From assembly GCA_048939995.1 (NCBI GenBank), contig JBHLOY010000001.1, positions 462,449 through 526,448 of the forward strand: a DNA stretch of 64,000 nucleotides, given 5' to 3'. Source of the stretch: Promethearchaeota archaeon. GTDB lineage: Archaea; Asgardarchaeota; Lokiarchaeia; Sigyniarchaeales; SOKP01. Below are positions 1 through 64,000 of this stretch, piece by piece (position 1 is the first letter of the stretch; every line of letters starts with the position of its first letter). The notes beneath the pieces were generated by a model. The model did no database searches. It was not told where the DNA came from and saw nothing but the letters and a program-made list of their open reading frames with translations. The position numbers and the translations under genes are program-made.

Positions 1-1
1 T

Positions 2-163
2 CTTATTAATAAGAAAAAAGAATCTAAGAATTTGAAGAGATTTATAGAATTGATTGCTGATGAGTTTATGGAGCGGTTTGATAGTGATTTAAAAGATTTT
101 AATGGAGATGTTACTTCTTTCAGCGAATTTGAAAAAGTTGTTGATAGTTATTTATTAATCTAG
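2..163 (+). CDS. 3' end of a truncated gene, longin-like C-terminal segment
   Basis: Frame 2 reads LINKKKESKNLKRFIELIADEFMERFDSDLKDFNGDVTSFSEFEKVVDSYLLI*; the F..F...L..F.GDV..F..F pattern resembles Asgard longin-like domains. Confidence 0.55.
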   Translation, partial: LINKKKESKNLKRFIELIADEFMERFDSDLKDFNGDVTSFSEFEKVVDSYLLI

Positions 164-292
164 ATGCCTAATTATGGTTTGATTCTCCTAAGTCATTCTA
201 AAAAGGTAAAAGCCAAACTGAACGTGATCTCTATAGCTTTATTCTGTTCTTAGCAAAAATATATAAGCTTTTGAGATATAAAATATATAGTA

Positions 293-649
293 ATGACGAT
301 TTTAATAGATTTAGACTTAATTTTAAGGAACTTAATCAGTGAATTAGGATCGTCAGTTTACTTTATTTTAATATCTTCTGAAAACGGAGCTGTAATTAAA
401 TCATATATAAATGAAGAAGAGTTTAATAAAGCGTCAATTTCTCTGAATATATCACAGCTTTATGAGTTGGCTGAAGATACTGCTGAATCTATTGGGTTAC
501 ATGGCCCAGATTTTAATATTATTCATTCAGATAATTATTATATTTTATCAATCAAAATAATTGAAAAATTAATTATACTCTTAACGGCTGATCAAATAAG
601 AGTTAAAGAAGTTTTCAAAATAATTAATAACTCAATAAATACTGCTTAA
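293..649 (+). CDS. Roadblock/longin-like small protein
   Basis: 118 aa with ILISSENGAVI strand-turn followed by helix and beta-meander pattern. Confidence 0.5.
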   Translation: MTILIDLDLILRNLISELGSSVYFILISSENGAVIKSYINEEEFNKASISLNISQLYELAEDTAESIGLHGPDFNIIHSDNYYILSIKIIEKLIILLTADQIRVKEVFKIINNSINTA

Positions 650-765
650 TGCAAATAGTGAAATTACTTTCTAACCTCTCTATTTGAAAAATTCTAAAAA
701 TTGTTAATTATTTTTCTGTTGTTGGTCTTATTAAACCTTACTTGGAAAAGAAAATAAATATCTCC

Positions 766-1734
766 TTATGGAGGGTACCTTAATTCATAGATACTTTTTC
801 CTCCATTTAAAGGTCCTTTTATATAAGGCTCAACCTCTATTGGATCTCTTTGTGTTATCCCTTCAATGGGAGGCAATTTTCCAGGAGGGAAGGTCTTTAA
901 GATATCATTAACCAAATTTTCTAAATAATCTAGAAACGCTTCCATTCCCGGTTTCCCCTTTTCGAAATTTGCTTTACTGGGACAGCCTACATGACCTTCT
1001 GGATATGCTGCAACCTCAATTGGTCCGAATCCAATTTGGCCATACCATCGAATTGGTTTTTGGTAAATATTTCCAGCCTTGTCCACGTGTCCTTCAGGCA
1101 TCCATCCAATGACTTTATTATCCTCACAGTTATCTATTTTCTTAACCATCTCTGGGAATAAAGTCATTGAAAAAGAAGTCTCCGCCTCATCCGCATGAAT
1201 GAAAGGAGTTTCAAAAGGACCTCCATGTTCTTTATCCTTGCAATACTCAGGAATAGCGTGATACCAATTTACATTACAAATAAGAGCTGGTAATTGATAA
1301 TTTTTTGCCCATTCATGAATAGCACTCGGAATGACATACTCTTGACCATGCCCATTTAATAAGATCATTTTCCTTAATCCCATATTCCAGCAACCGGCAA
1401 TAACTGCCCTCAAGAGCCCTTTAAATATTTCTTCTGGTACAATAATCGTACCTGGCATACCCATATGATGATAGGGATGAGATCCATACCAAATAGGTTG
1501 AGAGACAGTGCATCCAGTTTTTTGAGCAACTAATTCAGCCATTCTGGTTACCAAGAATGTATCCTCCCCAATACATGCCGCAGGTCCATGATTCTCAGTA
1601 GATCCCACAGGGATAATAATCACATCATTGTTTTTAATACGTTCTCTAATTTCAGCTATATTCATATTTTGGAGGTAGATTCCATCAGCAAGATCTAAAT
1701 GACCCCCTTTAGGGGGCAAATTCCATTTTCCCAT
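766..1734 (-). CDS. iolN: Creatininase-family hydrolase, probable 3-dehydro-scyllo-inosose hydrolase
   Basis: PVGSTENHG, GEDT, NGHGQ and HADEAETS motifs; clustered with iolO- and iolM-like genes. Confidence 0.8.
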   Translation of the reverse strand: MGKWNLPPKGGHLDLADGIYLQNMNIAEIRERIKNNDVIIIPVGSTENHGPAACIGEDTFLVTRMAELVAQKTGCTVSQPIWYGSHPYHHMGMPGTIIVPEEIFKGLLRAVIAGCWNMGLRKMILLNGHGQEYVIPSAIHEWAKNYQLPALICNVNWYHAIPEYCKDKEHGGPFETPFIHADEAETSFSMTLFPEMVKKIDNCEDNKVIGWMPEGHVDKAGNIYQKPIRWYGQIGFGPIEVAAYPEGHVGCPSKANFEKGKPGMEAFLDYLENLVNDILKTFPPGKLPPIEGITQRDPIEVEPYIKGPLNGGKSIYELRYPP

Positions 1735-1828
1735 AATTATTTCACTTAAGAAGTTAATTTTATTTTAAAACTTTTAATTTTAGCTTTCTGTTAAACTTTT
1801 TAATGAAGGCAAATAATAAAATAATTGT

Positions 1829-2641
1829 ATGTTACTCAGTATAGTTACTGGGTTGAATGAATCCAAGAGCCCTATTGAGGTTGTACTTAGGAAATTTAAT
1901 GATTTATGCAGATTTTTAAAACCACTCCATTATAAAGGGGTTGAGTTAAGTCTTTTAGAGCCCGAAAAAATTGAGGTTAAAAAGATATTAGAAATTATTG
2001 ACTCTTATCAAATGAAAATTCCAGCTTTAGGCACAGGAGCCACTTTTTTAAGATTTGGGTATTCCTTGGGAAGTGATAATGAGCCAATCAGAAAAAAAGC
2101 TATTGAGAGAATAAAGAAATATGTAGAGTTTGCTCGAGAAATAGAATCGAAAGTTATTATTGGGTTAATTAGAGGGCGCTATAGATTTGATAGCAATCCT
2201 AAAAAAGAACGATTAAATATAATTCACTCTTTGAAAGAGTGTTGTTGGATTGCCCATAATAATAATGTAGAACTTGTTTTTGAGCCAATAAACCAATTTG
2301 AGGTTGATTCATTCAATACAATCGCTCAATCTTTAGAATTGTTAAAGGAAATAGGTTCAGATAACTTAAAATTACTAATTGACACTTTTCATATTTATTT
2401 AGAGGAGGACTCTGGTTTTATATGGGAGGATCTAAAGGAAGTAGCACCTCTTGTTGGGCACCTTCATCTAGCAGATACAAATAGAAGAGCTCCCGGTAGT
2501 GGACATTTTGATTTTAAAACTTTTTTGGAAATTTTCAAGAGAAGTAAATATGATGGTTTTGCTTCAATTGAAACAATTATGAAACCGTCTTTTGAAGAGG
2601 TTGCTAGAAATTCATCAGAATATTTAAAGTTAGTTCTATAG
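1829..2641 (+). CDS. iolO: Sugar phosphate isomerase/epimerase TIM barrel, probable 5-keto-L-gluconate epimerase
   Basis: VIIGLIRG, EPINQFE, DTFH and HLADTNRRAPGSGH motifs. Confidence 0.7.
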   Translation: MLLSIVTGLNESKSPIEVVLRKFNDLCRFLKPLHYKGVELSLLEPEKIEVKKILEIIDSYQMKIPALGTGATFLRFGYSLGSDNEPIRKKAIERIKKYVEFAREIESKVIIGLIRGRYRFDSNPKKERLNIIHSLKECCWIAHNNNVELVFEPINQFEVDSFNTIAQSLELLKEIGSDNLKLLIDTFHIYLEEDSGFIWEDLKEVAPLVGHLHLADTNRRAPGSGHFDFKTFLEIFKRSKYDGFASIETIMKPSFEEVARNSSEYLKLVL

Positions 2642-2714
2642 GGGGTTCAGAGTTTATTAAGTAGAAGGACTCTTAATAATTTCTAAATATTTATTCAAAA
2701 ATAATGGTGTTATC

Positions 2715-2981
2715 ATGACTAAAATTAAAGTAGAGGTTGGTAAAGTTAAAGGAACATGTCTTCATTCAATGAAAGAAGGTGATTTTTTTTATGTGGAGGA
2801 CTATAAAATTATAATCCCTGAGGGAAAACATGTATGCATATGGGCTTTAAATAGTCTATTACCCTTATTTCCTTTATTAATTGAAAAAGAGAAATTAGTC
2901 CAAGATCATTGGATTAATGATGCTCAATCAATGAATTATCCAGATGGAAAAGTTACCTATTTCTTTAAATATCTGGATTGA
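2715..2981 (+). CDS. TIGR04076-like small protein
   Basis: KVKGTC...K.GD.F...C.WAL..LLP...PDG pattern. Confidence 0.55.
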   Translation: MTKIKVEVGKVKGTCLHSMKEGDFFYVEDYKIIIPEGKHVCIWALNSLLPLFPLLIEKEKLVQDHWINDAQSMNYPDGKVTYFFKYLD

Positions 2982-3018
2982 ATGATTCAAAAAATAAAAA
3001 AATTAAGGTGATTTAAAA

Positions 3019-4008
3019 ATTCAATGGAGGATTAAACGTATTTTTAACTTTTCAGATGAGAAGACTTGGAAGGATGGATATGCGCAATTTGGATTCCACG
3101 ATTATAAAGGGAATTTCTATATAATGCGAAATGAAGCGAGTTGGTTTGGTCAATTAACTAAGGATGATAATTTTCTTTGGACTGCAGGATCCACTAATCC
3201 CAAGCTCAGCAGTAAACATATTTTTTTCGATTTAAAAAATCCGATGTATATTTCAAGACATCATGTTGATAATTCATTGATTATCTCAAGTGGAGGAAAC
3301 AGAAGGATTTTTAAAATATTTCCTCAAGAGGAGAATGTTATAACATTTATAGATGCTGAGAAGTATGGATTGAAGGACATTGGTAATTGTGTCGTAGATA
3401 AGCAAGGAAATATTTGGATTAATGAAATTACTGGTTATCAATTATGGCAATTTGATTCCAACGGGAATAAATTGCAGGTATTAGGTAATGGGAAACCAGG
3501 ATTTCAAAAAGAACCTGCTAGTTTTGATAGTGTTCAATTTAATTGGATATATGATATTAGAATGGGATTTGATAATAACTTATATGTGCTTGATAGTGGT
3601 AATTTTGCCCTTAGAAAAGTTGATATAGAAAATTGTACAGTTAATCTGATAGCTGGAACAGGTAAGCCAGGTTATTCTGGTGATGGTGGATTTGCTACAG
3701 AAGCTACTTTTGGCTCTGATGTAAAACAACAATTTGATGGTCCCTGGGCATTATCAGTTGATGATGAAGGAAATATTTTCATAGGTGATACTCAGAATCA
3801 TGTTGTTCGGATAATAAACAAAAATGGAATTATCTCGACAATTTTAGGAAGTCCAAACTATATCCCATCAAAAAGAAATCTTATTAATGAAACTAATCCC
3901 TATAGAATAAATTTACCTAAAATCTGCAGTATGGATTACTATAATAATGAGTTATTTATACCAGAATGGGATGGTGATCTTATTATCTTAGAGAAAATTA
4001 AATCTTAA
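3019..4008 (+). CDS. NHL-repeat beta-propeller protein, probable ATT start upstream of the ORF-track ATG at 3124
   Basis: Repeats VDKQGNIWI, FDNNLYVLD, VDDEGNIFIGD and AGTGKPGYSGDGG; frame stays open to TAA at 3004 and adds one more repeat (HDYKGNFYI); SD AGGTGA at 3006-3011. Confidence 0.7.
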   Translation: MQWRIKRIFNFSDEKTWKDGYAQFGFHDYKGNFYIMRNEASWFGQLTKDDNFLWTAGSTNPKLSSKHIFFDLKNPMYISRHHVDNSLIISSGGNRRIFKIFPQEENVITFIDAEKYGLKDIGNCVVDKQGNIWINEITGYQLWQFDSNGNKLQVLGNGKPGFQKEPASFDSVQFNWIYDIRMGFDNNLYVLDSGNFALRKVDIENCTVNLIAGTGKPGYSGDGGFATEATFGSDVKQQFDGPWALSVDDEGNIFIGDTQNHVVRIINKNGIISTILGSPNYIPSKRNLINETNPYRINLPKICSMDYYNNELFIPEWDGDLIILEKIKS

Positions 4009-4066
4009 TCCAATTATAATTAAGAATAAACAAAAAAATAAAAATAGAAATTTTAAAACACAAAAG

Positions 4067-4621
4067 TCATTTAACTTCTATTTTTTTTTTTTCCTTCTTC
4101 TCTGGTTCTTTCTTTGGAATTAATACTGTTAATATACCTTTGTCTAAGTTTGCTTCAATATTTTCTTCATCGATGTTTTCTGGCAAATGAAAAGCCCTAT
4201 AATAACTTGCTGAACTATATTCTCTACGAACATATCCTTCTCTTTCTTCCTTTTCTTCTTTTTTTTGCTCGCCTTTAATCTCTAAAAGACCATCATCAAA
4301 TGTTATTTGTATTTCTCCCTTGTCTAAACCGGGTAATTCCGCAGAGATCGAGAATCCATCTTCTGTTTCAGTGATATTAGAAAGTAGTGTTCTAAAAATT
4401 GGTGCTTCTTCCCATCTCATTGGAACAATTATTCTTCTTCTTCCAAAAGGCCAGAACCAATCATCAGCATCTCTCCACAAACTATCAAACATTTTATCCA
4501 TTTTTTGGAATAATGAGAATGGGCTTTCTTTTCTTATTGCAAGTTCACGGCTTTTTTTATCAGAAGCTTGTTTTTCTTCCTTTTTTACTTTTTTAACTTC
4601 TATTTTTTTATCATTTTCCAT
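4067..4621 (-). CDS. Hsp20/alpha-crystallin small heat shock protein
   Basis: AELPGL, YYRAFHLPENIDEENIEANLDKGILTVLIPK and C-terminal IEV motif. Confidence 0.95.
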   Translation of the reverse strand: MENDKKIEVKKVKKEEKQASDKKSRELAIRKESPFSLFQKMDKMFDSLWRDADDWFWPFGRRRIIVPMRWEEAPIFRTLLSNITETEDGFSISAELPGLDKGEIQITFDDGLLEIKGEQKKEEKEEREGYVRREYSSASYYRAFHLPENIDEENIEANLDKGILTVLIPKKEPEKKEKKKIEVK

Positions 4622-4837
4622 TTATTTCACCTCATAATTGTGTTAATTTTAATTTTAGAGATTTTGGTAATGATAATATTGTAAACCTTTAATTGACAAA
4701 AATCACCACACATATTTAATGTGTGTCGAATATCTCTTTAAAATGACACTGAAAAGGAAAATGTTAAATACTATTTCAGATTCTTTTTTATCTAATCAAA
4801 GTTATAAACTTTGTTAATTTTGAATCTAAATTAAAAC

Positions 4838-6016
4838 CTAATTAATTCTTACAGAAATTTTACAATTTTCTCTATCTGTTTGTAAAAGTTTTAAGTTATC
4901 TGGTACCATTTCTATTGATATTTCTTTAGTAATCATTGGAGTTAAATCCATTCCAGCCGCCATAGATGAAATAACATTAGGAAAATTACCATGTCCAGAA
5001 TGACCTTGAGCTCCAACTATTCTAGCGCGTTTAACTTGAAAGAATTCTCCACATACTGGCATTTTCTGTTCTGCTCGTGCTACAATTACTACTGTGCTAT
5101 TAACTGCTTTGCATTCCCATATTGAATTTTGAATTTCATCTGTAACTATATGAGGTAATCCTGTTGCTTCAAGATACAATGCCGCACCTTCGTTATCAGT
5201 ATACTCTTTCACTTTTTCTACGAAATTCTCTTCTTGAGGATTAATAATGTAATCTGCACCTAATTTTTTTGCTAAATTGGCTCTAGATTTATTAGGTTCA
5301 GATAAAATGCAGATTGCTGCTCCGGCTGTTTTCAAAATTTTGGTGGCTGCAATTCCAATTGGACCCCCTCCTAATATAATAGCGTTTTCACCAGGTCTTA
5401 TACCTCCACCCCTTTCAATTAAAGCATTATAAGCAACTGATGTAGGTTCTACTAAACTTCCTGGTTTATATACATCACTATATTTTCTTTCTAACTTTTT
5501 CAGACTCCAACAAAGTTTTGATGGAACAGCTATGTATTCTGCGAAGGCACCATCAATTGAAAATCCAATTTCCTGTAAACGTTCACAATGATTGGGATAT
5601 CCATCACAACAAGGTTTACACTCTCCACACCAAACCATCTCTTCCACGGTAACTGGTTCTCCTTTCTTAAACAATTTTCCAGTTCTCTTATTAATGGCAT
5701 GTTCTCCAAGATCTACTATTTCCCCAGCAAATTCATGACCAAGCGTAACTGGAAATGATGTTAAGCCAGGATAATAAATATAGCCGTCTTGATACGACTG
5801 AGCCATGTGAACATCAGATCCACAGATCCCGCATCTTTTTACTTTAATTAGTACTTCATTCGGTTTGATTTTGGGAATATCTTTCTCAATTATTCTTATC
5901 GATGGATATCTCCAAACTTGAGAGCCCAAATAAGTTAACTTCCCATCAATATCTTTTACCCCTAACTTAAAATTGGGTTTAGGGTTCCATTGTGCTGACA
6001 ATTCAACTGCTTTCAT
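4838..6016 (-). CDS. iolM: Zn-dependent dehydrogenase, probable scyllo-inosose 3-dehydrogenase
   Basis: CGICGSDVH, GHEF, CGECKPC..C, GGGPIG and GAQGHSGHG motifs; N-terminal extension typical of IolM. Confidence 0.8.
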   Translation of the reverse strand: MKAVELSAQWNPKPNFKLGVKDIDGKLTYLGSQVWRYPSIRIIEKDIPKIKPNEVLIKVKRCGICGSDVHMAQSYQDGYIYYPGLTSFPVTLGHEFAGEIVDLGEHAINKRTGKLFKKGEPVTVEEMVWCGECKPCCDGYPNHCERLQEIGFSIDGAFAEYIAVPSKLCWSLKKLERKYSDVYKPGSLVEPTSVAYNALIERGGGIRPGENAIILGGGPIGIAATKILKTAGAAICILSEPNKSRANLAKKLGADYIINPQEENFVEKVKEYTDNEGAALYLEATGLPHIVTDEIQNSIWECKAVNSTVVIVARAEQKMPVCGEFFQVKRARIVGAQGHSGHGNFPNVISSMAAGMDLTPMITKEISIEMVPDNLKLLQTDRENCKISVRIN

Positions 6017-6108
6017 TTAATACATTACTCTTAATAGATCAATTAATTGAATTAATTTTGACTTAAAATAAAGTTTTACCAAGATAAAAAAAGAAAAAAT
6101 AAGATTTA

Positions 6109-7329
6109 TTATGTATTTTCTGGTCTGTCTTTTAGGAAAAAGGTTATTATAAATGCCACTAAAAGAAGGATTGCCTGAATGAGTAAGGCAGGCCAATAAT
6201 CTCCAGCAATCTTTACTTCTTCTAAGCTAAGGATAAAAAGGATTCCTCCTACTTGTCCAATCATCATCAGCATTCCATTAGAACTTGCTTCTGGAACCGG
6301 TTTGGTTACATCTACGGCATATTCCAATCCCACTGGTCCAGCAGATAATATTCCAAACCCTAAAAGAAACCCGAAAACAAGTAATAAGATATCACTCACT
6401 GTAAACGTAATAACGAACATAGAAATTGTGGCTATTATAAGGGAGATTAATAACAATATTTTTCGTTTTCTATATTTATCAGACAAAGTAGACATTATTA
6501 AGCATCCAATGATCCCTCCCAAGAGCATCAATCCACCAAGAATTCCCGCAAAAGTAGGATCATATCCACGAGGATCCACGATTCCTTCTACATATGTAGT
6601 TATTGTATTAAATATCCCTAAACCCAAGAAAAATAGAATGAAAAGGATGATGAAGTATCTATTCTTGAATAATTTCTTCAAGCCTTGCCCCATAAATGCT
6701 TTCTCTTCAACCGTTTCATTTGAAGGAGGGGTTGGGGGCTTATCTTTAACTATGATTATGAATATTATGCCAATAACTAGAGAACTAATTCCATAGATGA
6801 GTAACATTGGAAGAATATCAGGATTAAGCTCTGTTCCAAGTATTAAAAATGGAGTTATAAATAAGCCTATAGCAATACCAAGAAATTGTGATATCAATGC
6901 CAATCCAGTGGATGTAGTTCTTTCATTTTCAGGGAACCAATTTGCTGATAGTTTGGTGACGGCGTTTAGTACAAATGGCTGGCCTATTCCAATTCCAATT
7001 TGAAATAGTAAAACAAGAAGATAATCGTTAAATGCAAAGAATCTTAGAAGTCCAAATACACCCGCAATCAATGCTCCTATTCCCGCCCCAACTCTAAAAC
7101 CAAACTTATCGATTATCCACGTTGATAGAAACGTCACAGGGATATATACGACCATGAAGCTTAAGGCTAATAAATCAATTAAGAGTTTGTCGACACTATA
7201 AAACGTTTGGGCGAGACTGTTTATCGAGGCAAAACTTATCCATAAAATTTGTAAGCATATGTTTGTAACCATAAAAAGTAGCAAAACAACCCATCGAAAA
7301 CCATATACTTTTATATTTTCTTTACTCAT
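6109..7329 (-). CDS. MFS transporter (FLVCR-like)
   Basis: About 12 TM helices, KVYGFRW, WFPENER, PPTPPS and P.PEASSNG motifs; likely start at MSKEN. Confidence 0.85.
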   Translation of the reverse strand: MSKENIKVYGFRWVVLLLFMVTNICLQILWISFASINSLAQTFYSVDKLLIDLLALSFMVVYIPVTFLSTWIIDKFGFRVGAGIGALIAGVFGLLRFFAFNDYLLVLLFQIGIGIGQPFVLNAVTKLSANWFPENERTTSTGLALISQFLGIAIGLFITPFLILGTELNPDILPMLLIYGISSLVIGIIFIIIVKDKPPTPPSNETVEEKAFMGQGLKKLFKNRYFIILFILFFLGLGIFNTITTYVEGIVDPRGYDPTFAGILGGLMLLGGIIGCLIMSTLSDKYRKRKILLLISLIIATISMFVITFTVSDILLLVFGFLLGFGILSAGPVGLEYAVDVTKPVPEASSNGMLMMIGQVGGILFILSLEEVKIAGDYWPALLIQAILLLVAFIITFFLKDRPENT

Positions 7330-7441
7330 AATATCAACAATTTTTTTAAGATATAATAATTGATAAATTATCAATTCAAGTTAAACTTAATAAAATTTAA
7401 ATCTTCAATTAAAATTTTAATTAAACGTTATAATGTATTAG

Positions 7442-8500
7442 GTGATTGATTTGGAGAAAATGATGGCTGCCGTCTTCCATAAAAATATTAATAGAGGAGG
7501 ATCTGTGAATTTAGAATATGTAGAAATACCAAAAATTTCCAAAAAGGACCAAGTATTGATTAAAGTAGAAGCGAGTGGAATTTGTGGTACAGATCTAAGG
7601 ATCATTGAGGGAGGGCATCCTGCTAATGATAATACTATATTAGGACATGAATTCACTGGAATAATAAAAGAATTAGGAGATAATATTACAGATTTGAAGG
7701 TGGGAGATAAAGTAGTTGTAGATCCTAATGAGAAGTGTGGTTATTGTATCAATTGTAGAAGGGGCTATTCAAACTTATGTGAGTATATGGCTTTAGGTAC
7801 GACCTTTGGAATATTTCAGAATGGAGGATTTGCTGAATATTGTGTTATTCCTAGGAGTGCAGTGTTTAAGCTTCCTAATGATATTGATTTAACCGCTGCT
7901 GCCTTGATAGAGCCTTTATCATGCGCAATACATTGTCATAATATCGCTGATATTAGAGAATCTGATAACATCGTAATAATTGGAGCTGGACCGATGGGTC
8001 TGATTATAGAATCAGTTGTTAGGAAACATCCCATTAAAAAATTGATTATCGTTGAAATAGATGATTGGCGAAGACAAAAGGCGTTAGACATAGGTGCAAA
8101 TAATGTGATAAACCCTCTTTCTCAAAATGTTAAAAATGAAGTCATGAACCTTACTGATCAGCATGGGGCAGATATTATTATAGATGCTGTTGGCCTTTCG
8201 GAAACATTTGAGATGGCATTGAATATCTGGGCTCCGGGGGCTAGATTAATATGTTTCGGACAAGATTATCGTGCTGAAGCAAAAATTAAACCTAATGATA
8301 TTGTTAGATATCAAAGAAAGATCCTGGGTTCCTACATAGGATATGCTGAAGATTTTTTAGATGCTATCGAAGTAATAGCTAATAATGTTATTGAAGTCGA
8401 CAAATTAATAACCACTGTAATACCCTTAGAAGAATTGGTGACTATTGGTTTTGATCTTATGAAAAAAAAAAACTGTGTTAAAGTGATTATTAAACCTTGA
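7442..8500 (+). CDS. Zn-dependent alcohol/polyol dehydrogenase
   Basis: GICGTD, GHEF, CGYCINC..C and GAGPMG motifs. Confidence 0.9.
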   Translation: MIDLEKMMAAVFHKNINRGGSVNLEYVEIPKISKKDQVLIKVEASGICGTDLRIIEGGHPANDNTILGHEFTGIIKELGDNITDLKVGDKVVVDPNEKCGYCINCRRGYSNLCEYMALGTTFGIFQNGGFAEYCVIPRSAVFKLPNDIDLTAAALIEPLSCAIHCHNIADIRESDNIVIIGAGPMGLIIESVVRKHPIKKLIIVEIDDWRRQKALDIGANNVINPLSQNVKNEVMNLTDQHGADIIIDAVGLSETFEMALNIWAPGARLICFGQDYRAEAKIKPNDIVRYQRKILGSYIGYAEDFLDAIEVIANNVIEVDKLITTVIPLEELVTIGFDLMKKKNCVKVIIKP

Positions 8501-8588
8501 CAAATTAGTGATTTTAAACTTTTTAATTACCCAAGCATTATTAATTTTTAAAAGAAGATATTTTTTAAAATCCTTAACTTGAAATAAG

Positions 8589-9140
8589 ATGTCTTATGAT
8601 ATTTCTGCTTTGAAAGTTTTAATCAAGAAAATTTTTCCACCTAAAGAGTCGGTATATATAGTTGATTCTAATGGAGATGGGACCATAGATTCTATAGTTA
8701 TTAAAGCGCTAAATGTTTTTATGCCGATTGAAATCCCAGAAAAAATTGAGATTGGAGGATTTAATTCTGAAAATTTTAATGTGAAAAATTTTGATTTATC
8801 TGAATATGGAAAACTGTATCTTGATGACAATCCAATAGATATCTCAAAAGTCGAATTTGAAGTTGAGAAACTAAAAGAAAGATTTTTCATATATCACAAA
8901 GGCGAAGAATTTAGAATAGATGACCTAATAAAGGGAAAATTAGCAGGAAGATTGATTGCATTAGGTGATACTATAGAAATTCTTATAAAAGTAGATAGAG
9001 AGACTATCACTAAATTTTCTGAGGGGAAGCACAAACTCGCACTAGAATCGGAATTAGTGCCGAAATTAGAATTTCACTTCGAATTAAATCATAAGAATAT
9101 GAATAAAAAATTAGATGAAGTTATCTCATATTTTAAATAA
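8589..9140 (+). CDS. Hypothetical protein
   Basis: 183 aa ORF with no recognised family. Confidence 0.6.
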   Translation: MSYDISALKVLIKKIFPPKESVYIVDSNGDGTIDSIVIKALNVFMPIEIPEKIEIGGFNSENFNVKNFDLSEYGKLYLDDNPIDISKVEFEVEKLKERFFIYHKGEEFRIDDLIKGKLAGRLIALGDTIEILIKVDRETITKFSEGKHKLALESELVPKLEFHFELNHKNMNKKLDEVISYFK

Positions 9141-9212
9141 TACTTTTTGATTCCATATTCTATTCTTCATTCTATTTTAAAGGAGTTTTTATTTTCAAAT
9201 CTAAAATAATTA

Positions 9213-9737
9213 TTGGGGAGATATATATTGGAAATAATTGAAGAAAAAGTAAATTCTCAAAATAATGAAATGACAATATCAATTAGATGTCCAGTTTGTA
9301 AACTAAAAAAAGACTTAAGATTTCCTAAATCTGTTATAAATCAAGCAAAGCAGCTTACTACAATATCTATTCCAAAAGATTTAATATGTGAACATCACTT
9401 CCAAGCTTTTGTAGATAAAAATTTTGTTGTACGTGGATATCAGAAAGTAGATTTTGAATATGAAGTTAAATTTAAAAACTCCTTACCGAATAGTAATGGC
9501 AGAGAATTTTCTGAATATATAGTTATCGAAGAAAATTACCTTGCTTCTAAGCCAAAAGATAATCAAATTATCATTGAAAGAAAAATTAGAAACAATTTCG
9601 AAAATCAATCGAAATTGAAGATGAATCGAGAAGATATTTACAATGAATTTTGGGATTTTATTGACGAAAAAAATAAAGATTTTCAAGATTTCATTAAAAG
9701 CGATAAGAGGCGAAGTAATTTAGAAAAATTCTATTAA
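9213..9737 (+). CDS. Zn-ribbon protein of a type common in Lokiarchaeia
   Basis: CPVC...ICEHHFQAFVDKNFVVRGYQ motif. Confidence 0.7.
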   Translation: MGRYILEIIEEKVNSQNNEMTISIRCPVCKLKKDLRFPKSVINQAKQLTTISIPKDLICEHHFQAFVDKNFVVRGYQKVDFEYEVKFKNSLPNSNGREFSEYIVIEENYLASKPKDNQIIIERKIRNNFENQSKLKMNREDIYNEFWDFIDEKNKDFQDFIKSDKRRSNLEKFY

Positions 9738-9748
9738 TTTTTTTTTAT

Positions 9749-9967
9749 TTATTTATTCCATTTTCTTAATTTATATCGTTGATACCCTCTGTTGATTTTA
9801 AAAGGTTTCTCTGAGTGATTAAAGAAACAATTTGGACAATGTATTGAAAATAGATGATTATTCCAAAAATTAAGTGCCCGTTTCTGAGACAAAGAAGGAT
9901 TATCTCGACAGAATTCTTTAAAACTCATTGTTTTATTACAATCAATACATTTTCTTACTTTTTTCAT
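9749..9967 (-). CDS. Small CxxC-CxxC Zn-finger protein
   Basis: CIDC and CPNC motifs, ATG start. Confidence 0.6.
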   Translation of the reverse strand: MKKVRKCIDCNKTMSFKEFCRDNPSLSQKRALNFWNNHLFSIHCPNCFFNHSEKPFKINRGYQRYKLRKWNK

Positions 9968-10108
9968 GATAAATAAGAAATCTATTTTAAATAGATTATA
10001 TTCCCTAGATTTTTATATGAAAGGGAGGTAGATTTTTTTAATTTTTTGAGTATAATATTAGTAGTATACTACTCCACGGTCGAGAATGAGTAGATTTCAG
10101 TCTATAAA

Positions 10109-10246
10109 TGCCAAGGGAGGGAGTCCCAAAAAAGCACGAAAAGGGCTTATTTTTTGAACCCTCGATACCCAGATCTTCAGTCTGGTGCGTTCATACCCAA
10201 AATAGGAGGTTAAAGCTCCTACAATTCCGGGCTACGCCACCTTGGC
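10109..10246 (-). tRNA. tRNA-Phe(GAA) with two non-canonical introns (D-loop ~10193-10226, T-loop 10123-10152)
   Basis: Acceptor GCCAAGG/CCTTGGC-A, D-stem GCGT/ACGC, anticodon arm CCAGA-CTGAAGA-TCTGG, T-stem GAGGG/CCCTC; removing 34 and 30 nt gives a 74-nt cloverleaf. Confidence 0.92.
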
Positions 10247-10372
10247 GAATCTAATATTTTTTCGAATTTCAGTATTTCAAAATTCGTAATTTAAAAAGTA
10301 TAAAATCTCATATAAAGTTTTTTAGAACGAATCTTGTGGATATATCCATTTTTAACTGAATTAATAGTGCAT

Positions 10373-11116
10373 CTATTTTCTTAAAATGATTGATCTTCTT
10401 TCCTTCGAGAGCTTTTCACTTCCATATCTAAGAATTAATCGAGTGAATTTATCTTTATTTTTTATTAGATAAGCAAAAATTTGATCAGGATCAATATTTG
10501 AACATGTCTTAATAAGCCAGCCTATACCTTTCTCAATATAATTTTCATTTGAATAAGGGAGCATTTTTTGTACAAGATTATTTAAACATGCCATTTCAAT
10601 TTGTTTTTTTACCATGTAGATTTTAAGTAATGTAACCATTGAGCCCCTTTTTATCCAAAGATTTTTCGAATCAGACCAATCCTTAATCATTTGTTTAGCT
10701 AATTCTTCATTCCCTTTCTTAGCTAGAAATGGACCTAAAACTCTAATACAAGTGCTATCTAACACACTCCAAGTGTGACAATGTTTAGTTAATTCATCAT
10801 AAAACAGTGTTATTATTTTTTCATTGAAGAATTTTTTGAATCGATTTAAGAAAAGAAAACCAGCAAATTTTTCTTCTTCAATATTAGTGCTTATTAGTTC
10901 CTTAAATATTTCAATCGCTTCTGTGAAGGTGATATTAAAATTAGTTGAGACATTTCTTACTATTTTATCGATTATTGCAACCCTAATACCATAAATCTTA
11001 TAGGGTTCAATATCTGGATTTATTACTTTATATAATCTTGATTTTTGTTGATCAGTTAAATCGGGTTTATTATTTTGTATTAGTCTTCTAATCTCTTCAA
11101 TAATTATTTTAGTCAT
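10373..11116 (-). CDS. DNA alkylation repair enzyme (AlkD-like)
   Basis: YGIRV, W.VLD, W..S.NLW.KR and YIEKGIGW motifs. Confidence 0.85.
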   Translation of the reverse strand: MTKIIIEEIRRLIQNNKPDLTDQQKSRLYKVINPDIEPYKIYGIRVAIIDKIVRNVSTNFNITFTEAIEIFKELISTNIEEEKFAGFLFLNRFKKFFNEKIITLFYDELTKHCHTWSVLDSTCIRVLGPFLAKKGNEELAKQMIKDWSDSKNLWIKRGSMVTLLKIYMVKKQIEMACLNNLVQKMLPYSNENYIEKGIGWLIKTCSNIDPDQIFAYLIKNKDKFTRLILRYGSEKLSKERRSIILRK

Positions 11117-11165
11117 ATATAAATCATTAATCTCTTTTTTAATATGGGGCTTAAATGATGTTAGA

Positions 11166-11855
11166 TTAAGTAAAAAAATTAAAAATCATTGGAATGCCAT
11201 AAAATATAAACCAGATTAAAATTCCGATAATTAATAGCCACTTTATTAAAATATCGATATCTTTTCCTTTTTTAAATAGATTTTTCACTACTTGTTTGCC
11301 ATAAAGTTTAATAGTTTTTAATACCGTTATATGATCAAGAGCACTAATGATTGAATCGGCAAAACCAAATGGAAGCATAGAGATAATATTACCTCGTGCA
11401 TATTCGAGCATCCATGCCTCTTCTTTGATGCAATAATGTTTTACAATGCTAGGAGGAAGATATGCCACAGATCCAGGCTTATGGACCTCTTTCTTAAAAT
11501 GCCCAGTATACTCACATAACATTTCTCCTGTAAATATAAAATCGAAAACTTCTGCTTTATATCGACCTGAATGTCCATTAGAACCTATATTTGTCCCAAA
11601 AATTATTAAATATTCTCGAAACGATCCGTGGAGTACAGTCATTTGACCCATTGCCCCTCCAGCAAAATTGAAAACCCAGTTTTGCTTTGTTTCAATGTAC
11701 CCAGGATATTCTTCAGCTAAAGCTTTAATAATAATATCAAATGCCTCTTTTTTAGGATGACCTATCCCCCTCTTTGCAATATCCCACAATTTTCTTGGAT
11801 CAAAAATACAATGCTTCTTTTTATCCAAAAATCGTGTTCTTTTCTTCTTTCTCAT
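11166..11855 (-). CDS. ERG2 / sigma-1 receptor family protein
   Basis: WVFNFAGGAMGQMTVLHGSFREYLIIFGTNIGSNGHSGRY and WMLEYARG. Confidence 0.9.
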   Translation of the reverse strand: MRKKKRTRFLDKKKHCIFDPRKLWDIAKRGIGHPKKEAFDIIIKALAEEYPGYIETKQNWVFNFAGGAMGQMTVLHGSFREYLIIFGTNIGSNGHSGRYKAEVFDFIFTGEMLCEYTGHFKKEVHKPGSVAYLPPSIVKHYCIKEEAWMLEYARGNIISMLPFGFADSIISALDHITVLKTIKLYGKQVVKNLFKKGKDIDILIKWLLIIGILIWFIFYGIPMIFNFFT

Positions 11856-11903
11856 GCTAATCGATTAAATTGAATTAAATTAGAATAATCTATAATCTTT
11901 CAA

Positions 11904-13046
11904 TTAACTAAAAAATCTTTCTAAACCATGATTCTCCTTGATCTTGTCTAAATATGGTTTAACAAATGCAACTACATCTTTTGAGAAATTCTTCAATTCT
12001 GATAATTTTTCTCGCTTATATATGTTAACAATTGATTCCTTTAGATTGTTTAGATTTAAACCCGCCCATTTCATGTTATTATTTTGTTTTCCAGTTTTTA
12101 CACTATCGATATATTCCCTATTTAGCAGAATCTCAGAGAGTCTATAATTCCATTTCCTATAATCACTTGGAATCCAACGTTTAATTCGAACGTCTAAGTC
12201 ATAATCTTGGCATAATTTATATAACTTTAGATGACATTCTCGAGTATAATTAGCAGGCGGGTGCATTCTCCCCTTATATAATTCTAAAATTGGTCTAACA
12301 ACACTACTATACTTGCTTTGTTTTAACTTATCGATGAAGAATTGTGCTTGAGCATCTCTTAAGGTTAATCCTGGAGAAAATAAAATAAATTTAGCACCAG
12401 CTTTTTTAGATTGTTTAATTACATCCTCTAAGTTATCATCATCATCTTCTAAGTATGGGATAATGGGGATAAAGTAAGTGCCAACTTGTATTTCAGGAAC
12501 TTGTTGTTTAATAATGTGGATTGCTTTCAAACGTTCATATGGACTAGAGGAATAAGGTTCTAAAAATTTAGCCAACTCTTCATTTGTTGTAGTGATAGAG
12601 AATCCAATTGTACACCATGTGTCTTTAGCAATTTGCTTTAAGATATCAATGTCTCTTATTATTAGATTTGATTTGGTGGCTATGTTTACAGGAAATTTAT
12701 ATTTTGTCAATATTTCTAGAATTCTTCTGGTGTTTAGAACTTCTTTTTCAGCTGGTTGATATGCATCACATACACCTCCAGGTCCAACAACATCGGGTAG
12801 TAAAGTACGAGCTCTCGTTATCCTATTTTCTAGTTTTTTATCTAGCCCTATTTTTACAATTATTTCACTTTCAAAATCTTGCTCTAAATAATATCTCTGA
12901 CTTCTTGCATCACAATATATACAAGTATGAGCACATCCAGAATAAGGATTGATTGTATATCTTGCCCAAAACCATGAGTCAGGATATTTTAACTTGTTTA
13001 AAGTGGATTTAAACTCTTTATAAGTTATTTTGAATTTATTCGTCAT
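11904..13046 (-). CDS. Radical SAM protein (SplB/Rv2578c-like)
   Basis: INPYSGCAHTCIYCDAR, DAYQPAE and TKS motifs; start probably at MTNKF. Confidence 0.85.
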   Translation of the reverse strand: MTNKFKITYKEFKSTLNKLKYPDSWFWARYTINPYSGCAHTCIYCDARSQRYYLEQDFESEIIVKIGLDKKLENRITRARTLLPDVVGPGGVCDAYQPAEKEVLNTRRILEILTKYKFPVNIATKSNLIIRDIDILKQIAKDTWCTIGFSITTTNEELAKFLEPYSSSPYERLKAIHIIKQQVPEIQVGTYFIPIIPYLEDDDDNLEDVIKQSKKAGAKFILFSPGLTLRDAQAQFFIDKLKQSKYSSVVRPILELYKGRMHPPANYTRECHLKLYKLCQDYDLDVRIKRWIPSDYRKWNYRLSEILLNREYIDSVKTGKQNNNMKWAGLNLNNLKESIVNIYKREKLSELKNFSKDVVAFVKPYLDKIKENHGLERFFS

Positions 13047-13479
13047 TTCATTGTATAAAATTTGATATTGCTGAATAATAAACAAAAAAATTTAAGATTG
13101 TTGCCCAGAAGAAAAAGATTGAATATTAGGAAAAAACGCCCTTTTAATATTAATGAAGAAGTGATTAAAATATGGAAATGGAAAAAAATATTCTGGGGGC
13201 GCTTTTTCGATCTCTACATACAATTATGTAAATTTAACTTTTTGCATTAATTTTTAAAAATATAATTTAATTTTTTAATATTTTAATAATTTTAGGTCTT
13301 TATTTTGCAAGAATTTTTTAAAAAATATTTCGCGATATATTCTTTAAATATCCATATCAATTATATGATTCGGAATTTCGTTAAAGGTCAATTCAGAGTC
13401 TGATTTCAATGTAAATTCATTTGAAATTTACTCATCTTTTCTCCTCTTCTAAATATATAAATACAATATTGTAAGGATA

Positions 13480-13656
13480 TTATGTGTCATAATCTGATTC
13501 GTGGAATTCGTCTCCAATTTCTCCCATTTCCTCATCCTCATCATTTTTCTCATTCCAGTCCCTGTCTTCTTCTTTTGTTTTGGCTTCCTCGCGATTCTTA
13601 CTTATCTCATTCCATTTATCAACTTTAAATTGCTTTTTACCTTTATTTTTTTTCAT
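13480..13656 (-). CDS. Unannotated 58-aa protein with basic N-terminus and acidic C-terminus
   Basis: MKKNKGKKQFKVDKWNEISKNREEAKTKEEDRDWNEKNDEDEEMGEIGDEFHESDYDT*, purine-rich leader. Confidence 0.5.
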   Translation of the reverse strand: MKKNKGKKQFKVDKWNEISKNREEAKTKEEDRDWNEKNDEDEEMGEIGDEFHESDYDT

Positions 13657-14127
13657 AATTGTCTCTCTTAAGTATTTATTCTACTATGCATTTCAAATTT
13701 TAATTTACAATTTTAAGTATGAGTGGTTTAAATTATAAGATTTCTAAAAATTTTAATTACTCTGATCCAAAAATAATTTTAATAGAATACACTTTATAAT
13801 TATCTTAACACATTATAAATGTAATATATCTTTTTCCACTTTCTTTCCTATATTTAGTATCTCCCTCCTCCGTGGTGCCCCCTCCTAATAATAGGAATTA
13901 ATAGAATTTATTAATAACAATTTATCCTTAAAACTGTCTTTATGGTTTAATTTCTATTTTTAAAAATAAATATCATACTTATATATAAGGTTTAACGTGA
14001 AATTAAGGTTTCACGAAATTGTAGAATAAATATGAGCTGTATCGATGATTTCACGATGCATTAATATAAATGCTAATTAAAAAATCGTCTGATTAAATGA
14101 ATCTTAATAAATTTAAAAAAAGTAGAA

Positions 14128-14227
14128 TGCGTCGTCCGGGGATTGAACCCGGGTCACCGGCTTGGAAGGCCGAGATCCTACCATTTTCCTCCATTATATA
14201 CTCTAATCGGATCTAGACCAACGACGC
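14128..14227 (-). tRNA. tRNA-Gly(TCC) with a D-loop intron (~14184-14212)
   Basis: Acceptor GCGTCGT/ACGACGC-A, anticodon arm TCGGC-CTTCCAA-GCCGG, T arm CCGGG-TTCAATC-CCCGG; removing 29 nt gives D arm GTCTAGTGGTAGGAT and a 71-nt tRNA. Confidence 0.92.
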
Positions 14228-14293
14228 ATAGTTAGGATAAATAGTATGATAAAAAAGAAAACATTTCTTATAACTTTACTGCTTTCTTGAACT

Positions 14294-14968
14294 TCATTTA
14301 ATATCATTTACAATTTCATAAAAGCTAATAACTTTACTTACAACGATCCAAGCATCTAAAGAGTATTTGGAAATTGAAATGATTTTTTTGCTTAATTCCA
14401 AGATATTTTCTGAAAACCCTCCTTTTTGGAAACCCCCTATTATTGTTATATAATTTTTAGAGAGATCATCTCGGAATAAATCTAGATGATGTTCTATTAG
14501 ATTGCCTTTACTTGAGAAAATTAAGACTTCTTTCTTTTTAATTGAATCTACCAAATGTGAGATATCTTGTTTAAGTTCTTTTATCAGAAATGTATGATTA
14601 AATTTGATATTCCCATCTATTAATAACTTTGCTATTAAACCTTTAAATCTATTGTAATTGCGAGTAATTCTTATCTCAGGATTGATTTCAAAAATACGAT
14701 TATTTATTGTGTGAAAATAAATTTTTAGTAGTTTGTTTTTGCTTAGTGGAGAACCTAAAGCATTAAGAAGACAATTATGAAGAATATCCGGGCGTCCTCT
14801 CTTCTCAAAATTTCTTAATCTTACCATAGCAGAGTGATGTAAAGAGTTATCTAAAACTTGGGAAGCGTAATTCTTACTTTTGATATTTTTTTTTACAGAA
14901 GGGTGATCTCTTATTTCTTTGGGGATTAATTCCAATCCACAATCCACTAGAATTAAGTTTAGGACCAT
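14294..14968 (-). CDS. nep1: rRNA small subunit pseudouridine methyltransferase Nep1
   Basis: LDNSLHH, RGRPDILH, RNYNRFKGL and IIGGF motifs. Confidence 0.92.
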   Translation of the reverse strand: MVLNLILVDCGLELIPKEIRDHPSVKKNIKSKNYASQVLDNSLHHSAMVRLRNFEKRGRPDILHNCLLNALGSPLSKNKLLKIYFHTINNRIFEINPEIRITRNYNRFKGLIAKLLIDGNIKFNHTFLIKELKQDISHLVDSIKKKEVLIFSSKGNLIEHHLDLFRDDLSKNYITIIGGFQKGGFSENILELSKKIISISKYSLDAWIVVSKVISFYEIVNDIK

Positions 14969-15009
14969 GATATAATTTTAATATGATTTTATTTTAATAT
15001 TAAAGGAAA

Positions 15010-15357
15010 TTAAACAATTTTAGTTAAATTTTTTTTTGTTTTAATATAATAACGCGTTGTTTTATTACACTCTAAACATGTCATGGAGATGTGGGTTGCT
15101 TTCTTAAGAGAGTGTAATCTTATTCGGCAATTTAATCCGGGATAGAGAAAAGTCTTACATTTATGACATATTCTTCTTTTCCAATCTTTTGAGATTTCAA
15201 TTTTTGCTCTTTGAGAATAGCGTCTTGCTAAATATACATATCTATTTGCTAAATCTTTTTGATCTGGAAAAATCTCATGAGCTTTTTTAAGTAAGAAATT
15301 TATTCTTACTTCTGCCAGTTGTTTTACGATTCCTCTATCTTTTCTTTTTTTAACCAT
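15010..15357 (-). CDS. rnp4: Ribonuclease P protein component 4 (Rpp21)
   Basis: A.RYV.LA, KRRICHKC...PG and CLEC...RY motifs. Confidence 0.92.
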   Translation of the reverse strand: MVKKRKDRGIVKQLAEVRINFLLKKAHEIFPDQKDLANRYVYLARRYSQRAKIEISKDWKRRICHKCKTFLYPGLNCRIRLHSLKKATHISMTCLECNKTTRYYIKTKKNLTKIV

Positions 15358-15653
15358 TAAATCCCTTTATGAGAACGCTTCAATTCCTTTTTATTAATTG
15401 CCATTTTTGATAGTATAAATTGTTTACCTCGGATATCCAAAACATATGAGTTTGTTAACCTAGAGATTTCATTTGCTAAATTATTAATATCAGAAGTTCT
15501 TGCAATCGATTTTAAGACTTTAATTTTTATGATTTTATTCTGTTTTATTAATTTAACTACATTTGCTATGAAATCATCTGTAATACCACTTTTTCCCAAA
15601 TTACAATGAGCTCTTGATAATAATACCTTCTTAAATTCTTCTCGGTAATCCAT
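15357..15653 (-). CDS. YhbY/CRM-domain RNA-binding protein
   Basis: LGKSGIT, IIKIKVL and IRGK motifs; syntenic with rnp4 and rps19e. Confidence 0.85.
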   Translation of the reverse strand: MDYREEFKKVLLSRAHCNLGKSGITDDFIANVVKLIKQNKIIKIKVLKSIARTSDINNLANEISRLTNSYVLDIRGKQFILSKMAINKKELKRSHKGI

Positions 15654-15750
15654 TATCCCAAAATCCTTAAAATACCAAAAAATTTTTAATTTATTTAATC
15701 TTTTTACATCTAATAAATAATATTAAAGAAAGATTTAATTAAAGATTAGC

Positions 15751-16170
15751 ATGTCTATATATATCATTGAACCAGCAAAACTCATTAAATCAATCGCCGA
15801 AAAATTAAAGGAATACCCTGAAATTAAACCTCCAGAAGGAAGTCAATTTTGGAAAACAGCATATTTTAAGGAATTAGCTCCAACAGATTCAGAAAATTTC
15901 TGGTATGTTCGATGTGCTTCAATTTTGCGAAAAGTAAGAAAATATGGCCCTATTGGAGTCAATAAACTTAGAAAGTATTATGGCGGGAGAAGTCGGAAAG
16001 GCAGAGGATTGCATCATAGTAAAAGAGGGAGTGGCAAAATTATTAGGGTTGCACTTCAACAATTAGAAAACGCTAATTTAATATTAAGAGAAGAAAAGAC
16101 GGGAAGGATAGTTTCACCAGATGGAATTAGTCTTTTAGAAAGAACTGCCCATAATTTGTTGAGAAAATAA
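15751..16170 (+). CDS. rps19e: 30S ribosomal protein S19e
   Basis: WYVRCASILRK, LRKYYGG and GSGKIIRVALQQLE motifs. Confidence 0.97.
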   Translation: MSIYIIEPAKLIKSIAEKLKEYPEIKPPEGSQFWKTAYFKELAPTDSENFWYVRCASILRKVRKYGPIGVNKLRKYYGGRSRKGRGLHHSKRGSGKIIRVALQQLENANLILREEKTGRIVSPDGISLLERTAHNLLRK

Positions 16171-16198
16171 TTTTTAAAAAATTCTCTAGGGATTATAA

Positions 16199-16540
16199 TT
16201 GAGTGATGAGGAACAATTAAAAAATATTAGAAAAAAAAAATTGGCAGAGTTACAACAACAAGCAATCCAAAATCAGATAGCAGAACAGCAACAAAGAGAA
16301 TATGAAACCAAGAAATATCAACTTATGAGATTAATTTTAAGCCCAGAAGGAAGACAAAGATTAGAAAATATTAGAATGATAAAACCTCAATATGCAGAAC
16401 AAATAGAATTACAATTAATTCAATTGTACCAAGCAGGAAGATTAAAAGGAGCTACACCATTACCAGACAAAGCATTTAAGAAATTATTAGAACAATTATC
16501 CTCCATGGAAAATAAAAAAGAATTTAAAATTAAGAAATAA
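16199..16540 (+). CDS. PDCD5-like DNA-binding protein
   Basis: ILSPEGRQRLENIRMIKPQYAEQIELQLIQL. Confidence 0.92.
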   Translation: MSDEEQLKNIRKKKLAELQQQAIQNQIAEQQQREYETKKYQLMRLILSPEGRQRLENIRMIKPQYAEQIELQLIQLYQAGRLKGATPLPDKAFKKLLEQLSSMENKKEFKIKK

Positions 16541-16557
16541 ATATTTGGTTAAACAAC

Positions 16558-16719
16558 ATGGCAAGAAATAAAGATTTACCTTCAAAATTAAGAAGAGCTA
16601 AAAATTCTAAACAATCGAAATCTGTCCCTAATTGGGTAATAAGGCGTACTAAGGGACGAGTAAGATCTAGTCCATACTCTAGGCGAGAGTGGAGAAACAC
16701 TCGCTTAAAGAGGGATTAA
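16558..16719 (+). CDS. rpl39e: 50S ribosomal protein L39e (missing from ORF track)
   Basis: MARNKDLPSKLRRAKNSKQSKSVPNWVIRRTKGRVRSSPYSRREWRNTRLKRD*, conserved position between PDCD5 and L31e. Confidence 0.95.
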   Translation: MARNKDLPSKLRRAKNSKQSKSVPNWVIRRTKGRVRSSPYSRREWRNTRLKRD

Positions 16720-16746
16720 ACCCAAACTTAAAAAAGAGGATTTTAT

Positions 16747-17202
16747 ATGGCTAAAAAGAAGAGTAAGGAAGTAAGTTTAGATGATTTAGAAGAAGAACTT
16801 ACAGAAGAAACATCTGAAGAACTAGAAGAGATTGAAGAAATAGAAGAGTTCAGTTTAGAAGAAACAGTTGAGGGAGAAGAAATTAGTGAAGTATTTGAAG
16901 AAGCGATAGAAGAAATTGAAGAAGTTGAAGAGGAAGCCCCAAAAGAAGAAATCATCGATGAAAGGATTTATATTATTCCCTTAACAAAAGCAAGAAGAGG
17001 TCCGCGTACAAAATGGGCTAAAAAAAGTGTTAGATTTCTGAGAGAATTTATGGAACGTCATTTCAAACCTGAAGCTTTGATCATTTCACAAGAAGTTAAC
17101 GAAGCTATTTGGAAAAGAGGTATTATGCATCCACCACGAAAACTTAAAGTTCGTGCAACAAAAAATATAGATGGGTTAGTTGTAGTTTACTTAAGCAAGT
17201 AA
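16747..17202 (+). CDS. rpl31e: 50S ribosomal protein L31e with long acidic N-terminal extension
   Basis: ERIYIIPL and VNEAIWKRGIMHPPRKLKV motifs. Confidence 0.93.
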   Translation: MAKKKSKEVSLDDLEEELTEETSEELEEIEEIEEFSLEETVEGEEISEVFEEAIEEIEEVEEEAPKEEIIDERIYIIPLTKARRGPRTKWAKKSVRFLREFMERHFKPEALIISQEVNEAIWKRGIMHPPRKLKVRATKNIDGLVVVYLSK

Positions 17203-17262
17203 AAGTTACTTAGTTTTAAATACCTGTTTTTCTGATTTTTAACTAAAGATTGGATTAATAAA

Positions 17263-18042
17263 ATGTCTAGACCTGAACAACATGGCGCCTATTCACTTAT
17301 AATCTACTACATAATTTTTGTGATATGGAAAGACACTTTTATTTTACCTCCACTTCTCACGTTTTTAATAATTTTTTTTGGAATATTTCCTGATTTTGAT
17401 ACATTATATTGGATTATTAAAAGCCAAAAAGCAAAAAATTCTGGTACAGAATATCAACATCATTTTCATTATTGGACTCACTGGCCCTTAAGTTACGCTC
17501 CTTTAGTTATCGCTTTAGTATTTAGTATTATATTCAATTTTTATATTGAATATTTCCTAGTCCCTATTATAGGTGTTTATATTGGGCACTTTATTTTTGA
17601 TTCAATTTCATCTGGAGATGGAATAATGTGGGGAAAAATTCCTTGGAAAAAAGCAAGATTTGCCCGTTACATTAATTTATTTCGAAGTGTTTCAGATGGT
17701 TATCATGGTCGATACTGGGATGTAAGATATCGAAAAACATTAGTGTGTAAAATAGGTTATGTTGCTGTTATTATTGCAATAATATTAATCTGCTTTTTTC
17801 AAATCTACACCATTTTGGATGGTTGGTATCTTTTTTCAATAATTTTTTTATTTGTTATGTTAATAGTTGGATTAAAAAAGAGTCCTAAGCTTTATTTAGA
17901 AGAACCTCCCGAAGGTCGATATGCCGATTATAGGATTAGTATTGGGTATATAAATGGTTTAAGCGAAAAGAATCGAAATAAACATGTAAAAAAGTATTTT
18001 GATTTGTTAAAATCAAAGGGAATTCTAGCTAAAATTAAATAA
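17263..18042 (+). CDS. Membrane-bound metal-dependent hydrolase (YdjM-like)
   Basis: H..., FPDFD, HH..WTH and GHFIFD motifs with TM helices. Confidence 0.75.
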   Translation: MSRPEQHGAYSLIIYYIIFVIWKDTFILPPLLTFLIIFFGIFPDFDTLYWIIKSQKAKNSGTEYQHHFHYWTHWPLSYAPLVIALVFSIIFNFYIEYFLVPIIGVYIGHFIFDSISSGDGIMWGKIPWKKARFARYINLFRSVSDGYHGRYWDVRYRKTLVCKIGYVAVIIAIILICFFQIYTILDGWYLFSIIFLFVMLIVGLKKSPKLYLEEPPEGRYADYRISIGYINGLSEKNRNKHVKKYFDLLKSKGILAKIK

Positions 18043-18055
18043 AAATTAAAAAAAA

Positions 18056-20302
18056 TTAATATATCGTATGAGTTTCACTCACATTAACTAATCTTGGTAG
18101 TATAATGCTTGAATTGTATTTAGGACCTACAAGTAATGTATTATTGGCAATATTATAATTCAAATAATTATAAGCTAATGGAGCTCCTGTATTTGGGTTA
18201 ATTCCATATCGCGGATAATTAGAACTAGAAATAGCTACACGTATTTTATGTCCTGGTGCAAAATAGTACGCAGTGGACCAGCAATCTATACTTAGTTCAT
18301 AGACATCTAATTGATTTCCTGACATAAACGTTTCAGATGTATAATTATAACGACTTCTTACTGTTAAAGACCCATCCGTAATTAACATAGAACGACCATC
18401 TGGATATACATCTGTTAATTTTATAGTAAAATCTGTATCAGTACAGTTAGAAGTTATCCATAGATGCCCCCATATTCTTCCAACAATTTCCACGGGTTCA
18501 ACTAATTCTTCTGTTTCGAATATTAAAACATCACTTCGCGATTCTATAGGTGTTTGATCCATAGGTCCAGCTAAATCGAACGGTTGATTCTGTCCTCCAA
18601 GATTAGGTACTGGATTTCGAGGATCAAATAAATAAGAAAAGTTGTAATTCACCGAACCCGCAGAAATATTACTTAACCCGCCATCTACATTGAAAAACCA
18701 TTCATCATCTAAATGATCTAAAGGCCAATCATAAGCATATCTCCAATAGTTCCATTTATCGGAAGGCTCAGTAACGGGCCCCATTAAATAATAGGCTACC
18801 CTTGCACTATTCCAGTTTGTTGGAATACCTAAAAGAGCTTCATCAAAAATTTCACGTTCCCAATTAAGAATCATATCGAAACCATTTGAATTTTCAGGAT
18901 AAGTTAATTCCCCTTGCATACCTCCATATATTGAACCATGAGTCCATGGTCCCATAATTAACTTCTGATGTCCATTGGCTCTGGCTTTTCCATAATCATC
19001 ATAACCAACATATCCATCCAATGTGCCTTGAAGAAAGTGATCATACCACCCTCCCACATGAATTCCATAAACAGAAATGTTAGAATAACGAGGACCAATT
19101 GGAATTGATAAAGAAGTCGAATTATACATTGTCTCATTCTTCGGCATAAACTCAAAAATTCTATTTATTTGATACAGCCAATTTTCTGGGGAAGTACTTT
19201 TTATCCATGTTTCAACTGAAGATTTATGATATGATCCTTGGTAAATAGCATGATCAAACAACTCAGGAGTTCCAAACCATAGTTGTTGAGCTAAAAGACC
19301 TTCAGGATCCATTCCAGCATAAAAATATTGATTTATGCAGAGAGCAGAAACTCCAGCACTAGCTATCTTTCCATTACACCATAATTGATTACGTATCCAA
19401 TTTATTGTATCAACACCATCATGATAAGATTCTATAAAGAGTAAAGATCTATCTCCCCCTTCAGAATCATGAGTGCCTCTGAGATCTTGAATAACAATAT
19501 GATAATCCTGAGTCAAATAGAAAGGGAGATATAAATCCTCTGCCCAACCAGACTTACCATATGGTGTTCTTATTAATATTACAGGTCTTGGGGCACCGAA
19601 TGATCCTGGTGCAAAATACACATCTGTGGCTAAATTAGTACCATCTCGCATAGGAATCATATATGTCTGTTTATCTTCCGGTTTATAAATAGCAGTGCCT
19701 AAAATTATTGTTAGAGGGAAAATCATCAGAAAAACCATTCCAAAATAGGTTAAAATTTTGGGCAGGTTTTCAATTTTTCTCTTCTTATACTTACTTATTA
19801 CCGAAGAGAGTGAAAGAGATGAAATTCTCTTACCATAATAGAAATATGCCAATATGCTTAATCCTACAGCTGCTAAAGCGTAATGGTTTGGGGTGCTAAA
19901 AGTATACCAAATAATTCCACTTATAGGGGCTAAAACACTAATTAAAGTTCCTATAACCTTTAATAAGGACAATTTTTTCTTTTCGCCAACCTGTTTGATA
20001 TAAGTTCCCGCTGTCATTAAAGAGTAAAAAGATATAAAAGCTGTAATTGCCAAGTATATCATGCCGAATAATACAATAAGAACTTGTTTTAAACCAAAAT
20101 ATATTACCTCGTTTCTTGAAAACAATTTTTCTCTTTCTAGAAGTTCTGCATCATAGTATTTAAAGTAATTACTGACGTAAGTACAGATATACAGTCCTCG
20201 ACAAATTAATAAGAGAGGTAAGTTAATAGTTATTATTTGTTCTAAAACTAAAACTTCGTATAAGTTAAGAAAATAGAAAATTGCAATTATCCAGTTAATC
20301 AT
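18056..20302 (-). CDS. CocE/NonD family hydrolase with N-terminal membrane domain
   Basis: IPMRDGT.LATD, RTPYGK, QDLRG, GGWYD, GPWTH and SSSNYPRY motifs. Confidence 0.9.
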   Translation of the reverse strand: MINWIIAIFYFLNLYEVLVLEQIITINLPLLLICRGLYICTYVSNYFKYYDAELLEREKLFSRNEVIYFGLKQVLIVLFGMIYLAITAFISFYSLMTAGTYIKQVGEKKKLSLLKVIGTLISVLAPISGIIWYTFSTPNHYALAAVGLSILAYFYYGKRISSLSLSSVISKYKKRKIENLPKILTYFGMVFLMIFPLTIILGTAIYKPEDKQTYMIPMRDGTNLATDVYFAPGSFGAPRPVILIRTPYGKSGWAEDLYLPFYLTQDYHIVIQDLRGTHDSEGGDRSLLFIESYHDGVDTINWIRNQLWCNGKIASAGVSALCINQYFYAGMDPEGLLAQQLWFGTPELFDHAIYQGSYHKSSVETWIKSTSPENWLYQINRIFEFMPKNETMYNSTSLSIPIGPRYSNISVYGIHVGGWYDHFLQGTLDGYVGYDDYGKARANGHQKLIMGPWTHGSIYGGMQGELTYPENSNGFDMILNWEREIFDEALLGIPTNWNSARVAYYLMGPVTEPSDKWNYWRYAYDWPLDHLDDEWFFNVDGGLSNISAGSVNYNFSYLFDPRNPVPNLGGQNQPFDLAGPMDQTPIESRSDVLIFETEELVEPVEIVGRIWGHLWITSNCTDTDFTIKLTDVYPDGRSMLITDGSLTVRSRYNYTSETFMSGNQLDVYELSIDCWSTAYYFAPGHKIRVAISSSNYPRYGINPNTGAPLAYNYLNYNIANNTLLVGPKYNSSIILPRLVNVSETHTIY

Positions 20303-20448
20303 AATTAATTATTGTATTGTTATTCTTTATAAACACTACTCATTAAATATTTTTTTCAAAACTGGAAGTCATTAAAACATAGTTTAAAATCTATGAAAAA
20401 ATATTTATGGTTTGTAAGTTTCTTTTACCAAACAGTAATTTCTTATAG

Positions 20449-21129
20449 ATGTCAATTCTCAAGTACCAACTATTCGGAAAAAACTCAGTTGGAGTCTATC
20501 TTTCTGTTAATAACATATTTGGACTATACCCTTCCACATTATTAAATTTTGCAATTAAAAAAATTAAATCAGCTTTTAAAGAACCGTTTTTCCCTATATC
20601 CATTAATAATTCTACCCTTTTAGGAGTGTATCTTGCTAGTAACAAATATGGAATTGTTGTACCTCATATCGTTAGAGACGATGAGCTTAACAATTTAACC
20701 AAATTTGCCATAAATCTTAAAGATGATTACCAAATAGGGACAATAAAATCGATAGATAACGCTTTTGGAAATTTGATTTTATGTAATGATAAAGGTGCTA
20801 TTATTAGTTCCCTATTAAAAGATTTTAAACATGAAATAGAGAATATTTTAAATGTTGAAAGCGAAATTTTTGAATTTACAAACAATTATTTACCCGGATC
20901 AATTGGATTGGCTAATAATAATGGTTGCGTTGTACATCCATTGACCAATGACAAAGAGATAGAGCAAATTTCTTCAATCTTGAGGGTAAGTGAAGTAGAT
21001 GTATCCACAGTTAATAGGGGAATTCCATATTTGTCATCAGGAGCTACAGTGAATGATTATAGTGGTATTTTTGGATTAGCTTGCACTGGACCAGAATTGA
21101 TGCGTATGACAGATATTCTGGGGCTCTAG
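20449..21129 (+). CDS. eif6: Translation initiation factor 6
   Basis: GNLILCNDKGA, NNNGCVVHP, TVNRG and TGPEL motifs. Confidence 0.95.
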   Translation: MSILKYQLFGKNSVGVYLSVNNIFGLYPSTLLNFAIKKIKSAFKEPFFPISINNSTLLGVYLASNKYGIVVPHIVRDDELNNLTKFAINLKDDYQIGTIKSIDNAFGNLILCNDKGAIISSLLKDFKHEIENILNVESEIFEFTNNYLPGSIGLANNNGCVVHPLTNDKEIEQISSILRVSEVDVSTVNRGIPYLSSGATVNDYSGIFGLACTGPELMRMTDILGL

Positions 21130-21138
21130 GCCCCAGAA
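21116..21138 (+). other. Perfect 9-bp GC-rich hairpin with the eif6 TAG stop in its loop
   Basis: TTCTGGGGC-TCTAG-GCCCCAGAA. Confidence 0.6.
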
Positions 21139-21289
21139 AGGTTAATTTTTGACTATTAATAGTTATTAGCTATTAAAAATTCGCGAGTTATTAAGAGGCA
21201 ATTTCTCTTAATTATTCAAAAAGCAAAAATTTAATATTTTCAAAATAATTTTTACCATTAATCTCGTTAATATTTGGGTTTAAAATTTC

Positions 21290-21517
21290 ATGTCAGAGAT
21301 TAAAATTTATCGAATTATTGGCACTTATTATAAATATCATAAGAAATATTTGTTTCGAAAAGAAGTTCGAGCATTAAAAGAGGAGGATGCTCTCGAAAAA
21401 GCCTTAAGTCAAATTACTTCTATAGGGATTCTTAGAAGACAAATAAAAATCAATGAGATAAAAGAGATTCCTCCAGAAGAAGCACAAGATTACCTTATTC
21501 GTGAATTATCTCAATAA
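21290..21517 (+). CDS. rpl18a: 50S ribosomal protein L18Ae/LX
   Basis: KIYRIIG, FRKEVRA..E.DALEK and RRQIKI.EI motifs; conserved synteny. Confidence 0.9.
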   Translation: MSEIKIYRIIGTYYKYHKKYLFRKEVRALKEEDALEKALSQITSIGILRRQIKINEIKEIPPEEAQDYLIRELSQ

Positions 21518-21540
21518 ATTATTATAAATGGTTTAATCAA

Positions 21541-21963
21541 ATGGAAAGTAATCAGAATTTAGAAAATCAATTATATCAATTTAGGCTTATTAAAGAACAA
21601 CGTGAAATGTTCCAAGGTCAACTGGAAATCATTAATGCTTCATTAGGGAACTTATTAAATACAAAAAATACCCTTCAAAATATTAAAGAGGGTGTAAAAG
21701 AAAATGATGAAATGATTATTCCAATAGGAGGTTTAGTTGGAATAAAAGCTTCAATTCAAGACACCGAAAAAACTCTCTTATTTATTGGAAATGACAGTGT
21801 AATCGAAAAAGATATCGATGATTCTATTACATTTATTGAAAAATTAATTGAGCAACATAATGAACAAATAAAGACATTGACAGAAAGAATTCAAAAATTA
21901 GATTTTACTATTCAGGGAATGAGCCAATCCATTCAAGAGAGTTATTCAGGGAGGAGAGGTTAA
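21541..21963 (+). CDS. pfdA: Prefoldin alpha subunit
   Basis: Coiled coils flanking a beta-hairpin (EMIIPIGG...IG...IEK); synteny. Confidence 0.92.
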   Translation: MESNQNLENQLYQFRLIKEQREMFQGQLEIINASLGNLLNTKNTLQNIKEGVKENDEMIIPIGGLVGIKASIQDTEKTLLFIGNDSVIEKDIDDSITFIEKLIEQHNEQIKTLTERIQKLDFTIQGMSQSIQESYSGRRG

Positions 21964-21997
21964 TAAACATTAATTATGCCTTCTAATGTATATTTAA

Positions 21998-22915
21998 GTG
22001 AACATACCGATGCTTGAACAATTAAAGAATGCATTTTCTAGTTTTATAAAGAAATCCTTATCTGATGAGAAAATTGATGATACTCTAAATGAGTTAAAAT
22101 TACTTCTCATAAGTAATGATGTTGCAGCTGAAACTGCTAATGAATTATGTAATAGTATTAAGAACTCGTTAAGCGGAGAACAAATCGGAAGATTCTCTTC
22201 AAAAAAGAAATATCTATTTGAAGTATTGAAGAATGTGATCACAGATGTATTGACTCCCGACCAAGATATCAATCTTCTAGACGAAATTAAGAACAGTGTA
22301 GAAAAAAATTTGCCTTATATAATAGTTTTTCTTGGTGTTAATGGAACTGGAAAAACTACGACTATTGCAAAAATAGCCTATTATTTAAAAAGGAATAATA
22401 TATCTTCTGTTGCTGCTGCTGCAGATACTTTTCGAGCGGCGGCTATAGAACAATTAATCTATCATATGGATAAAGTCGGAATTAGAGTTATTAAACATAA
22501 TTACAAATCTGATCCTGCAAGTGTTGCGTTTGATGCAATTCAGCATGCTATAGCGAAAGGAGTTAATGTAGTATTAATAGATACTGCTGGAAGGCAAGTT
22601 AGTAATAAAAACTTAATGACAGAAATGCAAAAAATTGTTAGAATTGCTCAACCAAACTTAATCGTTTTTGTAGGGGATAGCTTGGCTGGAAATGATGCTC
22701 TAATTCAAGCTAAAGAATTTAAAAATAAAGTCGGAATAAATGCTAACATTTTGACTAAACTGGATGCAGATGCAAAAGGAGGAGCAGCATTATCTATAGC
22801 TTTTGAAACAAAGAAACCAATAATCTTTGTAGGAACAGGACAAAATTATGATGATTTAAAACCTTTTAAAAAAGAATTCTTTATCTCCAATATTCTGGAC
22901 TTAAATGAAAATTAA
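21998..22915 (+). CDS. ftsY: Signal recognition particle receptor FtsY
   Basis: GVNGTGKTT, DTFRAAA, DTAGR, TKLDADAKGG and GTGQ motifs; true start may be ATG at 22010. Confidence 0.97.
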   Translation: MNIPMLEQLKNAFSSFIKKSLSDEKIDDTLNELKLLLISNDVAAETANELCNSIKNSLSGEQIGRFSSKKKYLFEVLKNVITDVLTPDQDINLLDEIKNSVEKNLPYIIVFLGVNGTGKTTTIAKIAYYLKRNNISSVAAAADTFRAAAIEQLIYHMDKVGIRVIKHNYKSDPASVAFDAIQHAIAKGVNVVLIDTAGRQVSNKNLMTEMQKIVRIAQPNLIVFVGDSLAGNDALIQAKEFKNKVGINANILTKLDADAKGGAALSIAFETKKPIIFVGTGQNYDDLKPFKKEFFISNILDLNEN

Positions 22916-22970
22916 GCAGAATATTTTCCATATTAGTTAACTTTTTTAAATATTTAGTTTTAATTTATTT

Positions 22971-23225
22971 GTGTCAAAACAATACCCTAAATATGATAAA
23001 TACGAAAAATTTGACAAAAAGAAGAAGCCTAGTTTATATGAACGATTTGGTATATTTTTTCGTAATGCTAAAAGAGTCCTAAAAGTAGCAAACAAGCCTG
23101 GACGAAAAGATTATTTTCTTGTATTCAAGATATGCCTTATTGGATTAGTGCTTTTAGGTGCTGTCTCATGGGTAATTCAATTAATTTTTACGCTTGTTAA
23201 CGATGCGCTAGGAATTGGAAGCTAG
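22971..23225 (+). CDS. secE: Protein translocase SecE/Sec61-gamma
   Basis: RVLKVANKP motif followed by a single C-terminal TM helix; follows ftsY. Confidence 0.9.
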   Translation: MSKQYPKYDKYEKFDKKKKPSLYERFGIFFRNAKRVLKVANKPGRKDYFLVFKICLIGLVLLGAVSWVIQLIFTLVNDALGIGS

Positions 23226-23266
23226 GAATTGGCAACGTTTAATATTTTTATCTCTTTTTCATAATT

Positions 23267-23689
23267 ATGCAAGTAAAATTAAATCATCAAGAAAATCTCC
23301 ACTTTAAAGCATCAGTTAGAAATTTTGAAAATTTTGATCTAGATGAGCCGAAATCTTTTCATGGTACAGATTTTGGACCTAGTCCTGTTGAATATCTATT
23401 AATTGGGATTGGAGGGTGCCTTGGAAGTTCTTTTATGTATTGTTTAATCAAGAATGCAATTAAGATCACGAATTTGGAAATAGTTATAGAGGGGAAAATA
23501 AAGCATGTTAGTCCAAGTTTAAGATTGAAGTTGGTGGGAGTTGATATTAAAATTTTATATGGATTAGAAGATAAATCGTTTAAAGAGAAAACTATGAGAT
23601 GTATAAATGAATTTAAGCAACATTGTGTGGTTTCAGATTCTCTAATAAATGGTATCTCATTAAATATTGATTGTAAAGAATTATTTTAA
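23267..23689 (+). CDS. OsmC family protein
   Basis: DEP...GTD.GPSPVEYLL..GGC and CVVSDSL motifs. Confidence 0.9.
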   Translation: MQVKLNHQENLHFKASVRNFENFDLDEPKSFHGTDFGPSPVEYLLIGIGGCLGSSFMYCLIKNAIKITNLEIVIEGKIKHVSPSLRLKLVGVDIKILYGLEDKSFKEKTMRCINEFKQHCVVSDSLINGISLNIDCKELF

Positions 23690-23697
23690 GGATAAAT

Positions 23698-24925
23698 CTA
23701 AAATTGATAAATAATTATTTGATCTGGAATTATCAATTCTTCTTCTTTGTTTTTACAAGCGATAAATTTTATTTTCATTTTTAATGCTTCCGAAAGAAGA
23801 CGTTTGGTTAAGATCCCATCAATAATTAAATATTCAGTTTTATTATATTTTATAATCTCTTCAAATAATTCTTTGACAGGGATTTCAAATAATTTTTCTA
23901 GTTTATTGTTATATCCTATGCTATAATCGGGTGGAATTGTATCTAGGGCATCAATAATTATATTTTGGTTTTTAATTTTAAGCTTTTTAAGGAGTTTAGT
24001 AATCAAGGTTTCTGCAGGTTTTTTTTCCTTAGCTGAGGGGATTGTTTCTGATTTCTCTAAAGGTTCTGTTGTAGATCTTTTATTTTGAAGGGACTTTATC
24101 AATTGCTTCCTTGTTAATTCTTCTACTTCATAACCCTCAGGTGCTCGAGCAATAAAATCAACTTTTACTAGTTGCATTAATTCTTTTATAATTAGTTCAC
24201 CCCCACGATCTCCATCAGAGAAGATAATTATTGACTTTTTTTGTTTTGCTAAGTCTATTACAGATTTTGGGATATGAGTTCCTTGAACCGCTATACTATT
24301 TTTTATACCTATTCTTAATAAGTTTAGTACGTCTGCACGGCCCTCTACAATGATAAGTTCGTCGTTGCTATCGACTTCTGGTCCTGCAGGTAGTCCTTCA
24401 GGCCCCCATTTTATTATTTCGCCAAGTTTAATATCTGTATCTATCTTTTCTTCAATTTCACTAGGTTCGAGCGATTTTTGATCCCATTCTTTTAATAATT
24501 CTGCTGCTCGTTCAATAATTTTTTTGCGTTTGGTTTCTCTTACATCTCTAATTTCAATTAGTTTGATTTGGGCTTCACATGGTCCTACGCGAGTAACAGT
24601 TTCAACTGTCGCCGCCAATAATGCTGTCTCCTTTCTAGTTAATGAGGATGGAATTTTAATAATGCCTATTGAAAGGCCCTCTTTGGATTCATTTTCTACT
24701 TCAATCCTTCCAATTCGTCCTGATTTTTGAAGATCTCTTAAATCAAGATCTAAAAGGAGACCCTCGGTTTAGCCGATTGAGCCGAACTGGCTTTTTTTAT
24801 CTTTGACCAAATATGGCGCCGACTATATCGCTCTTTTCAACCACTCCTTTAATTTCAAATTTAGCTTCAATAATATATTTTGTAGTAAAATCTACTTGAT
24901 TATTGGTAATCTTGATCACTTCCAT
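23698..24925 (-). CDS. dnaG: Archaeal DnaG (primase-like exosome subunit), two exons 24925-24803 and 24768-23698, 397 aa after splicing
   Basis: Exon 1 MEVIKITNNQVDFTTKYIIEAKFEIKGVVEKSDIVGAIFGQ joins exon 2 TEGLLLDLDLRDLQKSGRIGRIEV...; TOPRIM motifs IIVEGRADV and DGDRGG. Confidence 0.92.
24769..24802 (-). other. Putative 34-nt bulge-helix-bulge-type mRNA intron in dnaG
   Basis: AGATAAAAAAAGCCAGTTCGGCTCAATCGGCTAA; central helix GGUC/GGCU, two AA^A bulges, inner helix GAU/AUC; removal gives GGT CAA ACC GAG. Confidence 0.8.
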
Positions 24926-25387
24926 ATTTTATTATTAAATTTTATTAAATTCTGATGAGATAATTATGATTTTAAACAATATCAAAAATTTTAAATCGAT
25001 TTAGTTTTACTTAATAGCTTTTTAATGAGAAATCATCAAAAAATAAATGATCATATTAATTAAATAATTCTTTCAATATATTTTTTGCTGAGTGATAACA
25101 TCCTCATAGGATGTAATTTCTTAAATTAAAACTTTAAAACTTTATTGATGAGTTTTTATTGGAATAATAATCTTTTGAAAAGAATTTCAAAGATAAATAA
25201 AAAAAAGATTAAGTTCAGATTGATCACTTCAGTTGGTCGTTTTTATTTCTACTTCGAAAAAAAAAATTCTGATTTTAATGGAAAAATTATTTTTTTTCCT
25301 AAAGAATTCTAAACTATAAATTTGTGAGAATTAAAATTCTAACAATAATATTACTTAATTGCCTTCATTATTTTAGAGGATTTAAGA

Positions 25388-26416
25388 ATGATTGAGAAAA
25401 TTATTGTGTTTGGAGGCAAAGGTGGGGTTGGAAAAAGTTCAATTAGCGCAGCAACTGCTGTTAGACTATCAGAATTACTCCCTGGAAAAAGAATTTTATT
25501 AATTTCATTTGATATAGCTCATAATCTATCGGATATTTTTGGAACGTCTATAAATAGTGAAATATCCCCAATTACGGCTAACTTGTGGGCGATTGAACCG
25601 GATCCAGATCTGTATGCTGAAGTATATACAAAGGATTTAGTAGAAAAAATGAAAACTTTGACAAAGCAAATGCCCATAATTGGAAGTTTACCCCAGATTG
25701 ATAAGTTTATTAATACAACTTTTACGTCTGATTCCATCCCACTAGCTTTAAAAAATGCAATGTTTTTCCAGAAATTACTAGATGCTGAAGATATCAATAC
25801 TCAAGACATCCATTTTGATATTATTGTAGCGGATTTTCCTCCTACAGGAAATATGGTTGCCCTTTTTGAAATTCCTGAAGATCAAGTAAAAGTTGTTCTT
25901 AAATATTCTTTAAATTTTTATAATTCAATCAAGAGCGCAATTAGGAATCTGTCGAAAATGTTTAGACAAATAATTAAACCATTTGATAATGGGACTTATG
26001 AAATGAGAAGGGAATTGGGAAAAGATATATTCAATATGATTGTAGAACTTGAAAAAAGAGGAGAGAGAATAAGTGAATTAATTCATAAAGTAGGATCCTT
26101 AAGATTAGTAACAATTGCAGAGCGTCCTAGTTTTGAAGAAGTAAAAAGAGCACGCGATTTGACCAAAAGATATATTTCCCTCCATGCAGTTCATATAAAT
26201 ATGATTACCCCTAAAGCGAAACGATGTGAATTTTGTAATATATTACGAGAAAATCAGCTAAAATTTATCGCAGAAATTAAAGAAGAATTTAAAAATATAA
26301 AAATTTGGGAATCAAATCGTCTTATTGAGGAACCAATTGGAATAGAAGGAATTAAAAAGTTAGCAGTAGAAATATATGGATCTGCCATAGCAGATGATAT
26401 ACTAAATCCAATTTAA
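25388..26416 (+). CDS. ArsA/GET3 family ATPase
   Basis: GGKGGVGKS, D.AHNLSD, D.PPTG and C-terminal CEFC motifs. Confidence 0.9.
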   Translation: MIEKIIVFGGKGGVGKSSISAATAVRLSELLPGKRILLISFDIAHNLSDIFGTSINSEISPITANLWAIEPDPDLYAEVYTKDLVEKMKTLTKQMPIIGSLPQIDKFINTTFTSDSIPLALKNAMFFQKLLDAEDINTQDIHFDIIVADFPPTGNMVALFEIPEDQVKVVLKYSLNFYNSIKSAIRNLSKMFRQIIKPFDNGTYEMRRELGKDIFNMIVELEKRGERISELIHKVGSLRLVTIAERPSFEEVKRARDLTKRYISLHAVHINMITPKAKRCEFCNILRENQLKFIAEIKEEFKNIKIWESNRLIEEPIGIEGIKKLAVEIYGSAIADDILNPI

Positions 26417-26584
26417 AGAGGAAAAAAATTAATAATAAAATTTTTTTTAGCGTATTATAAGGCAATAAGTATTGAAGATATGTTAAACAACATCCATAAA
26501 GGAAGTTAGAAATTTTTAAGCCCCTTTTTTTATTATATGAAGCTTTCATTATAACTTAAGTAATTATAAAAAACGCTTCTAATA

Positions 26585-27427
26585 ATGCCAAAAAATAAAT
26601 TTGGAATTTATATTGCTAATTATGGTATAACTAATGATCCTCAAGATTATATTGATTTAGCAATTTTAGGTGAGAATAATGGGTGGGATGGGTTTTTCTT
26701 ATGGGATCATATCTTTTTATCCTCCAATAAAACGCAACCATTTTTAGATCCATGGATTATTTTATCAGTAGTTGCAGTAAAAACAAAAAGAATTAAATTA
26801 GGAACAACAGTCACTCCTTTAGCAAGAAGAAGACCATGGATAGTTGCAAAAGAAGTAAGTACTCTTGATCAATTATCAAAAGGAAGAATGATTTTAGGAG
26901 TTGGTTTAGGAATTGATTCAGACTTTGGTGATTTTGGAGAAAATACTGATCGATTAATCAGGAGTGAAAAACTGGATGAATCTTTGCATATTTTAAAAGG
27001 TTTATGGGCTAATAAGCCCTTTAGATTTAAAGGAAAGCATTTTAATATTAAAGAAGTAGAATTCTTTCCAAAACCTTTTCAAAACACTATTCCGATTTGG
27101 GTTGGTGGGACTTGGCCCATTAAGAAACCTTTTCAGAGGGCAGCCCAATATGATGGTGTATTTCCACTTAAATCAGGTGAAGACTCTTTATCCCCTATTG
27201 ATTACAGAGAAATTATAAAATACATAAATAAATATAGGAGTTCCTCTGATTCTTATGATATTATTAAATCTATTTACTCAACAGGTATAAAAGAAGAAGA
27301 TGAATGGATTAATGATTATCTCAATGTGGGGATAAGTTGGTTTGTTGAAGCAATATGGCCTGGACGTGATTCATCATTAGACAATATTAAAAAAATTATA
27401 TCTCGAGGACCACCTCTAATTAATTGA
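26585..27427 (+). CDS. LLM-class flavin-dependent oxidoreductase
   Basis: GWDGFFLWDH, DPW, TLDQLSKGR..LGVGLG and IPIWVGG motifs. Confidence 0.92.
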   Translation: MPKNKFGIYIANYGITNDPQDYIDLAILGENNGWDGFFLWDHIFLSSNKTQPFLDPWIILSVVAVKTKRIKLGTTVTPLARRRPWIVAKEVSTLDQLSKGRMILGVGLGIDSDFGDFGENTDRLIRSEKLDESLHILKGLWANKPFRFKGKHFNIKEVEFFPKPFQNTIPIWVGGTWPIKKPFQRAAQYDGVFPLKSGEDSLSPIDYREIIKYINKYRSSSDSYDIIKSIYSTGIKEEDEWINDYLNVGISWFVEAIWPGRDSSLDNIKKIISRGPPLIN

Positions 27428-27802
27428 ATTTATAAATTCAGCGAATTTATTAAGAAATCTAATTTTAAATCCTTCAATAAAACTAGTATTTCTGAAGTTG
27501 AGGATAAAAAAGTAAATATTTTTGAATCTATCGCAAAACCCAAGAAAATAACAGAAGAAGAAGCATCAATTTCCAAAGAAAAAAAAATATTTTTGGTTTG
27601 CAAGAGCAAGATTCTGGGTTTTACTTTTATCTGTCGAGATTGTGAATCTTTTTACTGCGAAAAATGTTATCAAGCTCTAATACAACTTGAAAATGCGTGT
27701 TGGGCTTGTGATAAACCGTTTGATACATCCAAACCTTCAGTACCATTTAAAAAAGAAGAAGATATTAAAGAAGAAATAGAAACTATAAAACAAAAGAAAT
27801 AG
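27428..27802 (+). pseudogene. Probable remnant encoding a C-terminal Cys-rich Zn-finger module
   Basis: KPKKITEEEASISKEKKIFLVC...CRDC..YCEKC..NACWAC; the first expected Cys is Phe and there is no convincing start. Confidence 0.5.
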
Positions 27803-27822
27803 AAGAAAAAATGAAAGAGGGG

Positions 27823-28458
27823 TTAGGGGTGAATTTCATTTTTCAATGATTCCATTAAACTGTGGAAATAATTCGCTTCTTTGGTTTTATACAATTGATA
27901 CCATGCTTCCAACGTTTCCGGCTTCATTACGCCGGTTTTTTTAAATATTTCATTTGCGAATTCAAGCGGTGCAAGGCCCGTAGCTGTTATCAAGTTACCA
28001 TCGATAACAGCGGGTTGATTTAAGTAGAACTCCTCTCCGGTATATTTTGGGCAAGTCATATTCATAAATTCTTTGTCGATGCTGGTGTGGTTTCTCTTAT
28101 TCAATAGCCCCTTGTTTGCCAGAGCAATTGTAGCTCCGCAAATTGCGGCAATTATCACATTCTTGTTTATTAAATCAGAAACGATATCCAATATTTTATT
28201 ATTACTCTCTTCCAACCAAGTGTCTGCTCCTGGTAAAATTAGTAAATCACCTTCTTTAAAGGTGATATCATCAACACTCTCATCAGGAGTAATAATAATT
28301 CCTCCCATTGTTTTTATGGGCTCTTTTGTGTTTCCAATTTTAATTAACTGTATAGGCGGTTTTGTTTTATCTAAATATCTACCGCTATTCAATTCAGCAG
28401 TGATATAACCAATTTCCCAATCTGCCAATGTGTTTAGTATATATAAATATGCGTTCAT
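27823..28458 (-). CDS. DJ-1/PfpI-like type 1 glutamine amidotransferase family protein
   Basis: LADWE, TMGG, LILPGA, AAICGAT and DGNLITA motifs. Confidence 0.92.
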   Translation of the reverse strand: MNAYLYILNTLADWEIGYITAELNSGRYLDKTKPPIQLIKIGNTKEPIKTMGGIIITPDESVDDITFKEGDLLILPGADTWLEESNNKILDIVSDLINKNVIIAAICGATIALANKGLLNKRNHTSIDKEFMNMTCPKYTGEEFYLNQPAVIDGNLITATGLAPLEFANEIFKKTGVMKPETLEAWYQLYKTKEANYFHSLMESLKNEIHP

Positions 28459-28752
28459 AAAATCTCCTATAGGTTTATGTTTATAAATTTATCGTTTTCT
28501 GTAGTGAAGCGAAGGAAAACACAAGATTATCCCCCTCCATAAATAAACAAAATTCTTTTTTATCTATCGGAACAAGTTAAAAAAAGCATAGCAATTAATC
28601 TTGAGAAGAAAATAGAAAAGGATTTAAGCAATTGGGCTGATAAATACCCTAAGTTAATCCCTAAATTACCAAATTATGCTAAATATATATTACCAAAGCA
28701 GATGAGAATTTATAAATACTTAAACTAAAAAAAATAGAAAAAAAAAACTTGA

Positions 28753-30030
28753 TTAGGTGCCTTCTTCGTAGCCATGGATGTAGTTATATTGTTCCTCGGT
28801 TAGTTTATCTATCTCAACGCCCATTGACTGAAGCTTTAGAAAGCCTACTCTATTGTCAATCTCGACAGGTACATCAACCATACCTGGTTTTAATGAGCCT
28901 CTGTTTTTGACGATATATTCAGACATTAAGGATTGAAGACCGAACGACATATCCATTACTTCAGCAGGATGCCCTTCGGAGAGCACTAAATTAGCTAATC
29001 TTCCCTTAGCAAGTAAATAAATTCTTTTATCATCAGGAAAAGTGATTTCTTCGACGTTACTTCTTATTGGCTTGATTTCTTTAGCGTATTCATAAATTTC
29101 CTTAGTTGGAATCTCAATGTCAAAATGTCCTAGATTACCTAAAATGACTCCATCTTTAAGAGCATCGAAGTTTTCTTTTGTAGGTAATATCACATGTTTG
29201 CATCCCGTCGCAGTTAAAATGATATCTGCGATGGGTAAAGCCTCTGAAATAGGCATAACTTGGTATCCTGCAAATTTAGCTTGGAGTGCTTTAATCGGAT
29301 CAATCTCAGTAACGATTACATTTGCACCCAAACCACGTGCTCTCAATGCCATCCCGCTACTGCAATGACCGAATCCTGCCACGATAACATTCTTACCAGC
29401 AAATAAAACGTGCATTCCATAAATTGCGGCTACGATGCCTTGCCCAGTTCCTAATTCATTGTCAAACTGATTTTTGCATCTCGCGTCGTTTACTGGGAAG
29501 AGTGGTACTTTTAAGTCCCCCCCTTTGTCCATTGCTCTAAATCGCTTAACTCCAGTTGTAGTTTCTTCTTGACAGCCAATAATAATCCCTTCAGTGATCA
29601 ACTCGGGAAATTCTTTATGTGCGGTTACTATCATATCTGCTCCATCATCAATCAAAATATTAGGTTTAGCACCTAAACATTGTCGAATGCACCAATAGAA
29701 TTCCTCATCAGTATTTCCGTGCCAAGCAAATACGTTTATACCTTCTTTTACCAATGCAGCTGCTACATCATCCTGAGTTGATAAGGGATTACTACCGCAT
29801 AGATAAACTTCAGCGCCTCCTGCTTTAAGAGTCCTTGCTAAATTTCCAGTTTCTTTAGTTATGTGTAAACATCCTGCAATTATTATACCTTCCAAGGGTT
29901 TTTCCTTTTGAAACCTTTCACGAATTACCTTAGCAGTGATAGGCATTTTACTTTCTGCTATATATAGTGCTTCCATCCCTTGATCAGCTAAATTTTCATC
30001 TGCAACTTTATAATTTACCATTTTAGTCAC
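28753..30030 (-). CDS. ahcY: Adenosylhomocysteinase
   Basis: CLH..KET, SNPLSTQD, EETTTG, GHFDIEI, GRLANL and GHPAEVMDMSF motifs. Confidence 0.97.
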   Translation of the reverse strand: MTKMVNYKVADENLADQGMEALYIAESKMPITAKVIRERFQKEKPLEGIIIAGCLHITKETGNLARTLKAGGAEVYLCGSNPLSTQDDVAAALVKEGINVFAWHGNTDEEFYWCIRQCLGAKPNILIDDGADMIVTAHKEFPELITEGIIIGCQEETTTGVKRFRAMDKGGDLKVPLFPVNDARCKNQFDNELGTGQGIVAAIYGMHVLFAGKNVIVAGFGHCSSGMALRARGLGANVIVTEIDPIKALQAKFAGYQVMPISEALPIADIILTATGCKHVILPTKENFDALKDGVILGNLGHFDIEIPTKEIYEYAKEIKPIRSNVEEITFPDDKRIYLLAKGRLANLVLSEGHPAEVMDMSFGLQSLMSEYIVKNRGSLKPGMVDVPVEIDNRVGFLKLQSMGVEIDKLTEEQYNYIHGYEEGT

Positions 30031-30158
30031 TTAAATATATGTATGAATATTAATTTTAATTAATTAATAAACCTTTTTTTGGTTGAGTGCAAATATTTTT
30101 ATAAATAAGTTTACATTTAATTAATAATAATCACATAATTTTGTAATATTGTAATTAT

Positions 30159-31442
30159 ATGAGTATAGATAAAAAACTAAAAGAAATCCAAAAATTTATA
30201 AAAAATTTAAATGGAAAGACCAAGTTCATTGTATCACAAAATTCACATGCGTTAGGACTATCTAGACAGACTTATCAAAACAAACTTGATAGTTTGAGAG
30301 AGCAGAAAATAATTACTAATTTCACAATAAACATTAATCCAGATATTCATCCCAACAACTTGAAGTATGTAATGCTTGAAATTAAAACTAACCCAAAAGA
30401 ACCTGAGCTGGTTAAGGAACTATTAGAAATACCCCAGTTAAGAATGTTGGATGGAATAATTGGAGATTTCTCCTTATTCTCCTTGTTTATCTTTAAATCC
30501 CCTGAAGAATATTTTCAGATATTAAATAAAATAGATAATATAATGGCAAAATCATACTTTAAAAAATATAAAATAATTGAAACTATAAAGGTATATAAGA
30601 CAAATGGAATTAGCTTAAGAAAATCTAAAGTGTCTTATGAAGAAGAACTCGTGGAAAAATTAAATCATAAGTTTCAAAATCAAGATGTTGATGAAAATGA
30701 TAAGGTAATTGTTAAGATGTCAGAAAAAGTTGATTTAAATGAAATTGCTAAAAAAATGCAGAATATTGAGTACGATCCTAAGAGATTTCCGGGCCTTATT
30801 ATAAAGATAGTAAATAGTAGTATTAAAGTTATACTTTTCTCAAATGGGAAAATAATTATCACTGGTTTAAAGAATGCCGCAAATGTAACTCAAATAATCA
30901 ATAAAATAATTGAAAGCATAAAAAAAACTGGAATAAGTTTAGATAAGAAAAATTTTGACTTAAATTATGAGATTGATGATATTGATTATACAATTTTAAC
31001 CATTTTGCGAGATAATCAAGGTCCTAAACCAATATCCACCTATGAAATAAGTAGATTTTTTAAAGATCGATACAAAACAGAAATTTCTCAATCAACTATT
31101 CATAATAGAGTGAAAAAATTAGAAAAAAAAGGAGTTATTTTAAATTATGCAATAAATTTTTGTCCAAAAAAAATCGGTTTTGAAGGAAAATATCTCCTTC
31201 GAATAAAACCAAAAGATCCATCAAAATATAATGAACTCGCCCTCAAACTAGATATGAATAAATATATTACTGATTTATTTAGAATAGGTGAGCAATTTGG
31301 TTTATTTGCTATTGTCAGAGTAGAAAAAATTGAAGAATATGCGAGGTTTATTAAGGATTTATACACGTCAGAAGAAATTGAAGATACCTTTACAAATTTT
31401 GTTTTAGACGAATTAATTACCTGTAATAATTTTGTGTTATAG
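30159..31442 (+). CDS. Tandem Lrp/AsnC transcription regulator with an internal TBP-like repeat
   Basis: Two HTH+RAM modules (LSRQTYQNKLDSL...IITNFTI and ISQSTIHNRVKKLEKKGVI) flank DLNEIA...EYDPKRFPGLIIKI....VILFSNGKIIITGLK. Confidence 0.85.
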   Translation: MSIDKKLKEIQKFIKNLNGKTKFIVSQNSHALGLSRQTYQNKLDSLREQKIITNFTININPDIHPNNLKYVMLEIKTNPKEPELVKELLEIPQLRMLDGIIGDFSLFSLFIFKSPEEYFQILNKIDNIMAKSYFKKYKIIETIKVYKTNGISLRKSKVSYEEELVEKLNHKFQNQDVDENDKVIVKMSEKVDLNEIAKKMQNIEYDPKRFPGLIIKIVNSSIKVILFSNGKIIITGLKNAANVTQIINKIIESIKKTGISLDKKNFDLNYEIDDIDYTILTILRDNQGPKPISTYEISRFFKDRYKTEISQSTIHNRVKKLEKKGVILNYAINFCPKKIGFEGKYLLRIKPKDPSKYNELALKLDMNKYITDLFRIGEQFGLFAIVRVEKIEEYARFIKDLYTSEEIEDTFTNFVLDELITCNNFVL

Positions 31443-31517
31443 AGAATAATCCTAATCCCAAGGATTGAAAAAAATATTAATTTAATTACTTTAGAATCAT
31501 TTCTTTATTTGTAGACA

Positions 31518-33596
31518 ATGACTCATTTTTATGAGATATTAAATAAAAAGATCGGTTACTCTAGAATAGGTAGAATTATTTTATCGAAGGATTCTAAGAA
31601 GTATGTAAAGACACCTAATGTTATAATTCCTATGCGAAACTTTTTGATGAAAAATGTAAATTACTTAGATGAATTTGAGGATCATGAAGTCTTTATAATA
31701 TCAAAAGAAGTTTTTCTAAAAATTGGTTTTTTTAGAGAAAAATTTAGAAATACTGCTTTTATTTTCACTCACATGGGTACATTAGATACATTTATAGAGA
31801 TTATTGAAAAAAATATTAATGCCTTCTCTAAAGACAATATTATACTGTTAATTCCATTTAATATCCCTACAAGTAGTATTAGCGAAACCTTTACAAGACA
31901 TGAGATTGAACACTATCTTGAATCTGTACGCAATCTTTTACAGAAGTATCAAGAACTCAATTTTGGGTTGTCCATTAAAATTTTTGAATCGCCAGCATTA
32001 TTCGATCTATATAAAGAGTTAATAGTAGAAAATAAAAACATTAAGCTATTAAATATAGCTGACTTTTTTGATGTCAATATTAATTTTAGAAAGATTGTAG
32101 AACAAATTGTAGATGTCAAACAAAATCTTGATAATAATTTAGTTTTAATGGCTTCAGGACGAATTATTCCAAAGTATTTCCCGATTTTAGTTTACCTCGG
32201 CATTGATCTTATTGATAGTTCTTACTTATTATATTTATCATCAGAAAATTTTTATGATACAATCGAGTATCTCTATCCCATTTATAAAGTAAGCTATTTT
32301 CCATGTTCATGTTTTGCATGTAAAGATAAGTTAAAAAACATACAAAGCGCTAAATATTCAATTGAAAAGCTAGATTACTTATGTCTTCATAATCTAATAA
32401 CCGCGAAAAATTACATGAATAAGACAAGGCAGTATTTAAAAGCAGATGACTTTCGAGCATTTGTGGAAAAATCTTCCTTTGATGATATTCTTATCATTTC
32501 GATTCTAAAGATATTAGATCGTCAATATTTTAATTTAATAAGGTTTGAAACACCAATCGCAGAAAGTTTTTCAACCATTAAATGTTTTGGTCCGTCTTCT
32601 TATTATCGACCTGATTTTCAACAATTTAGAGAGAGAGTGATTCAGCATTTTTTACCCGAACCATGGACAAAGTTGATCATCATTTTACCTTGTTCTTCAA
32701 AAAAGCCCTATTCTAAATCGAAATCTCATAAAAAATTTCAAAGTGTTTTAAGAAAATTCGCGGATTTTCCTGACTTTCAAGAAATCATATTAACCTCACC
32801 TCTTGGAGCTATTCCAAGACAATTAGAAAATATTTATCCTGTAAATTCATATGATATCTCTGTGACTGGTTATTGGGACCATGAAGAGATCAAATTAGCT
32901 TCTGAAATGTTAATACAGATTTTAAAGAAGTATAACCAAAATATTCCAATTATATGTCATACAAAAGAGAAGGGATATAAAGATATTATCTTGAAAGCAA
33001 AATCCCAATTGCCTCATAAATTTTATTTTACTGATGTAAATGGGAGTCTGATCAGTTTTAGCTCATTAAAGTCGCTTGAAGATAATGTTAGAAACTTGAA
33101 AGCTAATATAGAACTAGAAGATAAACCTAGCGAAATCCTCTTCTCAAAAACATGGATCCGAAAATTAAATAAGATCACCGACTATCAATTTGGCCCTAAT
33201 GTGGGAAAAAGTGTTTTTTCAAAGGAAGTAAAGGTTAAAAAAGATAAACATAATGGGAATCTTAACATAATTAATAATAAAAACAATAAATTAATTGGAA
33301 AGTTTTTAAGTAAAACTGGTCAGATTGAATTTACTTTATATGGAGCAGAATTAATATTAGAAAGTAGGATAAACTCAAACATCTTAGTTTTCAATGGAGA
33401 TATAATAAAGGGAAATACCATTTTTAGACCAGGAATTATTGAATTCAGTTCTAATCTTATACCAAATAATTATGCCTTGATATTAGATCAGACAAAGGAT
33501 AGAGTTATTGGGCTAGCTAAATTAATAATCGGTTCAAATTATTTAAAAAACTCAAAAAGCGGGAGGGTTGCTACAGTTTATGATAAAATCAGATGA
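31518..33596 (+). CDS. arcS: Archaeosine synthase subunit (TGT-like + DUF5591 + PUA-like)
   Basis: LVYLGIDLID, CSC..C..H, LPCSSKKPYSKSKSH, TSPLG.IPR.LE..YP..YD..VTG.W and DYQFG motifs. Confidence 0.85.
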   Translation: MTHFYEILNKKIGYSRIGRIILSKDSKKYVKTPNVIIPMRNFLMKNVNYLDEFEDHEVFIISKEVFLKIGFFREKFRNTAFIFTHMGTLDTFIEIIEKNINAFSKDNIILLIPFNIPTSSISETFTRHEIEHYLESVRNLLQKYQELNFGLSIKIFESPALFDLYKELIVENKNIKLLNIADFFDVNINFRKIVEQIVDVKQNLDNNLVLMASGRIIPKYFPILVYLGIDLIDSSYLLYLSSENFYDTIEYLYPIYKVSYFPCSCFACKDKLKNIQSAKYSIEKLDYLCLHNLITAKNYMNKTRQYLKADDFRAFVEKSSFDDILIISILKILDRQYFNLIRFETPIAESFSTIKCFGPSSYYRPDFQQFRERVIQHFLPEPWTKLIIILPCSSKKPYSKSKSHKKFQSVLRKFADFPDFQEIILTSPLGAIPRQLENIYPVNSYDISVTGYWDHEEIKLASEMLIQILKKYNQNIPIICHTKEKGYKDIILKAKSQLPHKFYFTDVNGSLISFSSLKSLEDNVRNLKANIELEDKPSEILFSKTWIRKLNKITDYQFGPNVGKSVFSKEVKVKKDKHNGNLNIINNKNNKLIGKFLSKTGQIEFTLYGAELILESRINSNILVFNGDIIKGNTIFRPGIIEFSSNLIPNNYALILDQTKDRVIGLAKLIIGSNYLKNSKSGRVATVYDKIR

Positions 33597-34671
33597 AGAT
33601 AATCCATTAGTTAACAAAATAAAAGATATTAGAGAAAAAGCTATTTCAAAAAAACAAAGTTTTACTGAAGATCAATTGAATAAACCAGTTAGTTTCTGGA
33701 TAAAAACTGATCGCCTTATAAATGAAGAAGGAAAAGAATTTACAATCATTTTAAGAACCAGAGGGTGTAATTGGGCTCTAAGTAATAGTGGGGGATGCTC
33801 AATGTGCGGTTATATAAATGATTCAGGTCCGAATCTTCTAACCAGCAAGCATTTAATAAATCAAATCAATCATTCATTCCAATCAAAAGAAATTGAAAAT
33901 AAGAAAGAAAAATTTGTGTTCAAAATTTTTAATTCTGGTAGTTTTTTTGATGAGAGTGAAATCCCTAAAGAAGCTAGAGATTATATTTACCAAAAAGTGC
34001 AAGAATATGATAATATAAAAGAATTTGTAATAGAATCTCGTCTAGAACATTTAAGCAAAGAAAAAATAGTAGATCTAAAAAAGAACTTAGATAATAAGTA
34101 TATTGAATTAGCAATTGGTCTTGAAACAGTTGATGATTACATAAGAAATAGATATATTAACAAAGGGATGCTTTATAGTGATTTCAAAAAAATTATAGAG
34201 CTTACGAAAAAAGTTGGAATAGGTATACGGGCATACTTATTGTTTAAACCACCTTTTTTAAATGAGCAAGGAGCTATAGATGATTGTATAAAATCAATTA
34301 GATCACTGATTAATTTGGGAATTAATACAATATCAATTAACCCATTAAATATTCAGAAAGACACTCTTGTGGAATATTTATGGTATCAAAACCGTTATAG
34401 GCCTCCTTGGTTCTATTCCTTATTTAAGTGCTTAAGGAATATATATGACCTAAGTAATAATTCAAATGTTCCTCGTATAATTTCGGATCCGACTGGAGCA
34501 GGGACTAAAAGAGGAATTCATAATTGTTTAAAAAGAGAGTGTAATCATAGAATGATAACTATCCTCAAGGACTTTGTCTTATCCCAGGATTTCAACTATG
34601 TAGATAATAAAGAAGATTACCAAAACTGTGATTGCTTGTTAAAATATCGCCTTCAAAAAAATTATCATTGA
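33568..34671 (+). CDS. Archaeosine biosynthesis radical SAM protein RaSEA
   Basis: LRTRGC.W....GGCSMCGY, KIFNSGSF, YLLFKPPFL, YRPPW and RG.HNC motifs; adjacent to arcS. Confidence 0.9.
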   Translation: MLQFMIKSDEDNPLVNKIKDIREKAISKKQSFTEDQLNKPVSFWIKTDRLINEEGKEFTIILRTRGCNWALSNSGGCSMCGYINDSGPNLLTSKHLINQINHSFQSKEIENKKEKFVFKIFNSGSFFDESEIPKEARDYIYQKVQEYDNIKEFVIESRLEHLSKEKIVDLKKNLDNKYIELAIGLETVDDYIRNRYINKGMLYSDFKKIIELTKKVGIGIRAYLLFKPPFLNEQGAIDDCIKSIRSLINLGINTISINPLNIQKDTLVEYLWYQNRYRPPWFYSLFKCLRNIYDLSNNSNVPRIISDPTGAGTKRGIHNCLKRECNHRMITILKDFVLSQDFNYVDNKEDYQNCDCLLKYRLQKNYH

Positions 34672-34780
34672 TTTTGCTTAAAATTTTCTATTTTTGTAAA
34701 ATTTCACCCCAAAAAGATTATATTTAAATATGACCTTTCAATTTTCTACTCTATATTTTATTAACTAAATAGGGTAAACC

Positions 34781-35029
34781 TTGAAAAACTGGATTAAGCT
34801 TAACCTATTCTATCTCGGAAAATCTAAGAAACATCATATTTTCAGAGTAAAAAAATGGAATAAAAATTTTGAAATAGTTTTTCATAAATCTATTTTCAAT
34901 GAAAGTTATAAAGAGATTGGTGTTATCAAAGAAATTTTTGGTCCTATTAATTTACCTTTCATATCAGTTAAAGCTTCACCTAATCAACAATTTAGTTTAG
35001 ATAATCAATTTTATATTAAAATTCGCTAA
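34781..35029 (+). CDS. gar1: H/ACA RNP component Gar1-like protein
   Basis: IG.I.EIFGP...P.ISVK motif; conserved position upstream of tfb. Confidence 0.75.
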   Translation: MKNWIKLNLFYLGKSKKHHIFRVKKWNKNFEIVFHKSIFNESYKEIGVIKEIFGPINLPFISVKASPNQQFSLDNQFYIKIR

Positions 35030-35077
35030 TATTTTCTTGGAATTTTAAAAATTCAAAGGGTGTAGAATATTTCGATT

Positions 35078-36019
35078 TTGAATGAGCTTAAGAAAAAGCA
35101 AATCGACATTGATGATGAGATTTGTACCGAATGTGGAAAAAAAATTATAAAGAATGTTGAATCTTTATTAGTTTGTGAGGAATGTGGCTTAGTCCATTCA
35201 GATAATCATATTGATCGTGGTCCCGAATGGAGAGCTTTCGATGCTGATCAAAAGAAGAAGAGAACTAGAACTGGAGCACCGATGACTTACATGATACACG
35301 ATAAGGGTTTAAGTACAATGATTGATTGGAAAAATAGAGATATTTTTGGGAAGGAAATTCCTGCTAAGTCAAGAGGGCAAATATATAGACTGCGTAAATG
35401 GCAAAGTCGAATAAGAGTATCAGATGCTACAGAAAGAAACTTGACTTTTGCATTAAGTGAGTTAGATCGTATGGCTTCTAACTTAGATCTGCCCAAAAAT
35501 CTTCGTGAATGTTCTGCAAAAATATATAGAGATGCTGTTGATGCACATCTTATCAGAGGAAGGAGTATTGAAGGTGTAGCTGCTGCAAGTTTATATGCGG
35601 CATGCAGAATGTATAAAATACCTAGAACCCTTAATGAAATTGCTGAAGTAGCGCGTGTTGATAAAAAAGAAATTGGTAGATCATTCCGTTTTATATCAAA
35701 TGAGTTAATCCTCAATTTAAATCCAACTAAACCACTTGATTTTCTCACAAGGTTTATATCTGAATTAAAGCTTACTCAAGATTGTCAAAAAGTCGCTAAA
35801 AAAATTATAAAAATAGCAGAAGCATATGGATTAACTTCAGGTAGAGGACCAACGGGAGTGTGTGCTGCAGCTATATATGCAGCTAGTATTTTAACTAAGG
35901 AGAGGAGAACTCAGAGAAAAATAGCAAATATAAGTCAAGTTACTGAAGTCACAGTTAGAAATAGATTCTCAGAATTAATAGAAAATTTAGATTTAGGTAT
36001 TTCAATAAAGAAGAAGTAA
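35078..36019 (+). CDS. tfb: Transcription initiation factor IIB
   Basis: Zn ribbon [32 protein letters not shown] and cyclin repeats. Confidence 0.97.
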
Positions 36020-36134
36020 ATTCAATTATTATATTCCTATTTCATAATAATAAAGAATGTTATCTCAATATTACAACCATTAAAGTTCTTTTTTTTTCAA
36101 TTTTAAAATATCAGGAATATATTTTCTAGTTAAG

Positions 36135-36494
36135 TTGGATTTTATGAAAATGGAGAATACTAGGTTAATTAATCAAAACGAGGTTAATTATTTTCTTCAT
36201 AGAGTAAGACGACACTTCCCTAATTTTGTAGCAGGAGTAATTACAGACCGAAATGGGTTTCCTATTGGTTCAAGTATATCGAATAGACTATGGGTTCATG
36301 AAAATACTTTAGCCATTTGGGCAATATCGAAAAACAAGGAAAGAATTATAAAAGATCCAAACCTGATCCAATTAAAGTTTGATATCGATAAAAACAAGAG
36401 ATATAAGCTATTTATATTATTAGAGAAAACAAAGACTTATAAAAATGGAATAAAGCCATTAAAAGAAATTATTAAAACACAAGAATTATTTTAG
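36135..36494 (+). CDS. Divergent Roadblock-like protein
   Basis: AGVITDRNGFPIGS motif. Confidence 0.5.
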   Translation: MDFMKMENTRLINQNEVNYFLHRVRRHFPNFVAGVITDRNGFPIGSSISNRLWVHENTLAIWAISKNKERIIKDPNLIQLKFDIDKNKRYKLFILLEKTKTYKNGIKPLKEIIKTQELF

Positions 36495-36674
36495 AGCATT
36501 AAAAAGAGTCATTCTCAACTTTATTAGTTTTATTCATAGCGTAAGACTGATTAAAAATAAAGGAATTAAGTTTTTATAGTATTAGTTTTATTTTTATTCA
36601 TAAATAATAAAAAAGAATGAACAAGATATTATTTGAATTTATTTTAAACCTAAAAAAAACTGAGGTTTGAGTTA

Positions 36675-37145
36675 TTGAATTATTCTCAAGATGAAATGGA
36701 ATTAAAGAAAATTATTAGAGAGATAATCAATAGCACACCCGGTTTAAAAAATGTAATTCTTATTGATGATACAGGTATTACAATAATGTATGAGGCTAAG
36801 TTTACCTTCTTAAGTGAAGAAGATATTTCAGTTGAAAAAATAGGGGCTATAGGTGGTGCTGTTTTCACAGCTGGAGAAGAACAAGGGCATATATTAGGTT
36901 ATGGAGAAATTAATCTCCAAATAACAGAGTATCACAAGGGGATGATTTTTTCAATGAAAGTAGGTAAGGGAATCCTCTGCATTGCCTCAGATAAAAACGT
37001 ACAAATAGGTTATGTTCGTGCGATCATGAAGAGATATGCTCCTCGAATTACTGAGATTTTAGATCACTATTTAAAAGCTGATCAAAACGAGATGAGCAAA
37101 GAATTAAAAGAACTATTTAATTCAGATACAATAAGTTTAATGTAA
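36675..37145 (+). CDS. Roadblock/LC7 (LAMTOR-like) protein
   Basis: VILIDDTGITI, IGAIGGAVF..GE and ITEY..G.I motifs. Confidence 0.85.
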   Translation: MNYSQDEMELKKIIREIINSTPGLKNVILIDDTGITIMYEAKFTFLSEEDISVEKIGAIGGAVFTAGEEQGHILGYGEINLQITEYHKGMIFSMKVGKGILCIASDKNVQIGYVRAIMKRYAPRITEILDHYLKADQNEMSKELKELFNSDTISLM

Positions 37146-37226
37146 TTAATAATGTAGCCTAAAACACTAACTCTTTTTTATCATTTCAAGGATATTCCTA
37201 AAATCAAAAAAGTTCTCTCGTGTTAG

Positions 37227-37360
37227 GCAGATATGGGAATATAATCATGTATCCTGTGAGGGTTACTGACTCAAACCTCATCGCATTGGAATTTACCTTT
37301 GCTAAGTTAAGAGCCCATTTATTCAGGATAAGTATTGATTACTAAATTCAGGATGTCTGC
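37227..37360 (+). ncRNA. Candidate structured RNA or 3'UTR element
   Basis: Nested stems GCAGATAT/ATGTCTGC, GAAT/ATTC, TAATCA/TGATTA, TATCCTG/CAGGATA and TGAGG/CCTCA, followed by a T7 run. Confidence 0.45.
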
Positions 37361-37473
37361 ATTTTTTTGCTCATATAATCATCTTAATCATATATGTCCT
37401 CGAATAATGCTAATATTCCATCATCATTTTCCCACTAATATAAAAGAGAATATGATTAAAAAATTTATATATT

Positions 37474-38217
37474 CTATCTAATAAGGGTTAATATTTCATC
37501 ATAGGAACCAAGAATTTGGCGAATATTATAATCATTCAGTCCTTCGTTAGGTCTACCTTCGAAAATTACTTTTCCATCATTCAGAAATAACATCTTTTCA
37601 GCCCAATTTTCAACAAAGAAGAGGTTATGCGTGGTAAATAGTATCGTTAATTTCTCTTTTTTCCTTAAGTCCTCTAAAATACTTAAGTGATTATAAATTG
37701 ATTTAAAGTCAAGGTTAGCAAAAGGCTCATCTAATATCAATAATTTAGGTTTCATTACTAAAATTCCCGCTAAAGCTGCTCTTTTTTTTTGCCCCCAAGA
37801 TAATTCGAATGGTGAAAATTCCTTATAATCAGATAATTTTACTGCATCTAAAGCCCAACTAACTCTTATATTTACCTCTTCATCATCTAACTGTAAATTT
37901 CGAGCTCCAAAGCCGATATCTTCTCCTAATGTTGGGGCAAATAATTGATCATCGGGGTTTTGAAATAGAAAACCTAGTGATTTTCTTATTTCCCATAGTT
38001 GTTTTTTATTTCTAGTTAATAATTGACCAAAAATTTTTATATTTCCTGAAGTTGGTTTTAATAACCCAACTAATAATCGCAAAAGAGTTGTTTTTCCAGA
38101 GCCATTATTTCCAATTAAAGCATAAATGGAATTTTCTTCGACTTCTAAACTTAAATCTTTTATCTCAAATCCAGAATTATATCGAAAATTTAGATTTTGA
38201 ACTTTTATTGCAAAAAT
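37474..38217 (-). CDS. cbiO: ECF Co/Ni transporter ATPase, inferred ATT start
   Basis: Walker A GNNGSGKT lies upstream of the ORF-track start; FQNPDDQLF, LSWGQKKR and LDEP motifs; SD GGAGGT. Confidence 0.9.
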   Translation of the reverse strand: MFAIKVQNLNFRYNSGFEIKDLSLEVEENSIYALIGNNGSGKTTLLRLLVGLLKPTSGNIKIFGQLLTRNKKQLWEIRKSLGFLFQNPDDQLFAPTLGEDIGFGARNLQLDDEEVNIRVSWALDAVKLSDYKEFSPFELSWGQKKRAALAGILVMKPKLLILDEPFANLDFKSIYNHLSILEDLRKKEKLTILFTTHNLFFVENWAEKMLFLNDGKVIFEGRPNEGLNDYNIRQILGSYDEILTLIR

Positions 38218-39011
38218 AAGTTAATAACCTCCATATAGATTTGTTCTAAATTTAAAAAATAAACCAAAAATATTATGAAACTTAAAGTTGAAAGAAGCAT
38301 AAAATAGTCATATAATTTAAGCTTTCTCGGAGCAAATGTAAGTTTTCCAGTAAAACCCCTCAATTTTAAACTCTCATATAGCTTCTCGCTACGCTCCATA
38401 TTATTCACAAGATTTTTTCCCATTATAAATCCATGTGTTCTAACCCTTTGCCAATAAGTTGCTATATTTTTGCCTCTTAGCTCTTGTGCATCGAGCACTC
38501 TTTTATTAGAAATTGCAAGGATTGGGATATAATGAAGCATTATTACTATGCTCCCTACGATAAATGAAGGAATAATTCTGATTCTAGTTAAAGCATCGAT
38601 AAATTCAGAATATGTTAAAGAAGAAAAAAATGTAAGAAAAGTAAAAGCAGCACCAACAATCCTAAAAAGCAAAAGAAAGGCCATTTGTATTCCTTCTAAA
38701 TAAACGTTTAAGATAATTCCTATATTTATTTGGAATAAGATAGTATGGCCAAAATAGAATGGTATAAAAATACAAACGATGAATAGAAAGGGAATGAGAA
38801 TTTTTAATCGTGAAATGACTTTTAATAAATGTAATTTGGAAAAGACATTGATACAAACTACTAGAAAAATGATTGTTATGGCGAGATACATATCATTGAA
38901 TATTAAAAATGGTAATACGAGAATAAAGGGTATTAAAAATCGGATGATAGGGTGAAATTTGTTGAAGAAATTTCTCTCGTTTTCAGTTTTGAATGGTAAA
39001 TCTGGTTTCAT
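38205..39011 (-). CDS. cbiQ: ECF transporter transmembrane component T
   Basis: TM helices with AQELRG and SLKLRGF motifs. Confidence 0.9.
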   Translation of the reverse strand: MKPDLPFKTENERNFFNKFHPIIRFLIPFILVLPFLIFNDMYLAITIIFLVVCINVFSKLHLLKVISRLKILIPFLFIVCIFIPFYFGHTILFQINIGIILNVYLEGIQMAFLLLFRIVGAAFTFLTFFSSLTYSEFIDALTRIRIIPSFIVGSIVIMLHYIPILAISNKRVLDAQELRGKNIATYWQRVRTHGFIMGKNLVNNMERSEKLYESLKLRGFTGKLTFAPRKLKLYDYFMLLSTLSFIIFLVYFLNLEQIYMEVINLFLQ

Positions 39012-39045
39012 TTGAGCATTACCTGATTAGCCAACATTTTTTTCG

Positions 39046-39066
39046 TAGTATTAAAAAATAATACTA
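39046..39066. promoter_or_regulatory. Candidate operator palindrome between divergent cbiQO and cbiM
   Basis: TAGTATTA-N5-TAATACTA perfect inverted repeat. Confidence 0.45.
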
Positions 39067-39132
39067 AATTATAAAATAATAATATTTTCTAAATTTAAAA
39101 CTAAATGGTAATAATAAATAGGAAATCATAAA

Positions 39133-39804
39133 ATGCATTTACCAGATGGTTTGCTGGACCCAATAACTACTTTAGTACTTTGGTTAGTTATAGTTCTTAT
39201 TATGATAGTAGGTTATTTTAAGATGGGAAAGTTTTTTCAGAAAGAAGATTCTGAGAAACTTATACCTTACATTGGCGTTTTAGCAGCGGTTATTTTTGCA
39301 TTTCAATTTGTTAACTATCCTATACCTGGTGGTACATCGGGTCATTTAGTGGGTGGAACGTTAGTTGCAGTTATTTTAGGACCTTGGGCGTCTTTAATAG
39401 TTCTCTTTCTAATCCTTGTTATACAAAGCTTATTTGGAGATGGGGGTATTACTGCTTTAGGGCCAAATGCTTTCAATATGGGGGTAATAGGAGGGATTGT
39501 TGGATTTTATTTAGTGATTTTTTTCTTAAAGTTATTGAATAAGACCTCGTTAAAAAAAGAGGCAAAAGTGACTATATCAACTGCTATAGGATCCTATCTA
39601 TCTATTATTTTTGCCTCTTTAGTGTGTGGAATTGAGATTAGTATTGCGGGAGTTATTCCAATTGGAATTTCAGTACCAGTGATGGTTTTTTGGCATTTAA
39701 TCATCGGCATTGGGGAAGCGATTATTTCTGCTTTAATTATCTTCTTTATTTATAAAACAAAACCAAATTTTATAATAACTGAATCAATTTTGGGGGTAAA
39801 ATAA
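39133..39804 (+). CDS. cbiM: ECF Co/Ni substrate-binding component CbiM/NikM
   Basis: MHLPDG N-terminus, GTSGHLVG and GDGGITALG.N motifs. Confidence 0.95.
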   Translation: MHLPDGLLDPITTLVLWLVIVLIMIVGYFKMGKFFQKEDSEKLIPYIGVLAAVIFAFQFVNYPIPGGTSGHLVGGTLVAVILGPWASLIVLFLILVIQSLFGDGGITALGPNAFNMGVIGGIVGFYLVIFFLKLLNKTSLKKEAKVTISTAIGSYLSIIFASLVCGIEISIAGVIPIGISVPVMVFWHLIIGIGEAIISALIIFFIYKTKPNFIITESILGVK

Positions 39805-39810
39805 ATAATT

Positions 39811-40122
39811 ATGAACATTGGGCAATATCGGAGACCGTTAATGATAGTTCTCATAGTTGCAATGGGACTAATATTGGTGATCGCTATAGGTTTTCCATTA
39901 GGATTTCTTTCTCAAAATCCCGATGGATTAGAGAGAGTTTTAATTGATTATAATGGAGAATCTTGGCTTGAAAATTTATTTTCACCATGGATACCCTTTC
40001 TATCTTGGATTGAGAATGAGTATATTGCGGGGATTATAGGTATAATCCTCACGATGACTATAATTATTTCAGTCTTTTATTTAATTACATTCCTAAAAAG
40101 AAGGAAAATAGAAAGAAACTAA
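39811..40122 (+). CDS. PDGLE-domain Ni/Co transport protein (NikN-like)
   Basis: NPDGLE motif between two TM helices. Confidence 0.88.
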   Translation: MNIGQYRRPLMIVLIVAMGLILVIAIGFPLGFLSQNPDGLERVLIDYNGESWLENLFSPWIPFLSWIENEYIAGIIGIILTMTIIISVFYLITFLKRRKIERN

Positions 40123-40146
40123 TTTAAATGAAAATTTATTTTTTCA

Positions 40147-40746
40147 ATGCAGATATTCTTTTTCATCAAATCTAGAAGCGTTGATATTACTCATTATACA
40201 ATTAAGGATATTCCGGGTTCTTCTGGAAGATTGGATGTAATTTCAAGGTGTATTTTGGCAGCTATATTGAATGAAAATGGATTTAAGAATAATATACAAG
40301 TATGGGTATTTCTAGAAAATTATGGTACATATATCTTTCAACCGAAAGCATTGGATTTTTATCTATTTCCCAAGAGTGAAATATTGCTTACTGATTATTT
40401 TGTAGACATAATAAAAAATAAGAAAGGTAAGTCAAAATATTCAAATAATCCTCTTAAAAATGTTGTATTTTCCAATAAAGATATTTTAACGTCAATAATC
40501 TACTTTCTGAATAAAGATTACGCTATATATATACTAAATGAAGAGGGAATGGATTTTTTTGATTATTTAAATGAAATAGTATCAAAAAAGAATATGATAT
40601 TCATTATTGGGAGTCAAACTGGTGAGATAATAAAGTCAAAAGAACTAGTTAAGTTGAATCTACCGAATATAAGTCTAGGAACTCAATCGTATTTAGCGTC
40701 TTCTGTAATTCGATTAATAAGGATAAATTTAGAGTTAAAAATATGA
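40147..40746 (+). CDS. trmY: tRNA (pseudouridine54-N1)-methyltransferase-like SPOUT protein
   Basis: D.PG.SGRLDVISRC, L.EEG, FIIG and ISLG motifs. Confidence 0.8.
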   Translation: MQIFFFIKSRSVDITHYTIKDIPGSSGRLDVISRCILAAILNENGFKNNIQVWVFLENYGTYIFQPKALDFYLFPKSEILLTDYFVDIIKNKKGKSKYSNNPLKNVVFSNKDILTSIIYFLNKDYAIYILNEEGMDFFDYLNEIVSKKNMIFIIGSQTGEIIKSKELVKLNLPNISLGTQSYLASSVIRLIRINLELKI

Positions 40747-40804
40747 AAAATTTTTTATTTTAAAAAGTGCTAAAATTAAACATATATCGAAAGCTGAATT
40801 TTAA

Positions 40805-41491
40805 TTGAGAGAAGAAGAGAAAGCAATAACGAAAAGAGAAAATCAAAGGAGGATATTGGATAAATTTATTGATCGCCCAGTGAATTATTTAATAAAGAAA
40901 AAGCTTTCTCCTAATTTCCTTTCTTATATTGGCTTTTTATTCTCAGTTAGCACTGCTTTTTTTATTTCAATAGGAGCACTCCACTTTCCTATCTGGTTGG
41001 CGTGGATCGTGCCTTTTTTAATGTTTTGGGCTGGTGCGTTTGATGTTTTTGACGGGGAGGTAGCAAGACGAACGGGTCATAATTCAAGAGCAGGAGCATT
41101 CTTAGATTCTAATTTAGATCGTGTATCTGATACTATAATTGTTCTAAGTTTAGTATTTGGGAATTATATTGATTATTTATCTGGCTACATCCTTCTTTTT
41201 TTAATAATAATGATTTCTTATATTAGAGCTAGAGCAGAAAACGAAGGAGTAGATATGAAGGGAGTGGGATTTATGGAGAGAGCTGAGAGACTTATAATTA
41301 TGTGGGGTGCTTTTATAACTGAATTTTGGATTTTTTATTTATCAAATCTTATATATGGGTTTCCTTTCAAATGGTTTTTACAGATTTTTGTGATTGTATT
41401 TATGGGATTACTTGCATTAACAATTCTTCAAAGATTTTTTTATTCACTAAAATCCTTACGAAAAATTGATAAACGTATTAAAATCTTTTAG
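40805..41491 (+). CDS. CDP-alcohol phosphatidyltransferase (archaetidylinositol phosphate synthase-like)
   Basis: DVFDGEVAR...GAFLDSNLDR, SYIRARAE and G.MERAER motifs. Confidence 0.9.
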   Translation: MREEEKAITKRENQRRILDKFIDRPVNYLIKKKLSPNFLSYIGFLFSVSTAFFISIGALHFPIWLAWIVPFLMFWAGAFDVFDGEVARRTGHNSRAGAFLDSNLDRVSDTIIVLSLVFGNYIDYLSGYILLFLIIMISYIRARAENEGVDMKGVGFMERAERLIIMWGAFITEFWIFYLSNLIYGFPFKWFLQIFVIVFMGLLALTILQRFFYSLKSLRKIDKRIKIF

Positions 41492-41581
41492 AGTTGTTAA
41501 AAAACCCGATGAAAGAATAAATTTTTTAAGGTTTAGCTTATTCAAATACCTAGAAATAAGATACTAGAAAGGCTGATTTTA

Positions 41582-41854
41582 ATTCCCAAAAAGAGAAGAA
41601 GTGGCGGTAAAAGCGGTTCAAGAAAGGGGCAATATTCAAAGGTGCAATGCGCTAATTGCGGGCGTTTTGTTGCCCGAAGTAAAGCTAAAGCAGTTACTAG
41701 AAGGGTTTCGTTGGTAGATGGTAGAATGTATGCTGAATTAAAAAAGACAGGAACAATCATACAAGCCCCTAGTAAAACAAAATATTATTGTATCAGTTGC
41801 GCAATTCACCAGCATACAATAAGCCAAAGAGATAAGAATTTAAGAAAAGGATGA
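41582..41854 (+). CDS. rps26e: 30S ribosomal protein S26e, inferred ATT start
   Basis: (I)PKKRRSGGKSGSRKGQYSKVQCANCGRFVARSKA...YCISCAIH. Confidence 0.92.
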   Translation: MPKKRRSGGKSGSRKGQYSKVQCANCGRFVARSKAKAVTRRVSLVDGRMYAELKKTGTIIQAPSKTKYYCISCAIHQHTISQRDKNLRKG

Positions 41855-41949
41855 ATATCCATCCGAATTAGTTGATTAAACTTGATCTAAATTCTTTAGA
41901 GGAGTTTACTTATAGTTAATTTAATTTTTTTTATTGGTATAGAGAGTGA

Positions 41950-43944
41950 CTATAGATTAAGCGCCTTAAAGAATGAGGGTAAAGAATACACTATTTCGCA
42001 AGTTTCTTCACTTAAAACTTCAATAATTGCGCGTATTAAATATATTTCTTTTAAATCGGGCGTAGGTTTATAGATTTTAACTTTCACATTTGAATTTAGT
42101 TTTAGAGAATAATTTTCAGCAATACCAGTCAATTTTTCCTCACTCTTTACTATGATACCTAATAAGCCCAACTCATAATGGGATACAATAAAAAGATAAT
42201 TATTTCCCTTTCGATTTTCTAATTTTTCAAAGTGAACTACTTCCAAATAATCCTCTTGAAGCTCTTTAGGTAACTTATTGAATGGGATTACTTTTTTCTT
42301 TCCTGAAATATATGGAAAAGGCGTATAGAACAAAATATTGAAACTTGAAATTTTTTTAATTTGTTCATTGTACTTTTCAACATCCTTCACAGAATATGCC
42401 TGCTCTAATAATAAATCCAACTTATCAACCATCATATCTTCTGCAGAATATCCGTTCAATACAGTTGCGATATAAGCTCGTTTTAGTTTCTCTATCAAAA
42501 CATCACTTCTTACGGTTAATTTGTAATCGATACTTATTTCTAGAGCCTCGTTATAAAGATTTGCGGCCAATTGCGAGTGACCAAGAGCAAGAAAATAATC
42601 ACCAAGTTCACTAAATACAATTATAGCATCCAAAAAGTTTTTCTCAAAGTCTAAATTTGATACTTCTTGCATTATTCCCATAGCTGTATTTCTTTCTTTA
42701 CCTTGGATATAAAGAGCTATAGCTTTTCCAATTAAACATTTTAATTTTAATTTATCATCTTTATATATATCGGCAAGTTCTTCAGTAAAGTTATAGGCCA
42801 AAAGCGCATTATCATATAATCCATGAAATAGAAGTATTAAGGCTTTAACGTAGTTTAATGTTAGACAAGTTTGATGATTATGAATAATTATAGAAAAGAA
42901 TGCTGCTCTTTCAAGTGAATTGATAGCGGAATTGATCCTTCCTAATGAGACTAAAATGAAAGCGCGTAAAAATTCCATTTTTGAAATCTCAGAACATATA
43001 AGAGCCTCAACTATTTCATAATCCTTTACTTTACTCAGTTTTCCCGCAGCTAATTGGAGTAGTGAAACTAAAAATCCATTTCCCTTTTTTAAATATTTAG
43101 CAGCTTCATTTGATTCATTCTTAACTATTGCTTCACGTGTTCTTTTGAGATATTCTCGTGCAATTTTTAAATTTTCAAGAAAATTCTGAATGCCACGAAT
43201 CTTATCAATATCATTGTTAGATAATTTTTGCTCTTCAATATATTTTTCTGCAACAATAACTTCCTCTGCATGTCTACTTACTCCTATTTCAAACTTCATT
43301 TGTTCATCTTTTTTCTCAAAGAATTGAACGTCCTGGGTCAGTATGGAGTCTTGTGTAACATTTATGGCTTTTTCAATAAGCCATTGTATTTTCTGTTCAG
43401 CTGGGTAAACATGTGCGCGCTCAATCATATAATGAAGGGTATAATTGAGACTTTTTCTCCAGAGATCCTTAAAATAATTCCTTAGCTGTTTATTTGGTAT
43501 CGTTCTATTTATTTTGAGGAGGAAGCTTGAAAGAGATAGGATATTAACCTTGCTCCTCAAAATAGAGGCTGCATTTTTCGCTAACTTAAAATCATCAGTA
43601 ACTAGATGGATTGCCGTATCGTCATCTAATAATCGTTCACTCAAAGCAATTAAGGATAAATCAGGATCTTGAGCAGGAAACTTTATATTTGATTTATCTA
43701 GTTCATCCTTGATCATCTTAATTTCAGATTGCAAAATCTTCTCAACATTTATGAACTTTTTGAATCTTTCCTTAAAAGTAAGAGGTGCTTTAATTTCATT
43801 GAAAACATCATCAGTTATGTAATAAGCTAAGCCTAAATCTTTTCCCGCAATTTCTAGATTCTTTAAAAAGTTTTTAGCTCGGACTGAGATAGCACATATA
43901 AAAAAATTTGCGTCAAAGATGACTTTTTCTCTTGTTTCAACCAT
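41950..43944 (-). CDS. PIN-domain (Nob1-like motif spacing) protein fused to TPR-like repeats
   Basis: IFDANFFI, V.NEI, D.DLSLIAL and LVTDDF motifs, then helical repeats. Confidence 0.75.
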   Translation of the reverse strand: MVETREKVIFDANFFICAISVRAKNFLKNLEIAGKDLGLAYYITDDVFNEIKAPLTFKERFKKFINVEKILQSEIKMIKDELDKSNIKFPAQDPDLSLIALSERLLDDDTAIHLVTDDFKLAKNAASILRSKVNILSLSSFLLKINRTIPNKQLRNYFKDLWRKSLNYTLHYMIERAHVYPAEQKIQWLIEKAINVTQDSILTQDVQFFEKKDEQMKFEIGVSRHAEEVIVAEKYIEEQKLSNNDIDKIRGIQNFLENLKIAREYLKRTREAIVKNESNEAAKYLKKGNGFLVSLLQLAAGKLSKVKDYEIVEALICSEISKMEFLRAFILVSLGRINSAINSLERAAFFSIIIHNHQTCLTLNYVKALILLFHGLYDNALLAYNFTEELADIYKDDKLKLKCLIGKAIALYIQGKERNTAMGIMQEVSNLDFEKNFLDAIIVFSELGDYFLALGHSQLAANLYNEALEISIDYKLTVRSDVLIEKLKRAYIATVLNGYSAEDMMVDKLDLLLEQAYSVKDVEKYNEQIKKISSFNILFYTPFPYISGKKKVIPFNKLPKELQEDYLEVVHFEKLENRKGNNYLFIVSHYELGLLGIIVKSEEKLTGIAENYSLKLNSNVKVKIYKPTPDLKEIYLIRAIIEVLSEETCEIVYSLPSFFKALNL

Positions 43945-44125
43945 AATTCGAAATTTTCATCGGTTTTTTCTAAATCCTTGAAAAAAATTTTTACAAATAT
44001 AGTATAGATTAATTGTTTATATTGTTGTTTTTTTGATTAATTTTAATATATTTAGGGACAATTTTTAATATTAATAATTTTAGAAAATTTGATTTTTGTT
44101 ATAAGATCATGAGAGGTAGGCTAAT

Positions 44126-44629
44126 TTGATTGTTTTATCTGTAATTGGTCATTCTGGAAGTGGTAAAACTTATTTAATTACAAAAGCAATTAAATTGTTA
44201 AAGAATCAACTTAACCTAAATAGTTCAGTTATTAAAAACATTCATGAACATAAGATAGATATAGAGGGGAAAGATTCGCATAGATTTATTGATGCTGGAG
44301 CTCAATATTCAGTCATTAGAAATAGGTTAGATGAAAATGCAATTTTCTTTAACAAAAAGGTTGAATTGCATAAGTTAATAGAATGGATTAAAGGAGGTCC
44401 ATTTAAAACTGATATAATATTCATTGAGGGGTTTAGAAATTTACGTTTCCCAACCATCCTTTGTATTAAAGAATTATCTGAAGTTAGTTCTCAACTTACA
44501 AATAAAGTAAAAATGATCTCGGGTTTTATTACCGCAAATAGAGCTCGATTTCAAACTGAAACAGGTATACCTGTTGTAGATATTGTTAATGACTTTGAAA
44601 GGTTCTTGAATATTTTTAAGATTAAATAG
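44126..44629 (+). CDS. mobB: Molybdopterin-guanine dinucleotide biosynthesis protein B
   Basis: GHSGSGKT, IK..H, D.EGKDS.RF..AGA and IEGF motifs. Confidence 0.9.
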   Translation: MIVLSVIGHSGSGKTYLITKAIKLLKNQLNLNSSVIKNIHEHKIDIEGKDSHRFIDAGAQYSVIRNRLDENAIFFNKKVELHKLIEWIKGGPFKTDIIFIEGFRNLRFPTILCIKELSEVSSQLTNKVKMISGFITANRARFQTETGIPVVDIVNDFERFLNIFKIK

Positions 44630-44647
44630 ATTTGCCAAATTTAATTT

Positions 44648-46588
44648 CTAGGGTTTATACCAGAAACTTGTGAGCTGTCGACAAATCCGTTTGAAATTTT
44701 CTTTCACTTCCTGATTTTCCTCAGAAATTTGATCAACCATATAAACACTTAATTGTTTATAGATCTCATTTTTATCTTTAGAATCTTTAATAAGTGCCCT
44801 AATTTGAGATAGATAATCATTTAATGGTGAAATTATCTCTTTTATTAGCCATTCTTCAAATGACTTTTGATCACTATCAGAAATAAAATTATAAGTAATT
44901 ACAAATCTTGCAATATCTATAAAATCATAAAAATTCTCATTTGATAACAGTTTTGGTGAAACCTCAACATTATAAGAATGTAAATCATCAAAAAGATAAT
45001 CTTTATTCATACTAATTATATAATCGGGCCAAACATCATCTGAAACGTTTAAATCTTGAAAAATGAATAATTCTAGTACTCTTAGAGCAATGTTTTTTCC
45101 AATGTACCTACTTCTTGGGTCAATAAAATTTTTAGATGCTTGGTTGGGATTATTTCTAATAAAGATCTTATCAATCAATGTATATAACATACGACAGATA
45201 TGGTCTATTATAATCGTAAATGAGAATGGTTTATTATCTGGATTTTCTTCAATTATTTTGTTCTCTTGGTCAATTAACCTTAAAATTTTTTGATTTAAAC
45301 TTCTTAAGAATGTTCTAAAAAATTCATAATTCAAATGGTTAATTTGCTTATCAAAGATTTTGAGAAAGAATAGATCAAAATTATCAAAATTAGATATTGA
45401 TGCAAAGAAATCTAAGAAACTTTGTATATCCTTAATAGTAGAGGCATTAATGACTTTTTTCCCTTTTTTATTGTACTCATTTAACTTTGATGAAAATTCT
45501 CCTGGCAAAAAAAGTAAATCACCAACCTCAAAAACTTCTAAATTTCCACTCCCAAAATAATACTTCATATATAATAGAAATAAGTTAAATTGAGCCTTAG
45601 CTGAGGGTAGGTTATTTGCTTGAAAAGTAGAATACAAAGTTGATTTTTTATCTATAAAATCAAAAATTTTTAGGAGTGCATTTTTCTTTTCATCCGTATA
45701 GTTAAAATTTACCAGGAAGTCTCTTTTGATCACATCAATTTTGGAATAAACTGAGTCTTCAACACGAGCACAAACGAAATTAAAAAAATCTAATAATGGA
45801 GAAAAATTTTGAAGTAAATTACATTTTTTATAGAAATAATACAACAGATCAACTAATCTCTCTTTAGCAAAAGGGTATTCTTCTAACGCGATTTGATATA
45901 ATCTTTCTCTTCCTTGTAATAGTTTATCGTAATATTCATCTGGGATACCCGTATAATGCTTCAGAAAGTAATAAAGAAACATAAAGTAATAACTTTCAAA
46001 CATTTCATCATTACTATCCTTAATGACAATAAGAAAGTTAATAGTACTGTCTTCTCCACTATTTTTTATCACTGCTCCATCCAAGGTTACATGAAATTTT
46101 TCTTTTAAAAGTTTTCTTAAGATTGCTCCTAGTATTGACACAATTAAATAAATATACCCAAAAGGAGAGGTTATACCGTTAATATGATTATTTACTTTTC
46201 TTTTTAGGTCATTAAAATATTTGACTTCTTCGCGTGATAAATGATAGTTATATTCGAGGAATACATTATCTTCTGAGATTTTTTCTTTACTTCTCAATTC
46301 TAGTGAATTAAGATCAAGCCCGCAAAAACTCTGTAAATAGTAGGTAAAATAATCATGAAATTTCTGATAAAGAAAAGTACCATAGGTTTTTGTAATTATC
46401 CTTCTTTGGTTCTTTATTCTGAATTCTTCCCATTCAGATATAATCTTCAGTTTGAAATTATTAAACGTTCCTTCATTTTTTTTTAAAATATCGAAAAAAA
46501 TGTTCGAATTGAGTTTAAGGGTAAACCTATCTCCCTTAAAATTCTCCCCTATCAATTGCAAAATATTATTCAGTTTAGGTGGTTCCAA
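44648..46588 (-). CDS. Hypothetical protein (646 aa)
   Basis: Long ORF with no recognised family. Confidence 0.7.
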   Translation of the reverse strand: MEPPKLNNILQLIGENFKGDRFTLKLNSNIFFDILKKNEGTFNNFKLKIISEWEEFRIKNQRRIITKTYGTFLYQKFHDYFTYYLQSFCGLDLNSLELRSKEKISEDNVFLEYNYHLSREEVKYFNDLKRKVNNHINGITSPFGYIYLIVSILGAILRKLLKEKFHVTLDGAVIKNSGEDSTINFLIVIKDSNDEMFESYYFMFLYYFLKHYTGIPDEYYDKLLQGRERLYQIALEEYPFAKERLVDLLYYFYKKCNLLQNFSPLLDFFNFVCARVEDSVYSKIDVIKRDFLVNFNYTDEKKNALLKIFDFIDKKSTLYSTFQANNLPSAKAQFNLFLLYMKYYFGSGNLEVFEVGDLLFLPGEFSSKLNEYNKKGKKVINASTIKDIQSFLDFFASISNFDNFDLFFLKIFDKQINHLNYEFFRTFLRSLNQKILRLIDQENKIIEENPDNKPFSFTIIIDHICRMLYTLIDKIFIRNNPNQASKNFIDPRSRYIGKNIALRVLELFIFQDLNVSDDVWPDYIISMNKDYLFDDLHSYNVEVSPKLLSNENFYDFIDIARFVITYNFISDSDQKSFEEWLIKEIISPLNDYLSQIRALIKDSKDKNEIYKQLSVYMVDQISEENQEVKENFKRICRQLTSFWYKP

Positions 46589-46748
46589 AATTAACTCAAG
46601 TTAAACTAATTTTTTTATGCTATTATCCAATAACCCTAAATAATATATCAAAAGTATATAAATAAAATGATATTCAAGAAATAAAAATGTTAACTATATA
46701 ATCTGAAATTATAAAAAGATCATAAAATAATTTTTAGTCATTTTTTTT

Positions 46749-47789
46749 TCATATGAAAATTTTTGTAATTTCATCAATTTCAGAGTATTCAAGAGGCTTT
46801 TTGAGGTTGTTTCTGTCTAAAATCATGGCTTTTTGATTCTTTGAGGTGAAATTGCCAATTTTATCTGCTTTTATATCATTTCTTTTTAAATAATCAACTA
46901 GTTCCAAGGCAGATTCATCTTTAATCGAAATTAACAAAGATCCAGAAGAGATTGTACCCATTGGATTTAAATTGAAAATTCTACTCAACTCTAAGGGCTC
47001 TGGTAGGATTTTGATTTTCTTTTCATTAACAAGAACACCAATGTTAGAAGCAAGAACCATTTCAGTTATACCTGTTGCCAATCCACCTTCAGTGGGATCG
47101 TGCATTCCATTAATTTTGAAATTCTGATTAGCCAAAAGAGCTTCCCTATGAATACTTATACCTGGATTAAATAAGTAATTTTTACATTTTTCTGTAAATT
47201 TTCTGCTATATCCATGTTCAAGCAAAAATTTTTCCTTTTCTCTCCCAATGATAGACGTTCCTTCGATAAAAATGCCTTTAGTTAGAATAAGTGCATCACT
47301 TTGCTTTATATTAGATGATGTTACTAATTTTTCTTTCTCGACTTCCCCTAGCAATGATCCTATTACAATAGGTCTATCGATACCGACCGTTACCTCTGTA
47401 TGTCCTCCTATTACGGATATATTTAGCGAATCACAGGTGTCATGAATACTTTTAAAAATAGATTCTATTAAATCTTCATTTGTTTTACTTTCTGGTAATA
47501 AAATAGTCGATTGAAACCACTTAGGAGTGGCTCCAGTACATACAACGTCGTTTACATTAACTATTACAGAATAATAACCAATTTCATCGGTAACAAAGGT
47601 AACTGGGTCAGTTTTAGCGACAAGTAGTCGATCTCCGATGTCAATTACTGCCGCATCTTCCCCAATTTTAGATCCTAGAATTATTCTCTTATCTTTAATT
47701 TCCAAATCTGATACAAAATTTTTAAGTAGTTTTCTTAAAAGTTCATGTTTTAACTTCCCGATACCGAAAAATCTATTATTGTTTTTCAT
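46749..47789 (-). CDS. AIR synthase-related (HypE-like) protein
   Basis: GKL, GEDAAV, TDP, N.ND, GGHTEVT and MHDPTEGG motifs. Confidence 0.88.
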   Translation of the reverse strand: MKNNNRFFGIGKLKHELLRKLLKNFVSDLEIKDKRIILGSKIGEDAAVIDIGDRLLVAKTDPVTFVTDEIGYYSVIVNVNDVVCTGATPKWFQSTILLPESKTNEDLIESIFKSIHDTCDSLNISVIGGHTEVTVGIDRPIVIGSLLGEVEKEKLVTSSNIKQSDALILTKGIFIEGTSIIGREKEKFLLEHGYSRKFTEKCKNYLFNPGISIHREALLANQNFKINGMHDPTEGGLATGITEMVLASNIGVLVNEKKIKILPEPLELSRIFNLNPMGTISSGSLLISIKDESALELVDYLKRNDIKADKIGNFTSKNQKAMILDRNNLKKPLEYSEIDEITKIFI

Positions 47790-47965
47790 CTTATAACACT
47801 TCTAAGAAGAAAAATTTCATTTTAAAGATTTTATGCTAGACAAATGATTTGATGCAGAATCTAGATTTAAATACAAACAATATTTGGTCTTAATTAAATT
47901 TAAATAGTTTTGAAGTTGTATTTATACATAAAATTATTTATAAAGCCTTAGAGAGACTGAGAAAA

Positions 47966-48442
47966 ATGGGTTTTGGCAAAGCTTTTGGATTTAGTTTACT
48001 TGCATATATAGGTCTTAATTTCCTTTTTGTAATAATTACAAACACTATTACAGGGGAATTAAATACTTTATTCGGTGATATTGCGGCTAATCCATTAATT
48101 CTGTTTATTATTTTACTTGGCCCTGTTACCGAAACACCAACATTAGTTTATGCATCTATAATTTCAGGTCCTTTTGATGCGGGGGTAATAGTAGAATATA
48201 TTGGCTATATCGCCGCTCCACTTGTAGCAGCAATAATCGCGGGTAAAGTAGGCGATAATAAAGCGGGAAGTTTCTTAGGATGGTTTATAACAACGATATT
48301 GATGGCAATTATTTTAATTATGCTAGTTATTTTTTCCATATTAGTAGGAATGACAACTTTTGAAGTTTTAATTTTAGCCGCAATAAATGGTATCTTTTAT
48401 GGTACTTTTGCTTTATTATTTACTACTACAGAATATTATTAA
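47966..48442 (+). CDS. Membrane protein
   Basis: Four hydrophobic segments, ATG with upstream GAG-rich leader. Confidence 0.7.
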   Translation: MGFGKAFGFSLLAYIGLNFLFVIITNTITGELNTLFGDIAANPLILFIILLGPVTETPTLVYASIISGPFDAGVIVEYIGYIAAPLVAAIIAGKVGDNKAGSFLGWFITTILMAIILIMLVIFSILVGMTTFEVLILAAINGIFYGTFALLFTTTEYY

Positions 48443-48465
48443 TTTTCTTAAATTTTACTTTTATT

Positions 48466-49485
48466 TTAATTTGAGGACTCTTTTTCTGGTTTGTGAGTAA
48501 AAACAGAGTAAATACCAAATAGGATAGTAAATATTATAAATATGATAAATAATCCCCAGATTTGTAGGAACAAGTTCTCTTCAATGACTACCCTTGGATT
48601 AATTTTTGATATTTGAACATAAATCTTCATAATAATCAAGAATAAAGCAATTGTATCTACTTTCATAAATTTAAGTTTTTCTTTCAAGTAAATGGTTCTA
48701 TCATAAACTACTCCAATCATATAAAGAAAAAGTAGCAGATCTAAGAAAAAGGAACCTAAAATATAAAGGGGATCTCTTGCTTCTGTGCTGAAGAATTCTC
48801 CGAATAAAAAATTGAAAATGATATACAAAATATATCCAAAACTTAATACAAGAAATAAGGTAATATAGGCTGCAAATGTTTTTTTTATGATTAATTTTAA
48901 GATAACTGCCCCAATTAATGTCAAATTAAGCAAAAAAATAATAAATAAAATAAGTACAATTATTCTATATAATTCACTAGATACTCTCGAAAAGAATATA
49001 TTTGTTATTCGAAAAAGCCACCAGTTTAAAAAACCAAAAATAATAAATTCTATTGACCTTAAAATTTTCCTAAATTTTGTGAAATGGATATAATCATCAA
49101 TCTTAGTAGCTGAATCCATACATAATTTAAATGCAAAAAAAGCAGTAAAAAATAAATTTGTATACAATAAGATAATAAAAAAGAGATTAGATAACGCTAA
49201 AGATACTAAAATTTGGAATAAAACTGCTATTGTTAATGATAAGCCAAAAATAATTATAATTAAGAATTTCTTTAGTTCTTCAATATTTTTAAAAAAAGAA
49301 AGAATAAAAATTACTATAGAAAATATTAATAGACCTCCACCAAAATTGAAAATGAAATCACGTATAAAATTAGAAAGCAAGAAATTATTTATCAAAATTA
49401 AAATCCAAATTGCAAGAAATGAGCTTATAATAAAAAGATAAACTGGTTTCTTTGCAACTCCCTTCAAACCGGAGATAAATGACAT
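48466..49485 (-). CDS. Polytopic membrane protein
   Basis: About 10 hydrophobic segments. Confidence 0.7.
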   Translation of the reverse strand: MSFISGLKGVAKKPVYLFIISSFLAIWILILINNFLLSNFIRDFIFNFGGGLLIFSIVIFILSFFKNIEELKKFLIIIIFGLSLTIAVLFQILVSLALSNLFFIILLYTNLFFTAFFAFKLCMDSATKIDDYIHFTKFRKILRSIEFIIFGFLNWWLFRITNIFFSRVSSELYRIIVLILFIIFLLNLTLIGAVILKLIIKKTFAAYITLFLVLSFGYILYIIFNFLFGEFFSTEARDPLYILGSFFLDLLLFLYMIGVVYDRTIYLKEKLKFMKVDTIALFLIIMKIYVQISKINPRVVIEENLFLQIWGLFIIFIIFTILFGIYSVFTHKPEKESSN

Positions 49486-49775
49486 AAAGATTCTTCTTTT
49501 AATGAATACATGTTTTTCTTATATATCATTTTAATAAAATTTTGCTTTAATATGTTCTAATTAATGATATTAACATATTAATATGACTTTCACTTCGAAA
49601 TTAATATAAGATTAACAATAGTATAAGTAAATTTCGACCATTAAATTTGATAATTTTTGGTTTTGGAATTCAATTTTGACATAAAGAGCGACACAATTTT
49701 GAGAATACTCTTAATTTCAATAAAAGTCAAAGAAGGATGAATTTTAATAAGGTTAGGTTAAGGGATTAAAAAAAT

Positions 49776-50048
49776 ATGAGTTCAGGAAAAATTATAGAAA
49801 ATTTCCAAATCAAGGTCAATGATCTTTTGGATTACAATACATTTGAAGTGAAACTGACTTCCAATCCATTAGTTTCAAGTTCACTTGGCATAAAAACTGA
49901 TCTTGAGAATATTTTTTCTAAGATTTATGAAATTCATTGGTTATTGAAAGCCAATTCACAATTATCTAATAATGAAAGGCTAGATTATTGTAAAGTAGAA
50001 AGAATATTAATGATAAAGTATCTAAAGAAACTTGTAGATAAATTTTGA
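49776..50048 (+). CDS. Hypothetical protein
   Basis: 90 aa ATG ORF with a short convergent overlap. Confidence 0.4.
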   Translation: MSSGKIIENFQIKVNDLLDYNTFEVKLTSNPLVSSSLGIKTDLENIFSKIYEIHWLLKANSQLSNNERLDYCKVERILMIKYLKKLVDKF

Positions 50049-51470
50049 ATGCTTTAGGTATTCAATATAATTCAAGAATGAATTGATACTCATTGCAGCA
50101 TCTCTCAGAGTAAAAAAGTAGAGAAGTCGTTCTTTATGTAAAGTCTTTCTGACAGAAGAAAACCTTTGTGAAACTTCTAAAGAATCTGCTATACTTGGCA
50201 AACATATAGCAAAAGGTTTTTTTGTTTGACTTTGAATTTTTATCATCCGTTTAAATACATAATTATAAATGAAATGAGGCCATAGGGGCATAATTAAAAT
50301 ATCAATATTAGGATCTTCTTTCACAATTTCAATACATTCTAAAAAAATATCGACCACGAAACCAGAAGCACCCAAATCTACCGGATTTTTGATATTTACA
50401 TTTTCATATGGAAGAATCTCGTCAAGTAAGTTCTGGGATTCCTTAGTTAATTCAGGTATTTTCAAATTATGAGATGAAAATAAATCAGTTGAATTTACTG
50501 AATAACCTCCACCAGGTGTAATGATTCCTATATTCCTCCCTTTTGGAATATAGTTGGGAAACCATAATTCAAATATTTTTATTGTATTCCAGAATTGTTC
50601 ATTATCTCTAACTAAAATAGCCCCAGTCTGCTTAGAAAGTGCGTTCCATAGCTTCATGTCGCTTGCAATCGCACCTGTGTGAGAAAATGCTGCACGAGAA
50701 CCGTCTTTGGTATAGCCACCCTTCCAAATAATTACAGGTTTTTCTTCTGTAGTTTTTTTAAGCTCATGGAAAAATTTATGACCATCACCGGAACCAAAAG
50801 ATTCTAAATAAGCAGCAATAACCTTAGTCTTGTCATCATTGCGATAATGTCTCATAAAATCAACACAATTTAAATCAATTTGATTACCAAATGATATTCC
50901 ATATCTAAGTCTTATGTCTCGTTTAGAGCTTACTTCTATTAATTGGCTTAAATGACCTCCCGACTGAGACATGAAAGAAATAGATCCAGGAATTACTAAG
51001 GGGGAACTAAACGAAAATGCCATTCCTGTTTCCGCATTGTAAGGGCCTAAACAATTGGGGCCAATAATCCTAGTTCTAGATCCTTTAATAATATTTCTTA
51101 GGTTGTATTCTAATTCTAAACCTTCTTTATTGCCTGTTTCTGAAAATCCAGAAGAAAAGATGATTACCCAGGGGATTTCTTTCTCAACACACTCTTTTAA
51201 AACATAAGGGATAATTTCTGTTTTTACAGAGATATATACAGTGTCTATAGGAACTGGTACATCTAGAATAGATTTATAGGATTTCCAATCAAGCACTTTA
51301 TCATGTTTAGGATTTACAGGATAAAAACTTGAAACCCACCTTGAGCTTTTAAATGAATTTAAATACAACATGGATCCAAATTTAGATTGCTCAGATGCTC
51401 CAATAAATGCTATTGTTTTTGGATAAAATAAAGAATCAAACTTTTCAAAAGCGTATTCTCTAGAAACCAT
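50022..51470 (-). CDS. NDP-forming acyl-CoA synthetase alpha-type subunit
   Basis: IAFIGAS, YPVNP, SSGFSE, IIGPNCLG, SQSGG, AAFSHTGA and NPVDL motifs. Confidence 0.9.
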   Translation of the reverse strand: MVSREYAFEKFDSLFYPKTIAFIGASEQSKFGSMLYLNSFKSSRWVSSFYPVNPKHDKVLDWKSYKSILDVPVPIDTVYISVKTEIIPYVLKECVEKEIPWVIIFSSGFSETGNKEGLELEYNLRNIIKGSRTRIIGPNCLGPYNAETGMAFSFSSPLVIPGSISFMSQSGGHLSQLIEVSSKRDIRLRYGISFGNQIDLNCVDFMRHYRNDDKTKVIAAYLESFGSGDGHKFFHELKKTTEEKPVIIWKGGYTKDGSRAAFSHTGAIASDMKLWNALSKQTGAILVRDNEQFWNTIKIFELWFPNYIPKGRNIGIITPGGGYSVNSTDLFSSHNLKIPELTKESQNLLDEILPYENVNIKNPVDLGASGFVVDIFLECIEIVKEDPNIDILIMPLWPHFIYNYVFKRMIKIQSQTKKPFAICLPSIADSLEVSQRFSSVRKTLHKERLLYFFTLRDAAMSINSFLNYIEYLKHSKFIYKFL

Positions 51471-51656
51471 TTATGTAGAAAAAAATTTGAATAGTTAAAT
51501 TCTTTTTGTAGTTTTGTATAAACAGTACTTCACTAATCTGACTTTTCATTATTAAGATTTTACCTATTTATGTAAAAAACCAAATTTTTAATGTTAAATA
51601 CAATTAGAGTACTCATAATCATTCATAAAACAATTATTAAAGATAGTGAATAAAGA

Positions 51657-53114
51657 ATGGCAAGACCAAGTCCTTTAGACGTTTATGCCCTTCTCGATAA
51701 ATCAAATTGTAAGGATTGCGGATACGACACTTGTATGGCATTTGCTACTGATTTACTTGAGAGAAAGATAAAAGTACAAGATTGTACTCATCTAATGCAA
51801 GATCCTAAACAAGCTAAAAATCGTGAAAAATTAATAAAATTAGTGACACCTCCCCAGAAATCAGTATCAATAGGTGTTGGGAAACGTGAATGCGTAATTG
51901 GGGGAGAAGAGGTATTAATGCGCCACCAACTTACATATTATAACCCTACTGCTCTTTTTATAGAAATAGCTGATGACAATCCTGATTTAAGTGAAATTGT
52001 CAAATACTTAACAGATTTAAAAATCGAAAGAATTGGTGATGTCTTAACTCTTGATGGAATTGCGTTAAGATGTGTATCTGGAGATGTAGATCAATTCAAA
52101 TTAGCTACTAGGAAGGTGGCAGAAGAATCAAACCTACCTATTATGTTATGTTCTTTGAATGCTGACCTATTATTAGCAGCGGCAGGAGAAATAAAGAGTA
52201 AAAAGCCGTTGTTATATGCTGCAACAAAAGATTCATGGGAAAAAGTTGGAACTTTCGCTGTCCAGAATAATTTACCTGTCGTGGCTGTTTCAAGTGATTT
52301 GGATGAATTAATGTCATTAAGTGCAACCTTACAAAAATTAGGTGTTAGAGAATTAGTTCTTGATCCAGGAACTTTTTATGGTCCTGGAAACTCAGCATAT
52401 ACTTATGATAATATAATGCAACTTAGAAAGGCAGCAATTGATAATGAAGATAACAATGCTGGTTGGCCAATAATGGGAGTACCTGCTGTATATTGGAGTC
52501 AAATTAAAATTAAGGATGATAAAGATCTTTGGCTCCATCAGTATCAAGAAGTGATCATGGCAGCGATAATGCAATCAATCGATACCTCATTAATTGTAAT
52601 ACATTCAGGACAAAAAAAGGAGGATATATGGGCCCTTCTAGCCCTGATGACTCTAAGACAATCTGTTTTCAGTGACCCTCGTGTATACCCAGCAGTAGAT
52701 CCAGGGTTATATAAAGTTGGAGAACCTGGGGATATGTCTCCTATATTTGTCACCAGTAATTATAGGATGACAAAAATTCCTGTTGAACAAGATTTACAGG
52801 GTGCTAATCTGAATTGTTGGCTATTAGTAGCTGATACAGAAGGTATTGGAATTGAAAGTGCTGTGGCTGGTGGTCAATTTAACGCCAGCGGTATAGCAGA
52901 AGCCGTTAAAGAATTTAAAGCTTTTGAAAAAGTAAAACATAGAATTCTGGTTATTCCTGGTATGGCGGCCAGATTAAGTGGAGCTTTAGAAGATGAAGCA
53001 AACGCTTTTGTTGTTGTTGGTCCAAGAGATTCGAGTGGTATACCAAAATTCATGGAAACACAATGGAAACCAGAAGAATTTATGAAAGAATTTGAATCTT
53101 GGTCAAAGGAATAA
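51657..53114 (+). CDS. cdhE: ACDS/CFeSP gamma subunit (AcsC/CdhE)
   Basis: NCKDCGYDTCMAFA Fe-S motif, GGEEVLMRH, P.FVT.N, DTEG and GPRDSSGIPKF motifs. Confidence 0.92.
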   Translation: MARPSPLDVYALLDKSNCKDCGYDTCMAFATDLLERKIKVQDCTHLMQDPKQAKNREKLIKLVTPPQKSVSIGVGKRECVIGGEEVLMRHQLTYYNPTALFIEIADDNPDLSEIVKYLTDLKIERIGDVLTLDGIALRCVSGDVDQFKLATRKVAEESNLPIMLCSLNADLLLAAAGEIKSKKPLLYAATKDSWEKVGTFAVQNNLPVVAVSSDLDELMSLSATLQKLGVRELVLDPGTFYGPGNSAYTYDNIMQLRKAAIDNEDNNAGWPIMGVPAVYWSQIKIKDDKDLWLHQYQEVIMAAIMQSIDTSLIVIHSGQKKEDIWALLALMTLRQSVFSDPRVYPAVDPGLYKVGEPGDMSPIFVTSNYRMTKIPVEQDLQGANLNCWLLVADTEGIGIESAVAGGQFNASGIAEAVKEFKAFEKVKHRILVIPGMAARLSGALEDEANAFVVVGPRDSSGIPKFMETQWKPEEFMKEFESWSKE

Positions 53115-53142
53115 ACTTTTTTTACTTTTTTTAAATTTTTAT

Positions 53143-53805
53143 TTATTCAAGTAGACTATATATATTAGCTAGTTTTATGTCGCTGACACTATTTAAGGCT
53201 AAGAAAGGTCCTATTTTTAACTTTTTTAATTCATTTGCTTCATGATATCCAGTTAAAACGCCAATAAAAGGACAATTTAAGTTATTGGAAAGTAAAACAT
53301 CTTTTGGATGGTCACCAATGACTATAATCTTATGATGAGGATATTTTTCTAATAAAATTTCTTTTAATTTTGGATCCAATTTTCCTAGAACTTTTCTGCC
53401 TTCAGTTTCTCCTAAAATAAAATCAAAATATTTATGTATTTTTAAAAAGTCTACTATTCGTTCTGCCATTTCCTGTTTCTTAGAAGTAATTATACCTAGA
53501 GTCAAATCATAACTTTTAAAGATTTTCAACTTATTTTTTACCCCCAGAATGAGTGCTGATTGATAGATTCCTTTGGATCCATAATACTCGCGAAAGGCTG
53601 CTGAAAGTGAATCCGGATTTAAATTAGAGACACTAGCGAACATTTCATTAAGTGGAGTCCCAATCATCCTTTCAATCTTTATTCTCTCTAAGGGGGTTTG
53701 TCCATATCTCTTTAAGGCATAATTAAATGAATTTACAATACCTTCCCTATTATTAATTAAGGTATTGTCTAAATCAAAACTCAATAAAATACTCTTTTTG
53801 TCCAT
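53143..53805 (-). CDS. HAD family phosphatase
   Basis: FDLDNTL, ITSK, IGD...D and GVLTG motifs. Confidence 0.9.
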   Translation of the reverse strand: MDKKSILLSFDLDNTLINNREGIVNSFNYALKRYGQTPLERIKIERMIGTPLNEMFASVSNLNPDSLSAAFREYYGSKGIYQSALILGVKNKLKIFKSYDLTLGIITSKKQEMAERIVDFLKIHKYFDFILGETEGRKVLGKLDPKLKEILLEKYPHHKIIVIGDHPKDVLLSNNLNCPFIGVLTGYHEANELKKLKIGPFLALNSVSDIKLANIYSLLE

Positions 53806-53865
53806 TTGCTCTTATAATATATTGATTGATTAAATAAAAAAAAATAATAAGTTCTTAATTATAAT

Positions 53866-55041
53866 TCATGTCATGTAAATGGTTAATAAAGGATCTCCTA
53901 GAATTGTCATGCCATAGTATAATAATTCTTTATTATAATTGACAATTTCAGGATTATGGAACCATATTCGAAAGGCTTCTCCTATTGGCTTTCCTTCTTT
54001 AAGAGCATCATAAAATGGTTGATATAAATCCATCCCACCATCTCTCGCGCTTCCGATTACAGTTAGAGTATTATTACTAGTAAATAAGTAATAAGTACCT
54101 GTATTATCAGCTTGAGTGTAATTGCATGAGAAACACGCATATAGGTTGTAAAATAATGGTAATGTATTATTACCATAAATATTTTTGTAAGTGGTAACTC
54201 CTTCTGAACCTAATGCGTAAGGTGGTCCAAACATGTGTTGGGTAGGCCACGAATGAACAAGGATGTGTACAAATTCATAGTTAACCATTGTAATGTTATT
54301 CATGTAATTGGTTGAAGTTGTTGTTGGATTATTCCAATAGCAATTTACTTCAGTTCCAGTATAAGCAGTAAAATTACTAAGCCATTCATCTTTATAACTA
54401 GACCAATCATCGTCAATATATAATAATGACTTATGAGGTCTATATGTCAATCCATGTCTTAATTTATAATCACGATCAAAAAACTTTTTATATGCATCCG
54501 AATAGTTAAAGCCTGGTATTACTATAGATGTAGGATTTATGCGAGCTAACCAAATTTCTGGAGTCCAATCTCCTGACCCACTCATGTGTTCGTTATTGTC
54601 TATATCATAAATTCCATTTGTTATGACTCCATCATTCCAGAGTCCATCCAGATCCATTAAAAATAAATCACATGGGTAATTCCAATATTTCCCCCAATTA
54701 CTATCCCAGTGTCTAGCCATAGCATATGGGATTTCTCCAATTAAAATAACTCCAATTAATCCTAATTGATAAGCATTAGATATGTTGGCTTTTAACAATG
54801 TGACATTTGTAGAAGACCATTTAATTATTTCTGCAGAATAGCCCTGATCTATAATATCTTGTTTATATTGCGCTAGTTCATTATAAAGAGTATCATAAAT
54901 CTTTGAATCAACATAGATGTTAACAAGACCTCGATTTTGTTGTGTGGTTGGCTTGAAGTAAGGTAAAATTATTGCTAGGCTTATCGCGGTACTGGCTAAG
55001 ATTATAAAAATAAGAATGATAGCTTTTACATTTTTTCTCAT
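53866..55041 (-). CDS. Exported peptidase C25 (gingipain-like) protein
   Basis: N-terminal TM/signal, ILIGEIP, DL..MDLDG.W, PEIWLAR, H and C dyad candidates, LGDP.L. Confidence 0.65.
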   Translation of the reverse strand: MRKNVKAIILIFIILASTAISLAIILPYFKPTTQQNRGLVNIYVDSKIYDTLYNELAQYKQDIIDQGYSAEIIKWSSTNVTLLKANISNAYQLGLIGVILIGEIPYAMARHWDSNWGKYWNYPCDLFLMDLDGLWNDGVITNGIYDIDNNEHMSGSGDWTPEIWLARINPTSIVIPGFNYSDAYKKFFDRDYKLRHGLTYRPHKSLLYIDDDWSSYKDEWLSNFTAYTGTEVNCYWNNPTTTSTNYMNNITMVNYEFVHILVHSWPTQHMFGPPYALGSEGVTTYKNIYGNNTLPLFYNLYACFSCNYTQADNTGTYYLFTSNNTLTVIGSARDGGMDLYQPFYDALKEGKPIGEAFRIWFHNPEIVNYNKELLYYGMTILGDPLLTIYMT

Positions 55042-55149
55042 CGTTCAAACCCTTAAATGATATTTTAAATTCTTATTTATAATTACATAGAGTTTGAGGT
55101 ATTTATTTATATTGATATTTACTAAGGATGAGTTAGGATAAAAGATATC

Positions 55150-56811
55150 TTAGGTAGCAATTTTAAAACCTTTAAAAAGTCTTAAAAGGTAGTTTATTTC
55201 CTCACTTCCTTGAATGATTCTTTGTATTCCATAAGGGAACTCTTGGAATTCAACATTTCTCCCTTCAATGACCCAATTGATGATTAATTCAACCATTTCT
55301 TTATACTTTTTTACTGTATATCCTTCAGATTCGATTTCTGATAAGATTTTCTTAGCTTTCTCTATTTTACCATTTAAAACTGAAGAGATAGCTGCTAAAA
55401 CATAGGATTGAACAATATGAGAATAACCAATTTTTTTTAGATGGGCAGCTCTGTAATAATATTTATAGAGATTATTGATCATTTCATTGAGTAAAAAATC
55501 TTTTGCCGTATCGAGTTGTTGATAAAACTTAATACTTTCTAAAATAAGAGTTGCTGCTGTGTAAAATTCTTTATTTTTTAATCCTTCTTTCGCTATTATG
55601 TTTAACCCTCTTACTATCTGATTGAATATACCAAATTTATTAAATTCCAATCCACCTTCTATTGCAATATCATAGGCACATAAATAACTTTCAGTCGAAT
55701 CGTTTACATTGTTAGCTTTCCAATAATTATCACCTGCTTTAACATAGTGTTTATATGTCATCTCTAGATTGTTTAATTCTTTAAATATAACTGCTGCATT
55801 GAAAAAATTAGTAGCAGCATCATCAAATTCTTCAATTCTTTCTAAATAGTTTCCAGATAATACAAAACATGATGCAGATTCAAGTAAATTATTATTAATT
55901 TCCTGATAACATAAGGCAGCTCCACGGTAATACCGTGCAATTTTTTGAAAATTTTCCTGAGTTTTCTCTAAGCTTTCTGCGAGATTAATATAAGCACCAG
56001 CTTCTTTTTTAGCATAGTTAATGTATTGATTATCATCTTCTCTAAATTCATGTAAATTCTTTAAAATTTGAGAAATCTGAGCTATAATTAGATTATCATT
56101 CTCTTTTCTTTCTTCGACTTCTTCAAATATATAATTGAAATATTCGATCGCCTCTGAGATAACATCTTTGGATTTATCAATTTCATCTAATTCTTTGTAA
56201 CATGATGAGATTTGTTGATAAGAATATGATGATAAATCAAAATATTGGTAAGCTTTTGAAAGATCTATAGTAAACTGATAATATTTAAGTGCTCTTTTAA
56301 CATCTTTAATTTTATAAAATAATTCGGCAATATTTTGATAATTCTGTGCTAATTTTCTTGTTTCTTCAAATTCTTTTAAAAGTTTACTTTCCTGTTTTAG
56401 AAAGTTTACACTATTGAGAATATTCTTCCTTTCTAGTTTTGGATCTTGAAGTTTTTCATAATAAATTTCAGCTATTCTTAGATAAATTTCAGCTATTTCA
56501 TGTAACTTTGCTTGAGATTTATATAATGCTATTTGATTCTCCCATAATTTTATTGAATATTTATACAATTTAATCGAATGATTAGCGTTAAAATCCTCTA
56601 ATAATTCCGCAGCAGTATATAAAAATTCACCTGCTTCAAAATAGTCGCCAGAATCAACAATTTTATCTGCATATTCTATTGAATCTTCAATTAAGCATTG
56701 AATTGTTTTGTCTCGTTCATCTCGACTTTTGAAAGATTGTAATTTTGCTATACGCTCTCTTAATTTTTCTATGTAGTCTCCATAATCAATATAGTTATCT
56801 TCTTGAAAGAT
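55150..56811 (-). CDS. TPR / alpha-SNAP-like helical repeat protein, N-terminus extends about 81 codons beyond ORF track
   Basis: Repeats such as DAATNFFNAAVIFKEL, YVKAGDNY and EAGEFLYTAAELL; frame open to TGA at 56818-56820 with no ATG/GTG/TTG. Confidence 0.7.
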   Translation of the reverse strand: MFQEDNYIDYGDYIEKLRERIAKLQSFKSRDERDKTIQCLIEDSIEYADKIVDSGDYFEAGEFLYTAAELLEDFNANHSIKLYKYSIKLWENQIALYKSQAKLHEIAEIYLRIAEIYYEKLQDPKLERKNILNSVNFLKQESKLLKEFEETRKLAQNYQNIAELFYKIKDVKRALKYYQFTIDLSKAYQYFDLSSYSYQQISSCYKELDEIDKSKDVISEAIEYFNYIFEEVEERKENDNLIIAQISQILKNLHEFREDDNQYINYAKKEAGAYINLAESLEKTQENFQKIARYYRGAALCYQEINNNLLESASCFVLSGNYLERIEEFDDAATNFFNAAVIFKELNNLEMTYKHYVKAGDNYWKANNVNDSTESYLCAYDIAIEGGLEFNKFGIFNQIVRGLNIIAKEGLKNKEFYTAATLILESIKFYQQLDTAKDFLLNEMINNLYKYYYRAAHLKKIGYSHIVQSYVLAAISSVLNGKIEKAKKILSEIESEGYTVKKYKEMVELIINWVIEGRNVEFQEFPYGIQRIIQGSEEINYLLRLFKGFKIAT

Positions 56812-57070
56812 CTGTAATCAACCCGTTATTTTATGCCAAATTCTAGGTATAAGAATTAATAAACACATAAAAAATAGATGGTTTTCTAGAAAAGTTTTAA
56901 AATACCTTCTTGAAATCAGATTGCTTATTAATCCTTAAATTTTAATAAAGTATATTTTACATTTATGAAAATAAACACTTTTTAAATTATGGAAATAGCT
57001 TTAAATATTAAAATAGTCTTATTTATATTAATCAAAACCATAAATTTGATTAAATTAAAATTTAAGGTGT

Positions 57071-57286
57071 ATTGAAATAAAACAATTATCAGAACTCCTA
57101 GAAACCGGCATTTATGAAACTTTTAAGCCAGAAAAAAGGATTACAGTAAAAGAGCTTCTCAAAGAGTTAAATTTGGAAGGAAAATATTTCGGAATTTTAG
57201 TGAATTCCAAGAAGGCAACCGAGGATACGGTTATAAACGAGACTGATGAGGTTATAATACTTCCGCACATCGCTGGTGGGAGTTAA
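57071..57286 (+). CDS. MoaD/ThiS/SAMP ubiquitin-like protein (missing from ORF track)
   Basis: IEIKQLSELLETGIYETFKPEKRITVKELLKELNLEGKYFGILVNSKKATEDTVINETDEVIILPHIAGGS*. Confidence 0.85.
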   Translation: MEIKQLSELLETGIYETFKPEKRITVKELLKELNLEGKYFGILVNSKKATEDTVINETDEVIILPHIAGGS

Positions 57287-57346
57287 ATTTGCGATCTTTT
57301 TTGTATCTAATTTTTTCTTTTTAAACATAAGCAGATCCTGAACTGA

Positions 57347-58327
57347 CTATTTAAGATTAATCCGTAAAAGATCTTTTGCTAGAATAGTATTAGGAAAAAT
57401 ATCTTGTGCATCTTTTAATAGTTTTGCGGCATCTTCTTGATATCTAGACGAGATATGGGTTAAAATTAGTTGCTTTGCATTCATTTTTTGTGCCATATTC
57501 GCAGCATCAATAGAGGTTGAGTGCTTTTTTTCCTTCGCAATATGATCTAAATCTTTTGAAAAAGTAGCTTCATGAATTAAGATATCTGAGTTTTGTCCTA
57601 TATCTATTAAAGCATCACACGGAGCTGTATCTCCTGAATAGGTAATTTTCCTACCTGGTCTTTTAGGAGCGACAATCTTTTCCGTAAACGGGTTAATTGC
57701 TCTTCCTTTAAAATTTATTGTTTCACCCTCTTGTAATTTCTTCCAGAGGTGGCTTGCTGGTATTCCAAGTTCCTCTGCTCTTTCTGGATTAAATTTTCCG
57801 CTCCGAGGTTTTTCTATAAAGGAATAGGCAAATGTTGGTACTGAATGCTCTACTAAAGTATATTTTATTATATATTTTTTATTTTCAAAAATTACATTAT
57901 TTTTAATATCTATTTCATTATTGGTAGTTTCTGAATCTAACCCGTTGAATTCTAATAATTTATCTTGCGTATGATCAATTTCCACTGTTTTAATGGGATA
58001 TTCTGCTTTCAGTCCTAAAATCTTACGATGTAAATATAAATACAAATAAAGGTTTCTAGGTCCAAAAATGATAACTGGAGCAGTTCGTTCAATTAGACCA
58101 AACCGAAATAGAAGTCCTGGAAGCCCTATTATGTGATCTCCATGAAAGTGGGAAATTAAAATCTTCAAGGGTTTATTAAATTTAAGATGCGCTTCATTTA
58201 ATCTTCGTTGAAGATCTTCACCACAATCAAATAAAATCAATTCCTTTTCATATTTAAGGGCAATTGAAGGTAAATTTCTCTCTCTGATTGGTATAGCCGC
58301 AGCTGAACCTAAAATAATAAGTTCCAT
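57347..58327 (-). CDS. rnz: Ribonuclease Z
   Basis: LFDCGE, SHFHGDH, YSGDT, HEAT, HST and THISSRY motifs. Confidence 0.96.
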   Translation of the reverse strand: MELIILGSAAAIPIRERNLPSIALKYEKELILFDCGEDLQRRLNEAHLKFNKPLKILISHFHGDHIIGLPGLLFRFGLIERTAPVIIFGPRNLYLYLYLHRKILGLKAEYPIKTVEIDHTQDKLLEFNGLDSETTNNEIDIKNNVIFENKKYIIKYTLVEHSVPTFAYSFIEKPRSGKFNPERAEELGIPASHLWKKLQEGETINFKGRAINPFTEKIVAPKRPGRKITYSGDTAPCDALIDIGQNSDILIHEATFSKDLDHIAKEKKHSTSIDAANMAQKMNAKQLILTHISSRYQEDAAKLLKDAQDIFPNTILAKDLLRINLK

Positions 58328-58328
58328 A

Positions 58329-59627
58329 TTATATACTTTTTCTTAGTTGGTCAATTTCTAACCTAAGTTCCTTGTTTTGTTTTGTTAAATCTTCAATAAT
58401 GGTTCTCAATTCTTCAATTCTCAGTAAAAGTTGAGGATTTTCTGCTTGGGGTGTTTGAGATTGATTTTGAGTTGCAACACTTAGGCGATTTAGATCATTC
58501 ATTAAGGTTGAAATTTTCTTATCTTTCAATCTTAATTGATTTTTTAGTTCTTCATGACTTGTTTTTATTAAGATTGCTTCATTTTTGATCGTTGCTATTT
58601 CTTGATCTTTTATAGCTAATGCTTTCTTTGTTTCATCTAGTTGTTGTTGCAAAAAACTAGCCATTTCTCTTTGTATTTTCAACTTGTCATCAATATCAAT
58701 TTGAGAAGTTTTCTGATTGCTTTGTGTATTCAATTGATTTTGAAGGATTGAAATCTGGATCTTTGATTTATTTAATTTATCTTTTAATTCTTCTACCACC
58801 TGTTTAAGAGTTGATGGTACTGATGTGTTATCAGTTATTGAGCCTTCTGCCCGTAAGGAAGAAGCCTTGTCATTTAATTGGGCAGTCAACTGAGCAATAG
58901 TGCTTTCATATTCTTCAACTTTTTTATCAAATTTGTCCTTATTCTTATAACTATCTATTTTTTTTCTTAAATCTTCATTTTGTCTTTTATATTTATTCAG
59001 ATTGTTTTGAAGTTCTTTAATGAGTTCTTTAGTTAAGTTATTTTTCGATTCCGGGAGATTTTCTTGAATTTTTATATTTGTATCTATTTTTGTCTTGCTT
59101 TTAAAGTTTTCTCTCAATTCCAATAATTCCAACTTTAAAGATTCTATTAATTCCTCTTTTTCTTGCAATTCTTCACTTATATCGTAATTATCTCCCTTTT
59201 GATTTTTTATTTTTCTAATAATAGAATCTTGCTTGTTTATTTTATTTTGGAGTTCTTTTACTAGCATATTAAGTGGGGCTTTTTCTCTTAGTTCTTCGAC
59301 TCGAATGATGGAAGAAGATTTTTCTAGGGTTTTAATATTTTCAAGTTTCTTTTGAGCATCAAGTTTATCTTTTCTTAAAAAGCCCATTTTATTTTTTAGC
59401 TCCCTAATTTCACGATCCTTGATATCTAATTCAACTTGTAATTTTGATTCTTTAATTTTTTTATTCTTGTTTTTAGAGGGTCTCTCAGACATAAGTTCAT
59501 TTAACTTCATTATCTCTTCTTCGAGATATTCTATTTTATCAATATATTTTTCGTTTTCTTTATCTTTTATATCAACTTGTTTCTTAAGATCATCAATAAA
59601 TTTAAGCAAATCTTCTTCTTTGGTCAT
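58329..59627 (-). CDS. Long coiled-coil protein
   Basis: K/E/L/Q-rich heptads throughout 432 aa. Confidence 0.75.
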   Translation of the reverse strand: MTKEEDLLKFIDDLKKQVDIKDKENEKYIDKIEYLEEEIMKLNELMSERPSKNKNKKIKESKLQVELDIKDREIRELKNKMGFLRKDKLDAQKKLENIKTLEKSSSIIRVEELREKAPLNMLVKELQNKINKQDSIIRKIKNQKGDNYDISEELQEKEELIESLKLELLELRENFKSKTKIDTNIKIQENLPESKNNLTKELIKELQNNLNKYKRQNEDLRKKIDSYKNKDKFDKKVEEYESTIAQLTAQLNDKASSLRAEGSITDNTSVPSTLKQVVEELKDKLNKSKIQISILQNQLNTQSNQKTSQIDIDDKLKIQREMASFLQQQLDETKKALAIKDQEIATIKNEAILIKTSHEELKNQLRLKDKKISTLMNDLNRLSVATQNQSQTPQAENPQLLLRIEELRTIIEDLTKQNKELRLEIDQLRKSI

Positions 59628-59701
59628 AGCTATTCAAACTGTATAATTTAGAATTATTCCTATATATATCATCTTACAATATATATTTTAATTTTTTTCA
59701 T

Positions 59702-61615
59702 TCAATAGATTTCAAAATCTTTGATTGTAAAATTCTTCCTTATTTTTTTTATGATAGGAAATAAACTTAAATAAGTTAGTATAAGAAGTAGGATAAATAA
59801 TGTACCCATGATCATAAATGGAACTGAAATGTCAGGTAAATAAACTCTCTCGAAAAGAATAATTGAATTTAAGATCATGCTTAACCCTAAGCTTAACAAG
59901 GTTGAAGGTGTTAAGACATAGAGGGTCTCTAAGAAGAGTATTTTCTTAATAGAACGATACTTTGAACCAATAGCTCTCATAATTAGGAAATCTTTGGCTT
60001 TTTCAATAATACCTCCTTTTTGGTAATTATATAGTGATAAAGAGAAAATAACAGTCATAGATAAAGTTAAGAAAAAAGGATACAATGAGAGAACGGTAAT
60101 ATAATTTAAATTTTGTTCAAAGATGAAGTCAAGATTAATAAAAGTAAAATTAGATCCAAGATTGTTATTAATAATTGTTTCTAAGTCAGAAGTTAAAGAG
60201 CTATAAGATCCCTCCTGATATTCTATTAATATCAAATTAACTGTGCGGTTTATAAAATTTAATTCATTTCGAAAAATTTCAATATCTATGTAGCCGCAAT
60301 ATCCACTATAAAAACAATCTATAACAATGCCAGAAATTTGAAATATATGATTTAAATCTTCTACTACCATGCCTTGATTAAAAGCATAATCAAAAAAGTT
60401 GTAGGCCAAACCATCTCCAATCACCATGTACTCAAAAGAATCACTTTGAGTGAAAAATCTACCTTCAATTTCAAAATTTTGGATGAGTTTTGTTGAATTT
60501 ATGCCTACTATTGGAAAATTACCCGTTCTTTGTTGACCTATAATATCATATCCTCCATCTTGATAGTATATATATCCATCTAATTCTTCAGTATTGGAAA
60601 AAGCAATTAATCTCTCATCGATAGTCCTAATACTGCTTAAATTATATAATTCTTCTAAATCAGTTAAATTAAAGAGATATTCATGTTCTAAAAAATCGAT
60701 ATTATCTGACTCAACGAGAGAACTTGGGTTTGAAAACATACCATACATTAATGTATAATTATATAGCACTTGTTTATGCCCAACTGCAATGACATTTTTA
60801 CCTTGTGATTTATTTACCCATTCTCTAGCAGATGTCCCCAAAACGGAGGTTCCCAAAGTGAGTGTTAAAATTATTAGAGAAAGGATTGAAAATAAAATGA
60901 AGTAGCGCTTAAATTCACCTTTTCTTCGGATTGTGTTCAAGATTGAAATTTTGAAATTAAAACCGATCCTAGATAACCACCTAGGAATAGTAGTTAGGGG
61001 TTTTGCAGCATTATAGTCATAAGGAATTCCTTTTGAAAAACTTTTTACAATTTTTTCATTCCCAAACTTCCTTAAAATATAACCAGGAACTAAAAATATT
61101 CCTATTAGACATGAGATGAATAAGATTGGCAGGTAGAAATAATCTATGTGGAAGTAGATAAAAAAGCCTAGAGAACTTGAAATTAAGGCAAAGATTCCAA
61201 AGGAAAGTAATCCTACCAACAGGCCCACAACAAATCCTATAAGGAAAATTATATAGACTTCTGTTAAATAAAAGCTATATAATTTTCTGGGAACAGAACC
61301 TAAAGCTCTCATTATGGCAAGATCTCGTTTTTTAGATATGATTAAAGTACAACTTATAATTATCACTAGAATGAAAGCTAATCCTATTACCAAAAAAACA
61401 ATTAAGACACTATAGTTAGTATAAATAAAATTTATACTTCCAGAGAAGAAAAATGGATTGCTAAATTCATAAATAATAAAACTATTTAATCCTGTAGAAG
61501 TTGCAAAGTAAATCAAAAAAGTGGTAATACTGATTATCAGTACAATCATAAATAAGTATTGAAATGATATTTCTTTCTTCCGGTAAAAATCTTTTAAGGC
61601 AAAATCGATTGACAT
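59702..61615 (-). CDS. ABC transporter permease (FtsX/MacB-like)
   Basis: Two IMRALG/IMRAIG motifs, TM helices and a large extracytoplasmic domain. Confidence 0.88.
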   Translation of the reverse strand: MSIDFALKDFYRKKEISFQYLFMIVLIISITTFLIYFATSTGLNSFIIYEFSNPFFFSGSINFIYTNYSVLIVFLVIGLAFILVIIISCTLIISKKRDLAIMRALGSVPRKLYSFYLTEVYIIFLIGFVVGLLVGLLSFGIFALISSSLGFFIYFHIDYFYLPILFISCLIGIFLVPGYILRKFGNEKIVKSFSKGIPYDYNAAKPLTTIPRWLSRIGFNFKISILNTIRRKGEFKRYFILFSILSLIILTLTLGTSVLGTSAREWVNKSQGKNVIAVGHKQVLYNYTLMYGMFSNPSSLVESDNIDFLEHEYLFNLTDLEELYNLSSIRTIDERLIAFSNTEELDGYIYYQDGGYDIIGQQRTGNFPIVGINSTKLIQNFEIEGRFFTQSDSFEYMVIGDGLAYNFFDYAFNQGMVVEDLNHIFQISGIVIDCFYSGYCGYIDIEIFRNELNFINRTVNLILIEYQEGSYSSLTSDLETIINNNLGSNFTFINLDFIFEQNLNYITVLSLYPFFLTLSMTVIFSLSLYNYQKGGIIEKAKDFLIMRAIGSKYRSIKKILFLETLYVLTPSTLLSLGLSMILNSIILFERVYLPDISVPFMIMGTLFILLLILTYLSLFPIIKKIRKNFTIKDFEIY

Positions 61616-61636
61616 AAATTAATTCCTACTCCTAAT

Positions 61637-62383
61637 TTATAGTTGTTCTACAATTTTTCCATCCTCAAATTTAATAATTGTATCCGCAAGTTCGATTAAA
61701 TAATCATCATGAGTAACCACTATTATAGTTTTTCCAGAATTCTTTAATTCTTTAAAGAGATCTCTAATAAATAGACTTGTATTTTGATCTAAATTGGCAG
61801 TAGGTTCATCTGCTAAAATAATTGGTGGATCATTTGCTAACGCACGAGCGATAGCTACTCTCTGCTGTTCACCTGCTGAAAGTTGAAATGGAAGATGTTC
61901 TCTCCTCTCAGCCAATCCAATTTTTTTTAGAAGATAGATTGCCCGTTCCCTTTGCCCTTTAAGGTTCATACCTGCTAGTTTCATTGGAAAAATAACATTT
62001 TCCTCCGCAGTTAATGTACTAATAAGATTGTAATTCTGAAATATAAATCCTGAATTTATTAGTCTAAAAGTAGCTAAAGTTTCCTCTTCCATATCCGTAA
62101 TTTTTACTCTGCTGTTATAGATAATTCCAGAGTCAGGAGAGTCTAAGCCTCCTATTAAATTTAAAAGTGTAGTTTTGCCTGCACCGGAAGGTCCCTTTAT
62201 TACAACAAGCGCATTTTCTTTTATATCTAAGGATACTCCGTCTACCGCCCTAACTACAAAATCACCAATTTCATAGTCTTTTATTAATTTAGAAGTCCTA
62301 ATGATGATATTTTCTTCATCTGATTCTAATATAGTATTATTTTCTTTATATTCTCGATAATTAGCTAAGGAATCTTTTTCCAT
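61637..62383 (-). CDS. ABC transporter ATP-binding protein (LolD-like)
   Basis: GPSGAGKT, LSAGEQQRVAIARAL and ADEPTANLD motifs. Confidence 0.95.
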   Translation of the reverse strand: MEKDSLANYREYKENNTILESDEENIIIRTSKLIKDYEIGDFVVRAVDGVSLDIKENALVVIKGPSGAGKTTLLNLIGGLDSPDSGIIYNSRVKITDMEEETLATFRLINSGFIFQNYNLISTLTAEENVIFPMKLAGMNLKGQRERAIYLLKKIGLAERREHLPFQLSAGEQQRVAIARALANDPPIILADEPTANLDQNTSLFIRDLFKELKNSGKTIIVVTHDDYLIELADTIIKFEDGKIVEQL

Positions 62384-62515
62384 AATTATTATTTTTGTTT
62401 GTAATTCAAAGCTATTTCTCTAATAATTTATAGCCATTTAAAATGTTAATTAAAGGATTTTGAACTCTTATTAATATTGTGATTTCTTCAAGGATTAAAA
62501 TTTTAGAAAAGAAGA

Positions 62516-62673
62516 AGAGGGAAATCGGGAGTAGGAAACCTCCAAAGAGGTCAAGTTTGGGATAAAACTTTAGTTAGTTACCATATAATTCATTAGGCGA
62601 AACGCCCCAAGACTAATGTTTAATTAGGAAATTAGGGGATATTATATATTTTTTACTCGCCGAAGATCCCTCT
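62516..62673. ncRNA. Candidate ~158-nt multibranched structured RNA
   Basis: Closing stems AGAGGGA/TCCCTCT, TCGG/CCGA and GAGTA/TACTC enclose hairpins ACCTC/GAGGT, AAGTTT/AAACTT and CATTAG/CTAATG. Confidence 0.55.
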
Positions 62674-62879
62674 AATGATAAAATATGAAGAGATGATATA
62701 TAAACTTTAACTTTTAAATTAAATAGGATTTTATATTTTTAGCCACATAAACCCATTTTTATTGCTCTCTTCAAGCTTCTAAGATTTTACACCATTGTCA
62801 AGGTAATGTCTTTTTGTTAAAATTTAAACATTTTTAATGATTAAGTTATATAATAATACAAGATAAACAGAAGTAGGGA

Positions 62880-63524
62880 GTGACACTTATGGATTTTGAG
62901 AAATTAACTGAATTAATTATAGAATTAGAAGTTGATGATATTGCTAATGCTGTTAAAGAAGCTTTAGAGGTTGATGCTAAAGATCCCTTTGAAGTATTAA
63001 ACGCCTTAACAAAAGGTATGGATGAAGTGGGTCGAAGATATGAGGAAAAAGAGTATTATTTAACAGAATTAGTTTTAGCGGGAGAGACTATGAAAGAAGC
63101 ATTTAAAATCTTGCAGCCCGCATTAGCTGCTACAGATAAATCAAGTGAGAAAGTTAAAGTGATACTAGCAACTGTTAAGGGAGATAACCATGATATCGGA
63201 AAAAACATATTAGCTTCACTATTACTAAGCTCTGGTTTCGAGATACATGATTTAGGTATGGATGTGGATGAGGATACAATAATTAAGAGGGTGAAAGAAA
63301 CAGGTGCAACGATTATAGGATTAAGTTCACTTCTGACAATGACTGTGGATCAAATTAAAGTTGTCCATGAAGCATTACAAGCAGCGGGTTTACGAGATAA
63401 GGTTAAACTTATAGTTGGTGGAGCTCCATTAAATATGGATCTTGCTAAAAGCTTAGGTGCTGATGATTTTGCTGATGATGCAGTATCTGGAGTAAAACAT
63501 ATTAAGGAATTAGCTGGTAAGTAG
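62880..63524 (+). CDS. Methyltransferase corrinoid protein (B12-binding)
   Basis: GM..VG..YE, TVKGDNHDIGKN, DLG.DV, LSSLLT and VGGAP motifs. Confidence 0.93.
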   Translation: MTLMDFEKLTELIIELEVDDIANAVKEALEVDAKDPFEVLNALTKGMDEVGRRYEEKEYYLTELVLAGETMKEAFKILQPALAATDKSSEKVKVILATVKGDNHDIGKNILASLLLSSGFEIHDLGMDVDEDTIIKRVKETGATIIGLSSLLTMTVDQIKVVHEALQAAGLRDKVKLIVGGAPLNMDLAKSLGADDFADDAVSGVKHIKELAGK

Positions 63525-63714
63525 AATTCTTTACTAACTTCTTTTTTAAAATATTTTATAGAGAATTTATATTTTATAAAAGTGTTTTAACTAAAACATT
63601 AGTTACTGTTTATTGTTATTGTTCTTTTCTACTAAATTATAATGTGAATATTTAATTCTCATTTGCATTGATTATATATTGAATTTATATGTGGTAAAGA
63701 AAGGTGATTATGAA

Positions 63715-63957
63715 GTGCCGAAAGATATAAAATATGATCAAGAATTAGATACTAGAGGTTTATATTGCCCAGAACCTCTGTTTGAAGTTAGAAACTTTTC
63801 AGAATCTCTTGAAGTAGGACAATGTTTTAAAGTGCTGGCAGATGATCCAGCAGCAGAAGAAGATTTAAAGCGATGGGCAAAAAGAACTGATACAGAGTTA
63901 GTCGAGTTTTATAAGGATGGCGAGGATTTAGTTTTTTATTTTAAAAAAAAAAAATAG
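63715..63957 (+). CDS. tusA: TusA/SirA sulfur carrier protein
   Basis: LDTRGLYCPEP and ADDPAA motifs; SD AGGTGA favours GTG at 63715 over 63679. Confidence 0.9.
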   Translation: MPKDIKYDQELDTRGLYCPEPLFEVRNFSESLEVGQCFKVLADDPAAEEDLKRWAKRTDTELVEFYKDGEDLVFYFKKKK

Positions 63958-63969
63958 GAGAGAAAAAAT

Positions 63970-64000
63970 ATGGAAGAAAAACATATTCTATATGTACAAA
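63970..64000 (+). CDS. 5' start of a truncated gene (possibly DsrE-like)
   Basis: SD GGAG then MEEKHILYVQ, directly after tusA. Confidence 0.4.
   Translation, partial: MEEKHILYVQ

What the first reader, a model, noticed from the sequence alone, without database searches (positions are those of the whole stretch)
24769..24802. Bulge-helix-bulge-type intron inside the dnaG protein-coding gene
Seen in sequence: the invariant archaeal DnaG motif GAIFGQTEGLL is split between Q and T by 34 nt. Read unspliced, exon 1 stops after one more codon (CAA AGA TAA), and a TAA sits in frame immediately before exon 2. The pre-mRNA folds as GGUC-AA^A-GAU...AUC-GGCU-AA^A. That gives a 4-bp central helix (GGUC/GGCU), two 3-nt bulges on opposite strands and an inner helix GAU/AUC. 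Cutting after the second base of each bulge yields GGU CAA ACC GAG and an intact 397-aa protein. The outer helix is imperfect (UCGG/CCGA is offset), so this is a relaxed BHB/BHL form. Established: EndA cleaves BHB bulges in exactly this register and RtcB ligates; the classic archaeal mRNA intron is in cbf5. Inference: an endonuclease-spliced mRNA intron in dnaG of an Asgard archaeon, which I do not know to be described. Both exons look undecayed, which argues against a pseudogene.
Basis: partly seen in the sequence, partly recalled or inferred. Interest (0 to 1): 0.95.

Follow-up and report, generated by a model that had tools for sequence, protein, structure and literature searches.

The report
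tRNA-type intron splitting Lokiarchaeon dnaG
The only dnaG gene (an RNA-exosome subunit) of this Loki-type Asgard archaeon is broken by a 34-base insert that dozens of relatives keep at the same codon with matching base-pair changes, so its mRNA very probably has to be cut and rejoined by the tRNA-splicing enzymes, which the papers I could search confirm for the coding part of only one archaeal gene (cbf5).

Summary
Confirmed. Removing 24769-24802 joins two exons that abut exactly on the archaeal DnaG profile (positions 1-26 and 27-278) in the genome's only dnaG. The same codon boundary is interrupted in 55 of 400 Asgard genomes (control 0) and in Jordarchaeales; two more intron sites lie nearby in relatives. 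In 55 distinct copies the variable central-helix pair stays paired 55/55 through five pair types (shuffle mean 32.5). Every insert breaks translation, yet both exons are under strong purifying selection. Two EndA paralogues and RtcB are present, and I verified seven more such inserts in other genes of this genome. Best reading: an EndA/RtcB-spliced relaxed-BHB mRNA intron (0.9). No spliced RNA was found. Caveat: in Loki dnaG the BHB fold is predicted 4-7 kcal/mol above a competing fold, unlike most other introns here, so splicing may be inefficient or regulated. New here: a conserved inner pentaloop hairpin, and gains and losses that come with short foreign exon patches. The scan found dnaG introns before on other Asgard DNA; in print I found only cbf5 and a Haloferax 5' UTR.

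The parts
24803..24925 (-). dnaG exon 1 (41 codons from ATG 24925); includes the K-Y pair at profile positions 1-2, probably equivalent to K6/Y7 of the Sulfolobus N-terminal RNA-binding domain
   Evidence: PMC4227792; the K6/Y7 equivalence is inferred
24769..24802 (-). 34-nt relaxed-BHB intron (site A, between Gln41 and Thr42); shifts the frame and carries TAA stops
23698..24768 (-). dnaG exon 2 (356 codons plus stop): rest of the N-terminal domain, TOPRIM domain and C-terminal domain
24805..24808 (-). 5' (exonic) strand of the 4-bp central helix, GGUC
24802..24804 (-). 5' 3-nt bulge AA^A (predicted 5' cut)
   Evidence: register from established EndA chemistry
24799..24801 (-). inner helix 5' strand GAU (pairs with 24775-24777)
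24793..24798 (-). A-rich 5' side bulge of variable length (main source of the 34-43 nt length variation in this intron type)
24780..24792 (-). conserved terminal hairpin AGCC-AGUUC-GGCU (C-G-closed pentaloop, usually ending in UC)
24771..24774 (-). 3' (intronic) strand of the central helix, GGCU
24768..24770 (-). 3' 3-nt bulge AA^A (predicted 3' cut); can also pair with the exon-1 Phe codon UUU
24815..24817 (-). Ala codon GCC, 5' strand of a distal exon-exon helix with Gly codon GGU at 24760-24762
   Evidence: paired in 47/55 intron-bearing vs 13/58 intron-less genes
24819..24825 (-). exon-1 stretch UAGUCGG predicted to pair with the intron's 3' end (24770-24776) and compete with the BHB
   Evidence: prediction only

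Best explanation
The 34-nt insert is a true intron of the dnaG mRNA. The pre-mRNA forms a relaxed bulge-helix-bulge: a 4-bp central helix made of exon and intron, two purine-rich 3-nt bulges, an inner helix capped by a pentaloop hairpin, and only a loose exon-exon stem. The two-subunit EndA cuts after the second base of each bulge and RtcB joins the exons, giving full-length DnaG with its N-terminal RNA-binding domain. Unspliced mRNA gives only a 42-aa peptide. Shown here: the anatomy, conservation, covariation, selection and presence of the enzymes. Inferred: cleavage and ligation in vivo. On function, neutral persistence as a tolerated intron is the likeliest (about 0.6-0.7). Because the BHB competes with an alternative fold, conditional splicing that tunes DnaG levels is possible (about 0.25).
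For: Exon junction exact on the NCBIfam profile. Single dnaG copy in a 98% complete genome. Site A is split in 55/400 genomes, control 0, and in 3/3 Jordarchaeales tested. Central pair 3, a synonymous exon base against an intron base, is paired 55/55 as CG 30, UG 10, AU 8, GC 5, GU 2; shuffle mean 32.5, maximum 44; over 8 distinct helix classes p=0.007. On a 12-row alignment 95.9% of cells pair, against 13-50% with partners slid by 1-3 columns. All 59 site-A and site-B inserts shift the frame or contain an in-frame stop, yet exon-1 dN is 0-0.015 in 10 of 11 valid pairs and exon-2 dN/dS is 0.02-0.15, as in intron-less pairs. Inserts at two other dnaG sites also form BHBs in the EndA register. 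EndA alpha with Tyr/His/Lys, an EndA beta and RtcB are present. Seven more genes of this genome have motifs or frames restored by BHB excision.
Against: No spliced transcript or full-length protein was found for any intron-bearing lineage, though these collections are mostly DNA assemblies. ViennaRNA gives the central helix a probability of about 0.001; the BHB lies 4.1 kcal/mol above the minimum with the helix forced and 7.2 with both bulges held open. Most Loki site-A copies lie 2-10 kcal/mol above their minimum, whereas in 6 of 7 other introns of this genome the BHB is within 0.5 kcal/mol of it. Three of the four central pairs barely vary, kin are not independent, and the covariation rests on a handful of events. 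The base pair next to the 3' bulge on the exon side is a mismatch.
Confidence: 0.9

Rival explanations
1. Not spliced: exon 2 is translated alone from an internal start, and exon 1 plus the insert act as a leader or an EndA cleavage signal without ligation.
For: Databases call N-truncated products of 305-375 aa in these lineages. The BHB is not the predicted minimum-energy fold.
Against: The first common start codon in exon 2 is a TTG at residue 92 without a ribosome-binding site. Exon 1 is almost invariant at the protein level and carries residues that Sulfolobus DnaG needs for RNA binding (PMC4227792). The split falls inside one invariant motif. Excision restores the frame for inserts of 28-43 nt at three different sites.
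Confidence: 0.04
2. Ribosomal bypassing or frameshifting (T4 gene 60 or mitochondrial byp type) jumps over the insert during translation.
For: A stop codon follows the take-off point, there is a hairpin in the gap, and the insert's end (GGCUAA) resembles the exon-1 end (GGYCAA).
Against: Take-off and landing codons match in only 1 of 55 copies (CAA or CAG against TAA, TAT, TTA, TAG). The variable base follows complementarity, not direct-repeat identity. Inserts occur in all three length phases.
Confidence: 0.03
3. Pseudogene or assembly artefact.
For: All genomes are metagenome-assembled; many relatives lack the insert.
Against: Present in more than 55 independent assemblies with its own sequence divergence. 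It is the only dnaG copy. Exon 2 is intact in all complete loci, and dN/dS is low.
Confidence: 0.01

Closest known systems
cbf5 pre-mRNA intron of Desulfurococcales and Sulfolobales (Yokobori 2009, PMC2738675)
   Same: Short intron inside an invariant motif of a coding sequence; relaxed BHB; predicted cuts between the 2nd and 3rd bulge bases; hetero-oligomeric EndA; patchy gain and loss; missed by annotation; host gene is an RNA-metabolism protein.
   Different: Different gene (dnaG) and phylum (Asgard). Three insertion sites within about 35 nt rather than one. A conserved inner pentaloop hairpin. One of at least eight such inserts in one genome. cbf5 splicing is shown by cDNA; this one is not.
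Haloferax volcanii HVO_1309 5' UTR BHB intron (PMC7714728)
   Same: An EndA substrate in an mRNA.
   Different: That intron is in the untranslated leader; here the reading frame depends on precise ligation.
Non-canonical tRNA introns of Asgard archaea (bioRxiv 10.64898/2026.10.13.758758)
   Same: Same motif, similar size and the same enzymes; two EndA paralogues; repeated gains.
   Different: tRNA hosts only; the word mRNA does not occur in that preprint's main text.
HAC1/XBP1 non-spliceosomal mRNA intron of eukaryotes (own knowledge)
   Same: Short frame-shifting mRNA intron removed by an endonuclease and a tRNA-type ligase (RtcB for XBP1).
   Different: Cut by IRE1 in two hairpin loops, not a BHB; its regulation is proven, here only hypothesised.

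Membership tests
EndA-spliced BHB mRNA intron (cbf5 type) | Insert interrupts a conserved ORF and precise removal restores it | tested here: met
EndA-spliced BHB mRNA intron (cbf5 type) | 4-bp central helix of exon plus intron, kept by compensatory change | tested here: met
   55/55 paired at the variable pair, five pair types
EndA-spliced BHB mRNA intron (cbf5 type) | Two 3-nt bulges with the exon-intron borders after the second base | tested here: met
   Only this register keeps 4/4 pairs in all lineages; bulges AAA, AGA, AAU, AAG
EndA-spliced BHB mRNA intron (cbf5 type) | Flanking helices (strict hBHBh', or relaxed with one helix) | tested here: met
   Inner helix present; exon side is only a distal 3-bp helix, so relaxed form, not strict
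EndA-spliced BHB mRNA intron (cbf5 type) | BHB is the fold actually adopted by the pre-mRNA | tested here: inconclusive
   Predicted 4-7 kcal/mol above the minimum, but supported by covariation
EndA-spliced BHB mRNA intron (cbf5 type) | Host encodes a hetero-oligomeric EndA and RtcB | tested here: met
   substrate range of this EndA not tested
EndA-spliced BHB mRNA intron (cbf5 type) | Spliced mRNA or cleavage shown experimentally | not testable with these tools
   No RNA-derived junction found
Translational bypass element (T4 gene 60, byps) | Matching take-off and landing codons | tested here: not met
   1 of 55
Spliceosomal or group I/II intron | GU-AG ends, or a ribozyme core | tested here: not met
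   Ends AG..AA; 29-43 nt long; no relevant Rfam match
Archaeal DnaG (exosome subunit, NF003108) | Profile score above cut-off; exosome core genes in the genome | tested here: met
   Exon 2 alone scores 363 bits against a cut-off of 300; adjacent RNase PH-family genes and an ECR1_N-like gene on C19

The most novel reading that the evidence does not exclude
Lokiarchaeia run EndA/RtcB mRNA splicing on many core genes, and the dnaG intron is a regulated switch. Its BHB competes with an exon-intron helix, and a factor that reads the shared C-ANUUC-G pentaloop or the A-rich bulge (possibly poly(A)-binding DnaG itself) sets the splicing rate. Introns move between sites and lineages on 30-60 nt recombination patches.
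Probability: 0.2. Interest if true: 0.93.

Novelty: new variant of a known kind. Interest (0 to 1): 0.8.

Why it matters
In the papers I could search, splicing inside an archaeal coding sequence is confirmed only for cbf5 (PMC2738675, PMC7714728). [quoted passage not shown] That bears on where HAC1/XBP1-type splicing and tolerance of mRNA introns came from. It also means Asgard proteomes are mis-annotated: these genes are called as N-truncated proteins. The claim is directly testable with existing RNA-seq reads and one in vitro cleavage assay.

Tried and rejected
Ab initio genome scans for BHB introns did not beat their decoys (52 loci against 45-55), so I give no genome-wide count; I accepted other introns only where a conserved motif or the frame was restored and the BHB register fitted. 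A search for the dnaG hairpin motif alone gave 33 mostly chance hits. A metagenome pattern that accepts both spliced and unspliced junctions returned 3 contigs, all of unspliced length (one search was a pattern slip). Protein and cluster searches for full-length DnaG in lineages that carry the intron found only truncated calls. Full-length proteins close to L074 came from a different, intron-less allele, not from spliced RNA. Rfam gave nothing above gathering score. The bacterial promoter scan was uninformative; its terminator-like hits are the intron hairpins read on the opposite strand. The WIN-L003 exon-1 dN/dS value is invalid (truncated contig). purA, kae1, ychF, E1, leuC, gcvPA and alba introns were not recovered by my motif script in the part of the output shown, which is no evidence of absence. 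Selection on the competing helix is unresolved: compatible codons in 21/38 against 10/58 genes, but kin are not independent. Literature searches found no dnaG or Asgard coding-sequence intron; subscription journals and the 2006 predictions cited in PMC2738675 are not covered.

Full report
Observation. dnaG lies on the minus strand from ATG 24925 to the stop at 23698, upstream of an OsmC-like gene, secE and ftsY on the other strand. Exon 1 runs into a stop one codon past Gln41, and exon 2 is preceded in frame by TAA. Removing 24769-24802 gives 397 aa without a stop, and tblastn finds no second dnaG in the 3.75 Mb, 98% complete genome. NCBIfam NF003108 matches exon 1 to profile positions 1-26 and exon 2 to 27-278, so the halves abut exactly. 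The closest loci come from Promethearchaeota (Lokiarchaeia) MAGs.

Distribution. A degenerate pattern for an insert between the Gln and Thr codons (site A) matched 55 of 400 genomes of the phylum; the reversed control matched none. The matches are 52 of 135 in the window's family (8 genera), one genome of a sister family and both genomes of a distant unnamed family. Three of three Jordarchaeales also carry a 31-34 nt BHB insert at site A; they have Leu for Thr, so the pattern missed them. Three of three genomes of another family carry a 28-29 nt BHB insert a few codons downstream (site C). Four scattered members of the window's family carry a 30-31 nt BHB insert 22 nt upstream (site B). Single representatives of the other families tested mostly had intact junctions; a few could not be parsed. 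On the DnaG tree the deepest-branching genera of the family carry site A and intron-less genes are nested among carriers, which fits an old intron with repeated losses. Site B appears in four separate places and never together with A (quick tree, no formal test).

Structure. Across 55 distinct site-A copies (29-43 nt) the central helix takes eight forms, among them GGCC/GGCU, GGUC/GGCU, GGAC/GUCU, GGGC/GCCU and GGCC/GGUU. The third pair joins a synonymous Gly base in the exon to an intron base. It is paired in 55 of 55 copies in five pair types, against a shuffle mean of 32.5 (maximum 44); over the eight classes p is 0.007. The pair-count tool gives 95.9% paired cells and a covariation score of 0.15, against 13-50% and at most 0.06 with partners slid. 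These sequences are related, so the number of independent events is small. The bulges are purine-rich. The inner helix starts with G-C in 53 copies and C-G in 2. Intron-bearing genes also shift synonymous codons so that Ala GCY can pair with Gly GGY across the junction (47/55 against 13/58). This gives a loose exon-exon stem after an internal loop, that is, a relaxed BHB. Inside, 50 of 55 introns end in a hairpin with a 5-nt loop ending in UC, although stems and lengths differ. The same C-AAUUC-G loop occurs in site-B introns and in the insert of an unrelated gene at C7:27864.

Not a dead gene, not bypassing. All 59 site-A and site-B inserts shift the frame or contain an in-frame stop. Yet exon 2 is intact in every complete locus, and dN/dS is as low as in intron-less pairs: exon-1 dN is 0-0.015 in 10 of 11 valid pairs and exon-2 dN/dS is 0.02-0.15. 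Exon 1 holds the K-Y pair at the start of the profile. By inference these are K6/Y7, which Sulfolobus DnaG needs for RNA binding (PMC4227792). The first common start codon in exon 2 is at residue 92. Take-off and landing codons match in 1 of 55 copies, and the variable base follows complementarity rather than repeat identity, which rejects ribosomal hopping.

Machinery and context. The genome encodes two EndA paralogues, one with the catalytic Tyr, His and Lys and one without the His, and RtcB. This matches the two-subunit architecture reported for most Asgard genomes (bioRxiv 10.64898/2026.10.13.758758), and such enzymes cleave relaxed motifs in cbf5 mRNA (PMC2738675). Many tRNA genes have introns, and exosome core genes are present. 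Following leads from earlier notes, I checked that BHB-register excision restores the frame or a conserved motif in fwdA (30 nt), metG (32), a CaiB-type CoA transferase (31), EF-1alpha (33), a MoxR ATPase (30) and uL11 (37). My own scan added an unnamed gene at C7:27864 (29). The ab initio scans did not beat decoys, so eight is a lower bound, not a census.

The main caveat. For the window's pre-mRNA, ViennaRNA prefers a 7-bp helix between exon-1 codons Ile-Val-Gly and the intron's 3' end. The BHB is 4.1 kcal/mol higher with the central helix forced (the 3' bulge then pairs with the Phe codon) and 7.2 higher with both bulges open. Most Loki site-A copies behave alike, whereas six of seven other introns in this genome and the distant dnaG introns L138 and L139 fold into the BHB at or within 0.5 kcal/mol of the minimum. 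The energy model may undervalue this G-U-rich motif, co-transcriptional folding or EndA binding may capture it, or splicing may be inefficient and open to control. Feedback by poly(A)-binding DnaG on the A-rich bulge is a speculation, and several lineages lack that bulge.

Gain and loss. L074 (site-B intron) differs from the intron-less L188 at 2 of 570 nt in exon 2 but at 12 of the 60 nt just upstream, and its nearest patch neighbours include L037, a site-B carrier of another genus. L037 shows the same spike against L050. The intron-less L024 and L034 differ from their intron-bearing sisters at 11 of the last 30 nt of exon 1, against about 3 elsewhere. This suggests that introns are gained and lost by short-patch recombination with foreign alleles rather than by precise cDNA-type loss. 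Chimeric assembly is not excluded.

RNA evidence. None was found. The metagenome scan returned only matches of unspliced length, and all database proteins from intron-bearing lineages are N-truncated calls.

Comparison and verdict. It works like, and passes every testable feature of, the cbf5-type EndA-spliced mRNA intron, except that the predicted fold is inconclusive and splicing is unproven. Papers searched confirm only cbf5 and a Haloferax 5' UTR intron (PMC2738675, PMC7714728); introns in other genes were predicted in older work I could not read. The scan's own notes report dnaG introns in other Asgard and related genomes, and BHB introns in many other Asgard genes. These are unchecked AI notes, used as leads only. 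Confidence in splicing 0.9; new variant of a known kind; interest 0.8.

Noticed in passing
G000 C17:377452(-), C6:82172(+), C38:64707(+), C11:167345(-), C7:20329(+), C23:129234(-): BHB-type inserts of 30-37 nt in fwdA, metG, a CaiB-type CoA transferase, EF-1alpha, a MoxR ATPase and uL11; excision restores the frame or a conserved motif.
   Followed up: partly
G000 C7:27864(+), 29 nt: Near-perfect BHB insert in an unnamed gene (exon 2 of 254 codons; looks PAC2/proteasome-chaperone-like from memory, not tested) with the same C-AAUUC-G loop as many dnaG introns.
   Followed up: partly
G000 C17:97256(+), 30 nt: Further BHB candidate that joins two frames of a peroxiredoxin-like ORF (family not tested).
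   Followed up: no
L021, L037, L074, L133: Second dnaG intron site 22 nt upstream (inside the Ile codon), never together with site A; it lies at the base of the helix that competes with the site-A BHB, which hints at relocation.
   Followed up: partly
L170, L174, L177: Third dnaG intron site a few codons downstream (28-29 nt, perfect hairpin) in family f19.
   Followed up: partly
L074 vs L187/L188; L024/L034 vs L146/L147: Intron gain or loss coincides with a 30-60 nt divergent exon patch in otherwise near-identical genes.
   Followed up: partly
window 24910-24925 (-) and many ORF starts: The GGAAGUGAU at the dnaG start resembles the archaeal Shine-Dalgarno sequence, and many ORFs of this genome have GGUGA but no ATG nearby; non-canonical start codons may be common.
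   Followed up: no
L183 (G290:C3:44245-45288): dnaG match with five stops inside in family f24; broken gene or another insert, not parsed.
   Followed up: no
L061 (DATKTW010000002.1): A contig titled as an actinobacterium (Nanopelagicaceae) carries a Lokiarchaeia dnaG locus; probably a mis-binned contig.
   Followed up: no
G000 whole genome: ARAGORN finds only 20 tRNA genes, 12 with introns, in a 98% complete genome; many intron-rich tRNAs are probably missed.
   Followed up: no

Follow-up and report, generated by a model that had tools for sequence, protein, structure and literature searches.

What can one repeat of the TATA-binding protein (TBP) do inside a gene-specific regulator? TBP is among the most conserved proteins of archaea and eukaryotes, and a single lobe working alone on promoter DNA would bear both on the origin of the two-lobed TBP and on the diversification of TBP-related factors. 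The question is raised by a locus in the window analysed here (a stretch of 64,000 nucleotides from a Promethearchaeota archaeon of the Lokiarchaeia), where an initial annotation made from the letters alone had described an Lrp/AsnC regulator carrying a TBP half-domain, and had suggested that the half-domain might rebuild a TBP saddle on dimerisation or compete at TATA boxes.

A TBP N-lobe between two Lrp modules

The open reading frame at 30159-31442 (+ strand) is uninterrupted and encodes a 427-aa tandem Lrp/AsnC regulator with an internal TBP N-lobe (P0001), in which the peptide quoted by the initial annotation is present. Along the chain lie Lrp module 1 (HTH and RAM; aa 1-153; 30159-30617), an extra acidic spacer helix specific to the insert's long form (aa 154-182; 30618-30704), the TBP N-terminal lobe (aa 183-260; 30705-30938) and Lrp module 2 (HTH and RAM; aa 270-427; 30966-31442), all on the + strand. 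The lobe was assigned from Pfam and from its modelled fold: i) PF00352 matched aa 185-256 as a single repeat with 68 bits (E 6.6e-19; cut-off 22.9 bits); ii) the top phmmer matches in PDB were 35 TBP chains; iii) the four best VIA-align matches of the AlphaFold model of aa 150-275 were all TBP-containing chains; and iv) the closest superposition of the modelled insert was with Sulfolobus TBP, in its N-terminal repeat (1mp9 residues 18-102; Z 8.5, rmsd 2.7 Å, 85 aligned). Moreover, F210 (30786-30788) and F227 (30837-30839) are matched in the phmmer alignment by the intercalating phenylalanines of P. woesei TBP, F43 and F60, and the stirrup reads Y-x-P-x-x-F-P-G as in TBP. The spacer helix stands in place of the saddle-centre strand of TBP.

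The two flanking Lrp modules are both complete, the first being divergent. Module 2 passed the cut-offs of PF01037 (RAM) and HTH_24 (PF13412). Module 1 fell under the Pfam cut-offs, but a profile built from residues 1-155 matched FL11/PH1519 and LrpA across HTH and RAM (E 5e-11, 119 residues), and RAM secondary structure is visible in its model. Thus the single TBP repeat, its fold, its two phenylalanines and its position between two HTH-RAM modules are all as the initial annotation had read them. The T/S-G-x-Y-D effector loop is altered in both RAM domains (to G-D/E-F-S and G-E-Q-Y/F-G), with the aspartate replaced in each, yet RAM dN/dS is 0.06-0.09. A siroheme decarboxylase (NirDL/AhbAB), indicated by a weak Foldseek row, was rejected since no catalytic His motif was seen and the gene context is ahcY, for S-adenosylhomocysteine hydrolase. 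At a pTM of 0.40 the full-length model leaves the domain arrangement in P0001 uninterpretable, and a homodimer prediction for aa 156-268 gave no answer (score 0.00, mark 0.42) and was weighed neither way for binding.

The same protein was found on three contigs, with two 99-100% identical copies on further contigs, and its architecture is common to ~90 independent sequence clusters, of which those with names are mostly Promethearchaeota/Lokiarchaeia. The fusion is therefore not an assembly chimera, an explanation that the initial annotation had left standing.

Origin, loss and parallel captures of the lobe

Compared with the TBP of its own genome, the lobe shows 42% identity to the N-repeat and 31% to the C-repeat. 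In the lobe tree, all captured halves nested with Lokiarchaeia TBP N-lobes (support 99/92); this tree and an AU test (p 0.03) rejected a C-lobe origin, while a single origin of the Lrp inserts was not rejected (AU p 0.49). Judged by these trees, the lobe derives from the N-terminal repeat of a Lokiarchaeia TBP. A G-I-x-L stretch bounds the insert on both sides; a single copy is present in the empty allele and another in TBP, where helix 2 ends, which suggests capture guided by microhomology. In the ancestor of one Lokiarchaeia allele lineage, the organism's own TBP N-lobe would have recombined in frame into the inter-module linker at the short G-I-x-L present in both genes; origin and junction are observed here, and the recombination step is the presumed one. 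The N-lobe is the lobe that is contiguous in the sequence of TBP, which would explain why captures are biased towards it.

A normal two-repeat TBP is also encoded in this genome (G000:C37), so the fusion is not a substitute for a missing TBP. The canonical TBP gene (L002:694-2082) lies directly downstream of a gene for a Rab-like small GTPase, and its product has an acidic N-terminal tail. In many Lokiarchaeia (family f1 and the order) the number of full TBP paralogues is 2-5, and the lobes of some have diverged strongly, a situation also known from haloarchaea. In G149 the TBP gene (L158:1426-2109) is apparently split into frames of 130 and 81 aa by a frameshift or an assembly error.

Orthologues with and without the insert were compared, as the initial annotation had proposed. 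Among the 127 family genomes with the gene, 37, spread over five genera, carry the insert, and ~70% of the family is without it. Insert-free tandem Lrp proteins (310-350 aa) occur across the phylum, and the TBP piece is absent from the tandem Lrp of all 14 distant Asgard genomes checked; therefore the insert-free state is ancestral. On the tree of the Lrp part, all 36 insert alleles tested fell within one clade of 47 (support 98/61), which also holds three nested insert-free groups (4 changes), each with its own deletion junction. The lobe has thus been lost independently at least three times.

On the tree of the downstream arcS gene, genera were monophyletic and the insert required 11 changes, and on the Lrp tree monophyly of genus g1 was rejected (p 7e-49); alleles have thus undergone in-place swapping between genera. 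The neighbouring ahcY gene (28753-30030 and orthologues) was exchanged between Lokiarchaeia genera as well (13 changes for g1 on the DNA tree), while arcS, two genes from ahcY, tracks genus labels. Since ahcY was swapped equally freely and independently, the locus is one that recombines, and a selective sweep behind the spread between genera is not shown. Two genomes look recombinant: G142 (L039) combines the insert with a promoter of basal type and a first HTH that is divergent, and G128 (L057) has an insert-clade-like promoter and no insert.

Further single N-lobes came to light in Lokiarchaeia through family searches, a survey that covered ~25 genomes, some of them selected because their match counts were odd, and that is no census. 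They fall into three types: i) a 507-510 aa protein of three Lokiarchaeia genomes (L173:2777-4300, - strand; L180:3897-5420; L181:3890-5419), possibly a GTPase-gated transcription factor, that starts with a TBP N-lobe and also has a Rab-like GTPase and an HTH of ArsR type; ii) a ~320 aa protein of genus g1 with a C-terminal TBP N-lobe (L171:3760-4719 and L175-L179; six genomes checked, three more of the same length), whose non-lobe part had no Pfam or PDB match and is by our own reading AbrB-like at its start and longin-like in the middle; and iii) stand-alone N-lobe genes of 115-118 aa in two genomes (L174:3844-4191; L172:3682-4038; - strand). Other genomes have lobe-free orthologues (~228 aa) of the ~320 aa protein, and a lobe-free relative is present in this genome (G000:C11:146949-147605). 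The two stand-alone genes share one locus, with pyrB and a gene for a ribosomal protein close by. In the lobe tree each host group formed its own clade among N-lobes, and fused lobes in other hosts have also lost the central Asn; the Lrp, GTPase/HTH and longin-like captures are, by this phylogeny, independent. Region searches of the protein database, at low sensitivity, returned no further fusion types, and a feature search of the ESM Atlas returned only Lrp clusters, below 0.8. Its recurrence in at least two further regulator-like hosts suggests that a TBP half has been reused as a portable DNA-gripping part of regulators.

The ahcY locus and its candidate promoter elements

Divergent from the regulator lies ahcY (28753-30030, - strand; likely real start ATG at 30021). 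The gene was near the regulator in 90 of 90 family loci and divergent from it in 14 of 14 distant Asgard loci. This conserved pairing makes ahcY the probable target, which strengthens the initial annotation's suggestion, and from it we infer that the regulator controls ahcY. Downstream of the regulator (31518-36019, + strand) runs a series of ArcS-like (DUF5591/TGT), radical SAM, gar1 and tfb genes, all on the regulator's strand; arcS was nearby in 82 of 90 loci, and the radical SAM protein is probably RaSEA.

The gap between ahcY and the regulator measures 128 bp (30031-30158) and holds four candidate elements. From consensus and conservation, a candidate ahcY promoter (30064-30082, - strand) is formed by the TATA TTTATTAA at 30071-30064 and a purine-rich BRE-like stretch upstream. 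Just upstream of this BRE is a central AT-rich element (30089-30103; consensus GCAAATATTTATATA), a candidate operator or new TATA box. The third, TAACATTTAATTAATA (30111-30126, + strand), is conserved in every allele type and is a candidate TATA of the regulator's own promoter, while an imperfect palindrome confined to the insert clade (30141-30155, + strand; consensus TTGCAAAATTGTAA) is a candidate autoregulatory site just before the start codon.

The TATA-like motif at 30089-30103 was present in 30 of 35 insert alleles, 10 of 11 secondary-loss alleles and one of 26 basal alleles, with a mismatch of 6% in insert alleles, where it is strongly conserved, and of 15% after loss. Element and insert arose on the same lineage, and so represent one event, not a correlation. 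The archaeal Lrp activators Ptr2, LysM and Ss-LrpB act just upstream of the BRE (PMC2995911), and the element occupies the matching position; it could be where the lobe binds, an altered site for the HTH domains or a newly arisen TATA box. No usable regulon emerged when the genome was scanned for operator motifs.

Possible function of the lobe and comparison with known systems

Selection on the lobe was estimated as dN/dS over 14 sequence pairs, and residue frequencies were taken over 90 proteins. The lobe (0.37; sheet core 0.29) evolves faster than the Lrp domains (0.06-0.20; in module 1, 0.11 for HTH and 0.06 for RAM) and slower than the added spacer helix (0.47) and the linker (0.52), while canonical TBP N-lobes are at 0-0.09. 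Thus the lobe is under purifying but relaxed selection. With surface classes assigned from general knowledge of TBP-DNA structures, the DNA-facing positions were the most constrained non-turn class (0.23; 0.18-0.29), followed by the core (0.35; 0.29-0.42; a value inflated by I/V/L swaps), the convex surface (0.42; 0.34-0.51) and the saddle centre (0.54).

The residue pattern follows the same division. F210 is present in 100% of the proteins and F227, at the conserved aromatic position L5.1 for nucleic-acid binding, in 86%, being replaced in some lineages; a basic residue occupies position 209 in 97%, 216 in 86% and 231 in 91%. On the other hand, DNA contacts that are invariant in TBP drift in the fusions (T81 in 54%, T93 in 38%, R74 mostly K), and in place of the saddle-centre N-V-V-A-T stand mainly charged or polar residues. 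The Lrp fusions have lost N36, V38 and T40 (numbering of the genome's TBP) and Q127-N128 of the second repeat; retention is 18% for N36, at most 7% for V38 and 1% for N128, residues that are invariant in 15 Lokiarchaeia TBPs. At the acidic-pair positions of the stirrup, the first is N in 79% and D in 14% and the second is E in 58%; P0001 has D206 and K208, an N-lobe-type stirrup (D-P-K; pattern N/D-P-E/K) in which the two TFB-binding glutamates are absent. The signature of TFB binding is two glutamates of the C-lobe stirrup, C.L3.2 and C.L3.4 (PMC7221094). Two repeats, the saddle-centre Asn/Val and the acidic stirrup pair, by which a canonical TBP is known, are thus all missing from the insert. 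By its residues, the lobe retains half of the DNA-gripping face, without the means to rebuild a saddle or to recruit TFB.

We therefore favour, at a probability of roughly 0.45, the reading that the lobe is a monomeric accessory module that binds the minor groove or bends DNA. The host would be an ancient pseudo-dimer of two Lrp/AsnC modules in a single chain; most likely it acts on the divergent ahcY promoter as well as on its own, and it probably senses a methyl-cycle metabolite. The lobe would fold alone, needing no partner repeat; the HTH domains would place it on the DNA between the two genes, and there its concave face (F210, F227, R209, K216, K231) may grip the minor groove of adjacent AT-rich DNA, and the added affinity or kink may tune TBP/TFB assembly at the ahcY promoter. 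It would be an optional add-on and not a substitute TBP.

Several lines of evidence are consistent with such an accessory module: i) its fold, its N-lobe origin and the pairing with ahcY; ii) the constraint on the DNA face, with F210 invariant and the basic residues at 86-97%; iii) the F227-equivalent aromatic, a universal nucleic-acid signature of TBP domains (PMC7221094); iv) the binding of duplex by the single TBP-fold lobe of RNase H3 as an accessory domain (PMC4132731); v) the same lobe in two further hosts, one with an ArsR-type HTH; and vi) the TATA-like element conserved in the insert clade at the position used by archaeal Lrp activators (PMC2995911). Against it stand the dN/dS of the lobe relative to that of TBP, the drift at T81, T93 and R74 and the replacement of F227 in some lineages, the repeated deletions with most of the family insert-free, and the limits of the promoter evidence: element and insert are one event, G142 has a basal-type promoter, and 10 of 11 loss alleles keep the element.

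The main rival is a tolerated passenger, captured in frame by accident, kept only to stay folded and in frame, slowly decaying and being deleted, which we regard as possible though on balance unlikely. It would account for at least three deletions with differing junctions and for a lobe dN/dS near that of spacer and linker; spread between genera requires no benefit, as the neighbouring ahcY swaps as freely and independently, and donors are common where TBP paralogues are numerous. Against it, the exposed DNA face is under more constraint than the core and convex surface, and an exposed Phe is invariant in 90 clusters; the lobe also persists in five genera, and is retained in two other regulator-like hosts at a dN/dS of ~0.13-0.3.

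The concave face might instead contact protein, binding full-length TBP or another initiation factor, which would be recruited to the ahcY promoter or sequestered there; this would amount to Ptr2-type TBP recruitment in covalent form. TBP self-association uses this same concave surface, which is conserved in the lobe. Lrp activators such as Ptr2 rely on TBP contacts (PMC2995911). But not only hydrophobic residues of the face are conserved, the basic ones that contact phosphates are too, which fits DNA better, and the surface used by eukaryotic-type partners (helix 2 and the convex side) is the least conserved part, so we consider this improbable. A saddle rebuilt from the lobes of two protomers, which as a gene-specific TBP would read a TATA box and recruit TFB, is very unlikely: both intercalating Phe are kept, Lrp proteins oligomerise (PMC2995911) and the insert clade has its TATA-like element, but the saddle-centre residues and the TFB-binding pair are lost and a normal TBP gene is present. 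Of the two functions proposed by the initial annotation, the rebuilt saddle is accordingly not supported, and competition at TATA-like DNA is possible in a weaker, tethered form.

In a broader and more speculative form, which we hold doubtful, Lokiarchaeia repeatedly recruit their own TBP N-lobe as a portable module that bends TATA-like DNA (in Lrp, GTPase-HTH and longin-type hosts), and at this locus the lobe would act on the TATA-like element that has become conserved next to the ahcY BRE, and alter initiation. If true, close relatives of eukaryotes would, by capturing the lobe repeatedly, offer a case of basal transcription parts rewired into gene-specific control; if lobe recruitment is the right reading, a basal factor was turned into part of specific regulators. 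Even as a mere passenger, the lobe would illustrate cleanly how a domain is captured and lost, though that would be of modest significance. Since nature provides matched alleles of this locus, lobe-bearing and lobe-free, next to a likely target promoter, a few purified proteins would suffice to test the question.

A literature search, covering few subscription journals, found no report of an Lrp-TBP fusion or of Asgard regulators that had captured the lobe repeatedly, and none describing such a regulator in connection with S-adenosylhomocysteine. Compared with archaeal Lrp/AsnC regulators (FL11/PH1519, PDB 2cyy and 2e1c; P. furiosus LrpA, 1i1g; Ptr2; Ss-LrpB), P0001 has similar HTH and RAM modules, is likewise divergent from a metabolic gene and has candidate sites beside the BRE and at its own start, but differs in having two modules per chain, altered effector loops and a TBP lobe in the linker. 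With the TBP N-lobe it shares the fold, both intercalating Phe, the stirrup and descent from Lokiarchaeia TBP, but it has one lobe, has lost the saddle centre and the TFB-binding acidic pair, and evolves much faster.

Single TBP domains are known from stand-alone archaeal proteins, RNase H3, glycosylases and one winged-helix singleton (PMC3597702). The monopartite proteins include halobacterial TbpA, recently derived from TBP, and single-domain proteins of Thermococcales, and the rare protein that joins a winged helix to a TBP domain is Q8TJ64_METAC (PMC3597702). All have a single TBP domain like the P0001 lobe, in Q8TJ64_METAC also joined to a DNA-binding domain; but these are stand-alone or singleton cases, whereas the P0001 lobe is internal, belongs to a regulator family of ~90 clusters and has parallel captures elsewhere. 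The closest functional model is the N-domain of RNase H3, a single TBP-fold lobe that contacts nucleic-acid duplexes across the minor groove (PMC4132731): like the lobe of P0001, it is an accessory duplex-binding lobe on another protein, but it diverged anciently, binds RNA/DNA hybrids and sits on a nuclease instead of a transcription factor.
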